Assembly (NCBI GenBank): GCA_036509895.1
Contig: DATCEV010000055.1
Location: 12,473 to 76,472, forward strand
DNA from: Verrucomicrobiia bacterium
Lineage (GTDB): Bacteria > Verrucomicrobiota > Verrucomicrobiia > Limisphaerales > UBA11358
DNA: 64,000 nt
Direction of reading: 5' to 3'
The notes under the pieces are model-generated. The model was not told the DNA's origin. It was given only the letters and a program-made list of their open reading frames with translations, and ran no database searches. Below, in pieces: positions 1-64,000 of the stretch. How positions within the stretch are numbered: position 1 is the first letter of the stretch; every line of letters begins with the position of its first letter. The position numbers and the translations under genes were made by a program.

Positions 1-462
1 CATCGCTGAAAGACTGTTATTCGCGCGATTCCAAACAATCGGCTCGCCCGTCAGCCAGCCTTGCGCATTTTCCACTCTCGCATTGCCGGTCAAAGTCACC
101 GTTTCATTGGTCGCGCCATTTTGAACTTCATAAATATAAACCGCTTTGTCGCTCGTCGCGTGCATGGTTTGGCCGTCGGCATTGGTCGTGTCAATCACCA
201 CGTTCGTCTCGGCCACGATGCGATCCACGCGCCCGCCATCCGCCGGCAGATTCACCGTCAGCCGCGCACACCGCAATTTCATCTGCGGATCGTCCACGCG
301 CACGTCGCCGGTATAAACGGCCTGGCGCGCGTTCAGATTCAAATCAAAATTCACCGTGTCTGATTCAATCCGCGTCCTGGTCGTGACCGTTGAATTTGTC
401 TGCGCGTCCAAATCAAAACCGATGATGAAAATGGCAAAGGCAACAAGATAAAAAAATTTCAC
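1..462 (-). CDS. lptA: LptA/OstA-like periplasmic LPS transport protein, truncated by the window edge
   Basis: Own translation from GTG at 460-462: VKFFYLVAFAIFIIGFDLDAQ (signal peptide), then OstA-like strands (VYTGDVRVDDPQMKLRCARLTV, TLTGNARVENAQGWLTGEPIVW). GTGA overlap with the upstream stop. Gene order is kdsC-lptC-lptA. Confidence 0.6.
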   Translation of the reverse strand, partial: MKFFYLVAFAIFIIGFDLDAQTNSTVTTRTRIESDTVNFDLNLNARQAVYTGDVRVDDPQMKLRCARLTVNLPADGGRVDRIVAETNVVIDTTNADGQTMHATSDKAVYIYEVQNGATNETVTLTGNARVENAQGWLTGEPIVWNRANNSLSAM

Positions 463-920
463 AGTTTGGTTTTATTTTCCGCTGGATTTTCGATCACCGT
501 CCGCACGTTGTTGGAAATGGTCAGAAGCGAATCATTTTGCCGCCACAAAAAGCCATCGCCTTCCACGCGAAATTTTCCGTCGCCGGTCTGAAACTTCAAT
601 GCGCCCGGCGAACTGGCCGTGCGCTGCATCGTGTCATAAACGCAATCCGGCGCTTCCACGATGTATTCGGTTTTTCCGTCCATGCCAAACGTTTCGAGCT
701 TGAGTTTTTTGACCACGAGCAATCCGCCCGCCAGCGGCTGCGCTTCCGCCCCGGACAAGCGTGACTTCATCTGCTGCTGATGCGGCGCGTCAAAGTATTC
801 GACCGAGGTGAAATCGCTCGCGTGCGCGGGGGCGTTCTGCGCGCGAACCATGACCATGAAAAATTTCGCCGCCCATAAGACTGACAAAATCAAAATGGCG
901 CTGTTCAATTTCGTTTTCAT
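459..920 (-). CDS. lptC: LptC-like membrane-anchored LPS export protein
   Basis: Track ORF 459..950. Likely start is MKTKLNSAILILSVLW at 920, an ATGA overlap with the kdsC stop. Single N-terminal TM segment followed by a beta-rich domain. Position between kdsC and lptA. Confidence 0.5.
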   Translation of the reverse strand: MKTKLNSAILILSVLWAAKFFMVMVRAQNAPAHASDFTSVEYFDAPHQQQMKSRLSGAEAQPLAGGLLVVKKLKLETFGMDGKTEYIVEAPDCVYDTMQRTASSPGALKFQTGDGKFRVEGDGFLWRQNDSLLTISNNVRTVIENPAENKTKL

Positions 921-1459
921 TTCGAGTAATGCGTCACGCAAGAATCCCATTTTCCCTGCGCGCGCAAAATCATTTCCGCCACTTCCCGAATCGCGCCGTG
1001 GCCACCCGCCGCGCGCGTGACAAAATCCGCCGCCGCGCGCGCCTCGGCCACGCCGTCGGCAACTGCGACTGAAAATCCTGCGCGCTTCAACGGGCCTAAA
1101 TCAATGATGTCATCGCCGACAAAACAAACTTCATTCCAGCCAAATTTTTCCTGCGCCAAAAGTTTTTCAATCGCAATGCTTTTGGTTTGCTGGTCGTCTT
1201 GCTGGACCAAAAAATGAATTTTCAATTCGTCCGCGCGCAATTTTGTGGCCGCCGATGGCCGCGCCGAAATCCAGCCGATTTTTATTCCCGCCCGCCGCAG
1301 CAAAACCAAGCCGAGGCCGTCGCGGATGTTAAACCGTTTGAATTCGCTCGCGCCCCCGATGAAAACCGAGCCGTCCGTCAAAACGCCGTCCACGTCGCAA
1401 AGAAATAATTTTACACGTGCGGCGCGTTGACGAATGGCGGCTGAAATTTTTGCGGGCAT
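917..1459 (-). CDS. kdsC: 3-deoxy-D-manno-octulosonate 8-phosphate phosphatase
   Basis: HAD motifs LFLCDVDGVLTDG and VCFVGDDIIDL. Length about 180 aa. Lies in a KDO/LPS gene context. Confidence 0.85.
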   Translation of the reverse strand: MPAKISAAIRQRAARVKLFLCDVDGVLTDGSVFIGGASEFKRFNIRDGLGLVLLRRAGIKIGWISARPSAATKLRADELKIHFLVQQDDQQTKSIAIEKLLAQEKFGWNEVCFVGDDIIDLGPLKRAGFSVAVADGVAEARAAADFVTRAAGGHGAIREVAEMILRAQGKWDSCVTHYSK

Positions 1460-1462
1460 AAT

Positions 1463-1678
1463 TCAAAGTGCCGCGATAAATTCTTCCGTAGAAACTCCCG
1501 CCTGCCGAAGAACACCGGCCAGCGTGCCGACTTTTACCTCGAGATGATTGGGAACAACACAACCGGACGAACCACGACGCATGATGATGTGGCTGCCGCG
1601 TTGCCGCACCACTTCAAAACCCAGACGTTGCAAAGCCCGCACAATTTCAGAACCGGAAATGCGCGGTAATTTAGGCAT
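1463..1678 (-). CDS. hicA: HicA-family mRNA interferase toxin
   Basis: MPKLPRISGSEIVRALQRLGFEVVRQRGSHIIM is a typical HicA/YcfA N-terminus. 8-nt overlap with the upstream hicB stop. Confidence 0.8.
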   Translation of the reverse strand: MPKLPRISGSEIVRALQRLGFEVVRQRGSHIIMRRGSSGCVVPNHLEVKVGTLAGVLRQAGVSTEEFIAAL

Positions 1679-1877
1679 GGGCAGCAACTTCGAAAGTTGT
1701 CAGCAATGCCTGTCCAGTCCGTTTCAGCGGAAATTCCTCCAGATAAAGTTCAGTGGCTTCTTGAAGGTTGCTGATCGCTTCCGGCACTGTCTCGCCCTGC
1801 GTGGTGGAACCGGTTTCGGGATTGAAGGCGATGAACCCGCCTTCTTCGGCTGGAATCAAAACAGCGGTAAGTGTCAT
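1671..1877 (-). CDS. hicB: HicB-family antitoxin
   Basis: 68 aa with the HicB-like core GFIAFNPETGSTTQGETVPEAISNLQEATELYLEE. Directly upstream of hicA. Confidence 0.75.
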   Translation of the reverse strand: MTLTAVLIPAEEGGFIAFNPETGSTTQGETVPEAISNLQEATELYLEEFPLKRTGQALLTTFEVAAHA

Positions 1878-1964
1878 GCAATTAATCTGCCCGAATATAC
1901 AACCTTTTCAAGTAATAGTTGCATTAAAGGCTGTTGAAAAACTACACGCCAGGGCATGGAATTT

Positions 1965-2780
<816 letters not shown>

Positions 2781-2889
2781 GCGAAATTTTTAGCAGCGAC
2801 GCGAGGGAAAGTAAATGGCGGTGACGAAGCCAGGAAAACGGCTAAAATTGCGGGCGCAAGCTTGAAACCGCCAGAAAAAGCGCGCTGAT

Positions 2890-3570
2890 TTATTTTTCGC
2901 AAATTTCCCGCGCGTTGATTTGCGTCAAATCTTCCACCGTCCAATCGGGTTGGTGATTTTTTAGTTCGTCCAATTTTGCGCCGCCGGTCGCCACCGCCAG
3001 AACTTTTGCGCCAATAAATTTTCCACAGCGGATGTCAAAGGGCGTGTCGCCGATCACGACAATTTCCTGCGGCTGCAAATTTTTTCCGAGCACGCGGCGT
3101 CCGCGTTCGAGCGCGGCGCGGGCGATGTGATCGCGTTCTTCATGGTCGTCGGCAAACGCGCCGAAATGAAAATGTTCCCAAAGGTCGTAGCGGCGCAATT
3201 TGAGTTCCGCGCCGAGCTTGATGTTGCCGGTGAGCAAACCGAGTGTCGGCGGATTCGGCAATGTCTGCAAATCGCGGATGAATTCAAAGACGCCCTCGCA
3301 CGCATTGCCGCGACTGTACGCGAGGATGTGATCGAGCCAGAAAACGTAGCGGGCAAAAAATCGCTCAAAATGTTCCGGCGATTCGTCGAGGCCGTGGATT
3401 TTGAAAAATTCGCGGACGAGGCTGACGTCGGTGCGCCCGGCGAATTTCATTTTTTCCGAGCCGTGATGCAGATTGAACTCGGTCGCAAAGGTTTTGGCAA
3501 AGGCGTGCGTTCCGGCGTGGCCGGTGTGAACGAGCGTGCCGTCAATGTCGAAGAGAACGAGCCGAATCAT
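2890..3570 (-). CDS. HAD-superfamily hydrolase (phosphoglycolate phosphatase-like)
   Basis: MIRLVLFDIDGTLVHT (DxDGT motif) and VVIGDTPFDIRCG. Start chosen at the internal Met of track ORF 2890..3588. Confidence 0.7.
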   Translation of the reverse strand: MIRLVLFDIDGTLVHTGHAGTHAFAKTFATEFNLHHGSEKMKFAGRTDVSLVREFFKIHGLDESPEHFERFFARYVFWLDHILAYSRGNACEGVFEFIRDLQTLPNPPTLGLLTGNIKLGAELKLRRYDLWEHFHFGAFADDHEERDHIARAALERGRRVLGKNLQPQEIVVIGDTPFDIRCGKFIGAKVLAVATGGAKLDELKNHQPDWTVEDLTQINAREICEK

Positions 3571-3655
3571 GGCCGCACATTTTAGCAAAGAAAAAATTTC
3601 GGGCTAGAATTTAAGCGCAAGACGAAATTATTTTAACTTCAAATTTCTCAAAACT

Positions 3656-5797
3656 TCATGGCGCGCGATGGATGCGGAAAAAATTTATCGGGCCGCCAAA
3701 GTTGTTGGTCGTGAAAGTGAAACTGGCATCGGTGGTCGTGGTCATAATGTTCGTGGCAAAAGGCGTCCACGAAAATAAATCGGCGGAAGTTTCGACGTTG
3801 TAATTGCGATTATTTTGCGATTCCCATGCGAGCGTGAGATTTTGATTGGTTCGCGCGAGGGACAGGATTTTGAACGGCGTGTCGAACGGATTTTTGAAAA
3901 CCATGAGGACGGGCAAATGATCGGAGGCGATTTTATCGTCGTTGCCGTTCAAATTCGGCGGCGGCGGATTCAGCAAATCGGTGCGGAAAACTTCGCTGGC
4001 CGCGAGGTTGGAAAATAAAAGCGGGCAGGGCAAAATGTAATCGAAGCGCGTGTCGAGCGAGCCTTGAATGGATTCGGTCAAATCGGTGCGCGTGGTGGGA
4101 TTGATGGGAATGGTCATTTGCAATCCGGTCGCGGGCGCGGTCAGGCGTTGCAGCGGATGGCCGCTCGTGTAATCGCCGGTCTCGGGGAAAAAAGCGTCCT
4201 CATTCATGTCACCGTCCAAAATGTAAGGATGCGCCGCATTTGTGGAGGTCAGAAAAGTTGCGACAAAATAATTTGAAACCGCCGAGGCTTCCGCCGCGCG
4301 TTTGGCAGCATCATCCGGCGGGTCATCCGTCGTAGATTTCAAGTGCGCGACAAAAACGTGCAACGGCAGCGGCCAGTTCGGCACGGCAATCTGCGCTTCA
4401 AACAAATCGCGGGTAAAATTATCCGCGTTCTGGCTCGACCGGTTGGTGTAACCGAACGGATTCAAATTGGCCGTGTGCAAATGGCTGGCCGAACGTGTGA
4501 TCGGAAACCGGCTGGCGATGACGTTTTGAATGAACGTGTCGCCAAAAGAATTTGTCGCCAGAAAATAGCCGGGCAAAAAGGCTGTCATCCAATTGGCCAT
4601 TTGCGCGAGGCCGTTGGTCGTGGGAATTTCGTTGAACGTGACGATGTCAGGATTGAGATAAATCAATTCGCGGCCGATGGCCTGGACTTGCGGCGCGTTC
4701 GTCGTCCAATCAGTCGCGCCATTGCCTTCGACATTATATTGCAAAATCCGAATCTCGCCGTTCGTCGCCTCGAATGAAACGGGCGCGACGAAAAGCATCA
4801 CCGGGCTGCTCGTGATTGCGCCGGCGACATTCGTAATCGTCACGGAATAATTTCCCGCCTGATGGGTCGTCAAATTATTCAAAGCCAAAGTCGAACTGTT
4901 CGCGCCGATTAAATTGGTTCCATCAAGTTGCCATTGAAAAGCGGGCATCGGATTTCCGTCAGCCGTCACGCTAAAAATCGCGAATCCGCCTTCGCCCGCA
5001 GCTTCATTTTGTGGCCGGGTTAAAATTGTGGGCGCATTTGTGGACGGACTCGTGGCTTGAAAACTGACCGTCAAATCGTCAACGGCCATGCCCGCATCGC
5101 TGCCGTTATCATCTGTATCTCGCCAGCGCAAAAAAATTTCCTGTCCCGGTTGAACGACCGCCCCCCTTAAAACCACACCGTCAAAAATTTGCCGGTTGGT
5201 CGCCGCGTTGCCGTCCAAAACCAGGCTGCTGTTCGTATTGACAACCGGCGAATTGAAATTCAGCGCGTTGAAAGTTGTCCAGGTTTTGGAATTGACCGCG
5301 TCGGCATCCGTCAATGGAGCGTTCGCGAGCTGATATGAAAACGTGAGAACGTTTGTCACGGCACCGGAGCCGTTGGCGGCGCGCCATTCTTCGCCCGCGT
5401 AAGAAATGGTGATGTTCGTTTGCGCGAAAGTCGTGTCATTGGTGAAGCGGACTCCGTAAGCGTAATCCAGGCCGGAGGTGGCGACCGATCCGAGAGCGCG
5501 ATCCCCTGCCGTATTCACGCCGTTCGTTCCAAAACTGTAAAGGCTGCCAATCGAACCCGTGCCGGCGTTGGCGACGTAAGTCACAGCGTTCGTCGCGCCT
5601 TTGGCTGCATACCAGCCCGGCAAAGTAAAATTATTCGTCCAATTATGCGTGCCGCTGGCGGCCAGCGAATCAAAATTTTGCGAATACGTTCCGCCGCTCA
5701 TCAAAATCTGCGCCGAACTTAAGCCAGCCGATAGAATAAAAACGAAAGTCAAAACGATTGGGACTTTTTTGAAAGATCGAACGGCAAAAAGTGACAT
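3656..5797 (-). CDS. Secreted endonuclease/exonuclease/phosphatase (EEP) family protein with an Ig-like domain and a C-terminal beta-sandwich tail
   Basis: Signal peptide. Ig-like segment FQWQLDGTNL..AGNYSVTITN. EEP motifs ILQYNVEG, VTFNEI and SDHLPVLMVF. Tail LTLAWES..WTPF..FFRIHR. Confidence 0.7.
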   Translation of the reverse strand: MSLFAVRSFKKVPIVLTFVFILSAGLSSAQILMSGGTYSQNFDSLAASGTHNWTNNFTLPGWYAAKGATNAVTYVANAGTGSIGSLYSFGTNGVNTAGDRALGSVATSGLDYAYGVRFTNDTTFAQTNITISYAGEEWRAANGSGAVTNVLTFSYQLANAPLTDADAVNSKTWTTFNALNFNSPVVNTNSSLVLDGNAATNRQIFDGVVLRGAVVQPGQEIFLRWRDTDDNGSDAGMAVDDLTVSFQATSPSTNAPTILTRPQNEAAGEGGFAIFSVTADGNPMPAFQWQLDGTNLIGANSSTLALNNLTTHQAGNYSVTITNVAGAITSSPVMLFVAPVSFEATNGEIRILQYNVEGNGATDWTTNAPQVQAIGRELIYLNPDIVTFNEIPTTNGLAQMANWMTAFLPGYFLATNSFGDTFIQNVIASRFPITRSASHLHTANLNPFGYTNRSSQNADNFTRDLFEAQIAVPNWPLPLHVFVAHLKSTTDDPPDDAAKRAAEASAVSNYFVATFLTSTNAAHPYILDGDMNEDAFFPETGDYTSGHPLQRLTAPATGLQMTIPINPTTRTDLTESIQGSLDTRFDYILPCPLLFSNLAASEVFRTDLLNPPPPNLNGNDDKIASDHLPVLMVFKNPFDTPFKILSLARTNQNLTLAWESQNNRNYNVETSADLFSWTPFATNIMTTTTDASFTFTTNNFGGPINFFRIHRAP

Positions 5798-5840
5798 AAA
5801 AAATTACAACTTGAGAAGACCGCAGACAAAATAGCACTGT

Positions 5841-6542
5841 TCATCGTTTTTGATGGTAACTATTTTGCGAATATTTTTGCCGGGCCAATGCTTGCGCGCG
5901 CGCCCAGAAATTTTCGTCCGGCGAAAATTCCTGCCAGTTAACTTCAAATTTTTCGTGCGCGATTTCAAGCATCGCTTTTTCCCAATCGCTGCGCGCCATT
6001 GAAATTGGCGGCGGCTGAATTGAACCTTGAATCAACAATCCCAATTTATTTCTGCGTTGCGCCGCGCCCGCGATTTTTTTTCCGCGCCAAAGCAAATCCG
6101 ATTTTTCATGGCCGACAAAACACGCGCTGCCGATTGCCAATGGCCGATGGTCGATTGCCGATTTTTTTTCGGGCGCCAGTTCCGTTTCAACTTTCAATTT
6201 TGCAAACGCATCGCGGATCCATTCGTGGATGCGGCGATAACTTTCAACCGCCGCCAGCGAATGCCATTCGTGATTTGGCGGCGCGGCAAAACTGTAAGTC
6301 CAGTCCGCGTCGTGCGGCACAATGCCGCCCGCAGTCGGACGCCGGATGAGCGGACGCAAATGCGTCGCGCGCTCAACCTCGGAAAATTTTTGGAAATAAC
6401 CAAACGTCGCCGCCGGTTGTGTCCAGCCGTAAAAACGCAAAACAGGTTTTCCAATTTCCGAAATTTTTTCCAGCAGCATTTCGTCCAATGCCATGTTGAA
6501 CGCGGCGTTGCCTTTGCCGGAATTGAGAAAAAGCCAACTCAT
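5841..6542 (-). CDS. Lipoate/biotin protein ligase family protein (LplA/LipB-like catalytic domain)
   Basis: NMALDEMLL, RRPTAGGIVPHD and GKKIAGAAQRR are typical of the BPL/LPL catalytic domain. Confidence 0.7.
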   Translation of the reverse strand: MSWLFLNSGKGNAAFNMALDEMLLEKISEIGKPVLRFYGWTQPAATFGYFQKFSEVERATHLRPLIRRPTAGGIVPHDADWTYSFAAPPNHEWHSLAAVESYRRIHEWIRDAFAKLKVETELAPEKKSAIDHRPLAIGSACFVGHEKSDLLWRGKKIAGAAQRRNKLGLLIQGSIQPPPISMARSDWEKAMLEIAHEKFEVNWQEFSPDENFWARAQALARQKYSQNSYHQKR

Positions 6543-6544
6543 TC

Positions 6545-6648
6545 AGCCACAGATTTACACAGATTTACACAGATGGAAAATTTATCTGCGCCAATCGGCG
6601 AAATCTGCGGACGCTTTATCTGTGTTTCATCTGTGTCCATCTGTGGCT
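6545..6648. repeat. Large imperfect inverted repeat built from phased CACAGAT units (family A)
   Basis: Left arm is agccacagatttacacagatttacacagatgg. Right arm is ccatctgtg..atctgtggct. It fills the whole nth-lplA-like intergenic gap and contains the nth stop codon. Confidence 0.8.
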
Positions 6649-7307
6649 AAAGTTTCTTTCACTCCGATTCGCGGACACAGTTTCAGCACTTCGCAATGCG
6701 CGCAATCCGGCTTGCGCGCGAAGCAGCGGCGGCGTCCGTGCCAGATCAGCAAATGACTGAACAGCGTCCACTTTTTTTGCGGAACAAGTTCCATCAAATC
6801 TTTTTCAATTTTTTCCGGCGATTTTTGCGGTGTTAAACCCAGCCGAAACGAAAGTCGCGCGACGTGCGTGTCCACGACGACGCCGACGTTGATGCCAAAC
6901 GCATTTCCCAAAACGACGTTCGCCGTTTTGCGTCCAACGCCGCCAAGCTCAATCAATTCTCCCATCGTCTGCGGAACTTTGCCGCCGTATTTTTCCGCGA
7001 TGTCGCGGCAAGCCGCTTTGAGGTTGCGCGCTTTATTTTTGTAAAATCCCGTCGAGCGAATGTCGTTTTCCACTTCGGAGATTTCTGCGTTCGCAAAATT
7101 TTCTGGCGTGCGATATTTTTTGAACAATTTTTCCGTGACGAGGTTGACGCGCTTGTCGGTGCATTGCGCGGAAAGGATCGTGGCGACCAAAAGCTCCAGC
7201 GGCGTTTCGTGAACCAATTCGCAATGCGCGTTCGGATGAGTTTTCTCCAGGCCGGCGATGATTTTTTTCAGCCGCGCGGTTTTGGTTGGGAGCGATTCTC
7301 GGAACAT
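6627..7307 (-). CDS. nth: Endonuclease III (DNA glycosylase/AP lyase)
   Basis: HhH-GPD motif LIELGGVGRKTANVVL and 4Fe-4S cluster CFARKPDCAHCEVLKLC. Start set at MFRESLPTK; the longer track ORF to 7490 reads through a repeat element. Confidence 0.85.
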   Translation of the reverse strand: MFRESLPTKTARLKKIIAGLEKTHPNAHCELVHETPLELLVATILSAQCTDKRVNLVTEKLFKKYRTPENFANAEISEVENDIRSTGFYKNKARNLKAACRDIAEKYGGKVPQTMGELIELGGVGRKTANVVLGNAFGINVGVVVDTHVARLSFRLGLTPQKSPEKIEKDLMELVPQKKWTLFSHLLIWHGRRRCFARKPDCAHCEVLKLCPRIGVKETLATDGHR

Positions 7308-7389
7308 TTCTCCGGCAAGGTTAACCACCGGGACATCAAGGCACGAAGAAAAACTTTGTGACTTGGTGGTTAGCAACGGAGTTACGGAA

Positions 7390-7566
7390 GAAAATAGCCC
7401 GCGGTGAAACCGTGGGTTTAATCGTTCGCATAATTTAAGTTCCGGCAGGAGCGACAGAAATTTGTCGAAGGAAAAATTCTTTCGCCCCATCCGGGGCTTG
7501 TGTCATTGAACGATCTTTTCCCACAGCTTACGCTGTGGGCTACTTTCTATCGCGCCTCCGGCGCTG
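7390..7566. repeat. MITE-like element with hairpin-containing terminal inverted repeats
   Basis: Left end is gaaaatagcccgcggtgaaaccgtggg. Right end is cccacagcttacgctgtgggctactttc, the reverse complement of the left end. Internal hairpins include gccccatccggggc and cgcctccggcg. Confidence 0.45.
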
Positions 7567-7766
7567 AATGGATGCGAGGCTTTCGCGCGGCTCGCGGGCA
7601 CGCGACTTGGCCAGCAGCGCGTCGTGGGAATCTTCCCAAAGTTTTTCATGCTTTCGCAAGTCAATCACGGCTGCCGTTTTTTTACCGCGCTCATCCACCA
7701 TGAAAGTGATTCCGCTTCATGAAAATAATCTGGCAGAAAATCTTCCGACAAAGATAAAGATGTCAT
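7540..7766 (-). pseudogene. Phd/YefM-like antitoxin remnant, apparently frameshifted
   Basis: ATG at 7766 overlaps the ilvA stop (ATGA) and gives MTSLSLSEDFLPDYFHEAESLS. A second frame from 7701 gives MVDERGKKTAAVIDLRKHEKLWEDSHDALLAKSRAREPRESL (own translation). The 3' end runs into the MITE-like element. Confidence 0.35.
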
Positions 7767-9001
7767 GCCGACGGCATGGAATAAAGTTCCACGCCATTTT
7801 CCGCCAGTCGTTTTTGGATTTCTGCGACGTGCGCGCGGTCGCGGGTTTCCACCGTGCATAACACATGAACTCGCGAAAGGTCAGGTCCGGCAAAAGTCCG
7901 GTTGTGAACGATTTCCGTCACGTTCGCTCCAGCATCGGCCAACACGCCAGACAAATGTGCCAAGCTGCCGGGACGATCATTCAATAAAACATCAAAACGA
8001 TAAATGCGTCCGTCTGCCGCCAATCCGCGTTCGATCACGCGGCTGTGCGCCAGCGGATCAATGTTTCCGCCCGTCAGCAATAACACGACTTTGCGACCAG
8101 CGAGTTCCGGCAATTGTCCGCTCAACATCGCGGCCAATCCCGCCGCGCCCGCGCCTTCGATGATGCACCTTTCCAGTTCGGCCAATCGCAGCATCGCCAG
8201 CGCGAGCCATTCTTCCTGAACTTGAACCATTTTGTGAACCAATGGCCGCGCGATGGCGAGCGTGTGTCGTCCGGCTTCGGCCACGGCCAATCCGTCCGCA
8301 AGCGTATATTTTGTAGCGACACGAATTGGTATTTCCGCCGCCAAGCCTGCCGCGAAACACGCGGCGTTTGCAGGTTCAACGCCGATGATTTGCAAATCCG
8401 GTTTGAGCGCGTGAAAAACCGTTGCCACGCCTGCCAACAATCCGCCGCCGCCGACCGGCACAACGACCGCTTCGACGTCGGGAACCTGTTCGAGAATTTC
8501 AAATGCCAGCGTTCCCTGTCCGGCGATGACGCGCGGATCGTCGAATGGATGAACGTAAGTTAATTTTTTTTCTTCGGCCAAACGATTGGCTTCGCTGCGT
8601 GCGTCGTCAAACGTGTCTCCGTAAAGAATCACCGTCGCGCCAAGTTGACGGCAACGCGCGACTTTCACGAGCGGCGCAAAACGCGGCATCACGACCGTCA
8701 CTGGAATTTCAAGCAATTGTCCATGCCGCGCCAAACCCAACGCATGATTTCCCGCCGACGCGGCGATGACTCCCGCACGCGAGTGTTCCGGCGTCAGTTG
8801 CGCCAGCGCGTTGCGCGCGCCGCGTTCCTTGAAACTGCCGGTGCGTTGCAAAAATTCCTGTTTGCAGAAAATGCGCGCGCCGGTCAATTCGCTCAACGCG
8901 GCGGATTCCTCGCATGGCGTGTAACGAATCGCGCCGTTCAAGCGAGAACGCGCCGCGACGATTTCTGAAAGCGGAACCATGATCTTGGATTGATTTTTCA
9001 T
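7763..9001 (-). CDS. ilvA: Threonine ammonia-lyase (biosynthetic threonine dehydratase) with a C-terminal ACT-like domain
   Basis: PLP-fold motifs FKERGARN and ASAGNHA, plus an ACT-like tail. Start set at MKNQSKIMVPL (9001), downstream of the attenuator terminator. Track ORF extends to 9079. Confidence 0.85.
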   Translation of the reverse strand: MKNQSKIMVPLSEIVAARSRLNGAIRYTPCEESAALSELTGARIFCKQEFLQRTGSFKERGARNALAQLTPEHSRAGVIAASAGNHALGLARHGQLLEIPVTVVMPRFAPLVKVARCRQLGATVILYGDTFDDARSEANRLAEEKKLTYVHPFDDPRVIAGQGTLAFEILEQVPDVEAVVVPVGGGGLLAGVATVFHALKPDLQIIGVEPANAACFAAGLAAEIPIRVATKYTLADGLAVAEAGRHTLAIARPLVHKMVQVQEEWLALAMLRLAELERCIIEGAGAAGLAAMLSGQLPELAGRKVVLLLTGGNIDPLAHSRVIERGLAADGRIYRFDVLLNDRPGSLAHLSGVLADAGANVTEIVHNRTFAGPDLSRVHVLCTVETRDRAHVAEIQKRLAENGVELYSMPSA

Positions 9002-9017
9002 AAATGATTTAGGCAAC

Positions 9018-9045
9018 AAAAAAGCCCCGAGCGGAACTCGAGGCT
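9018..9045 (-). terminator. Attenuator terminator (segments 3:4) upstream of ilvA
   Basis: Minus strand reads AGCCUCGAG-UUCCG-CUCGGGGCU, a 9-bp stem with one G-U pair, followed by UUUUUU. Confidence 0.7.
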
Positions 9046-9075
9046 TTGGTGAAAATCGCGTGCTATTGGCAAAAG

Positions 9076-9144
9076 TCATCCAAGCCCCGAATCGGGGCTG
9101 ATAATAATCGCGATGATTATATTGGATGACGCAAAGTTAAACAT
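9076..9144 (-). CDS. Ile-rich leader peptide of the ilvA attenuator (22 aa: MFNFASSNIIIAIIISPDSGLG)
   Basis: Own translation. Six Ile codons fall within seven consecutive codons. The last codons and the stop overlap hairpin AGCCCCG-AUU-CGGGGCU. Confidence 0.65.
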   Translation of the reverse strand: MFNFASSNIIIAIIISPDSGLG

Positions 9145-9155
9145 TGCGAGGTTTA

Positions 9156-9182
9156 ACTATATTAGAAATTGATGCGTGTCAA
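9156..9182 (-). promoter_or_regulatory. Candidate sigma70 promoter for the ilv leader
   Basis: Minus strand reads TTGACA, a 15-nt spacer, then TATAGT, ending about 12 nt before the leader ATG. The spacer is shorter than optimal. Confidence 0.4.
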
Positions 9183-9200
9183 GTTGCGGCGCCGCAATTC

Positions 9201-10439
9201 TTAAACCAATTGCGGCTCTTCAATTTCTTTCGGCGGTTTGGCCAGCGGCGTGCCATCGGCGGCTTCGGGATATTCAAAAATTTTGCCTTCGTAATTGCGG
9301 ATGAGCACGCGACCCGCGTTGCGGCACAAAACATATTCGGGCGCGACCGGCACTTTGCCGCCGCCGCCGGGCGCGTCAATGACATAAGTCGGCACGGCGT
9401 AACCGGTCGTGTGGCCGCGCAATTTTTCCATGATCTCCAAACCGCGCTTGACGCTCGTGCGCAAATGCGCGGAGCCGGAAATCAAATCGCATTGATAAAT
9501 GTAATACGGCTTCACGCGGCACATCAAAAGTTTTTGCACGAGCGCTTTCATCACGTCGGCATCGTCGTTGACGTGCTTGAGCAAGACACTTTGATTGCCG
9601 AGCGGAATGCCGGCATCGGCCAGACGACCGAGCGCATCACGAACTTCCGTGGTCAATTCGCGCGGATGATTCGTGTGAACGCTGATGAACAGCGGATGAA
9701 AATTTTTCAGCATCGCGCACAGTTCGGGCGTGATGCGTTGCGGCAGAAAAATCGGAATGCGCGTGCCGATGCGCAAAAATTCCACGTGCGGAATCGCGCG
9801 CAGGCGGCTCAACAAATTTTCCAGTTTTTCATCGCTCAACAACAGCGGATCGCCGCCGCTCAAAAGCACGTCGCGGATTTCGGGATGTTGCGCGATGTAT
9901 TCGATTTGCCGGTCAAATTCGGGATGAAAATCGTAGCCGCTGGCGTTGCTCACGAGCCGTGAGCGCGTGCAGTAACGGCAATAACTCGCGCAACGATCCG
10001 TCACCAAAAATAAAACGCGGTCGGGATAGCGATGCACCAAGCCGGGCACGGGCGAATGCGAATCTTCGCCGCACGGATCGCTCATTTCCCAGGATGCGGT
10101 TTTTGTCTCGGCAATTTTCGGAATGACTTGCAAGCGAATCGGACAATTTTCGTCCGCCGGGTCAATCAGATTGAAAAAATAGGGCGTGATGGCGAGCGCG
10201 AGTTTGGTGTTCGCGAGTTTTGCGCCGGCAAATTCTTCCGGCGTGAGCGTGGGCAAAAAATTTTGCAATTGCTCGGCGTTCGTGATGCGATGTTTGAGTT
10301 GCCAGTGCCAGTCGTTCCAGTCTTTTTCCGAAACGTCGCGCCAGAAACCGCGGCCGGCGGAATGGAATTCTTTCAAGGATTGAAATCGAGGGGCTGGCGG
10401 CGGCTCCTTGCCGCTCGCAGAAAAATTGTCAGTCTGCAT
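9201..10439 (-). CDS. kamA: Lysine 2,3-aminomutase family radical SAM enzyme
   Basis: CASYCRYCTRS (CxxxCxxC), LLSGGDPL and GGGGK are KamA-family signatures. 412 aa. Confidence 0.85.
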   Translation of the reverse strand: MQTDNFSASGKEPPPAPRFQSLKEFHSAGRGFWRDVSEKDWNDWHWQLKHRITNAEQLQNFLPTLTPEEFAGAKLANTKLALAITPYFFNLIDPADENCPIRLQVIPKIAETKTASWEMSDPCGEDSHSPVPGLVHRYPDRVLFLVTDRCASYCRYCTRSRLVSNASGYDFHPEFDRQIEYIAQHPEIRDVLLSGGDPLLLSDEKLENLLSRLRAIPHVEFLRIGTRIPIFLPQRITPELCAMLKNFHPLFISVHTNHPRELTTEVRDALGRLADAGIPLGNQSVLLKHVNDDADVMKALVQKLLMCRVKPYYIYQCDLISGSAHLRTSVKRGLEIMEKLRGHTTGYAVPTYVIDAPGGGGKVPVAPEYVLCRNAGRVLIRNYEGKIFEYPEAADGTPLAKPPKEIEEPQLV

Positions 10440-10494
10440 TTTCTTTCACTATAAAATTGAATCGCGTTCTGTCAAGTTGGCCGCCGTGATCAGC

Positions 10495-11928
10495 TCAAAA
10501 TTTGATCGGTGTCAGGCTGGGCTGCGCGGATTTGTCCGGTTTAACGGTGGCTTCAAGGGTTCGCCGCCGCGCATCCAATTGATTTAATTTTTTTATCGTG
10601 TCGCGCGTGTTTATTTGCGCCAAGTTTGGCTGGGGATGTTTATTCACCACATAAGTCCGGGTCGTGTTCTGATTTTCTCCCAGATATTTTTCAAGGGCGC
10701 GCCGATAAGCATCGGTCAAAACGGCGAGCGGCGAAGCCATCTGAAACCCGGCCAGTTCGAGATCGCGCAGTTTGGTTTGAAGAATCGCGGCCTGCCGGTC
10801 CGAATCAAAATTGCGGATCACCGTTTGCAATGAAATTTCCGCATGAACGGGAAGCGCATTGGACGACAGGCGCATTTCGACGGGCACGCTCAAAATTTGA
10901 TCGAGCTTTTCGCGGCTCGCCGCCAAAGTCCAGCGCGGGCCGTGGTCGCGCGAAACAAAATCCACGACTTGCAGCGCCCACCATTTTTCCACGTCCAAGG
11001 CGCGCGAAAATTTTTCTTGAAAGGCGATTTGAAACGCCGTCTGCCAATTGTAATAGCGCGGCAGCGTTTGAAGCAGGGCGCGAAGTTTTGCCGGTCCATT
11101 TTTCAAGGCCAGCAATCGCGCGACGAAAACTTGCGCGCTGGCGCGATAGACGCCGCCGTCCGCTCCGGAAAGTTGCGCGCCGGTCGGCCAGCTCAACCGC
11201 TCAAAAGTCAGCGCGGGAAAAATTTTCAGGACGCGCCGCGCATCGGCGAGCGGATCAAGGCCGCGTTCAGTCAAGTCAAGCCGCCCCATCGGCAGGCCAT
11301 TCACGGTTTTTGCCGGCGACGACAAAATAATTTCCGATGAATCCGCCGCCAGCAATTGTTGAGCTAAACCGTCGGTGAGCCAATCGGGAATTTCCGCCGG
11401 GCGCGCGCCGGCCTGGCGATTGGCAAATTCGAGCAGCAGGACGCTGGTCAAGGCGCGGACATAACGTGTTCGTGTCAAAACGTCGGGCAACCGGACGAGA
11501 TAATCCCAGCCGCCGGCGGACGGTTTGGAAATAATCACGACATCTTCATCCAGCGCTCGCGCCGGATGCAACGCGAGAAAAATCTGGCCGCGCCACGGCA
11601 TGGAAGGATTGATGGCGAATTGCTCCCAAAGCGATTTTTTAAGCCGCTCGACCGAGACGGCCAGCAACGCCGGCTCCAGCCGGATATAATCGGCATTCGT
11701 GGCCACCACTGGAGAATTTGCGAACGGCGAATTTTCGCTGGAGCCGGTGATGATGAACTGGCCGGAAAGGCTGCGCACATTTTGTTCCGGCGCGAAAAAT
11801 TGGGCAGAGGCGTTCGTGAAAAAAACTGTCGCGCAAAGGACGATGGCCGCAGCGTTGAATCGCGAAACCGCTGAACTGTTGAAACCATTCAACCAACGAA
11901 CGATCAGGCGGTGGAGCAAACCGCTCAT
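10495..11928 (-). CDS. Hypothetical secreted protein
   Basis: 477 aa with an N-terminal hydrophobic signal-like segment. ATGA overlap with the upstream FmdB-like gene. No motif recognised. Confidence 0.6.
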   Translation of the reverse strand: MSGLLHRLIVRWLNGFNSSAVSRFNAAAIVLCATVFFTNASAQFFAPEQNVRSLSGQFIITGSSENSPFANSPVVATNADYIRLEPALLAVSVERLKKSLWEQFAINPSMPWRGQIFLALHPARALDEDVVIISKPSAGGWDYLVRLPDVLTRTRYVRALTSVLLLEFANRQAGARPAEIPDWLTDGLAQQLLAADSSEIILSSPAKTVNGLPMGRLDLTERGLDPLADARRVLKIFPALTFERLSWPTGAQLSGADGGVYRASAQVFVARLLALKNGPAKLRALLQTLPRYYNWQTAFQIAFQEKFSRALDVEKWWALQVVDFVSRDHGPRWTLAASREKLDQILSVPVEMRLSSNALPVHAEISLQTVIRNFDSDRQAAILQTKLRDLELAGFQMASPLAVLTDAYRRALEKYLGENQNTTRTYVVNKHPQPNLAQINTRDTIKKLNQLDARRRTLEATVKPDKSAQPSLTPIKF

Positions 11929-12248
11929 TTTTTTTCCGCTTTGGCGGCGGGTTTTGCCGGCGCCGGTTTTGTTTCCGTCTTGCCCGCAGGACTTTCAGTT
12001 TTCGCCGGCGCGGAATTTTTTTTGGCGGCGTCCGTGTAATTTTTGCTGCGATAATCGGTGATGTAAAAGCCGCTGCCTTTGAAGAGCAGCCCTGCGCCTG
12101 CGCCGATTTTTTTCTTCACGCGCCCGCGTCCCCATTTTTTTTGCGCGCAAAATTCCTGCGGACAAATTTTCAACGTCGGCGCAGACATGGAGCGGGACAT
12201 TTCAAATTCATGCCCGCACTTTTCGCAAATATATTCGTAGGTCGGCAT
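11925..12248 (-). CDS. FmdB-family zinc-ribbon protein
   Basis: MPTYEYICEKCGHEFE..KICPQEFC, a CxxC...CxxxC zinc ribbon, followed by a Lys/Ala/Pro-rich tail. Confidence 0.8.
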   Translation of the reverse strand: MPTYEYICEKCGHEFEMSRSMSAPTLKICPQEFCAQKKWGRGRVKKKIGAGAGLLFKGSGFYITDYRSKNYTDAAKKNSAPAKTESPAGKTETKPAPAKPAAKAEKK

Positions 12249-12284
12249 GAAAAAAATTGCGGGAACTTCTCCGCGAACGTTTCG

Positions 12285-13127
12285 TCAATGCGCCGGCGAA
12301 TTGGTCGCGGGCGGAATAACGTGAACGGATCCGTCCGAACCGACCTCGACGTTCAAATCATACGGCGAAGAACTGGTCGAGGCATTGGCGGGAACCGGCG
12401 CGTGCTGCACCAAAAGTTCGGCGCCTTTTACCGGCGTGCTGGGATTATACCCGGCGTTCATCCATTCCAGCCGCCGCGCTTCAAACAATTCATCGCGCAA
12501 TTTTTTGACTTGCGCGCGAACGGCTTGCAGGTTGTTGAACTGGCGTTCCAATTCCGCTTTTTGCGCCATCTGTTTTTGCAATTCCTCGGCCAGCAGCGCA
12601 TTGTTGGTTTGGGAAGAAGAAAGTTGCTGCATCGTCGCGGCGATTTGCGAATCCAGTTGCGCGATGCTGTTGGTCAACCTGGCCGCGCGGTCGTCCAACG
12701 CCTGATTTTGCGCCTCCAAATCGTTGATGCGATTGTTCAAGTTGGAGATTTCGTCCTGCGCGGTTTGCAGCGCCACTTTTGCCTGCGTGAGCGCGCCGGA
12801 AGATTCGGCAAGATTATTGGAAACGGTCACCAAAATTTGCCGGTTGGCGGCCAGGTCGTTGGTCAGCATCAAATTGACCTGGCGCAAATCGTCCAGATTC
12901 ACATTGGCGCTGGACAGTTCGTTGGAAAATTGAAGGATGGTGTCGCTGTTTTTTTTTACCTGGTCATCCACCGTTTTCTTCGTCGCAATCAAGGCAATGG
13001 CCAGGCCGACGCAAAATGCGGCGAGGATCACGATGCCAACTTTGAGTTTCATAAACTTCCGCAGGCCGCTGCCCGCATATTTTGAAAAATTGGCATCAGT
13101 CGTTGGTGTCGGAATCGCTGTCGGCAT
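12285..13127 (-). CDS. Membrane-anchored coiled-coil protein
   Basis: TM segment VGIVILAAFCVGLAIALIA, then long heptad-like Q/L/N-rich sequence. Alternative start at 13052. Confidence 0.55.
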   Translation of the reverse strand: MPTAIPTPTTDANFSKYAGSGLRKFMKLKVGIVILAAFCVGLAIALIATKKTVDDQVKKNSDTILQFSNELSSANVNLDDLRQVNLMLTNDLAANRQILVTVSNNLAESSGALTQAKVALQTAQDEISNLNNRINDLEAQNQALDDRAARLTNSIAQLDSQIAATMQQLSSSQTNNALLAEELQKQMAQKAELERQFNNLQAVRAQVKKLRDELFEARRLEWMNAGYNPSTPVKGAELLVQHAPVPANASTSSSPYDLNVEVGSDGSVHVIPPATNSPAH

Positions 13128-14286
13128 TTGTCGCCGCCGACATGGCCGCCGCTTCCGCAGCGTCGCTGGCGGCTTTCAAGTTCGCGTCCACGATCTGGAC
13201 GTCCGCCGTTTTTTTCAATTTGGCCAGATAGGCCGGCGCCAATTTTTCAGTTTTTTGCTGCAGCAAAAAGTCTTTGATTTTGTCGGCAACCGTCATGTCG
13301 GTCATCGGCACCTTGTCGGTCAACGCCAGTTTTTTGGCCGGAGTTTTGTCGAGCAATTGAACGATGTCATAACCCATTCCCATCGTGACCACGTCGCTGA
13401 TTTGGTTGGTGTTCAATGAAAATGCCGCGGCACTCAGTTCCGGCGGAATGCCTTGGGCGTCGCGCGGAAATTCGGGCAATTCGCCGCCATTTTCTTTGGA
13501 GCTGGAATCTTCGGAATACTGTTTGGCGAGCGTGGCAAAATCTTCGCCCGCCTTGATGCGTTTAAGCAAGTCCGTGATCTGTTTGTGCTTGGCGGCGACT
13601 TCATCGGCAGACAATGGCGCGTGCGTGACCGGGTCTATCGTCAAAAGCAAAATGTGGCGGACATGCGCCATTTCCGGTTCTTCAAAATCCGCCGAATGCG
13701 TGTTGTAAAAATTCGTGACCTCGGCGCCCGTCACGGTCACTCCCAATTCGCGGGTCAGGGTTGAAGTGGCCGTGGCTTCCTGTGAAACTTTGGCGCGCAA
13801 TTCCTCCGGCGTCATGCCGACCGCCTGGAGCTGGTGAATGAAATTTTCCGGCGAACCGGCGCGTTTTTGCAGCAAGGTGATTTGCTCATCGGCTTTCTTT
13901 TGACCTTCGGCGCGATCAGCGGCAGTCGCCTTTTGCAGCAAAAGTTGGATTTGAATCAGGCGATTAAGCATTTGAGCTTTGATGCCGGTCATTTGCTCCG
14001 GCGAAATCGTTTGGTTGTGCGCGGCGGCGGCGGAAGTGATGCCCGTGACTACTTGATCCAATTCGCTTTGCTTGATGGAAAAGCCATTGCCCTTCGCGAT
14101 CACCGGGTCGCCGAACAATGCGGTCATCGCCGCGTCGGGATTTGCATTGGTGTCCGGCGTCATGTCGGCAGTCGTCGCGTTCGCAGTTGGCGAGGCGATC
14201 AAATATGCGGCCAGCGCGGCGGCAAAAAATAGTTTCAATTTGGTTTTCATGTTTTCTTTGGATGGATTTCGTTGCAATCGGTTCAA
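13096..14286 (-). CDS. Parvulin-type peptidyl-prolyl isomerase (SurA/PpiC-like)
   Basis: Signal peptide plus a rotamase block, VRHILLLT..GEDFATLAKQYSEDSSSKENGGELPEF. Alternative start at 14250. Confidence 0.75.
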   Translation of the reverse strand: MNRLQRNPSKENMKTKLKLFFAAALAAYLIASPTANATTADMTPDTNANPDAAMTALFGDPVIAKGNGFSIKQSELDQVVTGITSAAAAHNQTISPEQMTGIKAQMLNRLIQIQLLLQKATAADRAEGQKKADEQITLLQKRAGSPENFIHQLQAVGMTPEELRAKVSQEATATSTLTRELGVTVTGAEVTNFYNTHSADFEEPEMAHVRHILLLTIDPVTHAPLSADEVAAKHKQITDLLKRIKAGEDFATLAKQYSEDSSSKENGGELPEFPRDAQGIPPELSAAAFSLNTNQISDVVTMGMGYDIVQLLDKTPAKKLALTDKVPMTDMTVADKIKDFLLQQKTEKLAPAYLAKLKKTADVQIVDANLKAASDAAEAAAMSAATNADSDSDTND

Positions 14287-14289
14287 TAA

Positions 14290-15888
14290 TTATAGCTTTA
14301 CCACTTTTACGTTGCTGATGTCAGCGTCTTTTTGAAGTTCTTCAAGGAGCGCGGGCGAAGGAGCGCTGTCCAGCGTCAAAACCGTGAGCGCGCTGCCGCC
14401 CGCAATGTCGCGCCCCAAACTCATGCTGGCGATGTTGATGTGATGCTTGCCCAAAAGCGTGCCAAGCTGGCCGACAATACCGGGACGATCTTTGTTGTTC
14501 AAAAATAAAAGCGTGCCGCTGACGGGAATTTCCACGGACGAACTGAACAAGCGCACGATGCGCGGATTGTTCGGCGAGCCGAAAAATGTTCCGCCCGCCG
14601 AAATCAATTTTTTCCCGTCGGCAAAAAGCTGCACATGAACCCATTCGTTGAACGTGACCGGCTCGTCCGATTTTTTTTCTTCAACCGTGATGCCGATGCT
14701 TTGCGCGACGGTGCGAACGTTCACGTTGTTCAAATCTTTCAAATTCCGGCTCGCCAAAAATCCTTGAAGAACCGCGCGCGTCACCGGATCAATATTCGGC
14801 AACAGCCGCGCATTGCCGCCGTAAGTGATGTAGATGCGGTCTGCATTTTCCGGCGAAAGTTGTGCGAGCAATTTTCCGAGCGCTTCGCCCAGCGGCAAAT
14901 ATGGTTTGACCTGCTCGTAAGTTTTCGCGTCGAGATACGGCAGATTCACCGCGTTGCGAACTTCGCCCGTGAGCAAATAACCCGCAATGACTTCCGCGAC
15001 TTCAATGCCGCATTTTTCCTGCGCTTCTTCCGTGCTCGCGCCGAGGTGCGGCGTGAGAATCAAATTCGGCTGCTTACGATACGGATGGTCGGCGGGCAAC
15101 GGTTCCACTGCAAAAACGTCCAGCGCGGCTCCGGCAACTTTGCCCGATTCAAGAGCGGCAATCAGATCGTTTTCCAAAATAATTTCGCCGCGCGCGCAAT
15201 TCACGATCTTCACGCCGGGCTTCATTTTCGCGAATGCGGCGGCGTTCAACATTTCTTTCGTCTCTTTCGTCACCGGCATGTGAACCGTGATGAAATCGGC
15301 TTCGCGATAAACATTGTCCACGCTCTCGGCAAATTCCGCGCCGATGGCTTTGGCGCGTTCTTCCGTCAAATACGGATCGTAGGCGATGACGCGCATTCCA
15401 AAGGCAATCGCGCGCTTGGCAACTTCCGTTCCAATCCGGCCCATGCCCAAAACGCCGAGCGTTTTTCCAGCGAGTTCGACGCCTTGAAAAAATTTTCGGT
15501 CCCATTTGCCGCCAACCATCGTCGCATGCGCCTGCGGCACTTTGCGCGCGAGCGAAAGAATCATGGCGAACGTCAGTTCCGCCGTCGTCACCGTGTTGCC
15601 GCCCGGCGTGTTCATCACCACCGTGCCGTGCTGCGTGGCGGCTTCGATGTCCACATTATCCACGCCAACGCCCGCGCGGCCGACGACGCGCAATTTCGGC
15701 GCGGCCTCGATGATTTTTTTGGTGACTTTCGTTTCAGAACGAACCACGAGCGCAACGGCGTCCGCGACAACGGGAATTAATTCCGCTTCCGGCAGACGTT
15801 TCGGCAAAACGACGACTTGAAATTCCGGGCGTTGCTGCAACAGCGCAATGCCCTTCGGCGAAATCGGATCACAAACGACAATTTTCAT
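14290..15888 (-). CDS. serA: D-3-phosphoglycerate dehydrogenase (long form with ASB and ACT domains)
   Basis: NAD-binding motif GVLGMGRIGTEVAKRA, catalytic region CARGE..LDVF and a C-terminal ACT-like domain. 532 aa. Confidence 0.9.
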   Translation of the reverse strand: MKIVVCDPISPKGIALLQQRPEFQVVVLPKRLPEAELIPVVADAVALVVRSETKVTKKIIEAAPKLRVVGRAGVGVDNVDIEAATQHGTVVMNTPGGNTVTTAELTFAMILSLARKVPQAHATMVGGKWDRKFFQGVELAGKTLGVLGMGRIGTEVAKRAIAFGMRVIAYDPYLTEERAKAIGAEFAESVDNVYREADFITVHMPVTKETKEMLNAAAFAKMKPGVKIVNCARGEIILENDLIAALESGKVAGAALDVFAVEPLPADHPYRKQPNLILTPHLGASTEEAQEKCGIEVAEVIAGYLLTGEVRNAVNLPYLDAKTYEQVKPYLPLGEALGKLLAQLSPENADRIYITYGGNARLLPNIDPVTRAVLQGFLASRNLKDLNNVNVRTVAQSIGITVEEKKSDEPVTFNEWVHVQLFADGKKLISAGGTFFGSPNNPRIVRLFSSSVEIPVSGTLLFLNNKDRPGIVGQLGTLLGKHHINIASMSLGRDIAGGSALTVLTLDSAPSPALLEELQKDADISNVKVVKL

Positions 15889-15993
15889 TTCAAAAAGGAG
15901 CGGGAGTGTAGGTCATGCGCGCGACGAGGTCAAATGGCGAATATGTAAAATTACTGTGCGTCCGGTGAAAATCCATTATCCTGCGCGGCGAAA

Positions 15994-17442
15994 ATGAGCA
16001 ACAAACTCCTATTGATTGACGATGAAGAAGACGTGCGGTATTCATTCCAGCGGATTTTTGATTCGCCGGAAATCGAATTCACCACCGCGTCCAGCGGCGA
16101 GGAGGGATTAAAAATTATTCCCAAGTTCAAGCCCGACCTCGTGCTCATGGACGTTCGCATGGGCGGCATGAACGGTTTGGAAACGCTCCGAAAAATTCGC
16201 GCCGCCAATCCCAAGCTGCTCGTCATCTTGATGACCGCCTACGGCACGACGCAGACGGCCATCGAGGCGATGAAGCTCGGCGCTTACGATTATTTGCTCA
16301 AGCCGTTTGACGCGGTGAAAATCAAGGAACTCGTCGGCAACGCGCTCAAGGCCGCGCGCGACATGAAACAAGTCGTCTCGTATCAGCCGCTGCTCGAATC
16401 CGAGGATTACGAACTCGGCATTGTCGGGCGCAGTCAGGCGATGCAACAGGTTTTCAAACTCATCGGGCAAGTCGCCGTGTCCAACGCCACCGCGCTCATC
16501 ACCGGCGAAAGCGGCACGGGAAAAGAATTGGTTGCCCGCGCCATTTATCATCACAGTGACCGAAATCAACAGCCGTTCCTCGCCGTCAACTGCGCCGCGA
16601 TTCCCGAGCAACTTCTGGAAAGCGAACTCTTCGGCCATGAAAAAGGCTCGTTCACCGGCGCGACGAACCAGCGCGTCGGAAAATTCGAGCAATGCAATAA
16701 AGGCACAATTTTCCTCGATGAGATCGGCGACATGACGCCCGCGACGCAGACAAAAATTCTGCGTGTTTTGCAAAGTGGAACTTTTGAGCGCGTCGGCGGA
16801 AATCAGCCGATCCAGGTGGATGTGCGCGTTATCGCCGCGACGAACAAGCCGCTCGAAGCCGCCGTCGCCGCGAAACAATTCCGCGAGGATTTGTTTTACC
16901 GCCTGAACGTCGTGCGGATTCCCATTCCGCCGTTGCGCGAACGTCCCAACGACATTCCGCTGCTCGTGAATTATTTTCTCGAAAAAAATGCGCGCGAACT
17001 GAAGCGCCCGCCGAAATCCGTCGCCGCCAGCGTCATCAAGACGCTCGAAAAATATCACTGGCCCGGCAACGTGCGCGAACTGGAGAACGCCATCCGCCGC
17101 GCGCACGTCATGGCCAAGAGCGACGCGATCCTGTTGAGCGATCTGCCGCCGGAAATTTCCGGTCAAAATAGTGGCACAGGCTTCCAGCCTGTTTCTTTGG
17201 ACACGCAGAGAAGCTTGTCCCAGACTGATGCCGCCGCGCTCGCGCGGCAACTGTTTCAATGGGCCAAACGCGATCCGAAATTGAAAGTAATTCCCGCCGT
17301 CGAGCGCGAACTCGTGATCCAGGCGCTCAAGGAAACGAACGACAACCAGGTTCACGCCGCGAAACTGCTCGGCATCACGCGCGCGACGCTGCGCAAACGC
17401 ATTGATAAATTCGGCATCCAGCGCGAGTTGAATGTGAAGTAA
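15994..17442 (+). CDS. Sigma-54-dependent response regulator (NtrC family: REC + AAA+ + Fis-type HTH)
   Basis: REC domain LLIDDEEDV..LVLMDVRM, Walker A GESGTGKE, GSFTGA loop and HTH AAKLLGITRATLRKRI. Confidence 0.9.
   Translation: MSNKLLLIDDEEDVRYSFQRIFDSPEIEFTTASSGEEGLKIIPKFKPDLVLMDVRMGGMNGLETLRKIRAANPKLLVILMTAYGTTQTAIEAMKLGAYDYLLKPFDAVKIKELVGNALKAARDMKQVVSYQPLLESEDYELGIVGRSQAMQQVFKLIGQVAVSNATALITGESGTGKELVARAIYHHSDRNQQPFLAVNCAAIPEQLLESELFGHEKGSFTGATNQRVGKFEQCNKGTIFLDEIGDMTPATQTKILRVLQSGTFERVGGNQPIQVDVRVIAATNKPLEAAVAAKQFREDLFYRLNVVRIPIPPLRERPNDIPLLVNYFLEKNARELKRPPKSVAASVIKTLEKYHWPGNVRELENAIRRAHVMAKSDAILLSDLPPEISGQNSGTGFQPVSLDTQRSLSQTDAAALARQLFQWAKRDPKLKVIPAVERELVIQALKETNDNQVHAAKLLGITRATLRKRIDKFGIQRELNVK
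17176..17192. repeat. Palindromic unit acaggcttccagcctgt (family E) inside the ntrC-like CDS
   Basis: 7-bp stem with a 3-nt loop, translated as TGFQPV in the AAA+/HTH linker. The same 26-nt core occurs at 19805-19830. Confidence 0.75.
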
Positions 17443-17458
17443 AAATTGAGCAGCAATT

Positions 17459-18280
17459 ATGTTCAAGTTTTTCACCGGTTTGTCAGATTGGGATCAAGCG
17501 GAAGTTATATCTCTTGCAATAGCGCTTTTCGCCACAATTTTTGGGCTTCGGTTAAAACACAAAAAGACAATCATTGTGGATGAAAATGGTTTAATTCCTG
17601 TTGCTTTATTTTTTAGAAAAAAAGAAGTGGCATCTAAAAAGGCAAAATACGAATTCTTTTGGGACATAGTTCTGATATTAGGACTATTTTCTGCAATACC
17701 CGTCGCTTGGCATAGAATGTCGGTAATTGCGAAATTAAATAATGAAAACTTGCGGCTCCAACTTAAATTGCAACCAAGAACGGTTAGTATCGAACAAATA
17801 ACAAATTTTGTGTATTTGACAGAAAAAATTACAAAAATTCCAATTAAGATTTGCCTTACACAAAATGGTGATACCCCAGAAACAGAAACATTTGCATTTC
17901 AAATTCGAGATATGCTGACAAAAGCTAACTTTGGAATAAATAGTGATGCAGGAATTTGGGACATTACGCGCGGAGAGCCCGACCTTTTTAGAAAAACAGA
18001 AAGACAAAAAGTGTGGCCAGATGTGCTTTTTGTTTTTTATAGCACCAACAATTGTAGCTCTCCACAACTTAATGATTTTGTCTTTGATGGAAATCTTTAC
18101 CAAGAAACAAACAGTGCTGGTGCGGCCCGAACAGGTTTTACAGGTAAAAATTCAAATGTGATATACGCCATTTTAATGAATGAATTCATTACAAATGGCA
18201 TAACTTCTCAATGGCTTCACAAAAATGAATTAGTAAAACCCGGCGAATGTGAAATTATTGTTCTTCCCAAAGATTATTGA
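17459..18280 (+). CDS. Orphan membrane protein in an AT-richer single-gene insertion
   Basis: 273 aa with two predicted TM helices and then a soluble domain. Composition is visibly AT-richer than both flanks (by eye). No motif recognised. Confidence 0.55.
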   Translation: MFKFFTGLSDWDQAEVISLAIALFATIFGLRLKHKKTIIVDENGLIPVALFFRKKEVASKKAKYEFFWDIVLILGLFSAIPVAWHRMSVIAKLNNENLRLQLKLQPRTVSIEQITNFVYLTEKITKIPIKICLTQNGDTPETETFAFQIRDMLTKANFGINSDAGIWDITRGEPDLFRKTERQKVWPDVLFVFYSTNNCSSPQLNDFVFDGNLYQETNSAGAARTGFTGKNSNVIYAILMNEFITNGITSQWLHKNELVKPGECEIIVLPKDY

Positions 18281-18328
18281 GCATTTCCATACAATAATTT
18301 TCGCACCTCGTATTAAATGTGAAACAAA

Positions 18329-18784
18329 TTAGTTTTGTTCCGACTCCGTCGTCACCGGCTCCGCGTCACCTTTCAATGCCGCCATCGCCGCGTGCCACGC
18401 CAGAATCGCGCACTTTACGCGCGCCGGATATTTGTGGACGCCCGCAAAAACTTTTAATTTTCCAACGTCACCCGAAACATTTCCGGTCATGACCATTTCG
18501 TGAACTTGTTCAAACATTTTTTCCACGTCCGTTTTCGTTTTGCCCTTCGCAAATTCCGTGAGCAGCGAAGCCGACGCCTTGGAGATGCAGCAACCCGAAC
18601 CGGTAAAACTCGCGTCCGAAATTTTTTCGCCGTCGAGCGCGAGAAAAAGCTTCAATTGATCGCCGCAAATCGGATTGCGCCCCTGCGCGGAACAGCTCGC
18701 CTGCGGCATTTCGTGGAAATTGCGCGGCTGCTTGCAGTGGTCAAGGATGACCTGCTGATAAAGATCGTTGATGTCGTCGAACAT
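18329..18784 (-). CDS. sufU: SufU/NifU-like Fe-S cluster assembly scaffold or sulfur acceptor
   Basis: LYQQVILDH, NPICGD, GSGCCISKASAS and VKCAILAW are SufU-type conserved Cys motifs. Confidence 0.8.
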   Translation of the reverse strand: MFDDINDLYQQVILDHCKQPRNFHEMPQASCSAQGRNPICGDQLKLFLALDGEKISDASFTGSGCCISKASASLLTEFAKGKTKTDVEKMFEQVHEMVMTGNVSGDVGKLKVFAGVHKYPARVKCAILAWHAAMAALKGDAEPVTTESEQN

Positions 18785-18797
18785 GAATTAAAATTGA

Positions 18798-18856
18798 CAC
18801 GGATTTCACCGATTAACACAGACAAAATAATCCGTGAAAATTTGTGCAATCCGCGC
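18798..18856. repeat. Family A-like palindromic element (cacggatt ... aatccgtg) in the sufD-sufU gap
   Basis: Sequence is cacggatttcaccgattaacacagacaaaataatccgtgaaaatttgtgcaatccgcg. It fills the intergenic space. Confidence 0.5.
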
Positions 18857-20233
18857 CTAGTTTTTCTTTTCCAAATGATGATTCGCTTCGAGCCGGTCCC
18901 AAACCAATTTGTCCAACTCGTCGCGCACGGGGGCGCACTTCACGCGTTCCACGATTTCGCCGGCGAAAGCGTGAATCAACATCCGTCGCGCCGTTTCTTC
19001 GCCGATGCCGCGCGCGCGCAAATAAAAAATACTTTCGTTGTTCAACTGCCCGATGGTCGCGCCGTGCGTGCATTTCACATCGTCGGCGTAAATTTCCAAT
19101 TGCGGTTTGGTGTCCGCCGTCGCGTCGTCGGAAAGCAAAAGATTTTTGTTTGTCTGTTTCGCGTCGGTTTTTTGCGCAATCGGATGAACGTAAATGCGCC
19201 CGTGAAAAACACCTTTCGATTTGTCGTCAAGAATGCCGTTGAAATATTCGTGACTTGCGCAATGCGGCTGCGCGTGCTCGACAATCATGTGATGATCGGC
19301 CAACTGTTCGCCACGCGTGAGATAAAGTCCGTTCAAAATACATTCGAGACCTTCGCCCGCGAGTTTCGCGCGGATGTTCGTGCGCGAAAGTTTTGCGCCG
19401 AGCGCGAAGGAATGAACGGTCACATTGCTGGCGCGGCCAAATTCTCCGGCAATCGTCGCAATGTGAAATGCCTTTGCAGACTCGTCCTGAAGTTTTATGT
19501 GTTCGATTGAAGCATTTTCGCCGGCAACAATTTCAGTCACCGCATTTGTGAAATAGGTTTCATCGCTCGCGCTCAAATAACTTTCGACGATGGTCGCTTT
19601 GCTGTTTGCCTCGGCGACAATTAAATTTCGCGGCTGAATCGTTTCGCCGGAATTTTTCGCGGACGAAATGTAAATCAGTTGAATCGGCTCGGCGATTTCC
19701 ACGCCTTGCGGAATAAAAATAAACGCGCCGTCGGAAAAAAACGCCTGGTTCAGCGCAGCGAAAGTGTTGCTCGCCGTGTGCGCGTATTTGCCGAGATGTT
19801 TTTCGATAGTGGAACAGGCTTCCAGCCTGTTGACGGGCAGGATGCCCGTCCCACTACCGAGCGCGGCGGAAAGGTTTTCAATTTTCACGCCGCCGGAATT
19901 TGGTTTCAACGATGAAAGCTTCTCCGAAAAAAATCCATTCACGAACACGAGGCGGTTGCCGGGCAATTTTGCAAAGGCAGATTCATCAATCAATTTTGTC
20001 TCCGCGCCATTCGCAGAAACTTCTTTGGCCAATTGAAAATTCAGTTTGGCAATCGGCGCAACGTTCGTGAAACGCCAATCTTCATCATGCAACGTCGGAA
20101 AACCGAGTTCGGCGAAACTCGCGAGACCGGCCTTGCGCACGGGCGCGAGCCATTTCGGTTGCGCCGCCGATTCCACTTCCCCAAATTTTTTTACAATCGG
20201 TTCAACTGCGCTGTCAGAATTTTTTTGCGTCAT
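18857..20233 (-). CDS. sufD: Fe-S cluster assembly protein SufD
   Basis: C-terminal block PQLEIYADDVKCTHGATIGQL..FYLRARGI is SufD-type rather than SufB-type. Confidence 0.8.
   Translation of the reverse strand: MTQKNSDSAVEPIVKKFGEVESAAQPKWLAPVRKAGLASFAELGFPTLHDEDWRFTNVAPIAKLNFQLAKEVSANGAETKLIDESAFAKLPGNRLVFVNGFFSEKLSSLKPNSGGVKIENLSAALGSGTGILPVNRLEACSTIEKHLGKYAHTASNTFAALNQAFFSDGAFIFIPQGVEIAEPIQLIYISSAKNSGETIQPRNLIVAEANSKATIVESYLSASDETYFTNAVTEIVAGENASIEHIKLQDESAKAFHIATIAGEFGRASNVTVHSFALGAKLSRTNIRAKLAGEGLECILNGLYLTRGEQLADHHMIVEHAQPHCASHEYFNGILDDKSKGVFHGRIYVHPIAQKTDAKQTNKNLLLSDDATADTKPQLEIYADDVKCTHGATIGQLNNESIFYLRARGIGEETARRMLIHAFAGEIVERVKCAPVRDELDKLVWDRLEANHHLEKKN
19805..19856. repeat. Double-hairpin element (family E) inserted in-frame in sufD
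   Basis: acaggcttccagcctgt plus gacgggcaggatgcccgtc, read on the minus strand as GSGTGILPVNRLEACST. Confidence 0.75.
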
Positions 20234-20341
20234 AATCGTCTTTCTTCCAAGCAGTCATTTTCCCATGCAACCGAAGCGCGCGCAATTGAAAACCGCCGGA
20301 TTGACACGGCCTTCGTCTGGCGTCCACATTCGTTCCGCTGA

Positions 20342-21229
20342 ATGGACGATTTGATTTACATTTTTGCGAGCGGCGTCATCGCGCTATTGCAGGCGTTGCC
20401 GCTCATTTGCGTCGCGCGCCTCGGACGCGCGCTGGGCGGACTGGCTTATTGGCTGGACGCGCGGCATCGCAAAGTCGCGCTGGAAAATCTCGCGATGTGC
20501 TTCGGCCGTGAAAAATCGCCGGAAGAAATCCGCGCCATCGGGCGGGAAAATTTCAAGCGCATCGGCGAAACGTATTGTTGCGCCATCAAAACTTCCGCGA
20601 TGAGTTTTGAACAATTGCTGCCGCACGCCGAATACATCGGCCTTGAACATTTGCTGCCGCCGCGCCGCGTCGTCAATGCCGGCGGGCACTTCGGCAATTT
20701 TGAACTTTACGCGCGCTTCAAAGACCTCGCACCCGGCTATCAATGCGCCGCGACCTATCGCGCGCTCAACAGTCCCGCGCTCAACCGGCTCATGGAAAAA
20801 ATCCGCGACCGCTCCGGCTGCGTTTTTTTTGAGCGGCGAACCGAAGGCGCAAAACTCCGCGCGTTCATGCAACAATCAGCCAGCATCGTCAGCCTGCAAA
20901 TTGATCAGCACGGCGGCAGAAAAGGTTTGCGCCTGTCGTTTCTCGGCCACGATTGCTCGACCAATCCGTCGCCCGCAATTTTCGCGTTGCGTTATCATTG
21001 CGAACTTTACGCCGCCGCCTGTTTTCGCGTCGGCCTGGCGAAATGGCGGCTTGAACTCGGCGAAAAAATTTCGACGCACGATGAAAACGGCCAGCCGCGT
21101 TCCGTTGAAGACATCATGCGCGACGTGTTGCGCGCGCAGGAAAATCATGTGCGCCGCGATCCCGCGAACTGGTTTTGGGTTCACAAACGCTGGAAAACGG
21201 AAACGGCGAAGATGGAAGATGGAGGATAG
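20342..21229 (+). CDS. Lipid A biosynthesis (Kdo2-lipid IVA) late acyltransferase family protein
   Basis: HtrB/MsbB-like. GGHFGNFE matches the HxGNWE-type motif. 295 aa, adjacent to waaF. Confidence 0.75.
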   Translation: MDDLIYIFASGVIALLQALPLICVARLGRALGGLAYWLDARHRKVALENLAMCFGREKSPEEIRAIGRENFKRIGETYCCAIKTSAMSFEQLLPHAEYIGLEHLLPPRRVVNAGGHFGNFELYARFKDLAPGYQCAATYRALNSPALNRLMEKIRDRSGCVFFERRTEGAKLRAFMQQSASIVSLQIDQHGGRKGLRLSFLGHDCSTNPSPAIFALRYHCELYAAACFRVGLAKWRLELGEKISTHDENGQPRSVEDIMRDVLRAQENHVRRDPANWFWVHKRWKTETAKMEDGG

Positions 21230-21262
21230 AAAATGGAAATCCATTCCCCATCTTCCATTTTC
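21208..21262. repeat. Palindromic element (family C, gatggaagatgg / ccatcttccat) spanning the lpxL-like stop and the waaF start
   Basis: Arms are gaagatggaagatggagg and ccccatcttccattttcc. The centre, atggaaatccat, carries the waaF ATG; TAG at 21227-21229 lies in the left arm. Confidence 0.7.
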
Positions 21263-22417
21263 CACCCTCGTCGAATTTTGGTGCGAAGCACCAATTGGCT
21301 CGGCGACGCCGTGATGGCGACGCCTGCGCTGCTGCGACTGCGCGAAAAATTTCCCGACGCCCGCATCACAATTCTCACGCCGGAAAAATTGCGCGAGCTT
21401 TGGACAAATCATCCGGCGATTGATGAAACGATTTCCTTTGCGCCCAATGAAACAGTTTTTGCCATCGCAAAAAAAGTGCGCGCGGGGAAATTTGATTTGG
21501 CGCTCACGCTGCCAAATTCGCCGCGCTCGGCGATGGAAGTTTTTCTGGCGAAAATTCCGAATCGAATCGGCTATGCGCGTCCGTGGCGCAATTTTTTCCT
21601 GACGCAAACGGTTGCGCCGCGCGCTGAAGCCGTGAAAATGCAAAAATTGTCAGTCGCTGAAATCCAGCGCAGGATTGCCACAGAGACACAGAGCGCACAG
21701 AGGAAAAAATCAGGTGAACTCTGTGGCCTCTGTGACTCTGTGGCAAAACCGGAAACGTCGGCGCATCAAATCCACGAGTATTTGCATTTGACCGCTGCGC
21801 TCGGCGCAAATCCAGAACCGTTGCCGCCAAAATTATTTGTCGCGCCGGAAGAAGTTGAAGCCGCGAAGAAAAAATTTGGACTGGAAAAAATCACCCAGCC
21901 GATTTTTGGTTTGAATCCCGGCGCGGAATATGGCCCGGCCAAACGCTGGCCGGTCGAAAAATTTATTGCCGCCGCCAAAGAAATTCAGCAGCAAACGAAT
22001 TGCATCTGGATTTTGTTCGGCGGGAAAAATGATTCCGAGATTGCAAACCGAATCGAATCGGCAATTCGCAATTCGCAATTCGTAATTCGTAATTTATGCG
22101 GCAAAACTTCTTTGCGCGAACTGATGTCGCTTTTGAAACTTTGCCGTGCGCTTTTGACCAACGACACCGGACCGATGCACGTTGCCGCCGCGCACGGCGT
22201 TCCGGTCGTGGCGATTTTTGGCAGCACGTCGCCAGAATTGACGGGGCCGGTTTCTTCCAACGGATTGCGTCATCAAATTTTGAAATCAAACGCGCCGTGT
22301 TCGCCGTGTTTTTTGCGCGAGTGCCCGATTGATTTCCGCTGCATGAACGGCATCGGCGTCGGACAAGTTGTCGAGGCTGTTTTGAAAACTATTTTAACCA
22401 CGGATGGACCCGAATAA
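21233..22417 (+). CDS. waaF: ADP-heptose:LPS heptosyltransferase II (GT9)
   Basis: ILVRSTNWLGDAVM and LLTNDTGPMHVAAAHG. 394 aa, longer than typical because of repeat-derived segments. Confidence 0.8.
   Translation: MEIHSPSSIFHPRRILVRSTNWLGDAVMATPALLRLREKFPDARITILTPEKLRELWTNHPAIDETISFAPNETVFAIAKKVRAGKFDLALTLPNSPRSAMEVFLAKIPNRIGYARPWRNFFLTQTVAPRAEAVKMQKLSVAEIQRRIATETQSAQRKKSGELCGLCDSVAKPETSAHQIHEYLHLTAALGANPEPLPPKLFVAPEEVEAAKKKFGLEKITQPIFGLNPGAEYGPAKRWPVEKFIAAAKEIQQQTNCIWILFGGKNDSEIANRIESAIRNSQFVIRNLCGKTSLRELMSLLKLCRALLTNDTGPMHVAAAHGVPVVAIFGSTSPELTGPVSSNGLRHQILKSNAPCSPCFLRECPIDFRCMNGIGVGQVVEAVLKTILTTDGPE
21678..21743. repeat. 66-nt family A inverted repeat (cacagag units) inserted in-frame in waaF
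   Basis: ccacagagacacagagcgcacagagg ... cctctgtgactctgtgg, translated as (I)ATETQSAQRKKSGELCGLCDSVA. Confidence 0.8.
22063..22095. repeat. Heptanucleotide tandem repeat (AATTCGY x4 plus a partial unit) inside waaF
   Basis: aattcgc aattcgc aattcgt aattcgt aattt, translated as AIRNSQFVIRNL. Confidence 0.8.
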
Positions 22418-22469
22418 ACACGGATTGAGACGAAAAAAATCATCCGTGTTAATCTGTGTCCATCCGTGG
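22398..22469. repeat. Family A inverted repeat (cacggat units) covering the waaF 3' end
   Basis: ccacggatggacccgaataaacacggatt ... aatctgtgtccatccgtgg. The waaF tail TTDGPE and its stop lie in the left arm. Confidence 0.75.
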
Positions 22470-22516
22470 TTTTAATTAAACTTTGTGTCTTGGTGTCTTT
22501 GTGGTAAATCCGTTTT

Positions 22517-23431
22517 GTGGAAACGGTCACCCAACTCACGAACGAACTGGTCGCGTCGTATGCGCGGCTGGGCGGCATCAATCATTTGGACGGAAAAAAT
22601 CTGCCGTCCAAACGCGCCGTCACCGCCATCACGATTGATTTATTGCGGCTGCTGTTTCCGGGTTATTTTGATGAAAAGCTGGTTCATTCATCGGAAATTA
22701 AGATGGAAACGGCGGCGCTGCTGGATTCGGTTCTGGGAAAATTGGAGGACGAAATCCGCAAAAGTCTTGAATATCATCCGCCGGAAAATCCGCCAAAAAA
22801 TGAAATCACCAAAGCGGCGCACAGTTTGACCTTGGAATTTTTGAGCAAGCTGCCGGACATCCGTGAAATCTTGAAGACGGATGTGAGCGCGGCGTTCGAT
22901 GGCGATCCGGCGGCGTTCAGCCGCGAGGAGATTTTGGTTTCGTATCCGTTCATCGAGGCGATTGCGGTGCAGCGGCTGGCGCATGAATTGTATTTGAAAG
23001 GGGTCATGCTGATTCCGCGCATCATGACGGAATGGGCGCATTGGCGGTCGGGCATGGAGATTCATCCGGGCGCGAAAATTGGCACGCATTTTTTTGTGGA
23101 TCATTGCACGGGCACGGTCGTCGGCGAGACGGCGGTCATCGGCAATCATGTGAAGATGTATCACGGCGTGACGCTCGGCGCGAAATCCACGGCGGGCGGG
23201 CAGGCGTTGCGCGGCAAGAAGCGGCATCCGACGATTGAAGATCGCGTGACGATTTATCCCGGCGCGACGATTCTCGGCGGCGAAACGGTTATTGGCGCGG
23301 GCAGCACGATTGGCGGCAACGTGTTCATCATGGACAGTGTCGCGCCGAATTCGTTGGTCATTTATGACGGCCTGGATATGCGCGTGCTGAACAAGGCGGA
23401 CAAAAAAACCGTGACGGATTTTCAGATTTGA
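22517..23431 (+). CDS. cysE: Serine O-acetyltransferase
   Basis: GTG start. SAT N-terminal helical domain followed by left-handed beta-helix hexapeptide repeats (IGNHVKMYHGVTLG, IYPGATILGG). Confidence 0.85.
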   Translation: METVTQLTNELVASYARLGGINHLDGKNLPSKRAVTAITIDLLRLLFPGYFDEKLVHSSEIKMETAALLDSVLGKLEDEIRKSLEYHPPENPPKNEITKAAHSLTLEFLSKLPDIREILKTDVSAAFDGDPAAFSREEILVSYPFIEAIAVQRLAHELYLKGVMLIPRIMTEWAHWRSGMEIHPGAKIGTHFFVDHCTGTVVGETAVIGNHVKMYHGVTLGAKSTAGGQALRGKKRHPTIEDRVTIYPGATILGGETVIGAGSTIGGNVFIMDSVAPNSLVIYDGLDMRVLNKADKKTVTDFQI

Positions 23432-23482
23432 AAATAATTCAACTCCATTGCGTTCTTAAAAAAAGCTGGCAAATTGGACAGT

Positions 23483-23689
23483 ATGAAATTGACTGCTGTC
23501 ATTTATCCTGATTCGGAAACGGACTGGCTCGTGGCCGAATGCCCTGAAATCGGCACCGCCAGCCAAGGCAAAACTGAAGCCGAGGCGATTGCCAATCTGC
23601 GCGAAGCCACGGAACTTTATCTCGAATCTTTTCCTCAAATTCTAAAAAAACAGGCTGCTGTTCGCAGCTTTGAATTGGCTCATGCCTAA
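23483..23689 (+). CDS. hicB: HicB-family antitoxin (second copy)
   Basis: MKLTAVIYPDSETDWLVAECPEIGTASQGKTEAEAIANLREATELYLE parallels the copy at 1671-1877. Confidence 0.75.
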   Translation: MKLTAVIYPDSETDWLVAECPEIGTASQGKTEAEAIANLREATELYLESFPQILKKQAAVRSFELAHA

Positions 23690-23909
23690 ATTACCGCTGG
23701 TTTCCGGCATGGAAGCCGTGAAAGCAATGAAACGACTGGGGTTTTTTATTGATCGTCAACGCGGCAGCCATGTGGTGATGAAAAAAATCATGCCCGAAGG
23801 CGAGCGCGGTTGCGTTATCCCGATGCACAAGGAAATTGCGATGGGCACATTACGAAGCGCGCTTAAAATGGCAGGTGTTTCACCGGAAGAATTTTCCAAC
23901 GCCTTGTAG
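23682..23909 (+). CDS. hicA: HicA-family toxin (second copy)
   Basis: MPKLPLVSGMEAVKAMKRLGFFIDRQRGSHVVM. Same 8-nt overlap with hicB as in the first pair. Confidence 0.8.
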   Translation: MPKLPLVSGMEAVKAMKRLGFFIDRQRGSHVVMKKIMPEGERGCVIPMHKEIAMGTLRSALKMAGVSPEEFSNAL

Positions 23910-23980
23910 TTTCAATGCGTTCTGAACAAGTTGGCGGATCAGATTGAACAGGCAGCAAACTTTCCGACAGCATGGTTAAT

Positions 23981-24193
23981 TCAGATTTCTTGCTGTCGCT
24001 TCTTGAGCCTCGCGATTAAAGCCGTGCTGCGCGCCTCCTCTTGCGCACGCTCCTCGATTGTAGCCGATGACAAGCTCCCAACTCCGGTTCTTGAGAAAAG
24101 CGGCTCGGGTTTGTAACGGTGATTGTTCGCCAAAACTTCCTCGAGGATGTCCTCGTCGGTCAGGTGCTCCAGCAAATCTGTCCGCAGTTTCAT
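23981..24193 (-). CDS. Small hypothetical protein (70 aa)
   Basis: MKLRTDLLEHLTDEDILEEVL... Acidic N-terminus and basic C-terminus. No motif recognised. Confidence 0.35.
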   Translation of the reverse strand: MKLRTDLLEHLTDEDILEEVLANNHRYKPEPLFSRTGVGSLSSATIEERAQEEARSTALIARLKKRQQEI

Positions 24194-24259
24194 TATCCAT
24201 ATTTTAACCCGATTGCGGCAAATCGGCAACAGGGCAATTTTCCCCGGCTGTTTAATTTT

Positions 24260-25519
24260 TTACGGCACGGTGATCGAATATATGTGTCCGTCAATCGTCA
24301 GCGCGTAAAGTTCGCCCTCCAAATCTTCGGCAAAGCTCGTGATGTTTTTCGGTTGTTGCAGCAGTGTGCCGTGCGCGGTGACTTTTTTCGTCGCATCATC
24401 ATAGCGCAATCCCCAAATCGTTCCGAGACTGTCGTCGGCATAAATATAAACGCCGGCGAGCGCCGGATATTTTTTCCCGCGATAAACATAACCGCCAATC
24501 ACGCACAGACCGATGCTGTGATCGGGAAACATCGCCTCAGGCTGCAAATCCGGCCGATGGGGATATTCGATGATCGGATCAACATATTCGGCGCCGGGCG
24601 GGCCGGGTTTGAAATGGTGCATTCCTTCGCGAACGCTCCAGCCATAATCGCCGCCGTTAGTCACAATATCCACTTCTTCCCATAAATCCTGGCCGACATC
24701 GCCGACCCATAGATCGCCGGTTTTGCGATCAAAACTGTAACGCCACGGATTGCGCAGGCTGTAGGCGAAAATTTCTTTTCTTACCGAACTGTCGCCCCTT
24801 TCCCGCTCTTTCATAAACGGATTGTCGGCGGGAAATCCGTAAGGCAACTCGTGTGAGTGAAAGCTGCGGCCCACCACCGCGCGCGCGTTGACATCTATCC
24901 GCAACATCTTTGCCAGCAGGGTCGAACAATTTTGACCGCTGCCAAAGGGATCGCCGCCCAGCCCGCCGTCGCCGAGGCCGAGATAAAGATAACCGTCGGG
25001 ACCAAAACAAAGTTCGCCGCCTTTGTGATTCCAAAATGGTTCCGGCACTTCCAACAAAATGCGTTCCGAACCCAGGTCCGCCTTGTCCGGGTCGCTTGCG
25101 GAAACTTTGAATTCACTGACGACGCTGCGATACGGATAATTTTGCGGCTGCGAATGCTGGCTGGCGGGATTTTCTTGCGTGTAATAAATATAAAACAGGC
25201 CGTTCGTTTTGAAGCCGGGATGAAACGCGAGGCTCAACAGACCGTCTTCGTTTTGAAAATACGGATGCCGGTCTTCGATGTTCAAAAACTCCTTCGCGCC
25301 GCTGCCGTCCGAACCTTTTTTCACGATGAGAATCTTTCCGGCCTGGCCGACGACAAAAAACCGCCCCGAACCGTCCGGCGCTTCGGACATCCAAACGGGC
25401 CGTTCGATCTGCAAATTCGGAAAGGCCGGTTGGAGTTCGATTTTAGGCAGCGGCCGGGCGGCGGCAAAGGTGGCGAGCAAACAAAAAATTTGCGCCAAAA
25501 GAAACGTGCGATTTTTCAT
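24260..25519 (-). CDS. PQQ-dependent soluble sugar (glucose/sorbosone) dehydrogenase-like beta-propeller
   Basis: Signal peptide. LLSLAFHP, HKGGELCFGPDGYLYLGLGDGG, NPWRYSFD and GDVGQDLWEEV are GSDH-family blocks. Confidence 0.8.
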   Translation of the reverse strand: MKNRTFLLAQIFCLLATFAAARPLPKIELQPAFPNLQIERPVWMSEAPDGSGRFFVVGQAGKILIVKKGSDGSGAKEFLNIEDRHPYFQNEDGLLSLAFHPGFKTNGLFYIYYTQENPASQHSQPQNYPYRSVVSEFKVSASDPDKADLGSERILLEVPEPFWNHKGGELCFGPDGYLYLGLGDGGLGGDPFGSGQNCSTLLAKMLRIDVNARAVVGRSFHSHELPYGFPADNPFMKERERGDSSVRKEIFAYSLRNPWRYSFDRKTGDLWVGDVGQDLWEEVDIVTNGGDYGWSVREGMHHFKPGPPGAEYVDPIIEYPHRPDLQPEAMFPDHSIGLCVIGGYVYRGKKYPALAGVYIYADDSLGTIWGLRYDDATKKVTAHGTLLQQPKNITSFAEDLEGELYALTIDGHIYSITVP

Positions 25520-25594
25520 GCGACTGAAATAAACTGAATTTGGAAAAAATGTAAAGCGCGGTTCGCGCCATTTTGAAATCGCGTCCGCCGCCCT

Positions 25595-26905
25595 TTGTGC
25601 TATTTTCGCTCATCCGAATTGAAATCGCTCGTCAACATCACCCGCCAACGCTCCGAACGGATTTTCCTCGTCGGCGTCGAACTCAAATCGCGCCAGCGCG
25701 CGGAACTCGAAGATTCACTCGCCGAACTGGCCGAACTCTCCGCGACCGCCGGCGGCGAAGTGGTTGAAACCGGCATTCAAAAATTGGAATCGCTCCACGC
25801 CGCCACGTTCATTGGCAAAGGCAAGGCCGAGGAATTTTCAAAATTCTGCAAGGCGAACAAAGTGGACACCGTGATTTTCGACGACGAACTTTCGCCCGCG
25901 CAAAGCCGCAACCTCGAAAAAATTTTCGAGTGCAAAATTTTAGATCGCACCGCGCTCATCCTTGACATCTTCGCGCAACGCGCGCGCACGCGCGAAGGCA
26001 AGATGCAAATTGAGTTGGCGCAGTTGCAACATTTGCTGCCGCGCCTCACAAAATTTTGGGGACACTTATCGCGGCAAGCCGGCGGCATCGGCATGCGCGG
26101 CGGCGAAGGGGAATCGCAATTGGAAGCCGACCGCCGCAAAGTTTCCGAACGCATTGACAAAATCCAGCGTGACCTCGAAGCCGTGCGCCGCCAGCGCGCC
26201 ACCCAACGCGCCGGACGCCAGCGCAGCCATTGGCCGCTCGCCTCGATTGTCGGTTATACCAACGCGGGAAAATCCACATTGCTCAACGCGCTCACCGGCG
26301 CGGACGTTTTGGCCAAAGACATTTTATTTGCCACGCTCGACCCGACGACACGGCGTTTGAAATTTCCGACGAACCAAAATGTTCTGCTGACGGACACGGT
26401 CGGCTTCATCAAAAAATTGCCGCACGGTTTGGTCGAGGCGTTCAAGGCGACGCTCGAAGAAGTGGTGCAGGCCGATTTACTCTTGCACGTCGTTGACATC
26501 AGTCATCCGCAGGCCGAAGAACAAATTGCCGCCGTGAATTCTGTCTTGAACGAAATCGGTGCGGGCGAAAAACCGACGATCATGGTTTTCAATAAAATGG
26601 ACAAACTCAATGGCAGCGGCGCATTGAATCAATTGCAGGAAAAATTTCCGAACGCGGTGGGAATTTCCGCGAAGACCGGCGAAGGCGTTTCAACTTTACT
26701 GTCAGAACTTGGGACGCAATTGCGCCCAACGCGGGAATTTGTGGAATTAAAAATTCCGCACGAACAATCTGCCGTCATCGCGCGTTTGCACCAAGTGGGA
26801 CAAGTGATTGAGCGGCGTTACCACGGCAAGACCGCGAGATTCAAGGCGCGCATCCCGCCGCATCACCACGCCGAATTCGCGCCTTACCTCGTGAGCGAGA
26901 AATAA
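25595..26905 (+). CDS. hflX: GTPase HflX
   Basis: HflX N-terminal domain followed by G-domain motifs GYTNAGKSTLLNALTG, DTVGF and NKMD. The start codon (TTG) is uncertain. Confidence 0.9.
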   Translation: MCYFRSSELKSLVNITRQRSERIFLVGVELKSRQRAELEDSLAELAELSATAGGEVVETGIQKLESLHAATFIGKGKAEEFSKFCKANKVDTVIFDDELSPAQSRNLEKIFECKILDRTALILDIFAQRARTREGKMQIELAQLQHLLPRLTKFWGHLSRQAGGIGMRGGEGESQLEADRRKVSERIDKIQRDLEAVRRQRATQRAGRQRSHWPLASIVGYTNAGKSTLLNALTGADVLAKDILFATLDPTTRRLKFPTNQNVLLTDTVGFIKKLPHGLVEAFKATLEEVVQADLLLHVVDISHPQAEEQIAAVNSVLNEIGAGEKPTIMVFNKMDKLNGSGALNQLQEKFPNAVGISAKTGEGVSTLLSELGTQLRPTREFVELKIPHEQSAVIARLHQVGQVIERRYHGKTARFKARIPPHHHAEFAPYLVSEK

Positions 26906-26907
26906 TT

Positions 26908-27578
26908 TTAAGGACTCTTCGGCGGAGTTTGCGGTGGCGGAGTTTTTCCACGTTTCGCATCGCGCTCAATGTGGCTTGCAGTGAACCATGCCGCCATTTT
27001 ATCGGGGTTGCTGGCGTATTTGTTGTGCATGATTGCGTCCAACGTCGTCATAGCCTTCATTCCCTGCGCGATTAACTGGCCGATGGTCGCCGTGTTGCCG
27101 ACGCCCGTTTCACGATTGCTTTCCTGTTGGTTTTGCGCGGTCGTCACCGCCGTGCGGTCAGTTTGTAAAGCCGTGACAAAATTTGCATCCATTTCGTGCG
27201 CGACAAATTTTGCGGCCAGCGCGGGTTGCGCTGTGAATTGCTGTAAAAATTTATCCGCCGTGGTCAGCAATGCCCCTTCATTTCCGTTTGCAGGCGGACG
27301 AAAGCTGTCGCCAAAGCCCGGTTCAGTTAGCGCGATGGCGGCGGCGGTGCGGGTGATGTTTTGGATGTCCAGCCGGAGGCGTCCAGCAAAGTTTCCTTGC
27401 TGGTGTTCCGACCCGGCTTCTGCCCTGCTTTGGCGCTGTCCAAGCTGGTGAGGGTCTGGCTGATGATGGTGAAGTTTGTTTGCGCCGTGCTGCCTGCGGC
27501 AAAATCCGCCGCGTTATCCTGCCCGAATGTTTTGGCGCGCTGAAATGCGTCATATCTGCGAGTTTCTCGGCTATCCAT
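26908..27578 (-). pseudogene. Hypothetical protein split by an apparent 1-nt frameshift near 27375
   Basis: Track ORFs 27327..27704 (real start MDSRETRRYD at 27578) and 26908..27270. The downstream frame stays open upstream and reads ..RLDIQNITRTAAAIALTEPGF (own translation). Confidence 0.4.
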
Positions 27579-27625
27579 ATTGAGTCCTTTTCTATTTTGG
27601 TTTGTTTGTTTTGGTTTCCCGAAAG

Positions 27626-27865
27626 TCAAAATTTCTCGTGCGGCAAGGGCAAACTCCGCGTCAAGCTGCCAACATCGCGGCCAAGTATTCTGGCAATAGC
27701 ACACATTTTTTTTAAGGACGGATTGCGCTGCCCTCTCTCCACTCCGCCGATATAACTTGGATCTGTATTCGACTTCAATGCGAGGTCTTCTTGGGACAAT
27801 CCTTTGACCCTGCGCGCTTCTCGAATCCTATGACCTAGCAATTGCATCGAAGTTAGCTTTTTCAA
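27626..27865 (-). CDS. XRE-family helix-turn-helix regulator
   Basis: LGHRIREARRVKGLSQEDLALKSNTDPSYIGGVERGQRNPSLKKMCAIARIL is a canonical HTH_XRE. Confidence 0.75.
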   Translation of the reverse strand: MKKLTSMQLLGHRIREARRVKGLSQEDLALKSNTDPSYIGGVERGQRNPSLKKMCAIARILGRDVGSLTRSLPLPHEKF

Positions 27866-28013
27866 CCATTGCAGGCTCTTCTATAAATGGATTTTCCGTC
27901 CAGTGACTATATTCACGATTTTTTCCTTGTATTATGAAGCCATATCTTGTAAAAATACCATTCAAGGGTGACCTTCAGGCGTTTCGAGGCCGCCGGTTAA
28001 AAAAGCAAAATCT

Positions 28014-29863
28014 ATGAAAACATCCATTAAACTTGTCTTAATTGTAGCCTTATTCGTTTCGTCTTTTTCGTCCCAAGCCATCACCAACACGGTCATTGCG
28101 TTTCGGGAACGAACATTGTCCTTTCGTGGCCGAGCTTCGGTTATGAAAGCTATCTCATTCAATATCGCCAGACGCTCAATTCGACCGATTCATGGTCGGC
28201 CCTGACCAATGCTTATCCGGCGAACAGCACGAACCGGACAACCTTTACGATTTCAGCCAACCCGCCAACCGGCAGTTTTTATGCAACAAATACCGGCGAT
28301 GGTTCGATTGATCCCAATGACACGAACACGACTTCCTTTGACGGCACCAATACGCTGCAACCGGGCACCGGCTTTTTCCGCGTGTTTCATATTCCAGACT
28401 GGCTTGTCAGTTTTTCGGGCTACACTTTCGATGGCCCGACTTTTATCCCGGTGGATTTTTCCGCGCCGGACGCCGATACAAACTATATTGACAATGTCAC
28501 GGTGCTGATCAATGGCCAGCCCACGGATTACGCGACCTTTATTCCTGACACCATTGACGGAACGACTTATTGGGGAATGGGAGTTTACTTTGACCGGTTT
28601 GCCAATGGAACCAACACCATTCAATTGATCACGACCGTGCGGGAATCCGACACGTTGAATGACCAGACGCCTTACATGGTTTTCTCCAATGCGCCGCAAA
28701 CCATTGTCATCGGAAATTTTGTGACTTACACCAATTGGGACGATTTGATTTGGAACAACACCAACTATACTTTCCGGGCGCAAAGCAGCGCCACGAACGT
28801 GGATTGGGAAATTGACATTTACGATATTTATGGCGACTTCGTGAATTCTCAAACCGGCCACTCCGACGATGGCAATATTTCCTGGACGTGGGATTTGACG
28901 GATTATACCGGCGCTTCGCGCGCGGACTCCGATTCTGATCCGGTTTTTTATCCTTACATTACCATCACTGAAAATTCAGAAAGCTTGGTTCAATTAGGCA
29001 GCGTTCATCCCGATGCTGGTGGTGGCAGCGCCACAATGCCGCCCGCCGCCGCGTCCTTCCCCAGCGCCGGTGGATGGATTATTGCCTATATGGACAATTT
29101 TTTTATTGACGCTGGACAAAGCGGCGAAGATGACTATTACAAAGGGGTAATGAACAATTTGGTCGGAGGTCCGGCTTTGTGGGACATCTCGGTGACACCC
29201 TATGCAATTGAATACGGCAGCAATTACGCGCAAGCAGATCGCGATGGCAGTTGGAGCAACCTCGTCAATGTGCTTTCCAATCCGCAGTATCGGAATTTTT
29301 ATTATTTCGGACATGGTGCTCCTGATCGTATCGGCGGAGACATAACCACCTTTGACAGCAGCAATAATCCGACCGGCGCAACAGAATTCCCCGGCTCAAA
29401 AGCTCATTTAATGAGTCAGGACGTCCCTGACAAAATTACTGTCAATAATCCCCTCGGCGCATGTTTTTACCGTTTCGTTTTTTTAGATGGCTGTAATACG
29501 GCCAATGGCGATTTACCGGATGCTTGGGGTATCGGCAAAGCCACAAATGATTTGGCTTATTACAACAGCCCTGGCAACACTCGTCATCTGCGTCCCTCTG
29601 CGTTTGTCGGCTGGAACACCACGCCCGGTGGCAGCGGCTGGGGAACGCAAGATAACGCTTTGGGATTCCGCAGTTCCTGGATGGGGAACTGGTCGGTAAA
29701 TAATGGCAATCCTAGTGATGGGCTGAGCGATATTTTCACCTTCACAGCCGATAATTACGGCTGGCCGCCAAACCGTTCCCCGCAACTTTGGAGTGCCTTG
29801 CGTGTTTATGGTTATCGTAATATAAAATTTAATGAATATAATCGCCAAGGCGACTGGCCGTAA
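28014..29863 (+). CDS. Secreted multidomain protein with a C-terminal caspase/CHAT-like His-Cys dyad; needs a -1 shift near 28103
   Basis: Signal peptide ORF 28014..28205. The frame of ORF 28382..29863 is open back to 28031 with no start codon (..GTNIVLSWPSFGYESYLIQY..FFRVF). Later motifs are FYYFGHGAPD (His at 29312) and FVFLDGCNTANG (Cys at 29492). Confidence 0.55.
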
Positions 29864-29867
29864 TCAA

Positions 29868-31184
29868 ATGCTTCGAGCAATCACGATCCGCTTTGTTTTT
29901 TTTGCGCTGCTCTTCTGCGGCATGACGGAGAAGTCGTCCGGCATGATCGTGAAATTCAGTCCAAGAATAAATATTTTTCAGGTCACGCCGGAATACTCCA
30001 ATGCCGTCGTAGCGGTGTTGTTGCCCTATTATTCCGATTTTGCAAAAAAGCTGGATTTGCCCATTTCTCTTCCAATCAAGGCTGAAGACATTGCTCACTG
30101 GGCGATTGTGCCAAATGAAAATCCGAAAGGCGAATGGGCAGGAGGCAGCATCGGTCTTAAGAACGGCTGGTCTTTCAGTTTTCAATTCGGCTGCGTCAAT
30201 GGTTTTGAAAGTTCACATTCTTACTTTGGGCTGCAAGACCCTCATGAAATTCCCAAGTTCTACGGACAAGTTAAGATGACGACCAACGAGATTGTCCAAC
30301 TGGCGCGCGACACAATCAAGAAGCTTGGAATACCATTGGAAGAGGTTTTTGCCGATCAAGAGCCACAAATCAAGCCTCCTGAACACGTTGGCACAAATAC
30401 CGTGCCTTGTTATATGATAGAATGGCCTGATCCCTATGGAGATTATATCAGGATGGAAATCAACGCCGAAACCAAACGGGTGGAAAACTTGTATATGCTT
30501 TCCCGCAATCTCAAGCGGCCTTCGCCAAAAATAAATGTCGTCCCGCCAAAAGCACGCGGCTTTGAACATCTTCCGACAATAAATCCTGATTATGTATGGA
30601 AGCTGATTCCCATGATGCTTCAGGCCATAGATGAATACGCGCAAACACTTTCCCTGCCCATTCCGCATCCGTTGAACACAAACGCTGTTGCGATAGTCGA
30701 AGCTCACGATAATGGCGGCTGGCCGCATTGTGAAATCACGCTTACCAACGGCTGGCGTTTCATTTATCGCCACACGATGGTCAACGGCTATTACAATCCA
30801 GATAATTTTTTCATGAGGGACTACTGTCCTTTTCATCTCAAGGATTTTGAGGGCAAATGGAACTTGAACACAAATCAAGCCGTTGAATTGGTTAAAAAAA
30901 CGCTCGCTAAACTCAATTATCCCACCAACAACATTCACATGAATTTTCAGCCGGAAATTCTCTATGCCGCCGGCGATTTCAAGAAAATCATCCCGCGCTA
31001 CTTTTTTGAATGGGATTACGACAATGCAACCCATGATGACCTGCAATCCAAAGTGGAAGCCGAAGTCAACGCCGATAACGGCAAACTGGAATCGCTTTAT
31101 TACGACGACAAAGCCTATTGGGATAGTCGCCCGCCCATTGACGTTCCCATTTCGTCAGGAAAATATCCAAACCTTCCGCGATGA
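29868..31184 (+). CDS. Secreted protein made of two about 190-aa tandem modules with PepSY-like ends
   Basis: Start MLRAITIRFVFFALLF, 5 nt after the upstream stop. Internal duplication: IGLKNGWSFSF/ITLTNGWRFIY and MEINAETKRVENLY/EVNADNGKLESLY. Confidence 0.6.
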   Translation: MLRAITIRFVFFALLFCGMTEKSSGMIVKFSPRINIFQVTPEYSNAVVAVLLPYYSDFAKKLDLPISLPIKAEDIAHWAIVPNENPKGEWAGGSIGLKNGWSFSFQFGCVNGFESSHSYFGLQDPHEIPKFYGQVKMTTNEIVQLARDTIKKLGIPLEEVFADQEPQIKPPEHVGTNTVPCYMIEWPDPYGDYIRMEINAETKRVENLYMLSRNLKRPSPKINVVPPKARGFEHLPTINPDYVWKLIPMMLQAIDEYAQTLSLPIPHPLNTNAVAIVEAHDNGGWPHCEITLTNGWRFIYRHTMVNGYYNPDNFFMRDYCPFHLKDFEGKWNLNTNQAVELVKKTLAKLNYPTNNIHMNFQPEILYAAGDFKKIIPRYFFEWDYDNATHDDLQSKVEAEVNADNGKLESLYYDDKAYWDSRPPIDVPISSGKYPNLPR

Positions 31185-31218
31185 TCTTTTTCGACTATAA
31201 TTATTCAGAGGATTGTCC

Positions 31219-31530
31219 ATGATGAATTTGAAGACGAGAGCAGTATTTTGTCTGGTTGCGGTCTTATTGGCTTCCGTCAACTTATTCGCAAGTCCGGCAG
31301 ATAATTATGTGCACATGGATTTTGCGCCAAGTGTTTATGCCGCCGCCGTGGAAAAGGAACATATTCCGCGTCTGGAATTCGAGTGGATTTACCAGGTTCC
31401 CGATCAATGGCAATCATGGCTGGATGCCGAAGTGAATACCGACAGTGGCAAGTTGGAATCGCTCGATTACAATAATGAGGCGTATTGGAACAGTCGCCCG
31501 CCGATTGATGCGCCGATTTCCATCAAATAA
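31219..31530 (+). CDS. Small secreted paralog of the C-terminal PepSY-like unit of the preceding protein
   Basis: GAGGA lies 8 nt before the ATG. Signal peptide present. DAEVNTDSGKLESLDYNNEAYWNSRPPIDAPIS matches the upstream protein tail at 24 of 33 residues (own count). Confidence 0.6.
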   Translation: MMNLKTRAVFCLVAVLLASVNLFASPADNYVHMDFAPSVYAAAVEKEHIPRLEFEWIYQVPDQWQSWLDAEVNTDSGKLESLDYNNEAYWNSRPPIDAPISIK

Positions 31531-31574
31531 CGCAAATCCCTCAATTTAAGCGGTTTTTACATGTAAAATCCATC

Positions 31575-31805
31575 AGCTGACACGTCGAACTCAACCAGTC
31601 ACACGTCAAATTCAGTGGCGCGCACGGCAAATAGTTCGCCTGACCCATCAAATTCACCGGCTCGCCCATCAAATTCAGCAGGTCACCTCTTCCATTCGGG
31701 AACTTACCCTTCAAATTCATCGCGTCGCACGGACCATTTGATTGCCCGCGCCTTCAATTGAACGGCGGGCACGAACCTTTCAACGACTCACCTGACTTTC
31801 ATGGC
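31575..31805. repeat. Eleven degenerate direct repeats with an exact 21-bp period
   Basis: Own alignment. TCAAATTCA sits at the same column in 4 units with degenerate versions in the others. Columns 6-7 are purine-C in all 11 units. Confidence 0.75.
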
Positions 31806-31824
31806 CACAAAGATTTATCGCCGC

Positions 31825-31852
31825 TTGCCGCCGTTCAATTTTTCGATATAAT
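31825..31852 (+). promoter_or_regulatory. Candidate sigma70 promoter of glgC
   Basis: TTGCCG, a 16-nt spacer, then TATAAT at 31847-31852, about 18 nt before the glgC ATG. Confidence 0.4.
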
Positions 31853-31869
31853 AAATTTGCACCAAGAAT

Positions 31870-33177
31870 ATGTCCCAAACCGGCCGCCAATCTTTGAACA
31901 CGAGCAAAGTCCTTTGTGTCATCATGGGCGGCGGCCAGGGCACGCGGCTTTTTCCCCTCACCAAAGATCGCGCCAAGCCCGCCGTGCCGCTCGCGGGAAA
32001 ATACCGGCTCGTGGATATTCCGATTTCCAATTGCATCAACTCCGGCTTCCGGCGCATCTATGTTTTGACGCAATTCAATTCCACGTCGCTGCACGGCCAC
32101 ATTTCGCGCACTTACAAATTCGACCAGTTCACCAGCGGCTTCGTGGAAATTCTCGCCGCGCAACAAACCTTGACCAATACGTCCTGGTATGAAGGCACCG
32201 CCGACGCCGTGCGAAAAAATCTCCAGCACTTTCTCAATCACGATTTCGATTACCTGCTGATTTTGAGCGGCGATCAATTGTATCGCATGGATTATCGCCT
32301 GATGATTGAGCAGCACGTGGAAAGCGACGCGGACATCACCGTCGCCACGATTCCCGTCGGGCGAAACGAAGCGCGATCCTTTGGCATCATGCAAATGGCC
32401 GAAGACCGGCGCATCACGCGCTTCGAGGAAAAGCCGAAAGACCCGGCGGTGCTCGACTCGCTGCATTTGCCGCCGGAATGGCGGAAAAAATTCCGGATCG
32501 AGGACGGCGGCGAAAAATTTCTCGCCTCCATGGGCATTTATATTTTCAACCGCCAACTGATTTGCGAGCTGCTCGACAATCCGCTGTCCGATTTTGGCAA
32601 GCACATCATTCCGCACGCCATCAATTCGCGCCGCGTTTTCTCCTACGTTTTTGAAGGCTATTGGGAGGACATCGGCACCATCCGCTCTTTCTTCGAGGCA
32701 AACCTGGATTTGGTTTCCGAACTGCCGCGCTTTAATTTCTTCGACATGAGCGCGCCGATTTTTTCGCGCCCGCGCTATCTGCCCGGCTCGAAAATCAACG
32801 GCGCGGAAATCAAGCACGCCGTCATTTCCGATGGCTGCATCCTCAACCACGCGCGCATCCAGAACACCATCATCGGCCTGCGCACGTTTGTGGGCGCGGG
32901 CACGGAATTGAATCGCGTCATCACGCTTGGCAGCGATTTTTACGAGGCGCAGGAATCCGTCGAGCAACACGCGCGCGAAGGCAAACCGCGCATCGGCATC
33001 GGCGCCAATTGCAAAATTGAAAATGCCATCATTGATAAAAACGCGCGCATCGGAAATGACGTCACCATTTCGCCCGCCGGAAAACCCGATAGCGTTGACC
33101 ACGAACTTTATTTCATCCGCGACGGCATCGTCATCATCCCCAAAAATGCCGTCATCCCGAACGGGACTGTGATTTGA
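31870..33177 (+). CDS. glgC: Glucose-1-phosphate adenylyltransferase
   Basis: GGGQGTRLFPLTKDRAKPAVP and GTADAV, with a C-terminal left-handed beta-helix. 435 aa. Confidence 0.9.
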   Translation: MSQTGRQSLNTSKVLCVIMGGGQGTRLFPLTKDRAKPAVPLAGKYRLVDIPISNCINSGFRRIYVLTQFNSTSLHGHISRTYKFDQFTSGFVEILAAQQTLTNTSWYEGTADAVRKNLQHFLNHDFDYLLILSGDQLYRMDYRLMIEQHVESDADITVATIPVGRNEARSFGIMQMAEDRRITRFEEKPKDPAVLDSLHLPPEWRKKFRIEDGGEKFLASMGIYIFNRQLICELLDNPLSDFGKHIIPHAINSRRVFSYVFEGYWEDIGTIRSFFEANLDLVSELPRFNFFDMSAPIFSRPRYLPGSKINGAEIKHAVISDGCILNHARIQNTIIGLRTFVGAGTELNRVITLGSDFYEAQESVEQHAREGKPRIGIGANCKIENAIIDKNARIGNDVTISPAGKPDSVDHELYFIRDGIVIIPKNAVIPNGTVI

Positions 33178-33260
33178 GGAAAAATTTTAATTCGCCGCGC
33201 CACCCGGTTTTTTATCGGCAACCGCATCGCCCGCAATGAAATTCGTAGAGTGGCCTAAAA

Positions 33261-33830
33261 TCATTTTACCCACTGCGGATTTTCCATGAAGGCGTAGCAG
33301 AGCAGATGGCAGATGTTCATTTGCACATCCTCAACGCGGCCATAATGCGTGTCGCCGATGGCGATGACATTTTCCGCGACTTCCGCCATGCGCCCGCGTT
33401 TACCGCCGACGAGCGCGATGGTTTTCAATCCATTTTTGCGCGCCCATTCCAGCGCCTTCACGCAATTGGGCGAATTGCCGCTGACGCTGATGCCCAGCGC
33501 GATGTCGCCGGGTTTGCCATAATTTTGCAATTGTCCGACGAACACATCTTCGTAGGCGTAATCGTTCGCGAGCGCGGTCATCCAACTCACATTGTCGCAA
33601 AGCGAAAGAACGCGAAAACGTTTGCCGATTTTGTCGGACGCGCCTTTGCCGAGGTCGGTGGCGAAGTGCGAGGAATTCATCGCGCTGCCGCCGTTGCCAA
33701 AACAAAAAATATTTTGGTCGGCTTTCAACGCTTCGCGCAGCAGCTCGATCAGTTTGGCGATTTCATCGGCGGGAACGGAATCGAACGCGGCTTTCTGCGC
33801 GCGAACGTAATCGGAAATCCATTGCTTCAT
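33261..33830 (-). CDS. gmhA: D-sedoheptulose 7-phosphate isomerase (SIS domain)
   Basis: FCFGNGGSAMNSSHFATDL and ISVSGNSPN. 189 aa. Confidence 0.85.
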   Translation of the reverse strand: MKQWISDYVRAQKAAFDSVPADEIAKLIELLREALKADQNIFCFGNGGSAMNSSHFATDLGKGASDKIGKRFRVLSLCDNVSWMTALANDYAYEDVFVGQLQNYGKPGDIALGISVSGNSPNCVKALEWARKNGLKTIALVGGKRGRMAEVAENVIAIGDTHYGRVEDVQMNICHLLCYAFMENPQWVK

Positions 33831-33884
33831 TGCGAACTAGGATGAAGATTCCCGGCGGGTTTGTCAGCGACAATTTTACTGCGG

Positions 33885-34460
33885 CTAAAAATAATCCGGC
33901 TCGTTTCCGTCTTTCCATTTGAGGTTGCAGCCGATGCTGGGCGCCTGGAATTCGGAGGTGATTTTTCCCGCGAGCACGGCGTCGAACGCGGCGCGCAAAT
34001 CTTTTCCGGTCACGGGAATTCCGTTTCCCGGACGGCTGGCGTCAAACTGGCCGCGATAAACCAGCCGGCGGCCACGGTCGAACAGAAAAAAATCCGGCGT
34101 GCAGGCGGCGCGATAATTTTTGGCGACCGCCTGCGATTCGTCGTAAAGATACGGAAAAATGTAACCGGCGCGTTTGACTTCTTCCTTCATTTTGGCCGGG
34201 CTGTCGTCGGGATAATTTTCCACGTCATTGGAATTGATGCCGACGATGGCGATATTCTTCGGCGCATAATCGCGCGCGAGTTGCGCGAGGCCGGCGCGAA
34301 TGTGGATCACATACGGGCAATGGTTGCACATGAAAATCACGAGCAACGCGGGCGCATTTTTGAAATCGGCCAGCGAAACAATTTTTCCGTTCGTGTCCGG
34401 CAATTTGAAGTCCGGCGCGCTCGTGCCGAGCGGCAGCATGGTGGACGGTGTCAGAGCCAT
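33885..34460 (-). CDS. Thioredoxin-fold redoxin (AhpC/TSA-like) protein
   Basis: APDFKLPDTNGKIVSLADF..LLVIFMCNHCPYV (CxxC). Only the last 191 codons of track ORF 33885..35081 look real. Confidence 0.75.
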   Translation of the reverse strand: MALTPSTMLPLGTSAPDFKLPDTNGKIVSLADFKNAPALLVIFMCNHCPYVIHIRAGLAQLARDYAPKNIAIVGINSNDVENYPDDSPAKMKEEVKRAGYIFPYLYDESQAVAKNYRAACTPDFFLFDRGRRLVYRGQFDASRPGNGIPVTGKDLRAAFDAVLAGKITSEFQAPSIGCNLKWKDGNEPDYF

Positions 34461-34512
34461 GCCGGAATTTGAACCGGCGCAAAAATTTTCGCAAGCTGCG
34501 ATTAAAACTTTT

Positions 34513-34579
34513 AGACAGAATTTACAGAATTGTGCAAAATTGTTTTTTCTAATTTGGTGAATTTTGTTAATTCTGTCCA
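34513..34579. repeat. Inverted repeat of acagaatt units (family B)
   Basis: gacagaatttacagaattgtgcaaaatt ... aattttgttaattctgtc. A related half-element lies near 44068-44110. Confidence 0.55.
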
Positions 34580-34586
34580 GAAGTCC

Positions 34587-35123
34587 GTGCCAAAGAACAT
34601 TGTTTATTTCGATCTCGAAACACAGAAGTCCGCCGATGAAGTGGGCGGCTGGGGCAACATTTCCAAAATGGGCATGAGCGTGGGCGTGACCTTCAACAGC
34701 GCGAGCGGCGACTACAAAATTTATCACGAAAAAAATGTCGGCGACCTCATCACGGAATTGCAGCGCGCGGATTTGGTGATCGGTTTCAACAACCTGCGGT
34801 TCGACTACGAAGTGTTGCACGGCTACACGTCGTTTGATCTGACGCAATTGCCGACGCTCGACATGCTGGTGGAGTTGCAGACGATTTTGAATCACCGGCT
34901 CTCGCTCGACTCGATTGCGACGGCGACGTTTGGCGTGGAAAAAACGGCGGAAGGTTTGCAGGCGATCCGCTGGTTCAAGGACGGACGATTTTTGGAGATC
35001 GCGGAATACTGCTGCTACGACGTGAAGCTGACGAAGCTCGTTCACGAACACGGCGCGCATCACCGGCAATTGCATTATCAAAACCGTTTTGGCAAGAAAA
35101 TGACCGTGCCAGTAAAATGGTGA
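34587..35123 (+). CDS. DEDD-type 3'-5' exonuclease-like (RNase H fold) protein
   Basis: YFDLET (Exo I), GFNNLRFDYEVL (Exo II) and YCCYDVKL (Exo III-like). GTG start chosen just after the repeat; track ORF starts at 34530. Confidence 0.6.
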   Translation: MPKNIVYFDLETQKSADEVGGWGNISKMGMSVGVTFNSASGDYKIYHEKNVGDLITELQRADLVIGFNNLRFDYEVLHGYTSFDLTQLPTLDMLVELQTILNHRLSLDSIATATFGVEKTAEGLQAIRWFKDGRFLEIAEYCCYDVKLTKLVHEHGAHHRQLHYQNRFGKKMTVPVKW

Positions 35124-35172
35124 TTTGGAACTTTTGAAATCCGTTGAAATTTTTCAACGGCGTGCCGCGCGG

Positions 35173-35205
35173 ACAAAAAAAGAGAGCCGGACACTACTCC
35201 GGCTC
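35173..35205 (-). terminator. Strong Rho-independent terminator
   Basis: Minus strand reads GAGCCGG-AGUAGUGU-CCGGCUC followed by UCUUUUUUU. Confidence 0.65.
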
Positions 35206-35629
35206 CCAATGAGAACTACACGCTCTAAAAACATCTCGCAGTTTGCGCGGCTGCGAACCTGTCGGATGCGGCGCCGCAGACCTACGCCTTACTACACACA
35301 GAACACTGCATTTGTGCATCAACAACGAGACCAAGATAACAGAGTCCGCGTCCCCTGCGAGTCACCAGTTATGGTTACACGAATCAAAAATTTCAAACGC
35401 GATAAATATCGCGTGGCTGCCGATGTCCACGGTGAAAACCACTTCGCCTTCAATTTCCGCTGCGTAATGGTCTTGCCGTAATATACCGACAAGCTGTTGA
35501 TTTTATGCGCGCACAACCGCGGGTCGAACGGATTTGCTTTGAAAATTTCTGAAGGCCGTCTTTGCCGAGCAAAGCCTCGATCAAAATAGTTATGACAAGC
35601 GGCATATTGCCGTTTATGGAATCACAGCG

Positions 35630-35869
35630 TTAGAGAAAATTAGAGATGAGTTGAAACAAAAAGCTCAAAATGAGCATCAAGAATCCAATCCTTGACTTGC
35701 AATCAAATTTTTTAGCCAATGCAACTTCATGTTCATCAACATTTCCTGTGGCGCGATATTCTGCACCAGTTCTGTCAACGGATGCTGGAAGTCCAAATAT
35801 CCAAATCAGGGTTGAACCAACAACGCCAATCAGCAACCCAACACTATTCAGAATAATTTTGCAGGTCAT
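35630..35869 (-). CDS. Small two-TM membrane protein (79 aa)
   Basis: Two hydrophobic helices flank a charged loop of about 30 aa. Coding sequence is AT-richer than its surroundings. Confidence 0.5.
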   Translation of the reverse strand: MTCKIILNSVGLLIGVVGSTLIWIFGLPASVDRTGAEYRATGNVDEHEVALAKKFDCKSRIGFLMLILSFLFQLISNFL

Positions 35870-35962
35870 AAAAACAGAATGCCGGACTTAACCCAACCAA
35901 CAAACAGAATCATTTTGCTGTCATATCCATTCTGGAAGTCCCGTTATGGAGCCGTCTCGCTT

Positions 35963-36202
35963 TTATTGCTTTTCGCGTCCGGCCAAGGCAAAAATCGCAA
36001 CCAATATCAGAATTAAAAGAATGGGTGTCGGCATTGTCAGATACCGTAATGTCTCCCAAGTGATTGACGCAGGATTGCGCGCGCCATCCCAAACACTTTT
36101 TGCTCCTGCTCCAATAACCAGAATCAGAAAACCAAGTAGAACCATCTTTCGTTTGTAGTTGAGTTTCATTTTTTTGAAGGTCGGATTGGAAGCTAATTCC
36201 AC
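35963..36202 (-). CDS. Small two-TM membrane protein (about 68-79 aa)
   Basis: MKLNYKRKMVLLGFLILVIGAG ... PTPILLILILVAIFALAG. AT-richer than its surroundings. Alternative start at 36169. Confidence 0.45.
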   Translation of the reverse strand: MELASNPTFKKMKLNYKRKMVLLGFLILVIGAGAKSVWDGARNPASITWETLRYLTMPTPILLILILVAIFALAGREKQ

Positions 36203-36241
36203 TAATTTTTCAACATTTAATTTTGCGAAAACACTTGAGGT

Positions 36242-36868
36242 TCACCTCCGCAAAAACTTTGCCACCGCTTCCGTGCGCGTGCGCACCTGCAATTTTTCGT
36301 AAATGCGGCGGATGTAGGTATGGACGGTTTCGTAGCTGATGGCAAGTTTGTCCGCGATTTCTTTATACATCAATCCCTTGCTCAAAAGATCGAGCACCTG
36401 CTGTTCGCGTTCGGAAAGATTTTCGGTGGCGGATGCCGTGGCCGCCGTTTGCTGGAAGGACTGCACGACTTTGCGCGCGATGTGCATGGTCATGGGCGAG
36501 CCGCCGCGATGCACTTCCTGGATGGCTTCCAGCAATTCCCGGCTGGACGTGCGCTTGAGCATGTAACCGTTCGCGCCCGCCGCCAGCGCGTTGAAAATAT
36601 TTTCCGTGTCCTCATAAACCGTGAGCATCATCACCTGGATCTGCGGCAGGATTTTTTTCAATTGCTGGACGCATTTCACGCCGTTGATGCCGGGCAGGTT
36701 GATGTCCATCAGCACGACATCCGGCTTGATCTGCGGCAAATCTTTCAGCGCGTCCTCGGCATTCGCGTATTGGCTGACGCAGCGAAAACCTTCCGCGCGA
36801 TTGAGCACACGCGCGAGCGTCTCGCGCAGTTTGTCATTGTCCTCGACGATGGAAACGGTGACGGGCAT
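36242..36868 (-). CDS. NarL/LuxR-family response regulator
   Basis: REC domain VSIVEDND..DVVLMDINLPG plus LuxR HTH LSEREQQVLDLLSKGLMYKEIADKLAISYETVHTYIRRIYEKL. Start at MPVTV; the track ORF extends through a repeat. Confidence 0.85.
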   Translation of the reverse strand: MPVTVSIVEDNDKLRETLARVLNRAEGFRCVSQYANAEDALKDLPQIKPDVVLMDINLPGINGVKCVQQLKKILPQIQVMMLTVYEDTENIFNALAAGANGYMLKRTSSRELLEAIQEVHRGGSPMTMHIARKVVQSFQQTAATASATENLSEREQQVLDLLSKGLMYKEIADKLAISYETVHTYIRRIYEKLQVRTRTEAVAKFLRR

Positions 36869-36877
36869 AATTAAATC

Positions 36878-37013
36878 AGCCACAGATAAGCACAGATGGA
36901 CACAAATGCCGAAAAGTTTTTCCAGCAATTTTAGGAATTTTTCGGATTGAATTTGCGTTGCTTCAACCAATTCAAGCTTCTCCATTTGTGTTTATCTGTG
37001 TGCATCTGTGGCT
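36878..37013. repeat. Largest family A inverted repeat (31-nt arms, loop about 74 nt) filling the kinase-regulator gap
   Basis: agccacagataagcacagatggacacaaatg ... catttgtgtttatctgtgtgcatctgtggct. The kinase stop codon lies in the right arm. Confidence 0.8.
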
Positions 37014-39885
37014 AAATAATTGGAACCGTCAGGCGGATAATCGTTCCGCCATTTTTTCCCGGCGAAATGGAAAATTCCCCGCGAAGGTCGCTCATGCGTT
37101 TTTTCATGTTGCGCAGACCGTTCCGGTTTTGCGCGGAATCAGGATTGCCGAAGCCGCAGCCGTTGTCTTCAATTTCCAGAGTAAAATTGTCCGGCGACAA
37201 TCGCAGGCGAATCCAGGCTTCGGAGGCGTGCGCGTGTTTGACGACGTTGTGGACGGCTTCCTTGAACGCGAGAAAAGCGTTGTGGCGGACGTCCGGCGGA
37301 ATTTCCTGTGCCGGCAATTGCGTCGGCACATCCACGCGATAACGCACACCGGCCAGCGCAAAATAATCCTGCGCGTATTTGCAGGCGTAATTTGCCAAGC
37401 CTTCGAGCGTGTCATTGGACGGATTGACGGCCCAGACAATTTCATCGAGCGAACGGGTCGTTTCGCGCGCGGTTTGGGAAATCTGTTGCGCGTGTGATTC
37501 GATTTCGTCCGGCGAATTTTTATCGGCCCCGGCCATTTCGCCGAGCAAGGCGACTTGCGTCAGGTTTGCGCCAAGCTGGTCGTGCAGGTCGCGCGCGATG
37601 CGTCCGCGTTCTTTTTCCAATGTTTCCTGCTGTTTGAACAATTGCAATTCGCGCTGCAATTTTTGCGTGGAAAAATAACGGACGATGGCCACGACGATTC
37701 CGAGAAAAACTAAAACCATTGCGAGCCGAAACCACCAGGTCTGCCAGAATTGCGGTTGCACGGTGATTTCCAGCGACGCGCCGTTTTTATTCCACACGCC
37801 GTCTTCGTTGCACGCGATGACGTGAAAACGATAATGGCCGGGCGAGAGTTGGCTGTAATGCGCCGCGCGCGTCTGGCCCGCCGCCGTCCAGCCGGTGTCG
37901 CGGCCTTCGAGCCGGTATTGGAAACGCACGGCCTCCGGCGCGGAAAAATCCAGCGCGGTATAATCCACTTCCAATTGTTCGCGGCCCGGCGGAATGACGA
38001 TGGCTTGCGGCCACGCGGAATTGAGCCGGTTGGTTTTTTGTTCGCGTCCGTCCACCCAAACAGATTCGATCAAAACCGGCGGCGGCTGCAAATCGGGTTT
38101 GAGTTCCGCCGGATTCAGCGAGACCACGCCTTTGGTGGTGGGAAAAAATAATTTTCCATCCGGCGCGCGGATCGCCGCCGGTTGCGAACCGCTGGAACAT
38201 TCGCGCGTCGGCAAGCCGTCGGTTTCCACATACGTCCGGCAAAAAATGACGGCATTGGTTCCGGCGGCCGCCAGCGATTTTTCTTCAACGCGCATGAGGC
38301 CGGCGTTCGAGCCGATCCATAAATTGCCGTCGCCATCTTCAACGAGGTAACTGATGCTGTCGCTGGCCAAACCGCTGGCGGTGGAATAATGAATCCAGTT
38401 TCCATTTTGAAATCGCGCCAGTCCGTGCCCGGAAGTGCCGATCCATAAAACGCCGTCTGGATCCGCGTAAAGACACGAAATATCATTGCCGGGCAAACCG
38501 TTTTCAGAGGGTTGATAAGAAATAAATTTTCCGCCCTTGAAAAAATTCAAGCCGCCGTTTTCGGTGCCGACCCATAAATTTCCGTCAACATCTTGCGTGA
38601 TGGCGCGGACGCGGTTTTCCGACAAACCATCGCGCGTCGTAAAAAGCTTCCATTTTTTCCCATCGAAATTTGCGAGGCCGTTTTGCGTGCCCGCCCATAA
38701 TTGTCCGCTGCGATCTTCAAACAACGCAAAAATCTGCGGGCCGAGAATTTCCGCGCCGGGCGCGGGAACGAATTGATTGGTTTGAAAAAGGAAAAGTCCT
38801 TCTTCGGAAGTTCCGGCCCAAACTTGCCGCCGCCGATCCACCAGCACGGCCCACGCGCCTTTTCGCGGTCCCAGAGTGAAATCCTGCGTGGAATTTGTCT
38901 GCCAATGCGAAATTCCAAAGGCGTTGAATGCGATCCATAAACCGCCGCGTCCGTCTTGGGCGATGGATTGGGCGGGCAACGAATGAGTTCCGTCCGGCGG
39001 GTTGAAAATTTTTCTTTTGAGCCGGTTCAAGCCGTCGCCGTCGGTGCCCACCCAAAGATTTCCCGCATTGTCCAAACATAAAGAAAGAACAAAAGCCGAC
39101 GACAATCCTTGTTCCTGCGAGAGGTGCTGGAATTTTCCGTTGGCGTCATACCAAAAAATTCCATCGCCGAGGGTGCCGACGATCAAGTTGCCATTTTCAT
39201 CTTCGCACGCGGCGGTGACAATGGTGGTTTCGGTCCAGGGAAAAGCGCCAAAATCTTTTTCGAGCCGGCCATCTTTCCATTTTTGAATCCGATTTTCCTG
39301 AATTTGCCAAAAACCGCCGGAACGGCTGGGCAACAACATTTTCAACGCGCGCCGCACCAGTTCCAGCGAAATCATGGACGGATCGCTGGTCATTTTTCCA
39401 TTTTGATAATAACTCATGCGGCCATCAGCCGTGTAAAACCAGAGCACATGATGCGCGTCTTCATAAGCATAAATGGCGCGTCCTTCGTGGCCGGCCTGGC
39501 CGAGCGGAAATTTTTCCAATTTTCCATTCTTGAGCAGGGCCACGCTGCCGGCATCCGTTCCGACCCAGAGATTCGTCCGGCTGTCTTCAAACAAAAGCAC
39601 AATCCGGTCGCTGTCCAACCCCGGCAAATTGCTTTCGTTAAAAACGGTGAAACGAATTCCGTCGAAGCGGACGAGGCCGTTGAGCGTGCCCAGCCAGAGA
39701 TAACCGTCCGCGCTTTGGACAATGGAAATGACCGAGCTTTGCGGCAGTCCCTGCCGCGTGCTCCAGGCATCAATGATGAAGGGGGAATTGGAAAATTCCG
39801 CCGCGCGCAAAATGGCAGAAAAAGCAAACGTCAAAACGCCGAGCCATGATTTTGCGAGTTGAAGTTTGCGCCGGTGCGTTGGCAT
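37012..39885 (-). CDS. Sensor histidine kinase with periplasmic beta-propeller repeats and a Y_Y_Y-like domain
   Basis: Many repeats of the LW(V/I)GT..GL type, then a TM segment, a HisKA_3-like block (IARDLHDQLG) and an HATPase block (IEDNGCGF). 957 aa. Confidence 0.85.
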   Translation of the reverse strand: MPTHRRKLQLAKSWLGVLTFAFSAILRAAEFSNSPFIIDAWSTRQGLPQSSVISIVQSADGYLWLGTLNGLVRFDGIRFTVFNESNLPGLDSDRIVLLFEDSRTNLWVGTDAGSVALLKNGKLEKFPLGQAGHEGRAIYAYEDAHHVLWFYTADGRMSYYQNGKMTSDPSMISLELVRRALKMLLPSRSGGFWQIQENRIQKWKDGRLEKDFGAFPWTETTIVTAACEDENGNLIVGTLGDGIFWYDANGKFQHLSQEQGLSSAFVLSLCLDNAGNLWVGTDGDGLNRLKRKIFNPPDGTHSLPAQSIAQDGRGGLWIAFNAFGISHWQTNSTQDFTLGPRKGAWAVLVDRRRQVWAGTSEEGLFLFQTNQFVPAPGAEILGPQIFALFEDRSGQLWAGTQNGLANFDGKKWKLFTTRDGLSENRVRAITQDVDGNLWVGTENGGLNFFKGGKFISYQPSENGLPGNDISCLYADPDGVLWIGTSGHGLARFQNGNWIHYSTASGLASDSISYLVEDGDGNLWIGSNAGLMRVEEKSLAAAGTNAVIFCRTYVETDGLPTRECSSGSQPAAIRAPDGKLFFPTTKGVVSLNPAELKPDLQPPPVLIESVWVDGREQKTNRLNSAWPQAIVIPPGREQLEVDYTALDFSAPEAVRFQYRLEGRDTGWTAAGQTRAAHYSQLSPGHYRFHVIACNEDGVWNKNGASLEITVQPQFWQTWWFRLAMVLVFLGIVVAIVRYFSTQKLQRELQLFKQQETLEKERGRIARDLHDQLGANLTQVALLGEMAGADKNSPDEIESHAQQISQTARETTRSLDEIVWAVNPSNDTLEGLANYACKYAQDYFALAGVRYRVDVPTQLPAQEIPPDVRHNAFLAFKEAVHNVVKHAHASEAWIRLRLSPDNFTLEIEDNGCGFGNPDSAQNRNGLRNMKKRMSDLRGEFSISPGKNGGTIIRLTVPII

Positions 39886-40115
39886 GGATGATTTTTCGGA
39901 TTATCCGGGTTGAATGTAAAGCCTGGAAGCGAGGAGCGACCGCCTCGCTCAAAAAATTGTCTCAAAAAAACTTGCCAGATGGTGCGGTTGAATTATTTTG
40001 TTAATGCCCAATGAGAACTGGGCGCTCGGCGGGCGTGGGCGATAAAAAAAATTCGTGTGTAATCCCTGCGCCCGCCGTCATCTTTTTTAACCCGCAAAAA
40101 TCCAAAGCTAACCGG

Positions 40116-40200
40116 TGGTGCCCACGACAGGACTTGAACCTGTATGATTTTACTCACTAGAACCTGAATCTAGCGCGTCTGCCAATTCCGCCACGTGGGC
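40116..40200 (-). tRNA. tRNA-Leu (anticodon CAG) with a long variable arm and encoded CCA
   Basis: Hand fold: acceptor GCCCACG/CGTGGGC, anticodon stem CTAGA/TCTAG with loop TTCAGGT, T arm ACAGG-TTCAAGT-CCTGT, 3' ACCA. Confidence 0.85.
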
Positions 40201-40389
40201 AATTTGAAGGGCCAACGAATCCAGTCTCCGTTGCCCGCAAACTTTACAAAAGAGTTCGCGGTGGGCGCAAGCCTCCATTTGGCGAAGATAGCCCGCCAAT
40301 CCTTAACTTAATAGAAATGCCGGATTGCGAAGATTCGATCATTAAAATTTTCCGCTTTGCACTGCGCGGTTTGAAACTAGAATCATTTT

Positions 40390-41376
40390 GTGAATTTAGC
40401 CGTTGGCCCATTTCCAAATTATCGCCCGCGCCGTTTGCGGTCGTCGCCCGCGCTGCGCAAACTCGTTTGCGAAACGCGCTTGAGCGTGGAGCAACTCGTT
40501 TTGCCGCTGTTCGTCCGCGCGGGAAAAAAATTGCGCCGCGAAATTTCCGCGATGCCCGGCGTTTTTCAATTTTCGCCGGACGAACTTTTGCGCGAAGCGA
40601 CCGCCGCCCACAAACTCGGCGTTCCCGCAGTTTTGCTTTTTGGAATTCCCGAAAAAAAAGACGCCCAGGCTGCCGGCGCGTTCGCAAAAAATGGAATCGT
40701 GCAACAAACGGTCCGGCTGTTGAAAAAAAAATTGCCGGAATTGCTCGTCATCACGGACGTTTGTTTGTGTGAATATATGGCGCACGGACACTGTGGAATT
40801 GTTGCGAACGGAAAAATTTTGAACGACGCGACTTTGAAAATTCTCGCGCAAACGGCATTGAGCCATGCGGAAGCGGGCGCGGATTTAATCGCGCCGAGCG
40901 ACATGATGGATGGTCGCGTGGCGGCGATTCGCGCCGCGCTGGATAAAAATGGTTTTACCGAAATGCCGATCATGTCTTACGCGGCAAAATTTGCGTCGGC
41001 GTTTTACGGGCCGTTTCGCGAAGCTGCGGAAAGCACGCCGCAATTTGGCGACCGGCGCAGTTATCAAATGGATTCCGCCAACGCCAGCGAAGCGTTGCGC
41101 GAAGTGGCGATGGACATTCGCGAAGGCGCGGACATCGTGATGGTCAAACCGGCACTGTCGTATTTGGATTTGATTTGGCGCGTGAAAAAAGAATTTGGCT
41201 ATCCGACGGCGGCCTATTCGGTGAGCGCGGAATTTTCCATGATCAAAGCGGCGGCGCAACGCGGCTGGATTGACGAACGCGCCGTGACGTTGGAAAGTTT
41301 GCTGGCGATGCGTCGCGCGGGCGCGGATATTTTGATCACTTACGCGGCGGCGGATGTGGCGAAGTGGCTTAAATAA
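40390..41376 (+). CDS. hemB: Porphobilinogen synthase (delta-aminolevulinate dehydratase)
   Basis: RPRRLR, Zn-type Cys cluster DVCLCEYMAHGHCG, MVKPA and YSVSAEFSM. GTG start. Confidence 0.9.
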   Translation: MNLAVGPFPNYRPRRLRSSPALRKLVCETRLSVEQLVLPLFVRAGKKLRREISAMPGVFQFSPDELLREATAAHKLGVPAVLLFGIPEKKDAQAAGAFAKNGIVQQTVRLLKKKLPELLVITDVCLCEYMAHGHCGIVANGKILNDATLKILAQTALSHAEAGADLIAPSDMMDGRVAAIRAALDKNGFTEMPIMSYAAKFASAFYGPFREAAESTPQFGDRRSYQMDSANASEALREVAMDIREGADIVMVKPALSYLDLIWRVKKEFGYPTAAYSVSAEFSMIKAAAQRGWIDERAVTLESLLAMRRAGADILITYAAADVAKWLK

Positions 41377-41512
41377 AAGTTCAAAAATTTTAAGTTCGTC
41401 TTTCAGGTTTGCAAATTCAATGAAAGCCTCAACTTTGGTTGAAGTGAACGCGCGCTTTTAGTTTGACCCTGATTGGCTTCGCTGGTTACGCTTCATCTTC
41501 CTTTTTGTCACT

Positions 41513-43186
41513 ATGATCGGAACGATTCGCAAACATTCAAAATGGCTTTGGCTGGTTATCGCCGCCCTCACCATCATTTCATTTGTTTATTACTTCAATC
41601 CCAGCCAGCGGATGAGCAGCGGCAACGGCGGCGGCAGCTCCAACTTCGGCTCCATCTATGGCCAGCAGATTTCACTCGATGAATATCAAAGCGCGCAGCG
41701 CGAGTTTTATATTTTTTACCTTTTCCACAACGGCACGTGGCCGGACAAAAGCATTTCCCAAAGCGATCTCCAGCGCGAAGTTTATCTGCGCCTGCTGATC
41801 TTGAAAAAAGCCGCGAAACTCGGCGTCCATGTCAGCGATGACGAAGCCGCCGCGCGCGCCAATGAGATGCTCCACTCGCAGGAACTCGCGCGCGTGCTGC
41901 ATGTGAAAGGCGAAAGCGTCCCGCTCGATGCCTTTGTGAAACAGGTTTTGCAACCGCAAGGTTTGAGCGCCGACGACTTTGAAAATTTTGCGCGGCACGA
42001 CATCGTGATTCAGGAACTCGTGCAGGCGCTTGGTTTGTCCGGCGACCTCGTCACGCCGCAGGAAGCCGCCGCGCTGTATGCGCAGGAACACCAGGAATTT
42101 TCCGCGCAAATCGTTTTTTTCTCCGCCTCAAATTATGTATCGCAGGTCACCGTCACGCCCGCAGCCGTCGCGCAATTTTATACGAATTATCTGGCCGAAT
42201 ATCGCGTGCCTGACCGCGTGCAGGTCAGCTATGTTGAATTCAACGTCACAAACTATCTGGCGCAAGCGCAGGCGGAATTGGAGAAAACGAACCTGGACGA
42301 AATCATTGAAGCCGATTACGACCAGTTGCCCACCAATTATTTTCCCGACGTAAAAACTCCCGCCGAAGGAAAGGCCAAAGTCCGCGAAATTCTCATCCGC
42401 CAGCGCGCCTTGAGCGATGCGCACATACAGGCAAACGCCTTTGCCACCACCGTATTCCAAACGGACCCGGCCAAACCGGAAAACCTCGCGCTCGTCGCCA
42501 AACAAAAAGGATTGACCGTCCAAACCACCGCGCCCTTTGACAGCGAAACCGGCCCGTCAGAATTTTCCGCGCCCGCAGATTTCACCAAAGCCGCGTTCGG
42601 ACTCGCGCCCGACGAACCCTTTGCCGGTCCCCTCGTCGCGCCGGACGGCATATATATCATCGCCTATGATCGGCAACTGCCCGGCGAAATCCTGCCTTTT
42701 TCGCAAATCCACGCCCGCGTCACGCATGATTTTCAGATCGCACAAGCCACCGCGCTCGCCCAGCGCGCCGGCACAAATTTCTCCCGCACATTGACCGCCG
42801 ATCTTGCCAATGGAAAAAATTTTGCTGCCGCGTGCGTGGCCGCCGGAATGCCGCCGCAAACCCTGCCGCCCTTTTCCTTGAGCACCAGCGAACTGCCCGA
42901 GATTGGCGACCGCGCCGAATTGAACCAGTTGAAGCAAGCCGCCTTCACCGCCGCCACCGGCCACGCCAGCGGATTTGAGCAGACGGCGGACGGCGGATTT
43001 ATCCTGTTCGTCCAATCCCGGCTGGCCGCCGACCCCACGGCCATGAACGCCGACCTGCCGCAATTCACCGCCGCCCTCCGCCGTTCCCGCGCGGACGAGG
43101 CCTTTCAAAACTGGCTCAACCAGGAAGCCAACCGCGAACTGCGCAATACGCCGCTGTTCAAAGACCAGTTGGCGGGTGAAAAATAA
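41513..43186 (+). CDS. PpiD/SurA-N-like periplasmic chaperone
   Basis: MIGTIRKHSKWLWLVIAALTIISFVYYF is the typical PpiD N-terminal anchor. 557 aa. Confidence 0.7.
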   Translation: MIGTIRKHSKWLWLVIAALTIISFVYYFNPSQRMSSGNGGGSSNFGSIYGQQISLDEYQSAQREFYIFYLFHNGTWPDKSISQSDLQREVYLRLLILKKAAKLGVHVSDDEAAARANEMLHSQELARVLHVKGESVPLDAFVKQVLQPQGLSADDFENFARHDIVIQELVQALGLSGDLVTPQEAAALYAQEHQEFSAQIVFFSASNYVSQVTVTPAAVAQFYTNYLAEYRVPDRVQVSYVEFNVTNYLAQAQAELEKTNLDEIIEADYDQLPTNYFPDVKTPAEGKAKVREILIRQRALSDAHIQANAFATTVFQTDPAKPENLALVAKQKGLTVQTTAPFDSETGPSEFSAPADFTKAAFGLAPDEPFAGPLVAPDGIYIIAYDRQLPGEILPFSQIHARVTHDFQIAQATALAQRAGTNFSRTLTADLANGKNFAAACVAAGMPPQTLPPFSLSTSELPEIGDRAELNQLKQAAFTAATGHASGFEQTADGGFILFVQSRLAADPTAMNADLPQFTAALRRSRADEAFQNWLNQEANRELRNTPLFKDQLAGEK

Positions 43187-43262
43187 TCGCGCGCCTTCTT
43201 GAATTGATTCTTGAACCGGAATCCATTTTGATTGCGCTGGAAATTTCGATTATTATTGTCGC

Positions 43263-44063
43263 GTGAGCATCAAACTTTCTTCGCCCGCCACGCGCGAATT
43301 TTGGGAAATCCCCGTTCTCTTTGAGGACGAACATTTGCTCGCGCTCGACCAGCCTGCCGGACTTCCGACTTCACCCGAGGCCGGCCAGTTTGATGGGCGA
43401 CCGAGCTTGATGAAATTGCTCCACGCCGCCATCGCGGAAAAAAAACCGTGGGCGCGCGAACGCCAACTGGATTATTTGATGAACGCGCACAGCCTCGACC
43501 CCGAAACCAGCGGCGTGATCCTGCTCGCCAAAAACAAATCCGCCTTCGTCGCGCTTTCTAATCTGTTCAGTTCGGGAAAAATCGCGGAAAAATATATCGT
43601 GCTCGTGCGCGGCGAACCGCTGGAAGAAAAATTTGAAGTGAACGTCAAAATCGCGCCGCATCCGGTCACGCCCGGCCTGATGCGGGTTGATTCCAAGGAC
43701 GGCAAGCCATCGCAGACGAAATTTGAAGTGCTGGAAAATTTCCAGCGCCACGGCTACGCGCTGTTGAAATGCGAACCGCTCATCGCACGCACGCACCAAA
43801 TCCGCGTTCATTTACAGCATATTGATTTGAAAATCGTCGGCGACGAACTTTACGGCGGCAAACCGCTCTGGCTTTCGCGGTTGAAAAAAGATTATCGGCT
43901 CAAACCCGGACGCGAAGAACGCGCGCTGATTTCCCGCGCCGCGCTGCACGCGGAAGAATTGATTTTCCCGCATCCCGTCACGAACGAGACCGTGACCATC
44001 AAAAGCGAATGGCCGAAAGATTTGAAAGTCGCGATAAAGTATCTGCGACAATTTTCAAAATAA
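43263..44063 (+). CDS. RluA-family pseudouridine synthase
   Basis: HSLDPETSGVILLAK (catalytic Asp motif) and RTHQIRVHL. GTG start. Confidence 0.8.
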   Translation: MSIKLSSPATREFWEIPVLFEDEHLLALDQPAGLPTSPEAGQFDGRPSLMKLLHAAIAEKKPWARERQLDYLMNAHSLDPETSGVILLAKNKSAFVALSNLFSSGKIAEKYIVLVRGEPLEEKFEVNVKIAPHPVTPGLMRVDSKDGKPSQTKFEVLENFQRHGYALLKCEPLIARTHQIRVHLQHIDLKIVGDELYGGKPLWLSRLKKDYRLKPGREERALISRAALHAEELIFPHPVTNETVTIKSEWPKDLKVAIKYLRQFSK

Positions 44064-44150
44064 TTTTTAGATAGAATTACAGAATTAACGAAATCGAATT
44101 TTGACTCTGAACATTCCATTAATTATGTCCAAAAAATCTTATCGTTTGGC

Positions 44151-44420
44151 TTATTTTTCCGGCGAAAATCCGTCCGACAACCACATATCCGCCGGCAGCC
44201 ACGTTTCTTTTCCATCTTTGTGATGGCAAATCACAGTCGCGCCTTTATGTCCGACGGAAAAAGAAGTCACCGGACTGCGCGATTCAAAATCGTCTTCCGC
44301 GATGGCGGCAAACTCGATTCCGTTCACAAAATCCTTCGACTGCACAAAAAGTTTTTTCGTCGAAGCATCATACCAAACGCGTTCGACGCACAGTTCTTCA
44401 ATGGAAATATCCACGCTCAT
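44151..44420 (-). CDS. DUF2442-like small protein
   Basis: Start MSVDISIEEL chosen inside track ORF 44151..44561. It pairs with the upstream DUF4160-like gene through a 23-nt overlap. Confidence 0.45.
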   Translation of the reverse strand: MSVDISIEELCVERVWYDASTKKLFVQSKDFVNGIEFAAIAEDDFESRSPVTSFSVGHKGATVICHHKDGKETWLPADMWLSDGFSPEK

Positions 44421-44610
44421 GCAATTCACTGATAAACTTTTCCAGACCGGCTTGCAAATTTTTATTCCATGCTTTTTCCAATCCTCGGGTCGGCCCGTCA
44501 ATTTTGTCATAAACGCCGATTTCGTCGTCATCCGTAAAAACGTGAATATGCCGTCCACCATGATCGGAAAGCGTGAACTGGAAAATATAACCTGAATATT
44601 TTCGCCTCAT
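44398..44610 (-). CDS. DUF4160-like small protein
   Basis: GYIFQFTLSDHGGRHIHVF matches the DUF4160 pattern, a hydrophobic strand followed by E/DH..PHxHV. Confidence 0.6.
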   Translation of the reverse strand: MRRKYSGYIFQFTLSDHGGRHIHVFTDDDEIGVYDKIDGPTRGLEKAWNKNLQAGLEKFISELHERGYFH

Positions 44611-44615
44611 TTGAT

Positions 44616-45512
44616 TTACGAAATCGCCCAGTTCAAAATCGCCTTTTGCACATGCAGCCGGTTTTCCGCCTGCGTGAAAATCGTGTCCGCGTTCGCTTCA
44701 AAAATTTCTTCGTCAATTTCCTTGCCGCGATATGCGGGCAAACAGTGCATCACGAGTGCGTCCGGTTTCGCCAGCTTCACAATTTTTTGATTGATTTGAT
44801 AGCCGCTCAAAATTTTCAGGCGCTCGGCGGATTCATTTTCCTTGCCCATCGAAACCCAAACGTCCGTGTAAAGTAAATCCGCGCCTTTGGCCGCCTTTTC
44901 CAAATTGTCCGTGCAAATAATTTTTCCGCCCGCGCGTTTCAAAATTTCCGCCGACGGCTGGAATTTTTTCGGCGCGGCGATCCGCAGTTCAAAATTTAAT
45001 TTCGCCGCCGCAAAAATCCACGACAGCGGCACGTTGCACGCGCCGTCGCCGACAAACGTCACGACTTTGCCGGAAATCGGGCCGCGCAATTCCTTGAACG
45101 TGAAAATGTCCGCGAGAATCTGGCACGGATGCTCGTCGTCCGTGAGCGCGTTGATGGTCGGGATTTTCGAAAATTCGGCAAATTCGTCTACGTCGCTCTG
45201 CGCAAACGTGCGGATGACCGCGCCATGAACCATGCGGCCCAAAACGCGCGCGGTGTCCTTGATCGGCTCGCCGCGACCGAGCTGGATGTCATTCGCGTTG
45301 AGAAAAATCACTTTTCCGCCCAACTCGCGAATACCAACCTCGAACGAAACGCGCGTGCGCGTGGACGATTTGGAAAACATCAGCGCCCAGGTTTGTCCGG
45401 CCAGCGGAATTTTATCCACGCGGGTGCGTTCGCGTTTGAAAATCGCGGCGTCACGCAAGATTTTTTCAAAATCCGCGACCGCCAATTTTTCCAATGACAA
45501 TAAATTTTTCAT
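44616..45512 (-). CDS. argF: Ornithine carbamoyltransferase
   Basis: FSKSSTRTRVSFE, DDEHPCQ and HCLPAYRG. Confidence 0.9.
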   Translation of the reverse strand: MKNLLSLEKLAVADFEKILRDAAIFKRERTRVDKIPLAGQTWALMFSKSSTRTRVSFEVGIRELGGKVIFLNANDIQLGRGEPIKDTARVLGRMVHGAVIRTFAQSDVDEFAEFSKIPTINALTDDEHPCQILADIFTFKELRGPISGKVVTFVGDGACNVPLSWIFAAAKLNFELRIAAPKKFQPSAEILKRAGGKIICTDNLEKAAKGADLLYTDVWVSMGKENESAERLKILSGYQINQKIVKLAKPDALVMHCLPAYRGKEIDEEIFEANADTIFTQAENRLHVQKAILNWAIS

Positions 45513-45569
45513 ATTCGATTCGGAAATTTTCGCCCAAAGGAAAGTTTGTAACCAAAACGGCGCGGCGCG

Positions 45570-46193
45570 TCACTTCTTTTTCTTCAGCGCATCCGCTGCG
45601 CGCCAGAGAAACCACGCGGCGGTCGTGCGATGCGGTTTCCATTTTTCGCCGTGCGCGAGCAGTTCTTTCACCGTCGGCATTTCGCGTTTCTTGTAAGCAT
45701 GACGAAAACCAGTGCGCACGCCAAAATCGGCGGCGGGCAAAACATCAAGCCGGCCAAGTTGAAAAATCAAAAGCATCTCGACTGTCCAGCGCCCCACGCC
45801 ACGAACTTCGGTCAGCCGCGCGACAATTTCATCGTCGGATAATTTCACGATCTCGCGCGAAGTCGGGATCACGCCGGACCGGCTTTTTTCAGCGATGTCA
45901 CGGATGGATTTTATTTTCGCGAAGGAAAATCCGGCGGCGCGGATTTGCGCGTCCGTCACCTTCGCCAAATCTTCCGGTCGCGGAAATCTGCGTCCGGGAA
46001 AAAGTTTTTTGAAGCGCGAGAGAATTGTGTTCGCCGCCGTGCCGTTGAGTTGCTGATGCGCGACGGCCATGACCAATGATTGAAATGGTGAGCGTCGTTT
46101 TTCCGGCACGAGCGCACAAAATCCGTGCTCGCGAATCAGCAATTTCAAAACCGGATCGCGTTCGGCCAAGTGTTTGTGCGCGGCGGGCGTCAT
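45570..46193 (-). CDS. DNA-3-methyladenine glycosylase II-like (HhH-GPD)
   Basis: LTEVRGVGRWTVEMLLIF and LPAADFGV. Confidence 0.75.
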   Translation of the reverse strand: MTPAAHKHLAERDPVLKLLIREHGFCALVPEKRRSPFQSLVMAVAHQQLNGTAANTILSRFKKLFPGRRFPRPEDLAKVTDAQIRAAGFSFAKIKSIRDIAEKSRSGVIPTSREIVKLSDDEIVARLTEVRGVGRWTVEMLLIFQLGRLDVLPAADFGVRTGFRHAYKKREMPTVKELLAHGEKWKPHRTTAAWFLWRAADALKKKK

Positions 46194-46657
46194 GGAATTT
46201 TATGGGTTGGAGCTGCGGCGTCGGGCGAATCGAGTTTTGTTTTGATTTCGTCCAAAAGTTTTTTGCAATCGGAACGCTTTTCAAAAAAGAATTTTTGCTC
46301 CCGCGCATCCGTCCATTGATCCCGGTCCAAAAGTTCATACGCATCGCAGCCCAGCACGCCGCGAGTGTCATCCAACATCGCAAGATGGACGCGCATCCGC
46401 ACCCAAACGGCGTTGCCGGACCAGCCGCCGTAAGCCGCAGTATCCCAGGCGGAACCTTTTTTTTCAAAGATCAGATCACCGGTTTGCTCGTAACCGCTCG
46501 CTAAAAAAATCGCCGCCGTCATCGCGCGAATTTCATTTTCGCGAGGGCCGGAAATTTCGACGGACGCCATGTAACCGGAATTTGCCGTGTCCGTGGTTTT
46601 GCAACCGGCCAGCAGAATCAAAAAAATTCCGGCGGCCCAAAAAAGATTTTTTTTCAT
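46190..46657 (-). CDS. Lipoprotein of unknown function
   Basis: Lipobox ILLAGC. ATGA-type overlap with the downstream glycosylase start. Confidence 0.55.
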   Translation of the reverse strand: MKKNLFWAAGIFLILLAGCKTTDTANSGYMASVEISGPRENEIRAMTAAIFLASGYEQTGDLIFEKKGSAWDTAAYGGWSGNAVWVRMRVHLAMLDDTRGVLGCDAYELLDRDQWTDAREQKFFFEKRSDCKKLLDEIKTKLDSPDAAAPTHKIP

Positions 46658-46669
46658 CGGCTGAAATTT

Positions 46670-47959
46670 TTACGCCAGCGATTGAATGACCGTTTCAATT
46701 TTGGAAATGCCTTCGCCCGCTTCGTGCGGTTTCAAATTCAGCGGCGGCAACAAACGGATGACTTGCGTTCCGGCGGGAACCACCAAAACGCCGGCGGCTT
46801 GCAGCCGGTTGGTAAATTGAATCGCCGCCGATTTTTCGCTCAAAGCGAACGCGGGAATTTTTTCTTTTTCCACCAGTTCAAGTCCGAGCATGAAGCCGAG
46901 GCCGCGCGCGTTTTTGACGACGGTTGGATAAATTTCCGCCAGCCGTTTTAATTCGTCCAGCATCCACTCGCCCAGTTTGCGCGCGTTTTGATCCAATTTT
47001 TCATTTTCGATGACTTCAAAAATTTTCAGCGTCACGGCGCACGCGAGCGGCGAGCCGCCAAAAGTCGTGCCGTGCGTTCCGGCGCCAAGCAAATCCGCGA
47101 CCGGCGCGCGCAACCAAAATGCGCCGATGGGAAATCCGCCGCCGAGCGACTTGGCCATGGAAATGCCGTCGGGCAAAAAAAATTCGCCGCCAGAAACGTC
47201 TTCAAGAATTCTTTGAAAGCTCTGGAATTTTCCGGTGCGGAAATGGCCGCATTGAACGGCGTCCAGGAGCAGCAACAATTTTTTTTCGCCGCAAAGTTTT
47301 CGCAGGCCGAGCAAAAATTCTGGAGTCGCGGGCGTGACGCCGCCTTCGCCTTGCACGCCTTCAATTAAAATCGCAACGGTTGCGGACGAAATTAAATTGC
47401 GCGCGGCGTCCAAATCGTTGAACGGAAAATGCCGGAAACCCGGCGTCATCGGCTCAAAACCTTTTTTGACTTTGTCCTGACCGGTGGCGGCGATTCCCGC
47501 GAGCGTGCGTCCGTGAAAAGAATTTAGCGCCGTCAAAATTTCAAACCGGCCTTCGGCGTGGCCAAATTTGCGCGCGACTTTGAACAATCCTTCATTCGCC
47601 TCCACGCCGCTGTTGCAGAAAAAAACTTTGCCCGCGCCGATGCGTTTGACAATTTCCGCCGCGAGTTTTCCCTGCGGCTCGGTGTAATACAAATTGGAAA
47701 CGTGAATCAGTTTTTTCGATTGCTCGACGAGCGCTTCGATGATCGCGGGATGCGCGTGGCCGAGACAATTCACGGCGATGCCGCCGCCCAAATCCAAGTA
47801 GCGTTTTCCCGCCACGTCAAAAACGTAGCTGCCCGCGCCGTGACTTAACGCGAGGTCGAAGCGTCCGTAACTCGGCACGACATTTTTCGTGAACAATTCG
47901 CGGACGGACTCGAATTGATTTTGCACGAGTGGCGGCGGCGATGGGAAAATTTCTTTCAC
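46670..47959 (-). CDS. argD: Acetylornithine aminotransferase
   Basis: Class III aminotransferase. GHAHPA, LLLLDAVQCG and PLP-Lys region SMAKSLGGGFPIGA. Confidence 0.85.
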   Translation of the reverse strand: MKEIFPSPPPLVQNQFESVRELFTKNVVPSYGRFDLALSHGAGSYVFDVAGKRYLDLGGGIAVNCLGHAHPAIIEALVEQSKKLIHVSNLYYTEPQGKLAAEIVKRIGAGKVFFCNSGVEANEGLFKVARKFGHAEGRFEILTALNSFHGRTLAGIAATGQDKVKKGFEPMTPGFRHFPFNDLDAARNLISSATVAILIEGVQGEGGVTPATPEFLLGLRKLCGEKKLLLLLDAVQCGHFRTGKFQSFQRILEDVSGGEFFLPDGISMAKSLGGGFPIGAFWLRAPVADLLGAGTHGTTFGGSPLACAVTLKIFEVIENEKLDQNARKLGEWMLDELKRLAEIYPTVVKNARGLGFMLGLELVEKEKIPAFALSEKSAAIQFTNRLQAAGVLVVPAGTQVIRLLPPLNLKPHEAGEGISKIETVIQSLA

Positions 47960-47963
47960 GGCG

Positions 47964-48977
47964 TCAAGGTTTGGTCGCCAAAATCAGCGGCGAAACGGCG
48001 GGCACATTGAGCAAGCGCGGTTTGACAAATCCGGCGGCGCGCAGCCACTGGCTGATTTCTTCAAAGCTGAAGGTGTCGCCGGATTCGGTGTTGACGAGCA
48101 TGTTGACGGTGAACAGCAGCGAGACCGGCGGCGCGGTGCGTTGTTCGTTGACGAGAAATTCCATGACGGCAATCGTGCCGCCGGGCGCGAGCGCGGCGAA
48201 AACTTTTTTTAGCAACTTGCGACTGCGTTCGGCGCCTTCGCTGTGCAAAATGTGGCCGAGCGTGGCGACGTGGTGGTTTTTTCCGAAATCCGCTTTTGCC
48301 AAATCGCCGGGAATTTTTTTGAGCCGGTCGGCGACGCCGTGCCGAGCGGCAACTTTTTGCGTGATGTTCAAAACGTCCGGCCAATCCACGGCGGAGATTT
48401 GAACTTGTTTGGATTGTTCGGCCAGCGCGACTCCCCAAACGCCGGAGCCGGCGGCGATATCCAAAACGCTGACGGGATTTTTCGCCTGGGAAATTTTCAG
48501 ATGTTCGCCCAAAGTTTTTGCCGCCGCGTAACTCAACGGGAAAATGGCCTCGACAAATTCAGTAAAAAATTTGACGCCTTCCCTTTGCGCGTTGACGCGC
48601 CGGGCCGGCTTGCCGGTTTTGACGACTTGCGCCAAGTCGAGCCATTGTGGAATCAACTGCCGCGAGATGTGTTTCATAAATCCGCCATAATACGGATTTT
48701 TGCCGGAAACGAGAAACGCCGCGCTTTCGGGCGTGAGTTTGTAATGGTCGCCGCTACGCGACAAAAATTGCAGGCCGACGAGCGCATTGCAGATCATGGT
48801 GAGGCCGCGAACAGACGCGCCGGTTTTCGCGGCGAGTTGTTGCGCGGTTTTGGACGACTCATCCAGCAAATCAAAGACGCGATGTTTGACGGCGGCTTCG
48901 AGGATCAGCGGCGGCGCGTAGCCCCAGGCCAGTTGCATGATGCGTTCGGGAGTCAGTGCTCGTTTTGTTTTTTTCAT
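47964..48977 (-). CDS. SAM-dependent O-methyltransferase-like protein with an N-terminal winged-helix domain
   Basis: SAM motif VLDIAAGSGVWG. Overall COMT-like layout. Confidence 0.7.
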   Translation of the reverse strand: MKKTKRALTPERIMQLAWGYAPPLILEAAVKHRVFDLLDESSKTAQQLAAKTGASVRGLTMICNALVGLQFLSRSGDHYKLTPESAAFLVSGKNPYYGGFMKHISRQLIPQWLDLAQVVKTGKPARRVNAQREGVKFFTEFVEAIFPLSYAAAKTLGEHLKISQAKNPVSVLDIAAGSGVWGVALAEQSKQVQISAVDWPDVLNITQKVAARHGVADRLKKIPGDLAKADFGKNHHVATLGHILHSEGAERSRKLLKKVFAALAPGGTIAVMEFLVNEQRTAPPVSLLFTVNMLVNTESGDTFSFEEISQWLRAAGFVKPRLLNVPAVSPLILATKP

Positions 48978-49041
48978 AAATTTATCAATGGAATTTTTGG
49001 CAGTGTTCTAAACAAGCGGAAAAGCGCAAGGAATTTTATGG

Positions 49042-49923
49042 TTACAAAACGATTTCCGTGCCGACTCCTTTATCGGTGAAAATTTCCAGCAGCACGGAAT
49101 GCGGCACGCGGCCGTCCACAAACGAAACTTTTTCCACGCCGGATTGAATCGCGGCCACGGCGCTGTCCGCTTTGGGAATCATGCCCGCGTCAATCACGCG
49201 GGATTTTTTCAACGCGGCGACTTCGGAAATTTTCAAATGCGCGATGACGGAATCCGGTTTTTTTGGATCGCTCAAAAGGCCGGGCACGTCGCTCATGAAA
49301 ACGAGGCGTTTGGCTTTGAGCGCAATGGCGGTTTGCGCGGCGGCGACATCGGCGTTGCAATTATAAATTTTTCCATCCGCGCCGAGCGCAACCGGGCTGA
49401 TGACGGGCGTGATGCCGCGCCGAATACATTCGCGCAGCGGTTCGGTGTTGACGGCCACAACTTCGCCGACGTAGCCGAGGTCAATTTGCGCGCCGGGGTT
49501 TTCGTTGTCGTCCAGCAATAATTTTTTGCATTTGAAAATGTCCGCGCCGGAAAATCCGCGCGCTTTGCCGCCGCGCGCTTCGATGGCTTTGACAATTTCA
49601 GGATTGATTTCGCGGGACAAAACGGCGTCCACGATTTTGATCGCGGCTTCATCGGTGATGCGCTGGCCTTGAATGAATTCGGATTTGAGGCCGGCTTTTT
49701 CGAGAGCGCGCGTGATGGCTTTGCCGCCGCCGTGGACGACGACGGGATTGATTTCGACGGCTTCGAGAAAAACGAGGTCGCGCGCGACGGCGTGGCGGAT
49801 TTCCGCGTCGGGCGAGTCCATGAAGCTGCCGCCGTATTTGACGACAAAAATTTCGCCGCTGAATTTTTGGATATACGGCAGCGCTTCGAGCAGCGTCTCG
49901 GTTTTGGCGACCAAATCTTGCAC
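49042..49923 (-). CDS. argB: Acetylglutamate kinase
   Basis: FVVKYGGS, VVVHGGG and NCNADVAA. Confidence 0.9.
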   Translation of the reverse strand: MQDLVAKTETLLEALPYIQKFSGEIFVVKYGGSFMDSPDAEIRHAVARDLVFLEAVEINPVVVHGGGKAITRALEKAGLKSEFIQGQRITDEAAIKIVDAVLSREINPEIVKAIEARGGKARGFSGADIFKCKKLLLDDNENPGAQIDLGYVGEVVAVNTEPLRECIRRGITPVISPVALGADGKIYNCNADVAAAQTAIALKAKRLVFMSDVPGLLSDPKKPDSVIAHLKISEVAALKKSRVIDAGMIPKADSAVAAIQSGVEKVSFVDGRVPHSVLLEIFTDKGVGTEIVL

Positions 49924-50017
49924 GCGCTATTCGTAGAAGAATTTCGCGGAAAATGAAAGCGCGTTTGTCGCGGCGATTTCACTTTGACGGCGGCGTTAAT
50001 TTTCTTAAATTGCCGAC

Positions 50018-50422
50018 ATGTCCGAAATTGCGAAATTCGTCAACCATGGTTCCGCGAGCATCACCGCCGCGATCGCCGAAAAAGTTCTGCGCCATTTGCC
50101 GCAGTGGAAACTGGAATTCACGCAAATCCAGGCGCCGCGATTTCCGCATCTGGTGGATCAATTGGAATTTCTGGCCGACGCGGTCGAGGATGCGGTCGAA
50201 GGCGCCTATAAAGAATTGCCTTACGCGGCGGTCGGGCAGGCGGTGTTTGCGCTGCTTTACGTTCACAAAAAAATCGGCCTCATTCCCGAAAGTATTTTGG
50301 AGTTGGGCGGCGCGGATGATTCGAGCGTGGTGCGGGCAGTGTTGATCCAGAATGAGAAAGCCTTTGCGATTTATGCAGGAAAACAAGGTGTGGACTGGCA
50401 AAGAATCACCAGTCAGCCTTGA
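50018..50422 (+). CDS. Hypothetical protein
   Basis: 134-aa ORF with plausible composition. No motif recognised. Confidence 0.5.
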   Translation: MSEIAKFVNHGSASITAAIAEKVLRHLPQWKLEFTQIQAPRFPHLVDQLEFLADAVEDAVEGAYKELPYAAVGQAVFALLYVHKKIGLIPESILELGGADDSSVVRAVLIQNEKAFAIYAGKQGVDWQRITSQP

Positions 50423-50442
50423 TTTATTGATGTTTTTACTAG

Positions 50443-50470
50443 TTGACATTTGACTGTCCGCACTTATAAT
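50443..50470 (+). promoter_or_regulatory. Consensus sigma70 promoter
   Basis: TTGACA at 50443-50448, a 16-nt spacer, then TATAAT at 50465-50470, upstream of the FecR-like gene. Confidence 0.55.
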
Positions 50471-50504
50471 GTCCTCGAATAGAAGAAGTCCTATAAAAAT
50501 TGTT

Positions 50505-51350
50505 ATGAAAAATATCCAGACGACATTTTTGGCCGCTGCTTGCGGATTGGCTTTAGCCTTCACCGTTTCAGCACAGGATAAACAAGGCGTCGCCACCGTG
50601 GTGCGCGTCAAAGGCGGAGCGAGTTATTCGCTGCAAAGTGGCGCAAACGCCAAATGGATTCCTTTGGTTCCCGGAAAAGTTCTGGTCGCCGGCGCGACCA
50701 TCCGAACGGAACCGAATGGCATGGTGGATGTCGTGCTAGGCAAGACCATCCAGATGCCTCAAGCCGTCTCGACACCAGATAGAATTTCGCTGGCGCCCGA
50801 TTCTCGCGTGCGCGGCATGGTGGATTACCGCCCTTCGGTAGAGCAAAATGTGATCCGCCTGTCCGGCGGCACCACGCTTAAAATTGATACTTTGACCGTT
50901 TCCGATACGGGCGTGGATACCGTCAGCGACACCGAATTGGATTTGCAAAAAGGCCGCATTTTCGCGAGCGTCAAAAAACTCTCCGCCCAATCCAAATATC
51001 TGGTTAAAATTCCGAACGGCATTGCCGGTGTTCGCGGCACATTGTTCGGCTTGGGTGCGGACGGCTGGTGCGGCGTGATTCTAAATTCCGTCTGGCTTTC
51101 CACGGTCGGACCAAATGGCCAGGTCACCACCGTGCAAGTCAACGCCGGGCATGAATTCAACTTTAATAACGGCATCACTCTTTTGCCGCCTCAATTAGCT
51201 TTATTGTTGTCACAAATTTCCAGTTCACTGGACACATTGTATCTTCAAATTGTTCATTATGCTTACGACCGGGACACACACACTTACATTTCACCAACCA
51301 GTGGCCGTTTTTTGGGTGGAAACAATAACAATGATAACAACGCGGATTAA
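50505..51350 (+). CDS. FecR-domain secreted protein
   Basis: Signal peptide MKNIQTTFLAAACGLALAFTVSA. FecR-like block VVRVKGGASYSL..GATIRTEPNGMVDVVLG. Asn-rich tail. Confidence 0.7.
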   Translation: MKNIQTTFLAAACGLALAFTVSAQDKQGVATVVRVKGGASYSLQSGANAKWIPLVPGKVLVAGATIRTEPNGMVDVVLGKTIQMPQAVSTPDRISLAPDSRVRGMVDYRPSVEQNVIRLSGGTTLKIDTLTVSDTGVDTVSDTELDLQKGRIFASVKKLSAQSKYLVKIPNGIAGVRGTLFGLGADGWCGVILNSVWLSTVGPNGQVTTVQVNAGHEFNFNNGITLLPPQLALLLSQISSSLDTLYLQIVHYAYDRDTHTYISPTSGRFLGGNNNNDNNAD

Positions 51351-51386
51351 TAATTTCTTTTAATTCATTGTTTCAGTCATTTAGAA

Positions 51387-51420
51387 ACCCGGAGCAGCCT
51401 TGAGTTGCTCTGGGTTTTTG
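51387..51420 (+). terminator. Rho-independent terminator-like hairpin
   Basis: ACCCGGAGCA-9 nt-TGCTCTGGGT, a 10-bp stem with one G-U pair, then TTTTT. It lies 15 nt before the cyclase GTG. Confidence 0.5.
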
Positions 51421-51434
51421 TTTAATTCGACGGA

Positions 51435-53693
51435 GTGAAATTCAAATCTTTCAAGCGCACGCCCCTCGTTCTGGCGGTTTTTGTTCTGGCGCTTGTTTGC
51501 GGCCTTCGTCTGTTGCCTCTGGATTTCTTTGAGCGGTTGGAACGCATGACTTACGACTTGCGTGTTCGGACGGCCGAAAAATTTCCCGCGCCCGCCGCCA
51601 CCAACCTCGCCTTCGTTTACATGGATGAATCCAGCATTGCCGCCGTCAAAAGTGGCGCGCTCGGTTACAAATTCGGACTCTACTGGCCGCGTCAAGTTTA
51701 TGGCCGGCTCATTGAAGAACTTTCCGCGCAAGGCGCCAAAGCCGTCGCCTTCGACGTTCTGTTCGGCGAATTGCGCCCCGACCATCCGCCCGTGCAAATG
51801 GCCGACGGCAGTTTGATTGAATCCGACGAATTTTTTGCGTTGCAGGAACAGCGGGCGAAAAATGTTCTACTGGCCGTCACGCCCGACGTGATGCCGCCTG
51901 ATTTATTCACGACCAATGCGCGGGCGCTCGGCGACATTTCCACGGAAAAAGATTCCGACGGAATTTTGCGGCGCGTCAAAGCTTTCCGCATTTATCGCCG
52001 CTGGCATCCGCTGTTCAAAAAGATCGAGGCCGATCCCGACCTCGGCGTGGATCTCCGCAACGCCAGGTTCGCGCCCGGTAAAATTATTTTGCCGCAAACC
52101 GGCACGACCAACGCCATTGAAGTTCCCGTTGACGCGAAAAATAATTTTTCACTCGCCGATATTTTAGGCGACAAACTTCCGCCCGGCGTTGCGCCAAAGG
52201 CCAGGGCTTTCACCGATGAAATTATCTGGCACATGGGCATCGTGCTGGCGGCGCAGCAACTCGGACTGGATTTGAGAAAGGCTGAAATTGATCTGCCGCG
52301 CGGAAAAATTATTTTGCGCGGCGCCAACGGCATTCAACGCGTGATTCCCGTTGATCGCAACGGCTACTTTTACATTGATTGGCGGCTCAAACCGAATGAT
52401 CCGCGCCTGACGCGCGCGCCGATTGAAAGTTTGCTTTGGCAGAATCATCAGCGCTTGCTTGGACAAACGAACGGTTTGCAAAATGATTTTCGTGGCAAAT
52501 TGGTTATCGTCGGTTCCGCCGCGCAAGGCAATGATTTGACGGATCGCGGCGCGACGCCGCTGGAACGCGACACCTTACTGGTGAGCAAACATTGGAACGT
52601 CGCGAACTCTGTCATCACCGGCCGCTTCATCCGTCGCGCGCCGCTGCCCGTTGAACTCGCGCTGATCATTTTTCTCGGCGCGCTGACGGCCATTTTCACC
52701 TGGCGGCTTGGCGCTTTTGCGGCGACCGGCGCGACTTTATTATTGGCGGCAATTTATATTGCCGCCGGATTTTTTGCCTATGTGCAATTTCGCTACTGGT
52801 TGCCGCTCGTGTTTCCGATTGGCGGCGCGATTCTCATGGAACACGTCAGCCTCGTGACTTACCGCGTTGTTTTTGAAAAACGCGAACAGCGCCGCGTCAA
52901 ATCCGTTTTCTCAAAAATCGTCTCGCCGGACATCGTCAACGAATTGCTCGGCGCGGAAAAACTTTCGCTTGGCGGCGCGCGGCGCGAAGTGACCGTTTTC
53001 TTTGCCGACGTGCGCGGGTTCACGACGTTGACCGACGAGATGCAGGAAAGTTCCACGGAATTTGTCCGCGAACGGCAGCTTAATGATCAAGAAGCAGAAA
53101 TCGTTTTCGATTTGTCCGCGCGCGAAACGCTGGAGTTGGTCAATCGTTATCTGACCATTGTTGCCGATGCCGTTAAAAAACATGGCGGCACGCTTGATAA
53201 ATATATCGGCGATTGCGTCATGGCCTTTTGGAACGCGCCGGTTCTTAATGAAAAACATGCGATGGCTTGCGTGGGCGCGGCAATTGATTCGCAACGCGCC
53301 ATCCATGAATTAAACGAAGAACGCCTGGCGCAAAATCCGGCGCGCGAAAAAGAAAATCTTGAGCGCGTGGCCAGTGGATTGCCGCCGCGCCCGCCATTGC
53401 GCGCATTGCAATTGGGCACCGGCATCAATACCGGACTGGTGACCGTCGGCTTGATGGGTTCGGACGCGCATATTTTGAACTACACCGTTTTTGGCCGCGA
53501 AGTGAATCTCGCCAGCCGGCTCGAAGGCGTTTCGGGCAGCGGCCGCATCATCATCAGCGACACCACTTACAATCAGTTGCTGCGCGACGACCCGGCGCTG
53601 GCCTCGACGTGCGTCGAATTATTTCCGGTCACCGTCAAAGGCATCAAAGCCGCCGTGCGGATTTATGAAGTGCCGTGGAAAATGAATAAATAG
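51435..53693 (+). CDS. CHASE2-sensor class III adenylate/guanylate cyclase
   Basis: N-terminal TM segment, large extracytoplasmic domain, three TM segments, then cyclase motifs VTVFFADVRGFTTL and GDCVMAFWNAP. Confidence 0.85.
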   Translation: MKFKSFKRTPLVLAVFVLALVCGLRLLPLDFFERLERMTYDLRVRTAEKFPAPAATNLAFVYMDESSIAAVKSGALGYKFGLYWPRQVYGRLIEELSAQGAKAVAFDVLFGELRPDHPPVQMADGSLIESDEFFALQEQRAKNVLLAVTPDVMPPDLFTTNARALGDISTEKDSDGILRRVKAFRIYRRWHPLFKKIEADPDLGVDLRNARFAPGKIILPQTGTTNAIEVPVDAKNNFSLADILGDKLPPGVAPKARAFTDEIIWHMGIVLAAQQLGLDLRKAEIDLPRGKIILRGANGIQRVIPVDRNGYFYIDWRLKPNDPRLTRAPIESLLWQNHQRLLGQTNGLQNDFRGKLVIVGSAAQGNDLTDRGATPLERDTLLVSKHWNVANSVITGRFIRRAPLPVELALIIFLGALTAIFTWRLGAFAATGATLLLAAIYIAAGFFAYVQFRYWLPLVFPIGGAILMEHVSLVTYRVVFEKREQRRVKSVFSKIVSPDIVNELLGAEKLSLGGARREVTVFFADVRGFTTLTDEMQESSTEFVRERQLNDQEAEIVFDLSARETLELVNRYLTIVADAVKKHGGTLDKYIGDCVMAFWNAPVLNEKHAMACVGAAIDSQRAIHELNEERLAQNPAREKENLERVASGLPPRPPLRALQLGTGINTGLVTVGLMGSDAHILNYTVFGREVNLASRLEGVSGSGRIIISDTTYNQLLRDDPALASTCVELFPVTVKGIKAAVRIYEVPWKMNK

Positions 53694-53729
53694 TTTTGAA
53701 TTTTGATTTTTTAATTTTAAGTTTGAAGA

Positions 53730-54215
53730 ATGCGCACGGCGATTTATCCCGGCAGTTTTGACCCGTTGACCAACGGCCATCTGGACGTGTTGCAGCGCGC
53801 GACAAAATTGTTTGGTCGCGTCGTCGTGGCCATCGCCAAAAGCGAAAGCAAATCGCCGCTGTTCACGCCCAATGAACGGCTGGCTTTAGTAAAACAGGCC
53901 ATCGCCCATTTGCCCAACGCCGAGGCCGACAGTTTTGACGGGTTGCTCGTCGAATATGTCGTGAGCCAGAAAGCGCAGGCGATTGTGCGCGGGCTGCGCG
54001 CGGTCTCGGATTTTGAATTTGAATTTCAACTGGCGTTGATGAACCGCAATTTGAACGAAAATATCGAAACGATTTTCATGATGCCCAAGGACATTTACAC
54101 GTTCATCAGCTCGCGCATCGTCAAGGAAATCGCGCGGCTGGGCGGCGACGTGAGTCCGTTTGTGCCCGCGCACGTCCGCGATGCTTTGGAAAAAAAATTG
54201 CGGTCGCGAAAATAG
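53730..54215 (+). CDS. coaD: Phosphopantetheine adenylyltransferase
   Basis: AIYPGSFDPLTNGHLD and ISSRIVKEI. Confidence 0.9.
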   Translation: MRTAIYPGSFDPLTNGHLDVLQRATKLFGRVVVAIAKSESKSPLFTPNERLALVKQAIAHLPNAEADSFDGLLVEYVVSQKAQAIVRGLRAVSDFEFEFQLALMNRNLNENIETIFMMPKDIYTFISSRIVKEIARLGGDVSPFVPAHVRDALEKKLRSRK

Positions 54216-54264
54216 TTTTGAATTTTGGTTGAACGGATGGACCGGCTTGAAACTCAAAACTTGA

Positions 54265-54744
54265 ATGATGCTTTCGGTCAATCTTCGTCATTTGGAAAAT
54301 CGCGAAATTTGCCTGCAAGGCGAATTGACGGCGGAAGAATTGGACTTGGATACGCGCGACGAAATGATCCGCGTCGCCTCGCCGGTTCGATACGACGTTG
54401 AAATTGAAAAATTGAACGACGCGCTTTTGGTTCAGGGCGAATTGAAAGTGACCCTGGAATGCGAGTGCGTTCGCTGCCTGAAAAAGTTCACCCGCGAATT
54501 GGAATTGAAGCCGTGGACGCTGCATTTGCCGCTGGAAGGCGAGGAAAAGGTCGAAGTTGACAATGATTGCGTGGACTTGACGCCGCTCGCGCGCGAAGAT
54601 ATTCTCCTTGAGTTTCCGCAACATCCGTTGTGCAAACCGGATTGTCGCGGGTTGGAGAAAATCTCCGTGAACAAGGCCAAAACCGGGGGCGAAAACAAAG
54701 CGGTTTCGCTGAAGTGGGCGGAATTGAACAAACTGAAACTGTAA
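54265..54744 (+). CDS. yceD: YceD/DUF177 family protein
   Basis: CVRCLKKF and PLCKPDCRGL. Conserved position upstream of rpmF-plsX. Confidence 0.75.
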   Translation: MMLSVNLRHLENREICLQGELTAEELDLDTRDEMIRVASPVRYDVEIEKLNDALLVQGELKVTLECECVRCLKKFTRELELKPWTLHLPLEGEEKVEVDNDCVDLTPLAREDILLEFPQHPLCKPDCRGLEKISVNKAKTGGENKAVSLKWAELNKLKL

Positions 54745-54757
54745 TTGAATTTATTTT

Positions 54758-54946
54758 ATGGGCGTTCCAAAGCGTAAACCTTCGACGAGCCGGCAGAAAA
54801 TGCGCCGGGCTTATAACAGCGTGCTCAAGCTGCCGCAGATCGGCGTTTGTCCACAATGCGCCGCGCCGTATGTGCCGCACCGCGTTTGTCCGGCGTGCGG
54901 TTTTTATAAAGGCCGACAAGTGTTGACCGTCACGGCGGGCGCGTAA
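54758..54946 (+). CDS. rpmF: 50S ribosomal protein L32
   Basis: MGVPKRKPSTSRQKMRRA plus a CxxC...CxxC zinc ribbon. Confidence 0.9.
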   Translation: MGVPKRKPSTSRQKMRRAYNSVLKLPQIGVCPQCAAPYVPHRVCPACGFYKGRQVLTVTAGA

Positions 54947-54958
54947 ATAATTTCATAT

Positions 54959-54982
54959 CGCGGAAAATCTTCCGCGTTTTTT
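54959..54982 (+). terminator. Hairpin plus T-run between rpmF and plsX
   Basis: CGCGGAA-AATC-TTCCGCG followed by TTTTTT, 11 nt before the plsX ATG. Confidence 0.5.
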
Positions 54983-54992
54983 CGTTTCATCT

Positions 54993-56036
54993 ATGCGAAT
55001 CGCAGTGGATGTCATGGGCGGCGACCACGGTTGCGGAGTTGTCATTGCCGGCGCAAAAGCGGCGCTGGAAGCCAACAAAAAAATCACCGCCCTTTATCTC
55101 GTCGGCGATCAGGTTGCGATTCACGCGGCCTTGCCTCCTCGCGGTTTTCGCGACCATCGCGTGCGCGTCATTCACGCGAGCGAAGTGGTCACGATGGACG
55201 ACAAGCCGGTCGTCGCGCTCCGCAAAAAAAAGGATTCTTCCATTGCGCGCGCCGCCGAATTGGTTCACGACGGCGAAGCGGACGCGCTCGTTTCGCTCGG
55301 TAATACTGGCGGCATTTTTGCGGCGGCGACTTTCAAAGTCGGGCGGATTGACGGCGTGGATCGCGGCTGCATCGCCACGGTGATTCCGCGCCAGGGAAAT
55401 GAATTTGTCTTGCTGGATGCGGGCGCGAACATCGAATGCAAGCCGTTCCATCTCGCGCAATTTGCCGTGATGGGCAGTATTTATTCGCGCGAAGTGCTTG
55501 GCCGCAAAAAACCGCGCGTGGGAATTTTGAGCATTGGCCGGGAAGATTCCAAGGGCAACGAATTGACGCTCGAAGCCTTCCAACTTTGCAAAAAACTGGA
55601 CATCCATTTCATCGGCAACGTCGAGGGACACGATTTATTCAAGGATCATGTGGACGTGGTGATTTGCGACGGTTTTGTCGGCAACATTGTTTTGAAAACT
55701 TCCGAAAGCCTGGCCATCGCAATGTTTTCGATGCTCAAGCGCGAGTTGATGAGCAATGCCAAACGGCAGATCGGGGCGTTTCTGGCGAAAGACGCTTTTC
55801 ACGCGATTCGCCGGCGCATGGACCCGGAAGTTCATGGCGGCGCGCCACTGCTCGGTTTCAAAGGCATGGTTTTCAAGGCGCATGGCTCGGCGCGCGAACG
55901 CGCGGTGACCAGCGCTTTGCGTATCACCGCCGAGGCCGTGCAACATCACGTCAACCAGATCATCGCCCGCGAAATTGCGCGCGCGAATGAAAAATTAAAC
56001 GGCGGCGGTGATTCTAATTCTCCCATTTCCAAATGA
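54993..56036 (+). CDS. plsX: Phosphate acyltransferase PlsX
   Basis: IAVDVMGGDHG and GNTGG. 347 aa, in the rpmF-plsX-fabH context. Confidence 0.9.
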   Translation: MRIAVDVMGGDHGCGVVIAGAKAALEANKKITALYLVGDQVAIHAALPPRGFRDHRVRVIHASEVVTMDDKPVVALRKKKDSSIARAAELVHDGEADALVSLGNTGGIFAAATFKVGRIDGVDRGCIATVIPRQGNEFVLLDAGANIECKPFHLAQFAVMGSIYSREVLGRKKPRVGILSIGREDSKGNELTLEAFQLCKKLDIHFIGNVEGHDLFKDHVDVVICDGFVGNIVLKTSESLAIAMFSMLKRELMSNAKRQIGAFLAKDAFHAIRRRMDPEVHGGAPLLGFKGMVFKAHGSARERAVTSALRITAEAVQHHVNQIIAREIARANEKLNGGGDSNSPISK

Positions 56037-57058
56037 CCGCTACCTTCAAAAATCCGCGCGCCAACCACAATTTTCAAGGACGCAGTTGTTCCATCACCGG
56101 CGTCGGCTCGTATGTGCCGGAAAAAATCCTGACGAATGCCGATCTCGAAAAAATGGTCGAGACTTCCGATGAATGGATCACTTCGCGCACGGGAATCAAG
56201 GAACGTCGCATCGCGGCAAAGGATGAATTCACTTCCGACATGGCCGCCAAAGCCGCCGAACGCGCGATGAAAATGGCGGGCGTGACCGGCGAACAAATTG
56301 ACCTGATCATCGTCGCCACGATTACGCCGGACATGCCGTTCCCCGCGACCGCGTGTCTGGTGCAGCAAAAAATCGGCGCGAAACGCGCGGCGGCATTTGA
56401 CCTGGAAGCCGCGTGCTCCGGTTTCATTTACGGCCTTGAAGTCGCGCAGCAATTCGTCATGTCGCAAACCTACGACACCGTGCTGGTCGTCGGTGCGGAA
56501 AAACTTTCTTCGATTGTGGATTGGACCGACCGCAACACCTGCGTGCTTTTTGGCGACGGCGCGGGCGCGGCGATCTTGCAGAACCGCAAAAATTCGCACG
56601 GGCTTTTGACGGCGGTGATGGGCGCGAACGGCGAAAACGCGGAATTACTTTTTATGCCCGGCGGCGGCAGCCGTTGCCCGGCCACGCAAAATTCCGTGGA
56701 CGCGCGAATGCATTATTTGCGGATGGAAGGCAAAGAAACTTTCAAGTGCGCCGTGCAGGCGATGCAATCGGCGGCGGAAGAAGTTTTGAAACGCTGCGAA
56801 CTCGACATCTCAAACATCAAATGCGTCATCCCGCATCAGGCCAACCGCCGGATCATTGACGCGGTCGGCGAACGGCTCGGCGCGACGCCGGAACAACTTT
56901 TCGTGAACCTCGAAAAATACGGCAACACCTCTGCCGCATCCGTGGCCATTGCGCTGGACGAAGCCGTCGCGTCAGGAAAAATTCTGCGCGGCGATTTGAT
57001 TTTATTGATCGTTTTTGGCGCGGGTTTGACGTGGGGCGCGGCAGTGATTGAATGGTGA
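56033..57058 (+). CDS. fabH: 3-oxoacyl-ACP synthase III
   Basis: AACSGF (active-site Cys), HQAN and GNTSAAS. ATGA overlap with plsX. Confidence 0.9.
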   Translation: MTATFKNPRANHNFQGRSCSITGVGSYVPEKILTNADLEKMVETSDEWITSRTGIKERRIAAKDEFTSDMAAKAAERAMKMAGVTGEQIDLIIVATITPDMPFPATACLVQQKIGAKRAAAFDLEAACSGFIYGLEVAQQFVMSQTYDTVLVVGAEKLSSIVDWTDRNTCVLFGDGAGAAILQNRKNSHGLLTAVMGANGENAELLFMPGGGSRCPATQNSVDARMHYLRMEGKETFKCAVQAMQSAAEEVLKRCELDISNIKCVIPHQANRRIIDAVGERLGATPEQLFVNLEKYGNTSAASVAIALDEAVASGKILRGDLILLIVFGAGLTWGAAVIEW

Positions 57059-57116
57059 AAGTCATTTGACGATTGCATCCGGCGTGCTAGATTAAGTCGT
57101 TCTTCTTTTTTATTTT

Positions 57117-57452
57117 ATGAGCGCAAGAAAATTAGCGGGCATGCATTCATTGCAGGAACACGTCACGATGGAAGGCCGTCAGGCGCGTCTGGAACTCGCG
57201 GCGGAATCCATTTCCGTCCAAAAAACCGGCATCGAATTTCGCAGCCCCACGCCGTTCAATGAATGGACGGAAATGACTGTCGCCATCGCTTCGCCGCGCG
57301 ACGGCACGAAGCTCCAATGCAGTGGCGTAGTCATCGCCTGCTCCGGCAATAAACACACCGGCTACCGCGTTTCACTGGTTTTCACGCACGTTTCCGAACA
57401 GGCGCAGGCGCAATTGAATTCAATGGCGCGTTCCGATTTAGGAGCAAACTAA
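57117..57452 (+). CDS. Small beta-rich protein, possibly PilZ-like
   Basis: 111 aa. The weak resemblance to a PilZ barrel (SISVQKTGIEFRS) is tentative. Confidence 0.35.
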   Translation: MSARKLAGMHSLQEHVTMEGRQARLELAAESISVQKTGIEFRSPTPFNEWTEMTVAIASPRDGTKLQCSGVVIACSGNKHTGYRVSLVFTHVSEQAQAQLNSMARSDLGAN

Positions 57453-57488
57453 TCGTTTATTTTCAAAACCACAGGCACTTTTTTGATT

Positions 57489-57521
57489 AACCTTTGCAAA
57501 TTTTGCAAAGGTTATTTTTTT
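57489..57521 (+). terminator. Rho-independent terminator
   Basis: Near-perfect palindrome AACCTTTGCAAA-TT-TTGCAAAGGTT followed by ATTTTTTT. Confidence 0.65.
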
Positions 57522-57556
57522 GACCGGCCACGCCGGGTTTCCTAAACTTTCCGTTC

Positions 57557-58561
57557 ATGAAAATTCTTTTGACCACCACTTCCTTTCAAGACACGCCCGG
57601 CGAACATCACGAGTTGCTCGCCAAAACCGGCTGGGAAATCATCAACGCGCGCGGCCCGCTTAACGAAGCCGATACGCTCGCGCTCGTCGGCGAGGTGGAC
57701 GGCTACATTTGCGGCGACGACGCCATCACGCGCAAAGTTTTGGAAAAGGCGCGCCCAAAACTAAAAGTCATCAGCAAATACGGCATCGGCGTGGACAAGA
57801 TTGACGTGAAGAGCTGCACCGAATTTGGCATTCCCCTGCTCTTCACGCCCGGCGTGAATCATACGACCGTCGCTGAACACACTTTTCTGTTGCTGCTCGC
57901 ATTGGAACAAAATTTTCTTTACGGCGTGGACGCCAGCCGCAAAGGCGAATGGAAACGCAAGACCGGCCATGAAATTTTGGGCAAAACCATCGGCATCATC
58001 GGGCTTGGCCGAATCGGCAAGGAAGTCGCGATTCGCGCGCAGGCGTTCGGCATGAAAATAATCGCGTTCGACCATCATTTCGACGAGGCGTTCGGCAAAC
58101 AATACGGCGTGAAACGCGCCGCGTCGCTCGACGAATTATTTGCCGCGAGCGATTACGTTTCGCTGCACACGAATCTCACGCCGGAGACGCGCGACATGAT
58201 CAACGCCCAAACCCTCGCCAAAATGAAAAAAGGCGTGATTGTTTTGAACTGCGCGCGCGGCGAAATCGTTCACACGCCGGACATGGTGGCCGCGTTGAAA
58301 TCCGGGCAGGTTGGCGGCTATGGCACGGACGTCTTGGATCAAGAACCGCCACCGCCGGATCATCCCCTGCTCAAACTGCCGAATTGCATCGTCACGCCGC
58401 ACATCGCCTCGCGCACTTACGAAAGCGTGGTGCGCCAGGCCACGTGCGCCGTGAAAAATCTCATCTTCGCGATGAATGGCGAAAAACCCGTCGCGCAGGT
58501 GAATCCTGAAGTTGGGTATTGCACAAAGACAAATTCATATAAAGTTCAGCCAAAAGCCTAG
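57557..58561 (+). CDS. D-isomer-specific 2-hydroxyacid dehydrogenase
   Basis: GIIGLGRIGKEVA (NAD-binding), CARGE and TPHIAS. Paralogous fold to serA but lacks an ACT domain. Confidence 0.8.
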   Translation: MKILLTTTSFQDTPGEHHELLAKTGWEIINARGPLNEADTLALVGEVDGYICGDDAITRKVLEKARPKLKVISKYGIGVDKIDVKSCTEFGIPLLFTPGVNHTTVAEHTFLLLLALEQNFLYGVDASRKGEWKRKTGHEILGKTIGIIGLGRIGKEVAIRAQAFGMKIIAFDHHFDEAFGKQYGVKRAASLDELFAASDYVSLHTNLTPETRDMINAQTLAKMKKGVIVLNCARGEIVHTPDMVAALKSGQVGGYGTDVLDQEPPPPDHPLLKLPNCIVTPHIASRTYESVVRQATCAVKNLIFAMNGEKPVAQVNPEVGYCTKTNSYKVQPKA

Positions 58562-58826
58562 AAAATGGCAGACCTCATCGCCGTCGAGCATAATCACAAT
58601 CGGCGATTTAATCCGGGTCAAACGACGGGAAAGAAACCTCACCCGCTATCATCTGGCGACCAAAATGGGCATAGCAACCGCTTTAATTCGCTCTTGGGAG
58701 AACAGCATCGGCCAGCCTAGTCAGCATCAATTAGATCATTTGGCGAAAACGCTGAAAGTGGGAAATGACCTATTTGGTTCGTTTTGCAATCAAAATGCCG
58801 CGAACAATAGTCTCACGGGTAAATAA
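58512..58826 (+). CDS. XRE-family HTH protein, start unclear and possibly frameshifted
   Basis: HTH block IGDLIRVKRRERNLTRYHLATKMGIATALIRSWENSIGQPS. The only in-frame start is a TTG that overlaps the dehydrogenase. An ATG at 58566 is in another frame. Confidence 0.5.
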   Translation: MGIAQRQIHIKFSQKPRKWQTSSPSSIITIGDLIRVKRRERNLTRYHLATKMGIATALIRSWENSIGQPSQHQLDHLAKTLKVGNDLFGSFCNQNAANNSLTGK

Positions 58827-58913
58827 ATCCCGTCCGAAATCGGAGGGCATTATGGCTATGAAATGGAAACCGACAAAACTGATTCAGGAAATGATTATTC
58901 GTGCCTAAAACGC

Positions 58914-59141
58914 TCACTTCTTCATTCGCAGCAATTCCGTCACGGAGACGCCGAGGGCTTTCGTCAAGACGGCGATTTCCTTGCGACCGGCCAGCCGTCC
59001 GGTGCGCTCCCAATACGAGATCATGCGCTGATGGATGCCGGTCAGGTCGGACAATTCCTGCTGGGTCAATCCCTTTTCCATGCGAAGGTGATGAAGCCAC
59101 GCTCCATAAGAATCGCGAGAATGTTTCGGTTTCCTGCCCAC
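58914..59141 (-). CDS. XRE-family HTH regulator
   Basis: WLHHLRMEKGLTQQELSDLTGIHQRMISYWERTGR. GTG start. Confidence 0.75.
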   Translation of the reverse strand: MGRKPKHSRDSYGAWLHHLRMEKGLTQQELSDLTGIHQRMISYWERTGRLAGRKEIAVLTKALGVSVTELLRMKK

Positions 59142-59182
59142 AATGAAACATAATAATGAGGCTAAAAATATTTCTTGCTTTT

Positions 59183-59198
59183 TAGAAATATATTTCTA
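59183..59198. promoter_or_regulatory. Perfect 16-bp palindrome, candidate operator
   Basis: TAGAAATATATTTCTA, plus an extra TATTTCT half-site at 59169-59175. It lies in the divergent region between the XRE gene and the toxin-locus genes. Confidence 0.45.
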
Positions 59199-59431
59199 AA
59201 ATCCAACTCATCAGGCAGGCTCGTTTCCGGCTGCACAACCACAACCAGCAACCAAAAGAAAACTATGATGTATCTCTGTCTAATCTTCATTCCACCACCG
59301 CTTCTGGATTCTTGCTATAGGCCAGGCCAGTTTCAGCTATCGCAAGGAATTCATGGCCCTCCATGCCGAGTTGATCGCCACCAAAATGGCCGAGAAAATG
59401 CAAAAACCAGAACTGCCACCCAAACTTTGAT

Positions 59432-60142
59432 ATGAAACAATTAAAATTAAGTTGCCTCGTTGTTGGTTGTGCGTTGCTTTTAACCATTTTGCCCGGCTGT
59501 CTCCTGCTCATTCCCGCAGCCGTAGGCGGTTATGCCACCATCAAAGCGGTTCAAAATACGACCAAAGGCTCGACAAAGATCACTTTTGACAAGCCCAGCA
59601 TTGAAGACCATAACGTCTTGATCGCCCTTCAAAGTTTTGCCATCTGGCCCTCAGGAGAAACGGCTCAATTGATCTCCAGTTCGTCACTGGCCGAGGGACT
59701 GGACAATGCGCATGAATTCAAAATCACCACCCCGATGCGCGTCACGCAGCTTCTGGCCAGCAATTCGATGCCGCCTATGGTTGAAGAAATGACCGGCCAA
59801 GAACGCGCAGAGACATTCAGCGCTCTGGCACAGAAGGCAGATGTGGACGCCGTTATATTCACCGCGCCCGGCGCCTTCACCTCCGACGACGCGCTGCTTA
59901 AACTTACCCGCGCTTCGACCACCCAAGGTCTTACCTGCTTTATTTATTCGCGCCAAAAAAACGTCATCATCTGGCAGGAAGTCATGAATGTGAAAACATC
60001 ATTAGGCAACGGCGGTTTTGGCAGCGACGCTGTTCAAGCCGAATGCACACAGCAATTGGTTAAAAAAATTCTGCAAGCCACCGGTAAAGATACGGATGCC
60101 GATACAAATATATCAACACTCTCGACAAATTCCCTGCGTTGA
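59432..60142 (+). CDS. Lipoprotein of unknown function
   Basis: Signal peptide with lipobox TILPGC. 236 aa. Confidence 0.6.
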   Translation: MKQLKLSCLVVGCALLLTILPGCLLLIPAAVGGYATIKAVQNTTKGSTKITFDKPSIEDHNVLIALQSFAIWPSGETAQLISSSSLAEGLDNAHEFKITTPMRVTQLLASNSMPPMVEEMTGQERAETFSALAQKADVDAVIFTAPGAFTSDDALLKLTRASTTQGLTCFIYSRQKNVIIWQEVMNVKTSLGNGGFGSDAVQAECTQQLVKKILQATGKDTDADTNISTLSTNSLR

Positions 60143-60269
60143 TTCAAAGCAAATATCTTGAACCGCATTTAATTTGTAAAAACTTGTTTGCAAAGTGAGA
60201 AAAAAAGAATAGAACCAACGCGCAGCATTCTGGTTCGGTCAGGCAATCCATTCGGGAACATCATTGGTT

Positions 60270-62327
60270 ATGAAAACGGAAAAAACGGCGGGCGGTTTTT
60301 CTCGGAATCTCGCATTTACTTTGACCCGCGCCGTGATGGGCGCGGGTCTTTTACTCGCTCTGCTGACAGATGCGGCACAGGCTGACGGGATTGGAGATTT
60401 CGCGCCCGACCCCCTTGATTCATGGTCCTTTTACGACACAAACGCCTGGCCCAATGATTTCGGTTATCCCCCCGTTTCCTTCACCAATCTTACAGCAACC
60501 ATTTTCGGCGATGGCACGGCCTTGGTTTTGGACAGCACCAATGCCGCGTGGCTGCAATACAACGTCATTGAAGATGACGGCACGACCAACCTGACGGTGG
60601 ATGAGGGAAGTGTGACCCTGTGGTTTTTCCCTGATTGGTCCAGCGGGAGCGGGCCGGGCGCATGGGGACAGTTGCTTGATGTCGGCCAATGGACATCAGA
60701 CGCTTCCTACGGCTGGTGGAGTTTGAACGTTGATCCTGCCGGAACGAATCTTTATTTCAGCGCACAGAATAATGCCGGCCTAGGAACCAATTATCTTTCT
60801 GCGCCGATTGCTTGGACGAGCAACCAGTGGCATTTCATCGCCCTGACCTATTCATCCACCAGCACCGCCTTATATCTGGACGGCCCACTGGCGACCAACG
60901 GTGTCGGCATGAGCATCTGGCCTTCATCAAGTGTTCTTGCCAACGGTTTTTACATCGGCAGCGACACCAACGGATTGGCGCAGGCGCGCGGGATGTTCGA
61001 TGATATTTACACTTACAATTCTGTTTTGGATTCAAATACGATCAGCGCCACCTTCACTTCCTTTAACCCGTATTTCTACCTGCTCGATTCGTGGTCTTTC
61101 AATAATACAAACGGGTGGCCGAGCGAGTTGGGTTATGTGGCAGTCTCGTATACCAATCTCACCTCATCTCCGCTCGGCGATAAAGCTGCGGTTGTTTTGG
61201 ACAGCACCAATGACGCCTGGCTGCAATATAACGTCTATGAAACGGACGGACGGACCAATCTGACTGTTGATCAGGGCACAGTGATGTTCTGGTTTGCGCC
61301 GGATTGGGCAAGCACCAATGAAGGCGGCTTTGGGCCGGGTGAATGGGGACAGTTGATCAATGTCGGCCAATGGACACCGGACGCTTCTTACGGTTGGTGG
61401 AGTTTGAATGTTGATCCGGCAGGAGCAAATTTGTATTTCAGCGCGCAGGGCAATGACGGTTCGCAAACCAATTATCTCACCGTCCCCATCGCGTGGACAA
61501 CCAATCGTTGGCACTTCATCGCACTCACCTATTCAGCTACCAACACGGCATTATATCTGGACGGCACGCTGGCAACCAATGGTGTCGGGATGACCATCTG
61601 GCCGACATCCCAAGTGCTTTCCAATGGATTTTATATCGGCAGCGATACCAACGGCGAAAATCAAGCCCACGGAATGTTTGATGACCTATCCACTTACCGG
61701 ATTCCCTTGGACGCCGGCACGATCACCAATGACTTCAGCGACGAGGTATTTGCCTTTTGGGATAATCCCTTGAATGTGGGTAATGATAGTATCCCATCCG
61801 CTGATTCAACTCCCGGCCCGGCATCCCCCATCTATGATGCGATCACCGGAACGGGAGCTTTGCAACTCATCGGCTCGGCGTCCAGTTGCACGAGCAGCAC
61901 GAACGTTTGGATGACCAATGTGGTTGCGGTGATGGTTGGCAGCGGCAGCAATGCCACGATGGACTTGATGTTCACCATCGAAGGCGGTTCCAACACTGTT
62001 CCCTATGATGTCTTTGCCAATTCAGTTTTGTCGTTCGGAACGAACGCACCGTGGGCATGGGAAGGGCAAGGCTATCAGTGCAATACTTACATGCTCACCA
62101 ATTTGCCGAACACGGCCTGCTTCCTGATTTTGGGGACGCCGCAGGATTCGGATGGCGACGGGTTGACGGATGCCTACGAATTGCTTGTCAGTCATACCGA
62201 TCCGAATAATCCCGACACGGACGGCGACGGCATATCGGATTCGGATGAAATCTTAAATGGCACCAATCCGCTGATGAGCAATCCGGCCTTTCCCGCTTCC
62301 TTAAGCATTCAAACCTGTCCGCCCTAA
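60270..62327 (+). CDS. Secreted protein with two tandem LamG/concanavalin-like modules and a C-terminal thrombospondin type-3-like Ca-binding repeat
   Basis: Duplicated blocks WHFIALTYS..ALYLDG..NGFYIGSD..GMFDD. C-terminus DSDGDGLTDAYE..DPNNPDTDGDGISDSDE. Confidence 0.7.
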   Translation: MKTEKTAGGFSRNLAFTLTRAVMGAGLLLALLTDAAQADGIGDFAPDPLDSWSFYDTNAWPNDFGYPPVSFTNLTATIFGDGTALVLDSTNAAWLQYNVIEDDGTTNLTVDEGSVTLWFFPDWSSGSGPGAWGQLLDVGQWTSDASYGWWSLNVDPAGTNLYFSAQNNAGLGTNYLSAPIAWTSNQWHFIALTYSSTSTALYLDGPLATNGVGMSIWPSSSVLANGFYIGSDTNGLAQARGMFDDIYTYNSVLDSNTISATFTSFNPYFYLLDSWSFNNTNGWPSELGYVAVSYTNLTSSPLGDKAAVVLDSTNDAWLQYNVYETDGRTNLTVDQGTVMFWFAPDWASTNEGGFGPGEWGQLINVGQWTPDASYGWWSLNVDPAGANLYFSAQGNDGSQTNYLTVPIAWTTNRWHFIALTYSATNTALYLDGTLATNGVGMTIWPTSQVLSNGFYIGSDTNGENQAHGMFDDLSTYRIPLDAGTITNDFSDEVFAFWDNPLNVGNDSIPSADSTPGPASPIYDAITGTGALQLIGSASSCTSSTNVWMTNVVAVMVGSGSNATMDLMFTIEGGSNTVPYDVFANSVLSFGTNAPWAWEGQGYQCNTYMLTNLPNTACFLILGTPQDSDGDGLTDAYELLVSHTDPNNPDTDGDGISDSDEILNGTNPLMSNPAFPASLSIQTCPP

Positions 62328-62351
62328 AAAACCAATTCAGAATATTCCATC

Positions 62352-64000
62352 ATGAAATCTGACCTTTCCCGGACGCTCGCCGCCAGTGTGCTAGTTGGCT
62401 TGTTTTCCCTCACGCTGGCGCAAGGCGGTTCCTTGACCGATTACGGCTCGACGCCCGCGATAACGCAACCGCAGGGAAACCAGTCGGCAGCCAATCAAAA
62501 ATTGGACTTTCATACCGATCTTTTTACCGGGCGCTTTGGTTATCAAATTCCCGTGGAAACGCCGCCGGCGCGCGGAGGAACCGAGCCGGAAGTGGCGCTC
62601 GAATACAATTCGGCCAACAAGAACAGTTGGTGCGGCGTGGGTTGGGATTTGGATTTCGGCTATATTCAACGCGAAACACGCTACGGCATTCCCATTCCCA
62701 TTGGCGGTTCAGCCTATTCGGATGCCTACGGCTTTACCTTCTCCTTTGGCGGGCATAGCGGGCGTTTGATCAGCAACGGCGGCGGCGTTTATTTCCCCCA
62801 AATCAACACTGACCATCTGAAATTCGTTTATACCAGCGGCTGGTGGATCGTGACGGATAAAAGCGGGCAAACATATTATTTCGGCGAGACAACCGCCGCG
62901 CGCATCGCCAACACGCTCGGCACATTCAAATGGGGATTAAGCAGCGTCCATGACCCCAACGGAAATTTAACTTCGGTCAGCTATTCGGCTGACGACGGCC
63001 AGATGTATTTGAAGGAGATAGATTACAATGGCAACACCAACAGCCCCGGCATCGCCACCAACTGCGCCATTGCCTTTGATCTGGAATCAACCGCCCGCGC
63101 GGACATCAGTTCGAGCGAAATTTCCGGCAGTGAAATCATCACCGAAAAACGCCTGCAAAATATCCGGGTATTAGATCAGGGACAACTGGTCCGGCGTTAT
63201 GCGCTGGCTTACACCATTTCACCATCCACGGGACGATCCTTGCTGCACACCGTGACCGAATACGGATCGGATAACACCACCGCGCTTCCGGTGCATACTT
63301 TTACCTACACAGTGCAAGTGGACGAATATGAATCCACCGTGGCGTGGCCCATTGATTCCCAAGGGACAACGGTAAGCACCGATTACGGCATTGATCCGGC
63401 CAATAGCGAGGCGGCATTGATGGACATCAATGGCGATGGCCTGCCCGACCGGGTATATCAGCCCGATTACAATTCTCCCTTTGATTTTTACTATATGCAA
63501 TTAAACAATGGCAACGGCTTTAATTCTCCCGTGGCCTGGTCTCCCCTTACGGAAGAAGACGGCAGCGGCACCATGCAGTTTAATGATGTAGATTCCTCAT
63601 CTGCCAACAGCCTTTGGAGTCAATCCGTTTCCAGCCTGATTGACATGAACGGCGACGGCTTGCCTGACCGCGTCGTCCGCCAGCACGATCTTAACGGCAG
63701 CGGTGTCTATGACCATTTGCAGGTCCAGCTTAACAACGGCAGCGGGTTCAACACGAGAACATCCTGGACGGGACTTAACAGCGCGGATGCGAGCTTTGCC
63801 GGCGGGGTTATGAATGACGCTTACGCCAAAACGGGGGATGGCGAAGGTGACTTGGCCACCATGATCGACATGAACGGCGACGGTTTGCCTGACCGCGTCA
63901 TGGAAGGCAGCGCCAGCGGGCGGTTTGATGTGCAGATAAATTTGAACAGCTCTTTTTCGAGCCGGGTAGCCTGGGGCAACGTCACTGCTGATGGAACGTA
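62352..64000 (+). CDS. SpvB/TcB-like (Tc toxin B / Rhs-associated) protein N-terminus, open at the window edge
   Basis: Own translation (no stop before 64000). Signal peptide, SpvB block DLFTGRFGYQIPVETPPARGGTEPEVALEYNS..GVGWDL, then three DMNGDGLPDRV FG-GAP/VCBS-like repeats. Confidence 0.8.
   Translation, partial: MKSDLSRTLAASVLVGLFSLTLAQGGSLTDYGSTPAITQPQGNQSAANQKLDFHTDLFTGRFGYQIPVETPPARGGTEPEVALEYNSANKNSWCGVGWDLDFGYIQRETRYGIPIPIGGSAYSDAYGFTFSFGGHSGRLISNGGGVYFPQINTDHLKFVYTSGWWIVTDKSGQTYYFGETTAARIANTLGTFKWGLSSVHDPNGNLTSVSYSADDGQMYLKEIDYNGNTNSPGIATNCAIAFDLESTARADISSSEISGSEIITEKRLQNIRVLDQGQLVRRYALAYTISPSTGRSLLHTVTEYGSDNTTALPVHTFTYTVQVDEYESTVAWPIDSQGTTVSTDYGIDPANSEAALMDINGDGLPDRVYQPDYNSPFDFYYMQLNNGNGFNSPVAWSPLTEEDGSGTMQFNDVDSSSANSLWSQSVSSLIDMNGDGLPDRVVRQHDLNGSGVYDHLQVQLNNGSGFNTRTSWTGLNSADASFAGGVMNDAYAKTGDGEGDLATMIDMNGDGLPDRVMEGSASGRFDVQINLNSSFSSRVAWGNVTADGT

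Follow-up and report, generated by a model that had tools for sequence, protein, structure and literature searches.

Attenuators of the enterobacterial type are known from the leaders of Escherichia coli trpL, hisL, leuL, thrL, pheL and the ilvGMEDA operon (ilvL), in which a short translated ORF carries a series of codons for the amino acid that the pathway makes and the position of the ribosome decides between mutually exclusive protector, antiterminator and terminator hairpins. In this paradigm the ORF is led by a Shine-Dalgarno sequence, and a 1:2 pause hairpin lies 3′ of the regulatory codons. These codons mix Ile, Leu and Val in ilvL, and Thr and Ile in thrL. Rfam includes families for the Leu, Trp, His, Thr and Phe leaders. 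Until a survey of 2010 that added Firmicutes, leader-peptide attenuation was known only in Proteobacteria and Actinobacteria (PMC2965389). Other examples of leader-peptide control of branched-chain amino-acid genes outside Proteobacteria are the Corynebacterium ilvBNC leader/ilvB-II motif (PMC11857589, PMC10272879) and a Leu-rich attenuator peptide of Staphylococcus aureus (PMC5794164); in the accessible portions of these reports the leaders lie 5′ of ilvB or ilvD operons, with mixed branched-chain or Leu codons, and none is described 5′ of a stand-alone ilvA. In mycobacteria, the accessible part of a preprint describes leaderless polycysteine short ORFs as Cys-responsive attenuators (bioRxiv 10.1101/834739). 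Our searches of the literature open without subscription turned up no account of leader peptides that attenuate transcription in Verrucomicrobia.

Here we analyse a leader located 5′ of ilvA in a 64-kb stretch of DNA (hereafter, the window), all our conclusions being drawn from sequence analysis and thermodynamic modelling. We assign a probability of about 0.85 to the reading that this leader is a ribosome-mediated, isoleucine-responsive transcription attenuator controlling a monocistronic ilvA, which would most likely shut the gene off when isoleucine is plentiful. The original prediction had tentatively placed the host in the PVC lineage, and it does belong to the Verrucomicrobiota: its closest IlvA relatives, 86% identical, are from the Pedosphaerales/Limisphaerales group.

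Every defining feature of attenuators of the trp, his, leu, thr, ilv and phe type that can be looked for in sequence was found or is predicted at this locus. The leader shares with the enterobacterial systems the run of end-product codons in a short, putatively translated ORF, the mutually exclusive protector, antiterminator and terminator hairpins among which ribosome position would decide, and the placement of the stop codon such that a terminating ribosome would mask segment 2. As in pheL, the regulatory codons are predicted to lie within a long closed stem. It has no sequence or model homology to any of the leaders represented in Rfam: the best score of Rfam 15 against the window is Phe_leader with 19.5 bits (E = 2.4), far below its gathering score of 55, and twelve other members of the family gave no Rfam leader match at gathering thresholds either. 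Unlike those of ilvL and thrL, its regulatory codons are for Ile only, and whereas ilvL precedes a multi-gene ilv operon, this leader appears to control ilvA alone, the isoleucine-specific step. The logic is hence unusually clean, with only Ile codons and only an Ile-committed enzyme. Other differences are the nearly absent 5′ UTR, the lack of a Shine-Dalgarno sequence, the Verrucomicrobial host and, compared with ilvL, the folding of the regulatory codons into a covarying hairpin. The closest parallel for the start of the ORF at or near the 5′ end of the transcript, which we deduce here from promoter spacing, is found in the mycobacterial Cys leaders as described in the accessible text, which likewise have biosynthetic genes downstream; phylum, amino acid and sequence differ, and the Verrucomicrobial leader has a canonical U-tract terminator and a covarying antiterminator. 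The Corynebacterium and S. aureus leaders, as far as the accessible text describes them, are unrelated to it in sequence. We rate the element as a well-known mechanism represented by a new sequence family in a phylum new to it, a solid and useful addition that should not surprise a specialist. It is a well-supported leader family, conserved across Verrucomicrobiota and absent from Rfam 15, and it would widen the narrow documented range of this type of control.

An isoleucine-rich ORF precedes ilvA

In the window, ilvA occupies 7763..9001 on the minus strand, to which all coordinates below refer unless otherwise stated. Its 412-aa product is a threonine ammonia-lyase with one C-terminal regulatory domain (407 bits against TIGR01127, ilvA_1Cterm, for a cut-off of 378.75). 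A kamA-family gene on the same strand as the leader ends at 9201, and the 199-nt gap between it and ilvA holds the leader element. The 22-codon ORF that had been proposed in this gap is indeed found in the sequence and in the ORF listing at 9144..9076, encoding MFNFASSNIIIAIIISPDSGLG and followed by a TGA stop codon. Six Ile codons fall among seven consecutive ones, as predicted: AUA AUC AUC (9120..9112), then GCG, then AUU AUU AUC (9108..9100).

The start of ilvA had been reassigned from an ATG at 9079 to the one at 9001, and the comparison with homologues agrees with this correction. Most of them align from query residue 1 of the shorter product (MKNxS..), and their ilvA genes start ~113-116 nt after the conserved leader motif, always 3′ of the terminator. 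Translation from 9079 would furthermore leave the conserved terminator inside the coding sequence, which supports 9001 as the start.

The leader has a promoter of its own. A -35 hexamer, TTGACA, can be read directly at 9182..9177, and almost all of 71 relatives have TTGAC(A) 30-36 nt 5′ of the leader ATG, despite the differing genes upstream. Candidates for the -10 hexamer are TAGTTA (9159..9154, 17-nt spacer) and TATAGT (9161..9156, 15-nt spacer), neither of which was called by a consensus scan because of its rules on spacing and hexamers; relatives have TAnnAA-type hexamers at a spacing of 17 nt from the -35. With either candidate, transcription in the window would start ~2-6 nt 5′ of the leader ATG. 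From the distance between the -35 box and the ATG we infer that the transcripts of the family begin 0-6 nt before the start codon, that is, that initiation is leaderless or nearly so. There is no Shine-Dalgarno sequence before the leader ATG on the minus strand of the window, and translation of the leader would hence depend on this near-leaderless start. Amino-acid sensing from a transcript with next to no leader, in a phylum that has been little studied, could be tested at this locus.

The ORF RNA is predicted to close into three helices

Folding of the 146-nt leader gives -51 kcal/mol (z = -5.06), a stability that no sequence among 200 dinucleotide shuffles reached. In the minimum free energy (MFE) structure, an outer helix, P1, closes the whole ORF structure through pairing of GUCAUCCA (9130..9123) with UGGAUGAC (9082..9075), the 3′ strand spanning the stop codon. 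Most individual folds of relatives contain an equivalent of P1, in a register that differs between clades; support for this helix is therefore taken from the individual folds, as the shifting register prevents scoring on a single alignment. In Chthoniobacterales-type members the P1 pairing takes in the leader start codon. Inside P1, and within the Ile codons themselves, AUAAUC (9120..9115) and GAUUAU (9109..9104) form the hairpin P2 (9120..9104) around the loop AUCGC. The third helix, P3, has segment 1, AGCCCCG (9099..9093), as its 5′ arm and uses segment 2, UCGGGGCUUGG (9090..9080), for its 3′ arm. Segment 1 starts directly after the last Ile codon, so that a ribosome stalled there would cover it. 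Folding without constraints recovers the expected 1:2 pairing, AGCCCCG (9099..9093) with CGGGGCU (9089..9083), in the MFE structure. The four segments of the original prediction are real, but the scheme under-describes the RNA, since 1:2 makes up no more than the inner portion of a larger closed fold. Applied to the leader as a whole, RNAalifold yields P3 in a slightly shifted register, and a weak UUAUU/GAUAG stem in place of P1.

Compensatory changes in the stems of relatives, which had been put forward as a check, were found in P2 and in the terminator. In P2, each of the four core pairs has undergone double changes in at least one member, and 95% of the alignment cells can pair; the window has one compensated pair, in which G-C is replaced by A-U (the AUA..AUU version). 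Two relatives, L001 and L003, have kept the RNA structure and lost most Ile codons (two and one remaining, respectively), and in L001 the pairing of P2 is preserved through Ile-to-Ala codon changes on both arms.

Part of these observations could be explained by a structured RNA acting independently of translation, for instance a riboswitch or a leader that binds a protein or a tRNA, in which the closed three-helix fold senses a ligand and selects terminator or antiterminator, and the ORF is incidental. The persistence of P2 in L001 in spite of the loss of Ile codons fits such a role, as does the fact that the ORF RNA is more structured than shuffled sequences across the family (mean z = -2.15). 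The 3′ strand and the nucleotides beyond the stop codon are, moreover, conserved to a very high degree. Indeed, a conserved stretch, GGGGCAGGGAUAGACGCGC, spans the leader stop codon in relatives and is more conserved than coding alone demands, so that the RNA may have some function beyond codon sensing. On the other hand, the family matches no entry in Rfam, and the register of P1 shifts between clades, unlike what would be expected of a ligand pocket.

The leader is constrained as a reading frame

Further signals against an incidental ORF are those of its coding constraint. The reading frame is kept in 71 distinct relatives, and in essentially all members an in-frame start codon, ATG or GTG, follows the promoter box at a set interval (30-36 nt). 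The stop codon is found at one alignment position in these 71 leaders while its identity varies (TAG in 58, TAA in 8 and TGA in 5). In an alignment of 36 sequences, the five distinct gap events within the ORF are all multiples of three, unlike those 3′ of the stop, where this is true of only 8/27; one of the insertions in the ORF, in L021, consists of exactly one additional ATT codon. Ile is the commonest residue of the 71 distinct leaders (368/1623, 22.7%), whose modal length is 23 codons (45/71), with a range of 19-29 codons in the species-representative loci. The family shares a core M-I-I-x-I-I-I, of which the last three Ile codons, adjoining segment 1, are nearly invariant. Furthermore, Opitutales have retained the run of Ile (..AMIIGMMIII..) in spite of a different nucleotide and structural context and a different position of the stop codon. 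These independent signals agree and support that the mini-ORF is read as protein. A ligand-sensing RNA with an incidental ORF is hence quite unlikely, and we favour a leader peptide that reports on isoleucine.

Terminator and antiterminator compete for the same nucleotides

The terminator formed by segments 3 and 4 was recovered as predicted by both a consensus terminator scan and folding. It occupies 9047..9018, with a 12-bp stem (9047..9036 with 9032..9021), a UUC loop and a tract of six U (9023..9018). The offset of 17 given for the ilvA ATG is also right, as 16 nt separate the last U (9018) from the ATG at 9001. The terminator is present in all aligned relatives, with 95% of the cells able to pair and with three covarying pairs, compensated in 8, 4 and 3 sequences.

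Located so close to ilvA, this hairpin could, together with its alternative fold, also act chiefly on translation or stability, modulating ribosome access or mRNA decay and causing little termination. The distance is short throughout the family, with the terminator ending 14-20 nt 5′ of the ilvA start, and no Shine-Dalgarno sequence is visible before ilvA in the window, so that local structure could affect initiation. Yet the hairpin is a canonical intrinsic terminator: in nearly every member a GC-rich stem of 9-12 bp runs directly into five to eight U, and the conservation of a U tract would be needless in a purely translational hairpin. Such an effect is, in addition, compatible with control of transcription, the two not being mutually exclusive. 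We give it a low probability of being the principal level of control, and retain transcription attenuation as the reading developed below.

The competing structure is built on segment 2, which ends 1 nt before the UGA and serves as 5′ strand of the antiterminator as well as 3′ arm of P3. As originally described, UCGGGGCUUGG (9090..9080) pairs with CCAAAGCCUCGA (9049..9038) in 11 bp with one bulged A. This 2:3 helix uses 9090..9083 in common with P3 and 9047..9038 in common with the terminator, and the pairings are therefore mutually exclusive. In the family alignment, the corresponding helix of 8 bp (columns 66-73 with 128-137) is pairable in 96.2% of cells, and shifting the partner by one to three columns lowers this to 17-74%. 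Compensation amounts to four cells at one pair, the other changes being wobble-compatible; this modest contribution is explained by the several simultaneous constraints on these nucleotides, which hardly vary. RNAalifold on the antiterminator region alone gives the base helix as the consensus. The region is also more stable than its dinucleotide shuffles, with z = -4.3 in the window and a family mean of -2.7 (27/36 below -2).

The 2:3 pairing is thus real, but it is only the base of a multi-helix antiterminator of ~55 nt, which in the window spans 9090..9038 and has inner helices across the spacer. In individual folds, post-stop GGGAU/GGAAU pairs with AUCCC/AUUCC and UAGA of the spacer with UCUA, the tip being closed by GCG..CGC. 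These inner helices would explain the conservation of the spacer and of the post-stop nucleotides. The original prediction had missed the length of the antiterminator, as well as the near-leaderless start of the ORF and the covarying hairpin inside the Ile codons.

Ribosome position is predicted to select the outcome

The comparison by folding of 1:2 plus 3:4 against 2:3, which had been suggested as a check, gave results that fit the logic of an attenuator. In these models the ribosome was given a footprint of -15..+12 nt around the A site, a size taken from general knowledge, and nascent RNA stands for the transcript before the 3′ arm of the terminator is made. The free transcript of the window reaches -51.2 kcal/mol with the closed structure and the terminator, compared to -43.5 kcal/mol when 2:3 is forced, a preference that implies termination when the leader is not translated. 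With the ribosome on Ile codons 9-11 or 13-15, the MFE structure of the nascent RNA is the antiterminator (-23.3 to -27.6 kcal/mol), as expected if stalling frees segment 2, and on any of the six codons the 5′ arm of the terminator is fully sequestered. A ribosome placed on the UGA, in turn, covers segment 2 and blocks the antiterminator, so that the terminator forms in the model, again as had been proposed. With segment 1 beginning where the Ile codons end, and segment 2 reaching to within 1 nt of the stop, the modelled footprints have the geometry that the classical model needs.

When the leaders of relatives were masked up to the last Ile codon, an antiterminator that sequesters the 5′ arm of the terminator was obtained in ~41/44. 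The apparent loss of the antiterminator in L030, L034 and L036 is an artefact, an Ile of a C-terminal extension having been taken as the last one. At equilibrium, full-length RNA of the window with a stalled ribosome still favours the terminator; the model hence relies, like the classical systems, on kinetics, with the antiterminator folding before the terminator.

We propose the following course of events. Transcription from the leader's own promoter (TTGACA, 9182..9177) would give an RNA whose first codon lies a few nucleotides from the 5′ end, and a ribosome would translate the 22 codons as RNA polymerase advances. When charged tRNA-Ile is scarce, the ribosome would stall on the six Ile codons (9120..9100), its footprint holding P1, P2 and P3 open and covering segment 1. 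Segment 2 (9090..9080) and the post-stop sequence could then pair with the spacer and the 5′ arm of the terminator (to 9038), and with the long antiterminator formed the polymerase would continue into ilvA. If Ile is abundant, the ribosome would reach the UGA (9078..9076) and cover segment 2; after its release the RNA of the ORF would close into P1/P2/P3, and segment 3, left free, would form the terminator (9047..9018), ending transcription 16 nt before ilvA. Without translation, the closed structure would likewise favour termination.

The RNA structure may also do more than choose between terminator and antiterminator. Where the AUG becomes paired into P1 once its 3′ strand is made, as predicted for Chthoniobacterales-type leaders, only a pioneer, co-transcriptional ribosome could report the isoleucine status. 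P2, whose pairing is kept through compensatory changes, in L001 even with loss of Ile codons, might for its part be a synchronizer that pauses the polymerase or slows the ribosome. A leaderless, single-round attenuator of this kind is a tentative proposal from the predicted folds, and the odds are against it; if true, such a design would be distinct from the enterobacterial paradigm.

The leader accompanies ilvA across Verrucomicrobiota

Comparison of the regions upstream of ilvA in related genomes, as the original prediction had called for, showed that the Ile-rich mini-ORF and the stems are conserved 5′ of this gene in 44 genomes and 41 metagenome contigs. An IlvA protein scan with one genome per species returned 80 loci, 44 of them from Verrucomicrobiota (Pedosphaerales/Limisphaerales, Chthoniobacterales, Verrucomicrobiales and Opitutales), and the unit of promoter, ORF and terminator precedes ilvA in almost all of these 44 species-representative loci. 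With the 41 further cases of leader and ilvA on metagenome contigs, the family comprises 71 distinct leaders in four orders. Cultured strains are among the carriers, for example Chthoniobacter flavus Ellin428 (L020), Verrucomicrobium sp. (L022/L023), and strains of Pedosphaera or Opitutaceae. Conserved synteny with the window neighbours kamA and nth was considered and discarded, as they accompany ilvA in 0/80 related loci; flanking genes are thus not conserved, and the unit travels with ilvA alone.

The linkage is also apparent when ilvA is not used as bait. A 36-nt degenerate DNA pattern derived from the leader had 45 occurrences in metagenomes, and in 41 of them an ilvA homologue in matching orientation begins 103-240 nt downstream. 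Among the other four, one lies on a contig too short to show what follows and three are the same locus in related samples. This single independent exception is a decayed relic, with a degraded promoter and U tract and no ilvA.

Such exclusive linkage bears on a further reading, in which the element chiefly yields a small hydrophobic peptide with a function of its own, or a small RNA that termination releases to act in trans, its adjacency to ilvA being incidental. There is a precedent in Sinorhizobium, for which the accessible parts of two reports describe a released attenuator RNA, rnTrpL, and a leader peptide, peTrpL, that act in trans (PMC6614838, PMC7298713), and the peptide core MIIAIII-SxxGQG is conserved here. 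However, the peptide varies in its N-terminal half, its conserved C-terminal residues are encoded by exactly those nucleotides that pair in P3, P1 and the antiterminator, and the element is found away from ilvA only as the decayed relic. A role in trans would besides add to attenuation and not replace it. As the main function we consider it very improbable, and cis-acting attenuation of ilvA is preferred.

Two other candidates were rejected. A scan of the window for short ORFs that contain amino-acid runs and are followed by a terminator pointed to a second attenuator at 51415 on the plus strand (peptide VETITMITT); it is the terminator of the gene at 50469..51350, and the short ORF overlaps the end of that gene. 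In Sphingobium, an Ile-containing ORF beginning MTPRPINAIFAI, ~180 nt 5′ of ilvA, proved to be no leader: it is the opposite strand of the N-terminal end of a divergent gene for an NAD-binding dehydrogenase and has no terminator.

A covariance model of the leader (R1) was built from 33 relatives, leaving out the window. Its sole match in the 64 kb is at 9147..9019, full length (1-138), with 85.2 bits and E = 3.2e-23; together with the z of the fold, this places the feature far beyond chance. The idea that the hairpin is the terminator of the kamA-family gene lying upstream on the same strand, with an Ile-rich ORF arisen at random in the 199-nt gap, is thus already refuted by a model blind to the window, by the conserved promoter of the element and by its presence 5′ of Verrucomicrobial ilvA genes that have no kamA beside them. 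R1 found no match upstream of ilvA in loci from Acidobacteriota, Chloroflexota, Firmicutes and Alphaproteobacteria, and recovered the held-out Opitutales versions at 29-40 bits. The model is ready for use, and many metagenome-assembled genomes from soil and freshwater stand to gain from it the annotation of a small ORF and of an RNA element.

Isoleucine codon usage in the leader

Counting the Ile codons (n=434) in the 84 leader records examined, we found 245 ATT, 188 ATC and a single ATA. This sole ATA is that of the window, where the AUA at 9120..9118 (minus strand) sits at the position at which, in the leader comparison, relatives carry AUG. The AUA arose together with a compensating C-to-U change in P2, the hairpin formed within the leader Ile codons (9120..9104, minus strand).

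Leaders in related loci

In one uncultured Verrucomicrobiae genome (locus L016), a 273-bp element (2715-2987) is inserted between the attenuator U tract and the ilvA start. Its 31-nt terminal inverted repeats are 97% complementary and it contains internal palindromes, and judged from these sequence features it therefore looks like a MITE. The leader itself is intact, and scores 101 bits with model R1, a covariance model built from 33 relatives with the window left out.

One soil metagenome contig (L111) carries two copies of the leader and ilvA arranged head-to-head, at 491-2289 and 3701-5499. They form a 1.8-kb inverted duplication, 89% complementary. The two copies are either a true pair of diverged paralogues or the product of an assembly that joined two strains into a chimera.

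We also observed a relic copy of the leader at L087:1620-1760, and at the same locus in L102 and L115. The L087 copy keeps the Ile-codon core, segment 2 (the 5′ strand of the antiterminator) and the terminator stem, and its U tract is degraded. The TTGACA promoter is absent from this locus, as is ilvA downstream; the neighbours are a gene for a large secreted protein on one side and a LysR-like gene on the other.

Surroundings of the kamA-family gene

Directly 5′ of the kamA-family gene (ATG at 10439) lies a near-consensus predicted sigma-70-type promoter (10448..10475, minus strand; TTGACA, 16-nt spacer, TATAGT; 11/12 matches). With this promoter, only ~8 nt separate the −10 box from the start codon, a near-leaderless arrangement that matches the spacing at the ilvA leader. 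Many transcripts of this organism may thus have a short 5′ UTR or none. At the other end of the gene, a 9-bp inverted repeat (GCCGCAATT..AATTGCGGC, 9191..9216) spans the stop codon just 5′ of the promoter that serves the leader. On the minus strand the repeat is not followed by a U tract, and the putative stem may end or stabilise the kamA transcript.

Other RNA elements

A match to the Rfam Acido-Lenti-1 RNA was found ~300 nt 3′ of ilvA in a Verrucomicrobiota MAG (L005:4518-4562, minus strand), barely reaching the gathering score (37.7 bits versus 37). In the window, a strong intrinsic terminator (51381..51419, plus strand; 13-bp stem, ~-21 kcal/mol, U5) lies 3′ of the gene at 50469..51350, which encodes a protein with an Asn-rich C-terminal tail. 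The terminator stands ahead of a gene for a membrane-sensor/cyclase-like protein of 752 aa.

Follow-up and report, generated by a model that had tools for sequence, protein, structure and literature searches.

Positions 28014 to 31530 of the window, a 64,000-nucleotide stretch of a Verrucomicrobiia bacterium genome (GCA_036509895.1 DATCEV010000055.1:12473-76472), carry one copy, damaged by a deletion, of a widespread yet undescribed two-gene unit of Verrucomicrobiota. Our analysis established the fold of the C-terminal domain of gene 1, the conservation of its His/Cys dyad and a conserved order of the two genes, and pointed to a relationship of gene 2 to PepSY domains. We propose, with about even confidence, that the cassette encodes a secreted clan CD cysteine peptidase together with a PepSY-like partner that acts on it in trans as chaperone and/or inhibitor. 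If this model holds, clan CD would gain a new and sizeable family (656 clusters at 50% identity), and the role of PepSY would widen from metallopeptidase propeptides and the YpeB-SleB pair to regulating a cysteine peptidase in trans. Two large sets of "hypothetical proteins" from soil and freshwater Verrucomicrobiota, a phylum in which, to our knowledge, few secreted enzymes have been characterised, would also acquire a function open to testing.

A predicted clan CD peptidase domain in gene 1

The C-terminal domain of gene 1 (C-domain; 29000..29863, + strand, 287 aa plus stop codon) was analysed by AF2 modelling, Foldseek searches and residue conservation. The original prediction had seen clan CD hallmarks here, and the motifs that it quoted are exact: FYYFGHG (His codon at 29312) and FVFLDGC (Cys codon at 29492) stand 60 residues apart, followed by AFVGW. 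The model of the last 287 residues (pLDDT 93.7, pTM 0.91) supports the clan CD idea, as the structural search with it recovers the caspase-hemoglobinase fold. Matches in the PDB comprise caspase-4, -1, -11, -3 and -7, legumain and C11 (E 2e-4 to 1e-2), those in BFVD comprise viral caspases, a metacaspase and C11, and every significant or best-named match in both databases belongs to clan CD. The scores themselves are moderate (TM 0.35-0.54; best E 2e-4 with probability 0.99, against the PDB).

In the model, the order of elements is b1-a1-b2-a2-b3-(His)-small beta section-a3-b4-(Cys)-b5-a4-a5-b6, which agrees with the published clan CD topology of b1-a1-b2-a2-b3-(beta section)-a3-b4-b5-a4-a5-b6 (PMC4357240). 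The C-domain and clan CD have in common an alpha/beta fold with a six-stranded central sheet, a small beta section between b3 and a3, a His-Gly after b3 and a Cys after b4. A hydrophobic strand precedes each of the two residues: in C-domain numbering, H105 follows strand 97-103 (NFYYFGHG) and C165 follows strand 159-163 (FVFLDGC). Both are invariant in 84 close homologues, as a catalytic pair should be if the original prediction was right, and among 146 distant representatives (to E ~1e-18) the His was retained in 128 of 129 and the Cys in 136 of 136. On these grounds the domain is most likely a cysteine endopeptidase, with His 29312-29314 and Cys 29492-29494 as its putative catalytic dyad. 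An Asp (Asp163, codon 29486-29488) at position -2 relative to the Cys is kept in 122 of 134 distant representatives, an arrangement shared with PmC11 (Asp177-x-Cys179) and MALT1. The equivalent residues, Asp177 of PmC11 and Asp462 of MALT1, both bind basic P1 residues (PMC4850288). This position suggests that the gene 1 enzyme probably cleaves after Arg or Lys.

Sequence searches gave a different picture. None of the Pfam clan CD families (C11, C13, C14, C25, C50, C80 and CHAT, PF12770) matched at E<=1 when the window protein, 35 homologues or the family consensus were used; NCBIfam returned no clan CD family for the window's gene 1 protein, and a C-domain profile found nothing among PDB sequences at E<=10. 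The resemblance to CHAT that had also been put forward thus finds no counterpart at the sequence level, even with the family consensus. Because no existing clan CD sequence family matches, the modelled domain is assigned to the caspase-hemoglobinase (clan CD) fold at the level of fold only. Because no Pfam, NCBIfam or PDB sequence model recognises it, the C-domain is, as judged from sequence, a new family, and all 656 of its clusters (50% identity) went unmatched in those searches.

The closest known proteins are those of MEROPS clan CD, especially C11 (clostripain, PmC11), then C14 (caspases, paracaspase) and C13 (legumain). Unlike these families, the C-domain resembles no clan CD model or PDB sequence at a detectable level, always ends an exported fn3/Ig scaffold, carries an invariant Arg-Asn before b3 and an invariant Arg before b4, comes with a downstream partner gene and is essentially restricted to Verrucomicrobiota. 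Distant relatives bear it at the end of long proteins (1300-1800 aa) with Ig, cadherin or Big_9 repeats.

Gene 2 encodes two PepSY-like modules

Gene 2 (29868..31184, + strand) encodes a signal peptide and then two modules, each consisting of an alpha/beta unit A and a PepSY-like unit B: module 1 at ~29979-30509 (unit B1 ~30267-30509) and module 2 at ~30576-31157 (unit B2 ~30855-31115), both on the + strand. The internal duplication first recognised by eye is confirmed (26% identity over 194 aa, E 7e-24); profile-profile comparison of the two halves gives 99% probability for each half and shows unit B2 to be homologous to unit B1. Units A and B of each module have no detectable relationship to one another. 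In the AF2 model, a helix (139-152) leads into three strands (181-187, 193-199, 204-211), and a like arrangement recurs at 335-347 and 377-414.

The proposed likeness to PepSY shows in the family consensus and not directly in the window's own proteins: the gene 2 family consensus attains 26.8 bits against Pfam PepSY (PF03413; gathering score 24 bits) with E 6.5e-6 over profile positions 1-57 of 60, whereas neither gene 2 nor gene 3 of the window has a match at E<=1. Homologue P0130 scores 24.1 bits, and weak matches (E<=1) occur in 35 of 96 family members. The match falls on unit B1, and unit B2 and gene 3 are connected to PepSY only through their homology to B1. A Foldseek search with the complete two-module model returned low-TM noise and nothing significant (best relevant match the lipoprotein 4exr, E 0.12, probability 0.54), and a profile search of PDB sequences with gene 2 found nothing. 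Likewise, scans of proteins 1-3 against Pfam, NCBIfam and PADLOC yielded no family assignment.

JGI labels of gene 2 homologues such as "nitrogen fixation protein" and "20S proteasome subunit" were rejected: the similarities of this kind that were detected all stayed below threshold, NifT for example scoring 17.3 bits against a cut-off of 22.6. A lipoprotein signal was also rejected, the Cys of LLFCG being unconserved at the N-termini of homologues. About a quarter of the gene 2 homologues (~29/120) have a conserved Met start and no signal peptide, and the one in locus L006 has no in-frame extension upstream. Of the 120, 17 are fused to the N-terminal scaffold of gene 1 (signal peptide + fn3 + Ig), so this scaffold ends in PepSY-like modules in some proteins and in the caspase-fold domain in others.

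Conserved gene order and a proposed mechanism

Across 75 loci counted from species-representative genomes, a gene-2-like gene lies directly downstream of gene 1 on the same strand in 63, upstream in one and on the opposite strand in none, so that the expected synteny of the two genes is found. Of the refuting outcomes named in the original prediction, all of which were checked, none came true for genes 1 and 2. A downstream gene-2-like partner also accompanies very distant members of the caspase-fold family, and genes 1 and 2 share a 4-bp start/stop overlap in L001, L003, L004 and L006. The same gene order provides the association with a peptidase or exported hydrolase that is looked for in PepSY proteins. 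The partner is either one two-module gene or consists of single-module genes, several times two in tandem. If the model holds, this conserved count of two modules, fused or in tandem, clearly predicts in structural terms how the partner would hold the enzyme.

We suggest that the gene 1 product is exported by Sec, with a signal peptide, an fn3/Ig-type scaffold and a C-terminal catalytic domain bearing the His/Cys dyad. Gene 2 would be co-expressed from the gene 1 operon, given the start/stop overlap in most relatives, and its modules would bind the catalytic domain directly, as chaperone and/or inhibitor in trans, such that the enzyme is kept inactive until it is clear of the producing cell. 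For this pair, peptidase activity, P1 preference, physical binding and inhibition are all predicted by analogy. PepSY-containing propeptides hold M4 peptidases inactive. The PepSY domains of YpeB have been proposed as chaperone-inhibitors of the co-operonic secreted SleB that embrace the SleB catalytic domain (PMC13556211). From the YpeB-SleB pair and the M4 propeptides we infer that the gene 2 product probably binds and restrains the gene 1 enzyme.

The likeness to these systems lies in PepSY itself, as the gene 2 family consensus attains the PF03413 gathering score. Unlike in SleB-YpeB and M4, where the enzyme is a lytic transglycosylase or a metallopeptidase, the enzyme here has a cysteine-peptidase fold, and each PepSY-like unit is preceded by the unrelated alpha/beta unit A. 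The gene 2 product also differs from YpeB in having no YpeB-like transmembrane helix or helical bundle, and the pair differs from SleB-YpeB in that some partners have no signal peptide and in that partner binding is a prediction here. The partners that have no signal peptide are awkward for a protein acting beside an exported enzyme, and the scaffold-fused homologues are left unexplained by a simple inhibitor model.

A second kind of precedent is found outside clan CD. Staphopain-staphostatin and the Bacteroides C10 proteases with staphostatin-like inhibitors are co-transcribed clan CA pairs, and in operons of the staphopain type the gene for a secreted cysteine protease is followed by that for a dedicated protein protecting the producer. 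The present cassette resembles them in placing the protease gene before its partner in one operon, with protection by gene 2 as the proposed counterpart. It differs from them in that those proteases are papain-like and their inhibitor is a small beta-barrel of ~110 aa; staphostatins are moreover cytoplasmic, whereas most gene 2 partners have signal peptides.

Alternatively, the gene 2 product could be the substrate of the enzyme, with the clan CD domain acting as a maturation peptidase or transpeptidase (legumain/GPI8- or PorU-like), an explanation that we consider improbable. The cargo could then be a surface-layer or fibre subunit instead of a regulator. Clan CD does contain transamidases and sortase-like enzymes (families C13 and C25), and a conserved basic-Pro motif stands behind each PepSY-like unit of gene 2 (R/K/H217-P218 and R421-P422-P423). 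The conserved number of modules and the display of some homologues on the enzyme's own signal peptide + fn3 + Ig scaffold would also suit a cargo. However, Pro at P1' normally prevents cleavage, the C-terminal tail of gene 2 is modelled packed onto the domain (pLDDT ~93) with no free linker, and no sorting-signal motif was identified. PepSY domains, moreover, are known as regulators and not as substrates, and partners that have no signal peptide could not be surface cargo. We favour a restraining partner over a cargo protein.

A frameshifted gene 1 and a lineage-specific gene 3

As predicted, three ORFs lie on the + strand within 28014-31530, but gene 1 is not the single intact ORF that it had been taken for: a one-base deletion divides its signal peptide from the main frame. 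The signal-peptide segment (MKTSIKLVLIVALFVSSFSSQA followed by ITNTVIA; 28014..28100, + strand) belongs to an ORF of 28014-28205, in a frame other than that of the remainder of the gene. The main ORF is open from 28031, and its first start codon is a GTG at 28382. At the break (ATTGCG^TTTCGGG, 28095..28107, + strand) the window has one G fewer than its homologues (GCx GTT TCG GGx), and the loss, near 28100, was inferred against the homologous DNA of L001, L003 and L004. When one G is inserted, gene 1 becomes a 616-codon ORF with no internal stop, and the repaired 616-aa protein is covered over 100% of its length by homologues P0005, P0008 and P0009. The signal peptide is out of frame because this single G is missing. 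Of the signal peptides claimed for all three genes, which were assessed by eye, those of gene 2 and gene 3 have a typical appearance and that of gene 1, also present on its homologues, is detached from its protein. Programmed -1 frameshifting was considered and is unlikely, because GCG TTT C is, in our judgement, no slippery heptamer and because homologues carry one extra G.

Downstream of the break, the N-terminal scaffold (28100..28999, + strand) comprises an fn3-like beta-sandwich (VLSWPS), a second beta-rich region and a FlgD-Ig-like domain (~28769-28927). FlgD_ig matches weakly at residues 224-276 of the 587-aa translation. It also matches in 17 of 35 gene 1 homologues (best E 4.3e-5), fn3 matches in four of the 35, and a profile search of PDB sequences gave FlgD (E 0.009) as its sole match.

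Gene 3 (31219..31530, + strand) consists of a signal-peptide-like N-terminus and one PepSY-like unit B. The original prediction made it a short paralogue of the terminal unit of gene 2, and it does share 51% identity with the final ~100 aa of that protein; it is nearer, however, to another gene-2 clade, with 72-76% identity over its last 75 aa against 51% to its own gene 2. A stand-alone homologue was found nowhere among 5.8e9 proteins searched, and gene 3 is absent from the orthologous locus L091. It was therefore rejected as a conserved third component: the conserved unit has two genes instead of the three proposed, and gene 3 is syntenic nowhere else. By sequence comparison, gene 3 is best described as a lineage-specific paralogue or remnant, a single unit left from a different gene-2 clade.

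Since its signal peptide is out of frame, the window's gene 1 copy may be dead, its product perhaps neither exported nor made. It is possible, though somewhat less probable than not, that the whole locus is non-functional, with a frameshifted gene 1, an idle though intact gene 2 and a truncated gene 3. This would concern the window's copy only and is compatible with every explanation at the family level. The deletion cuts the mature protein off from its signal peptide, and translation from the next start in frame (GTG 28382) would yield a product that stays in the cytoplasm and lacks the first domain. The deletion is, moreover, common to both deposited assemblies, since ENA assembly L007 is identical to the window over 12 kb with the deletion included, and gene 3 has no counterpart elsewhere. 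On the other hand, the remaining 587 codons of gene 1 are stop-free and 60-67% identical to intact homologues, so any inactivation must be very recent; the missing base could be an assembly or consensus error or a minority variant, as both assemblies perhaps derive from the same reads. Gene 3, too, keeps an open frame, conserved motifs and a Shine-Dalgarno-like site (AGAGGA, 8-9 nt upstream of ATG 31219).

Composition, flanking genes and signs of cassette exchange

The three genes were described as AT-richer than their surroundings, and composition bears this out: G+C is 47.4% over 27500-31530 against 52.6% for the whole window, this block is the window's lowest-G+C 4-kb stretch, and GC3 is 0.52-0.55 in the block, while hflX and glgC on its flanks have 0.66-0.72. 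Both flanks are as had been reported. On one side, divergent from gene 1, lies an XRE-family HTH_3 regulator (27626..27865, - strand; Pfam HTH_3, 52.3 bits), and on the other a degenerate repeat with a 21-bp phase (31559-31737). In about 9-10 of 80 related loci, and in L005 as well, an XRE homologue likewise lies upstream and points away from the cassette. An obligate role was ruled out, the gene being present with only about one cassette in eight, and it is an accessory part found with some cassettes only.

Several of these features could also fit an effector-immunity pair, in which the C-domain would be a secreted toxin protease on variable scaffolds and the PepSY-like protein its cognate immunity, an explanation we regard as unlikely, though less so than a cargo role. 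Polymorphic toxin, CDI and Rhs loci have variable C-terminal toxin domains behind a conserved N-terminal delivery region, a downstream protective gene, orphan modules and trafficking domains. The resemblance would lie in the catalytic domain, which is always C-terminal behind very different N-terminal architectures, in the partner gene tightly coupled immediately downstream, and in gene 3, which resembles an orphan 3' remnant of another partner clade displaced just past the resident gene 2. The tandem cassettes of L021 and L023, the low G+C relative to the flanks and the neighbours of the L001 cassette (MmeI, TIR, RadC and an integrase) would fit as well. Cassette swapping is suggested by L053, where identity is 85% for the XRE gene and only 26% for the gene 1 homologue.

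Unlike in such loci, however, domain scans recognised no known toxin-trafficking or delivery, pre-toxin or secretion-system marker domains here. The ~430-aa partner, with its conserved two-module architecture, is large for an immunity protein, and in the close family (alignment A1) the catalytic domain is conserved, not polymorphic, with no hypervariability relative to the N-terminus. Most loci, furthermore, lie amid housekeeping genes, and genes 1-3 have no match among the PADLOC protein models. In mechanism, an effector pair overlaps our favoured explanation of a peptidase with a chaperone or inhibitor, as the partner would inhibit the enzyme under both. A fuller version, which we consider equally unlikely, would be a secreted effector system specific to Verrucomicrobiota in which two PepSY-like modules (immunity/chaperone) clamp a protease of a new clan CD family, with cassettes exchanged behind a shared XRE gene and orphan fragments such as gene 3 left over. 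If true, the cassette would parallel polymorphic toxin-immunity loci with a protease as its effector, and its partner would be the first protein of PepSY type to control a cysteine peptidase in trans.

A second apparent downstream pair in L003 (572 + 455 aa) was set aside, as it is related to neither the gene 1 nor the gene 2 family. In PADLOC, the XRE gene matches only generic "control protein" HTH models.

A predicted clan CD fold in the C-terminal domain of gene 1

Three ORFs (genes 1-3) lie on the plus strand at positions 28014-31530, and gene 1 ends in a domain (encoded by 29000-29860) in which the original prediction had recognized a His/Cys order of clan CD type. Across an alignment of 84 homologues to this region, His105 (codon 29312), Cys165 (codon 29492), Arg98, Arg158 and Asp163 (domain numbering) are invariant. 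The AlphaFold2 model from this alignment (pLDDT 93.7, pTM 0.91) begins with strand 25-31, helix 42-53, strand 65-70 and helix 78-92, continues with strand 97-103, His105, four short strands, helix 141-146, strand 159-163 and Cys165, and ends with strand 201-205, helices 217-233, 242-253 and 259-266, and strand 267-272. This order agrees with the published clan CD topology (PMC4357240), in which five helices accompany a six-stranded sheet, a small beta section separates b3 from a3, and b3 and b4 each have one residue of the dyad at their C-terminal end. The top 25 Foldseek matches in the PDB were essentially all caspase-4, -1, -11, -3 and -7, legumain and C11 peptidases (best E 2e-4, probability 0.99, TM 0.35-0.54), and the best named matches in the independent BFVD were giant-virus caspases, a metacaspase and a C11-related protease. 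The model, both fold searches and the invariant His/Cys pair uphold the predicted clan CD type.

Pfam returned no clan CD match for the window protein, 35 homologues or the family consensus, nor did NCBIfam for the window protein, and the domain profile matched nothing among all PDB sequences. Because the likeness to clan CD is invisible to every sequence method, the domain, as modeled, appears to be a new family that belongs to clan CD at the fold level. Membership of C11, C13, C14, C25 or CHAT was rejected given the lack of Pfam, NCBIfam and PDB-sequence matches, and CHAT, one of the families first proposed, is therefore dropped.

In 122 of 134 representatives, an Asp precedes the catalytic Cys by two positions. 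The equivalent Asp177 of PmC11, described as the main S1 determinant for basic substrates, superimposes on MALT1 Asp462 (PMC4850288); caspase-7 has Gln184 there. By analogy with PmC11 and MALT1, we infer a preference of the putative peptidase for Arg or Lys at P1.

A search of 1.84 billion representative proteins with a profile of the C-terminal domain alone matched 656 clusters at E<=1e-3, of which 329 also pass E<=1e-10. In full-length matches the domain sits at or near the C-terminus, preceded either by an fn3/Ig scaffold like that of gene 1 or, in proteins of 1300-1800 aa, by very long Ig, cadherin or Big_9 repeats, and distant members retain the His (128/129) and the Cys (136/136). Scanning one genome per GTDB species yielded 80 loci, nearly all from Verrucomicrobiota MAGs and none from a cultured isolate.

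Linkage of gene 1 to a two-module partner

A gene 2 homologue follows the gene 1 homologue in all five loci reached via close homologues, with a start/stop overlap of 4 bp in four of them. The arrangement extends to distant relatives: P0298 is followed by a two-module gene 2 homologue (E 1.4e-58), and P0333, a 1512-aa Ig protein (locus L008), by three tandem single-module paralogues of the partner. Among the 75 of 80 species-level loci with at least 700 bp of downstream sequence, 63 have a gene-2-like match directly downstream on the same strand, and none has one on the opposite strand; an upstream match was found at only one locus. In 28 loci one two-module gene makes up the partner; the other loci with a partner have at least one single-module gene, several times two in tandem. 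No other conserved neighbor was detected at the species-level loci. Loci L021 and L023 carry two tandem cassettes (gene 1-gene 2 pairs), or one cassette plus pieces of a second. In L001 (1-15253), from the Verrucomicrobiales MAG JAQTQB01, the cassette lies between MmeI-type restriction-modification, TIR_2 and RadC genes and a phage-type integrase, surroundings that look like a mobile or defense island; at other loci it lies among housekeeping genes.

Gene 2 is internally duplicated, as predicted, its halves sharing 26% identity across 194 aligned residues (E 7e-24). In the AF2 model (pLDDT 91.7), each module consists of a unit A (long helix and four strands) and a unit B (helix and three or four strands), and the C-terminal tail packs onto the domain. 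Profile-profile comparison related A1 to A2 and B1 to B2 (99% probability each) and found no relationship between A and B. None of the more than 300 gene 2 homologues has a Pfam annotation. The predicted PepSY likeness is partly sustained: the family consensus matches PF03413 with 26.8 bits (cut-off 24; E 6.5e-6; profile positions 1-57 of 60), the homologue P0130 scores 24.1 bits, and 35 of 96 family members give weak matches, so unit B1 appears PepSY-like. The assignment is borderline and holds at the family level, because the window protein itself has no PepSY match and the two-module model, submitted whole to Foldseek, gave no significant match.

The best-supported reading, built partly on analogy, is that gene 1 would encode an exported clan CD-type cysteine peptidase and gene 2 a co-expressed PepSY-type protein that would bind it as a chaperone and/or inhibitor. 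Among known systems YpeB comes nearest: its tandem PepSY domains are proposed to embrace and restrain the co-operonic secreted enzyme SleB; PepSY-containing propeptides act likewise on M4 peptidases (PMC13556211). A full-text literature search returned no paper mentioning both PepSY and clan CD. The same pairing could be read as a toxin and its immunity protein, which we consider unlikely.

Basic-Pro motifs follow both B units: after B1 (residues 217-218, about 30516-30521), R/K/H in 84/96 members and P in 72/96, and after B2 (residues 421-423, about 31128-31136), R-P-P in 72/96, 95/96 and 82/96. Speculatively, these could be uncleavable substrate mimics for a peptidase with basic P1. That the partner is instead a true substrate, in a processing or attachment system, strikes us as quite improbable.

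Findings that do not fit a simple peptidase-partner model

Three findings misfit this simple model. First, about 29 of 120 gene 2 homologues start at a conserved Met (GM[IV]L.LG) and lack a signal peptide, and for one (L006, 10103) no upstream in-frame extension is possible; their cognate gene 1 homologues do carry a signal peptide. In window gene 2 this Met is retained at position 26, immediately past the signal peptide, and an internal start there is conceivable. Second, 17 of 120 homologues carry a homologue of the gene 1 scaffold as an N-terminal fusion. These proteins (P0133, P0144, P0149, P0156, P0181 and others) are ~700 aa long, with a signal peptide, an fn3/Ig scaffold and two PepSY-like modules, and in L005 (8001-10148) such a fusion follows a normal gene 1 homologue. 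About 1/7 of gene 2 homologues are such fusions; the same scaffold thus bears the caspase-fold domain in some proteins and the partner modules in others. Third, about 9-10 of 80 loci have a divergently oriented XRE homologue upstream. The one in L053 shares 85% protein identity with the window XRE (81% DNA identity over 300 bp, window 27636-27935 against L053 2882-3181, including part of the upstream region), but the gene 1 homologue next to it shares just 26% identity with gene 1, a pattern that suggests exchange of cassettes behind a regulator that stays conserved. The XRE protein itself resembles the 'control proteins' of restriction-modification systems in PADLOC.

A frame change in the window copy of gene 1

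Gene 1 is broken by a frame change between its signal peptide and main ORF. The expected signal peptide is encoded by an ORF (28014-28205) in another frame, so the gene as it stands does not carry one; the main ORF, open from 28031, does not meet a start codon until GTG at 28382, from which NCBI annotates a 493-aa protein. Where homologues read ...ATC GCx GTT TCG GGx ACx AAT..., the window has ATT GCG TTT CGG G. With one G added, the ORF runs through for 616 codons, reading MKTS...QA and then ITNTVIAVSGTNIVLSWPS..., and P0005, P0008 and P0009 span the repaired protein end to end. The remaining 587 codons are stop-free and 60-67% identical to intact homologues; thus, any inactivation is recent, unless the missing G is an assembly artefact. 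The deletion also occurs in another deposited assembly (ENA k141_437481, L007), which is 100% identical across 12 kb and may derive from the same source reads. Local decay of the window's own cassette is possible, though we lean against it.

Flanks of the block and the origin of gene 3

The block (27500-31530) is AT-richer, as first noted by eye: its G+C content is 47.4%, compared with 52.6% for the window, the lowest of any 4-kb stretch there, and its GC3 is 0.52-0.55, whereas the hflX-like and glgC-like genes on either side have 0.66 and 0.72. The described flanks are also present, namely a 79-aa HTH_3/XRE gene upstream of gene 1 (27626-27865, minus strand) and degenerate direct repeats in 21-bp phase between gene 3 and the glgC-like gene (31559-31737), with exact copies of TCAAATTCA at 31606, 31648, 31669 and 31711 (spacings 42, 21, 42). 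Between hflX and the XRE gene, two small minus-strand ORFs (26908-27704; 120 and 125 aa) have no Pfam match; the second overlaps the XRE ORF, and the region is annotated differently by different gene callers.

Gene 3 (31219-31530) has a Shine-Dalgarno-like AGAGGA before its ATG at 31219 and a signal-peptide-like N-terminus. Among 5.8 billion proteins no stand-alone homologue turned up, and in six related loci tblastn gave no sign of a separate gene-3-like ORF. The orthologous locus L091 keeps the gene 1-gene 2-glgC order (71-79% nucleotide identity), with only 165 bp between gene 2 and glgC and neither gene 3 nor repeats in that interval. Hence, of the proposed three-gene module, the linked genes 1 and 2 stand and gene 3 does not. 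Its last 75 residues do resemble the terminal unit of the resident gene 2, as proposed, with only 51% identity (52% to the orthologue of gene 2), compared with 72-76% to the C-termini of another gene 2 clade (P0199, P0166). This higher identity and the absence from L091 point to an origin in another cassette lineage, outside the conserved system; gene 3 may be a domesticated mini-protein or a remnant. Because L091 lacks both, gene 3 and the repeats may have arrived or been lost together.
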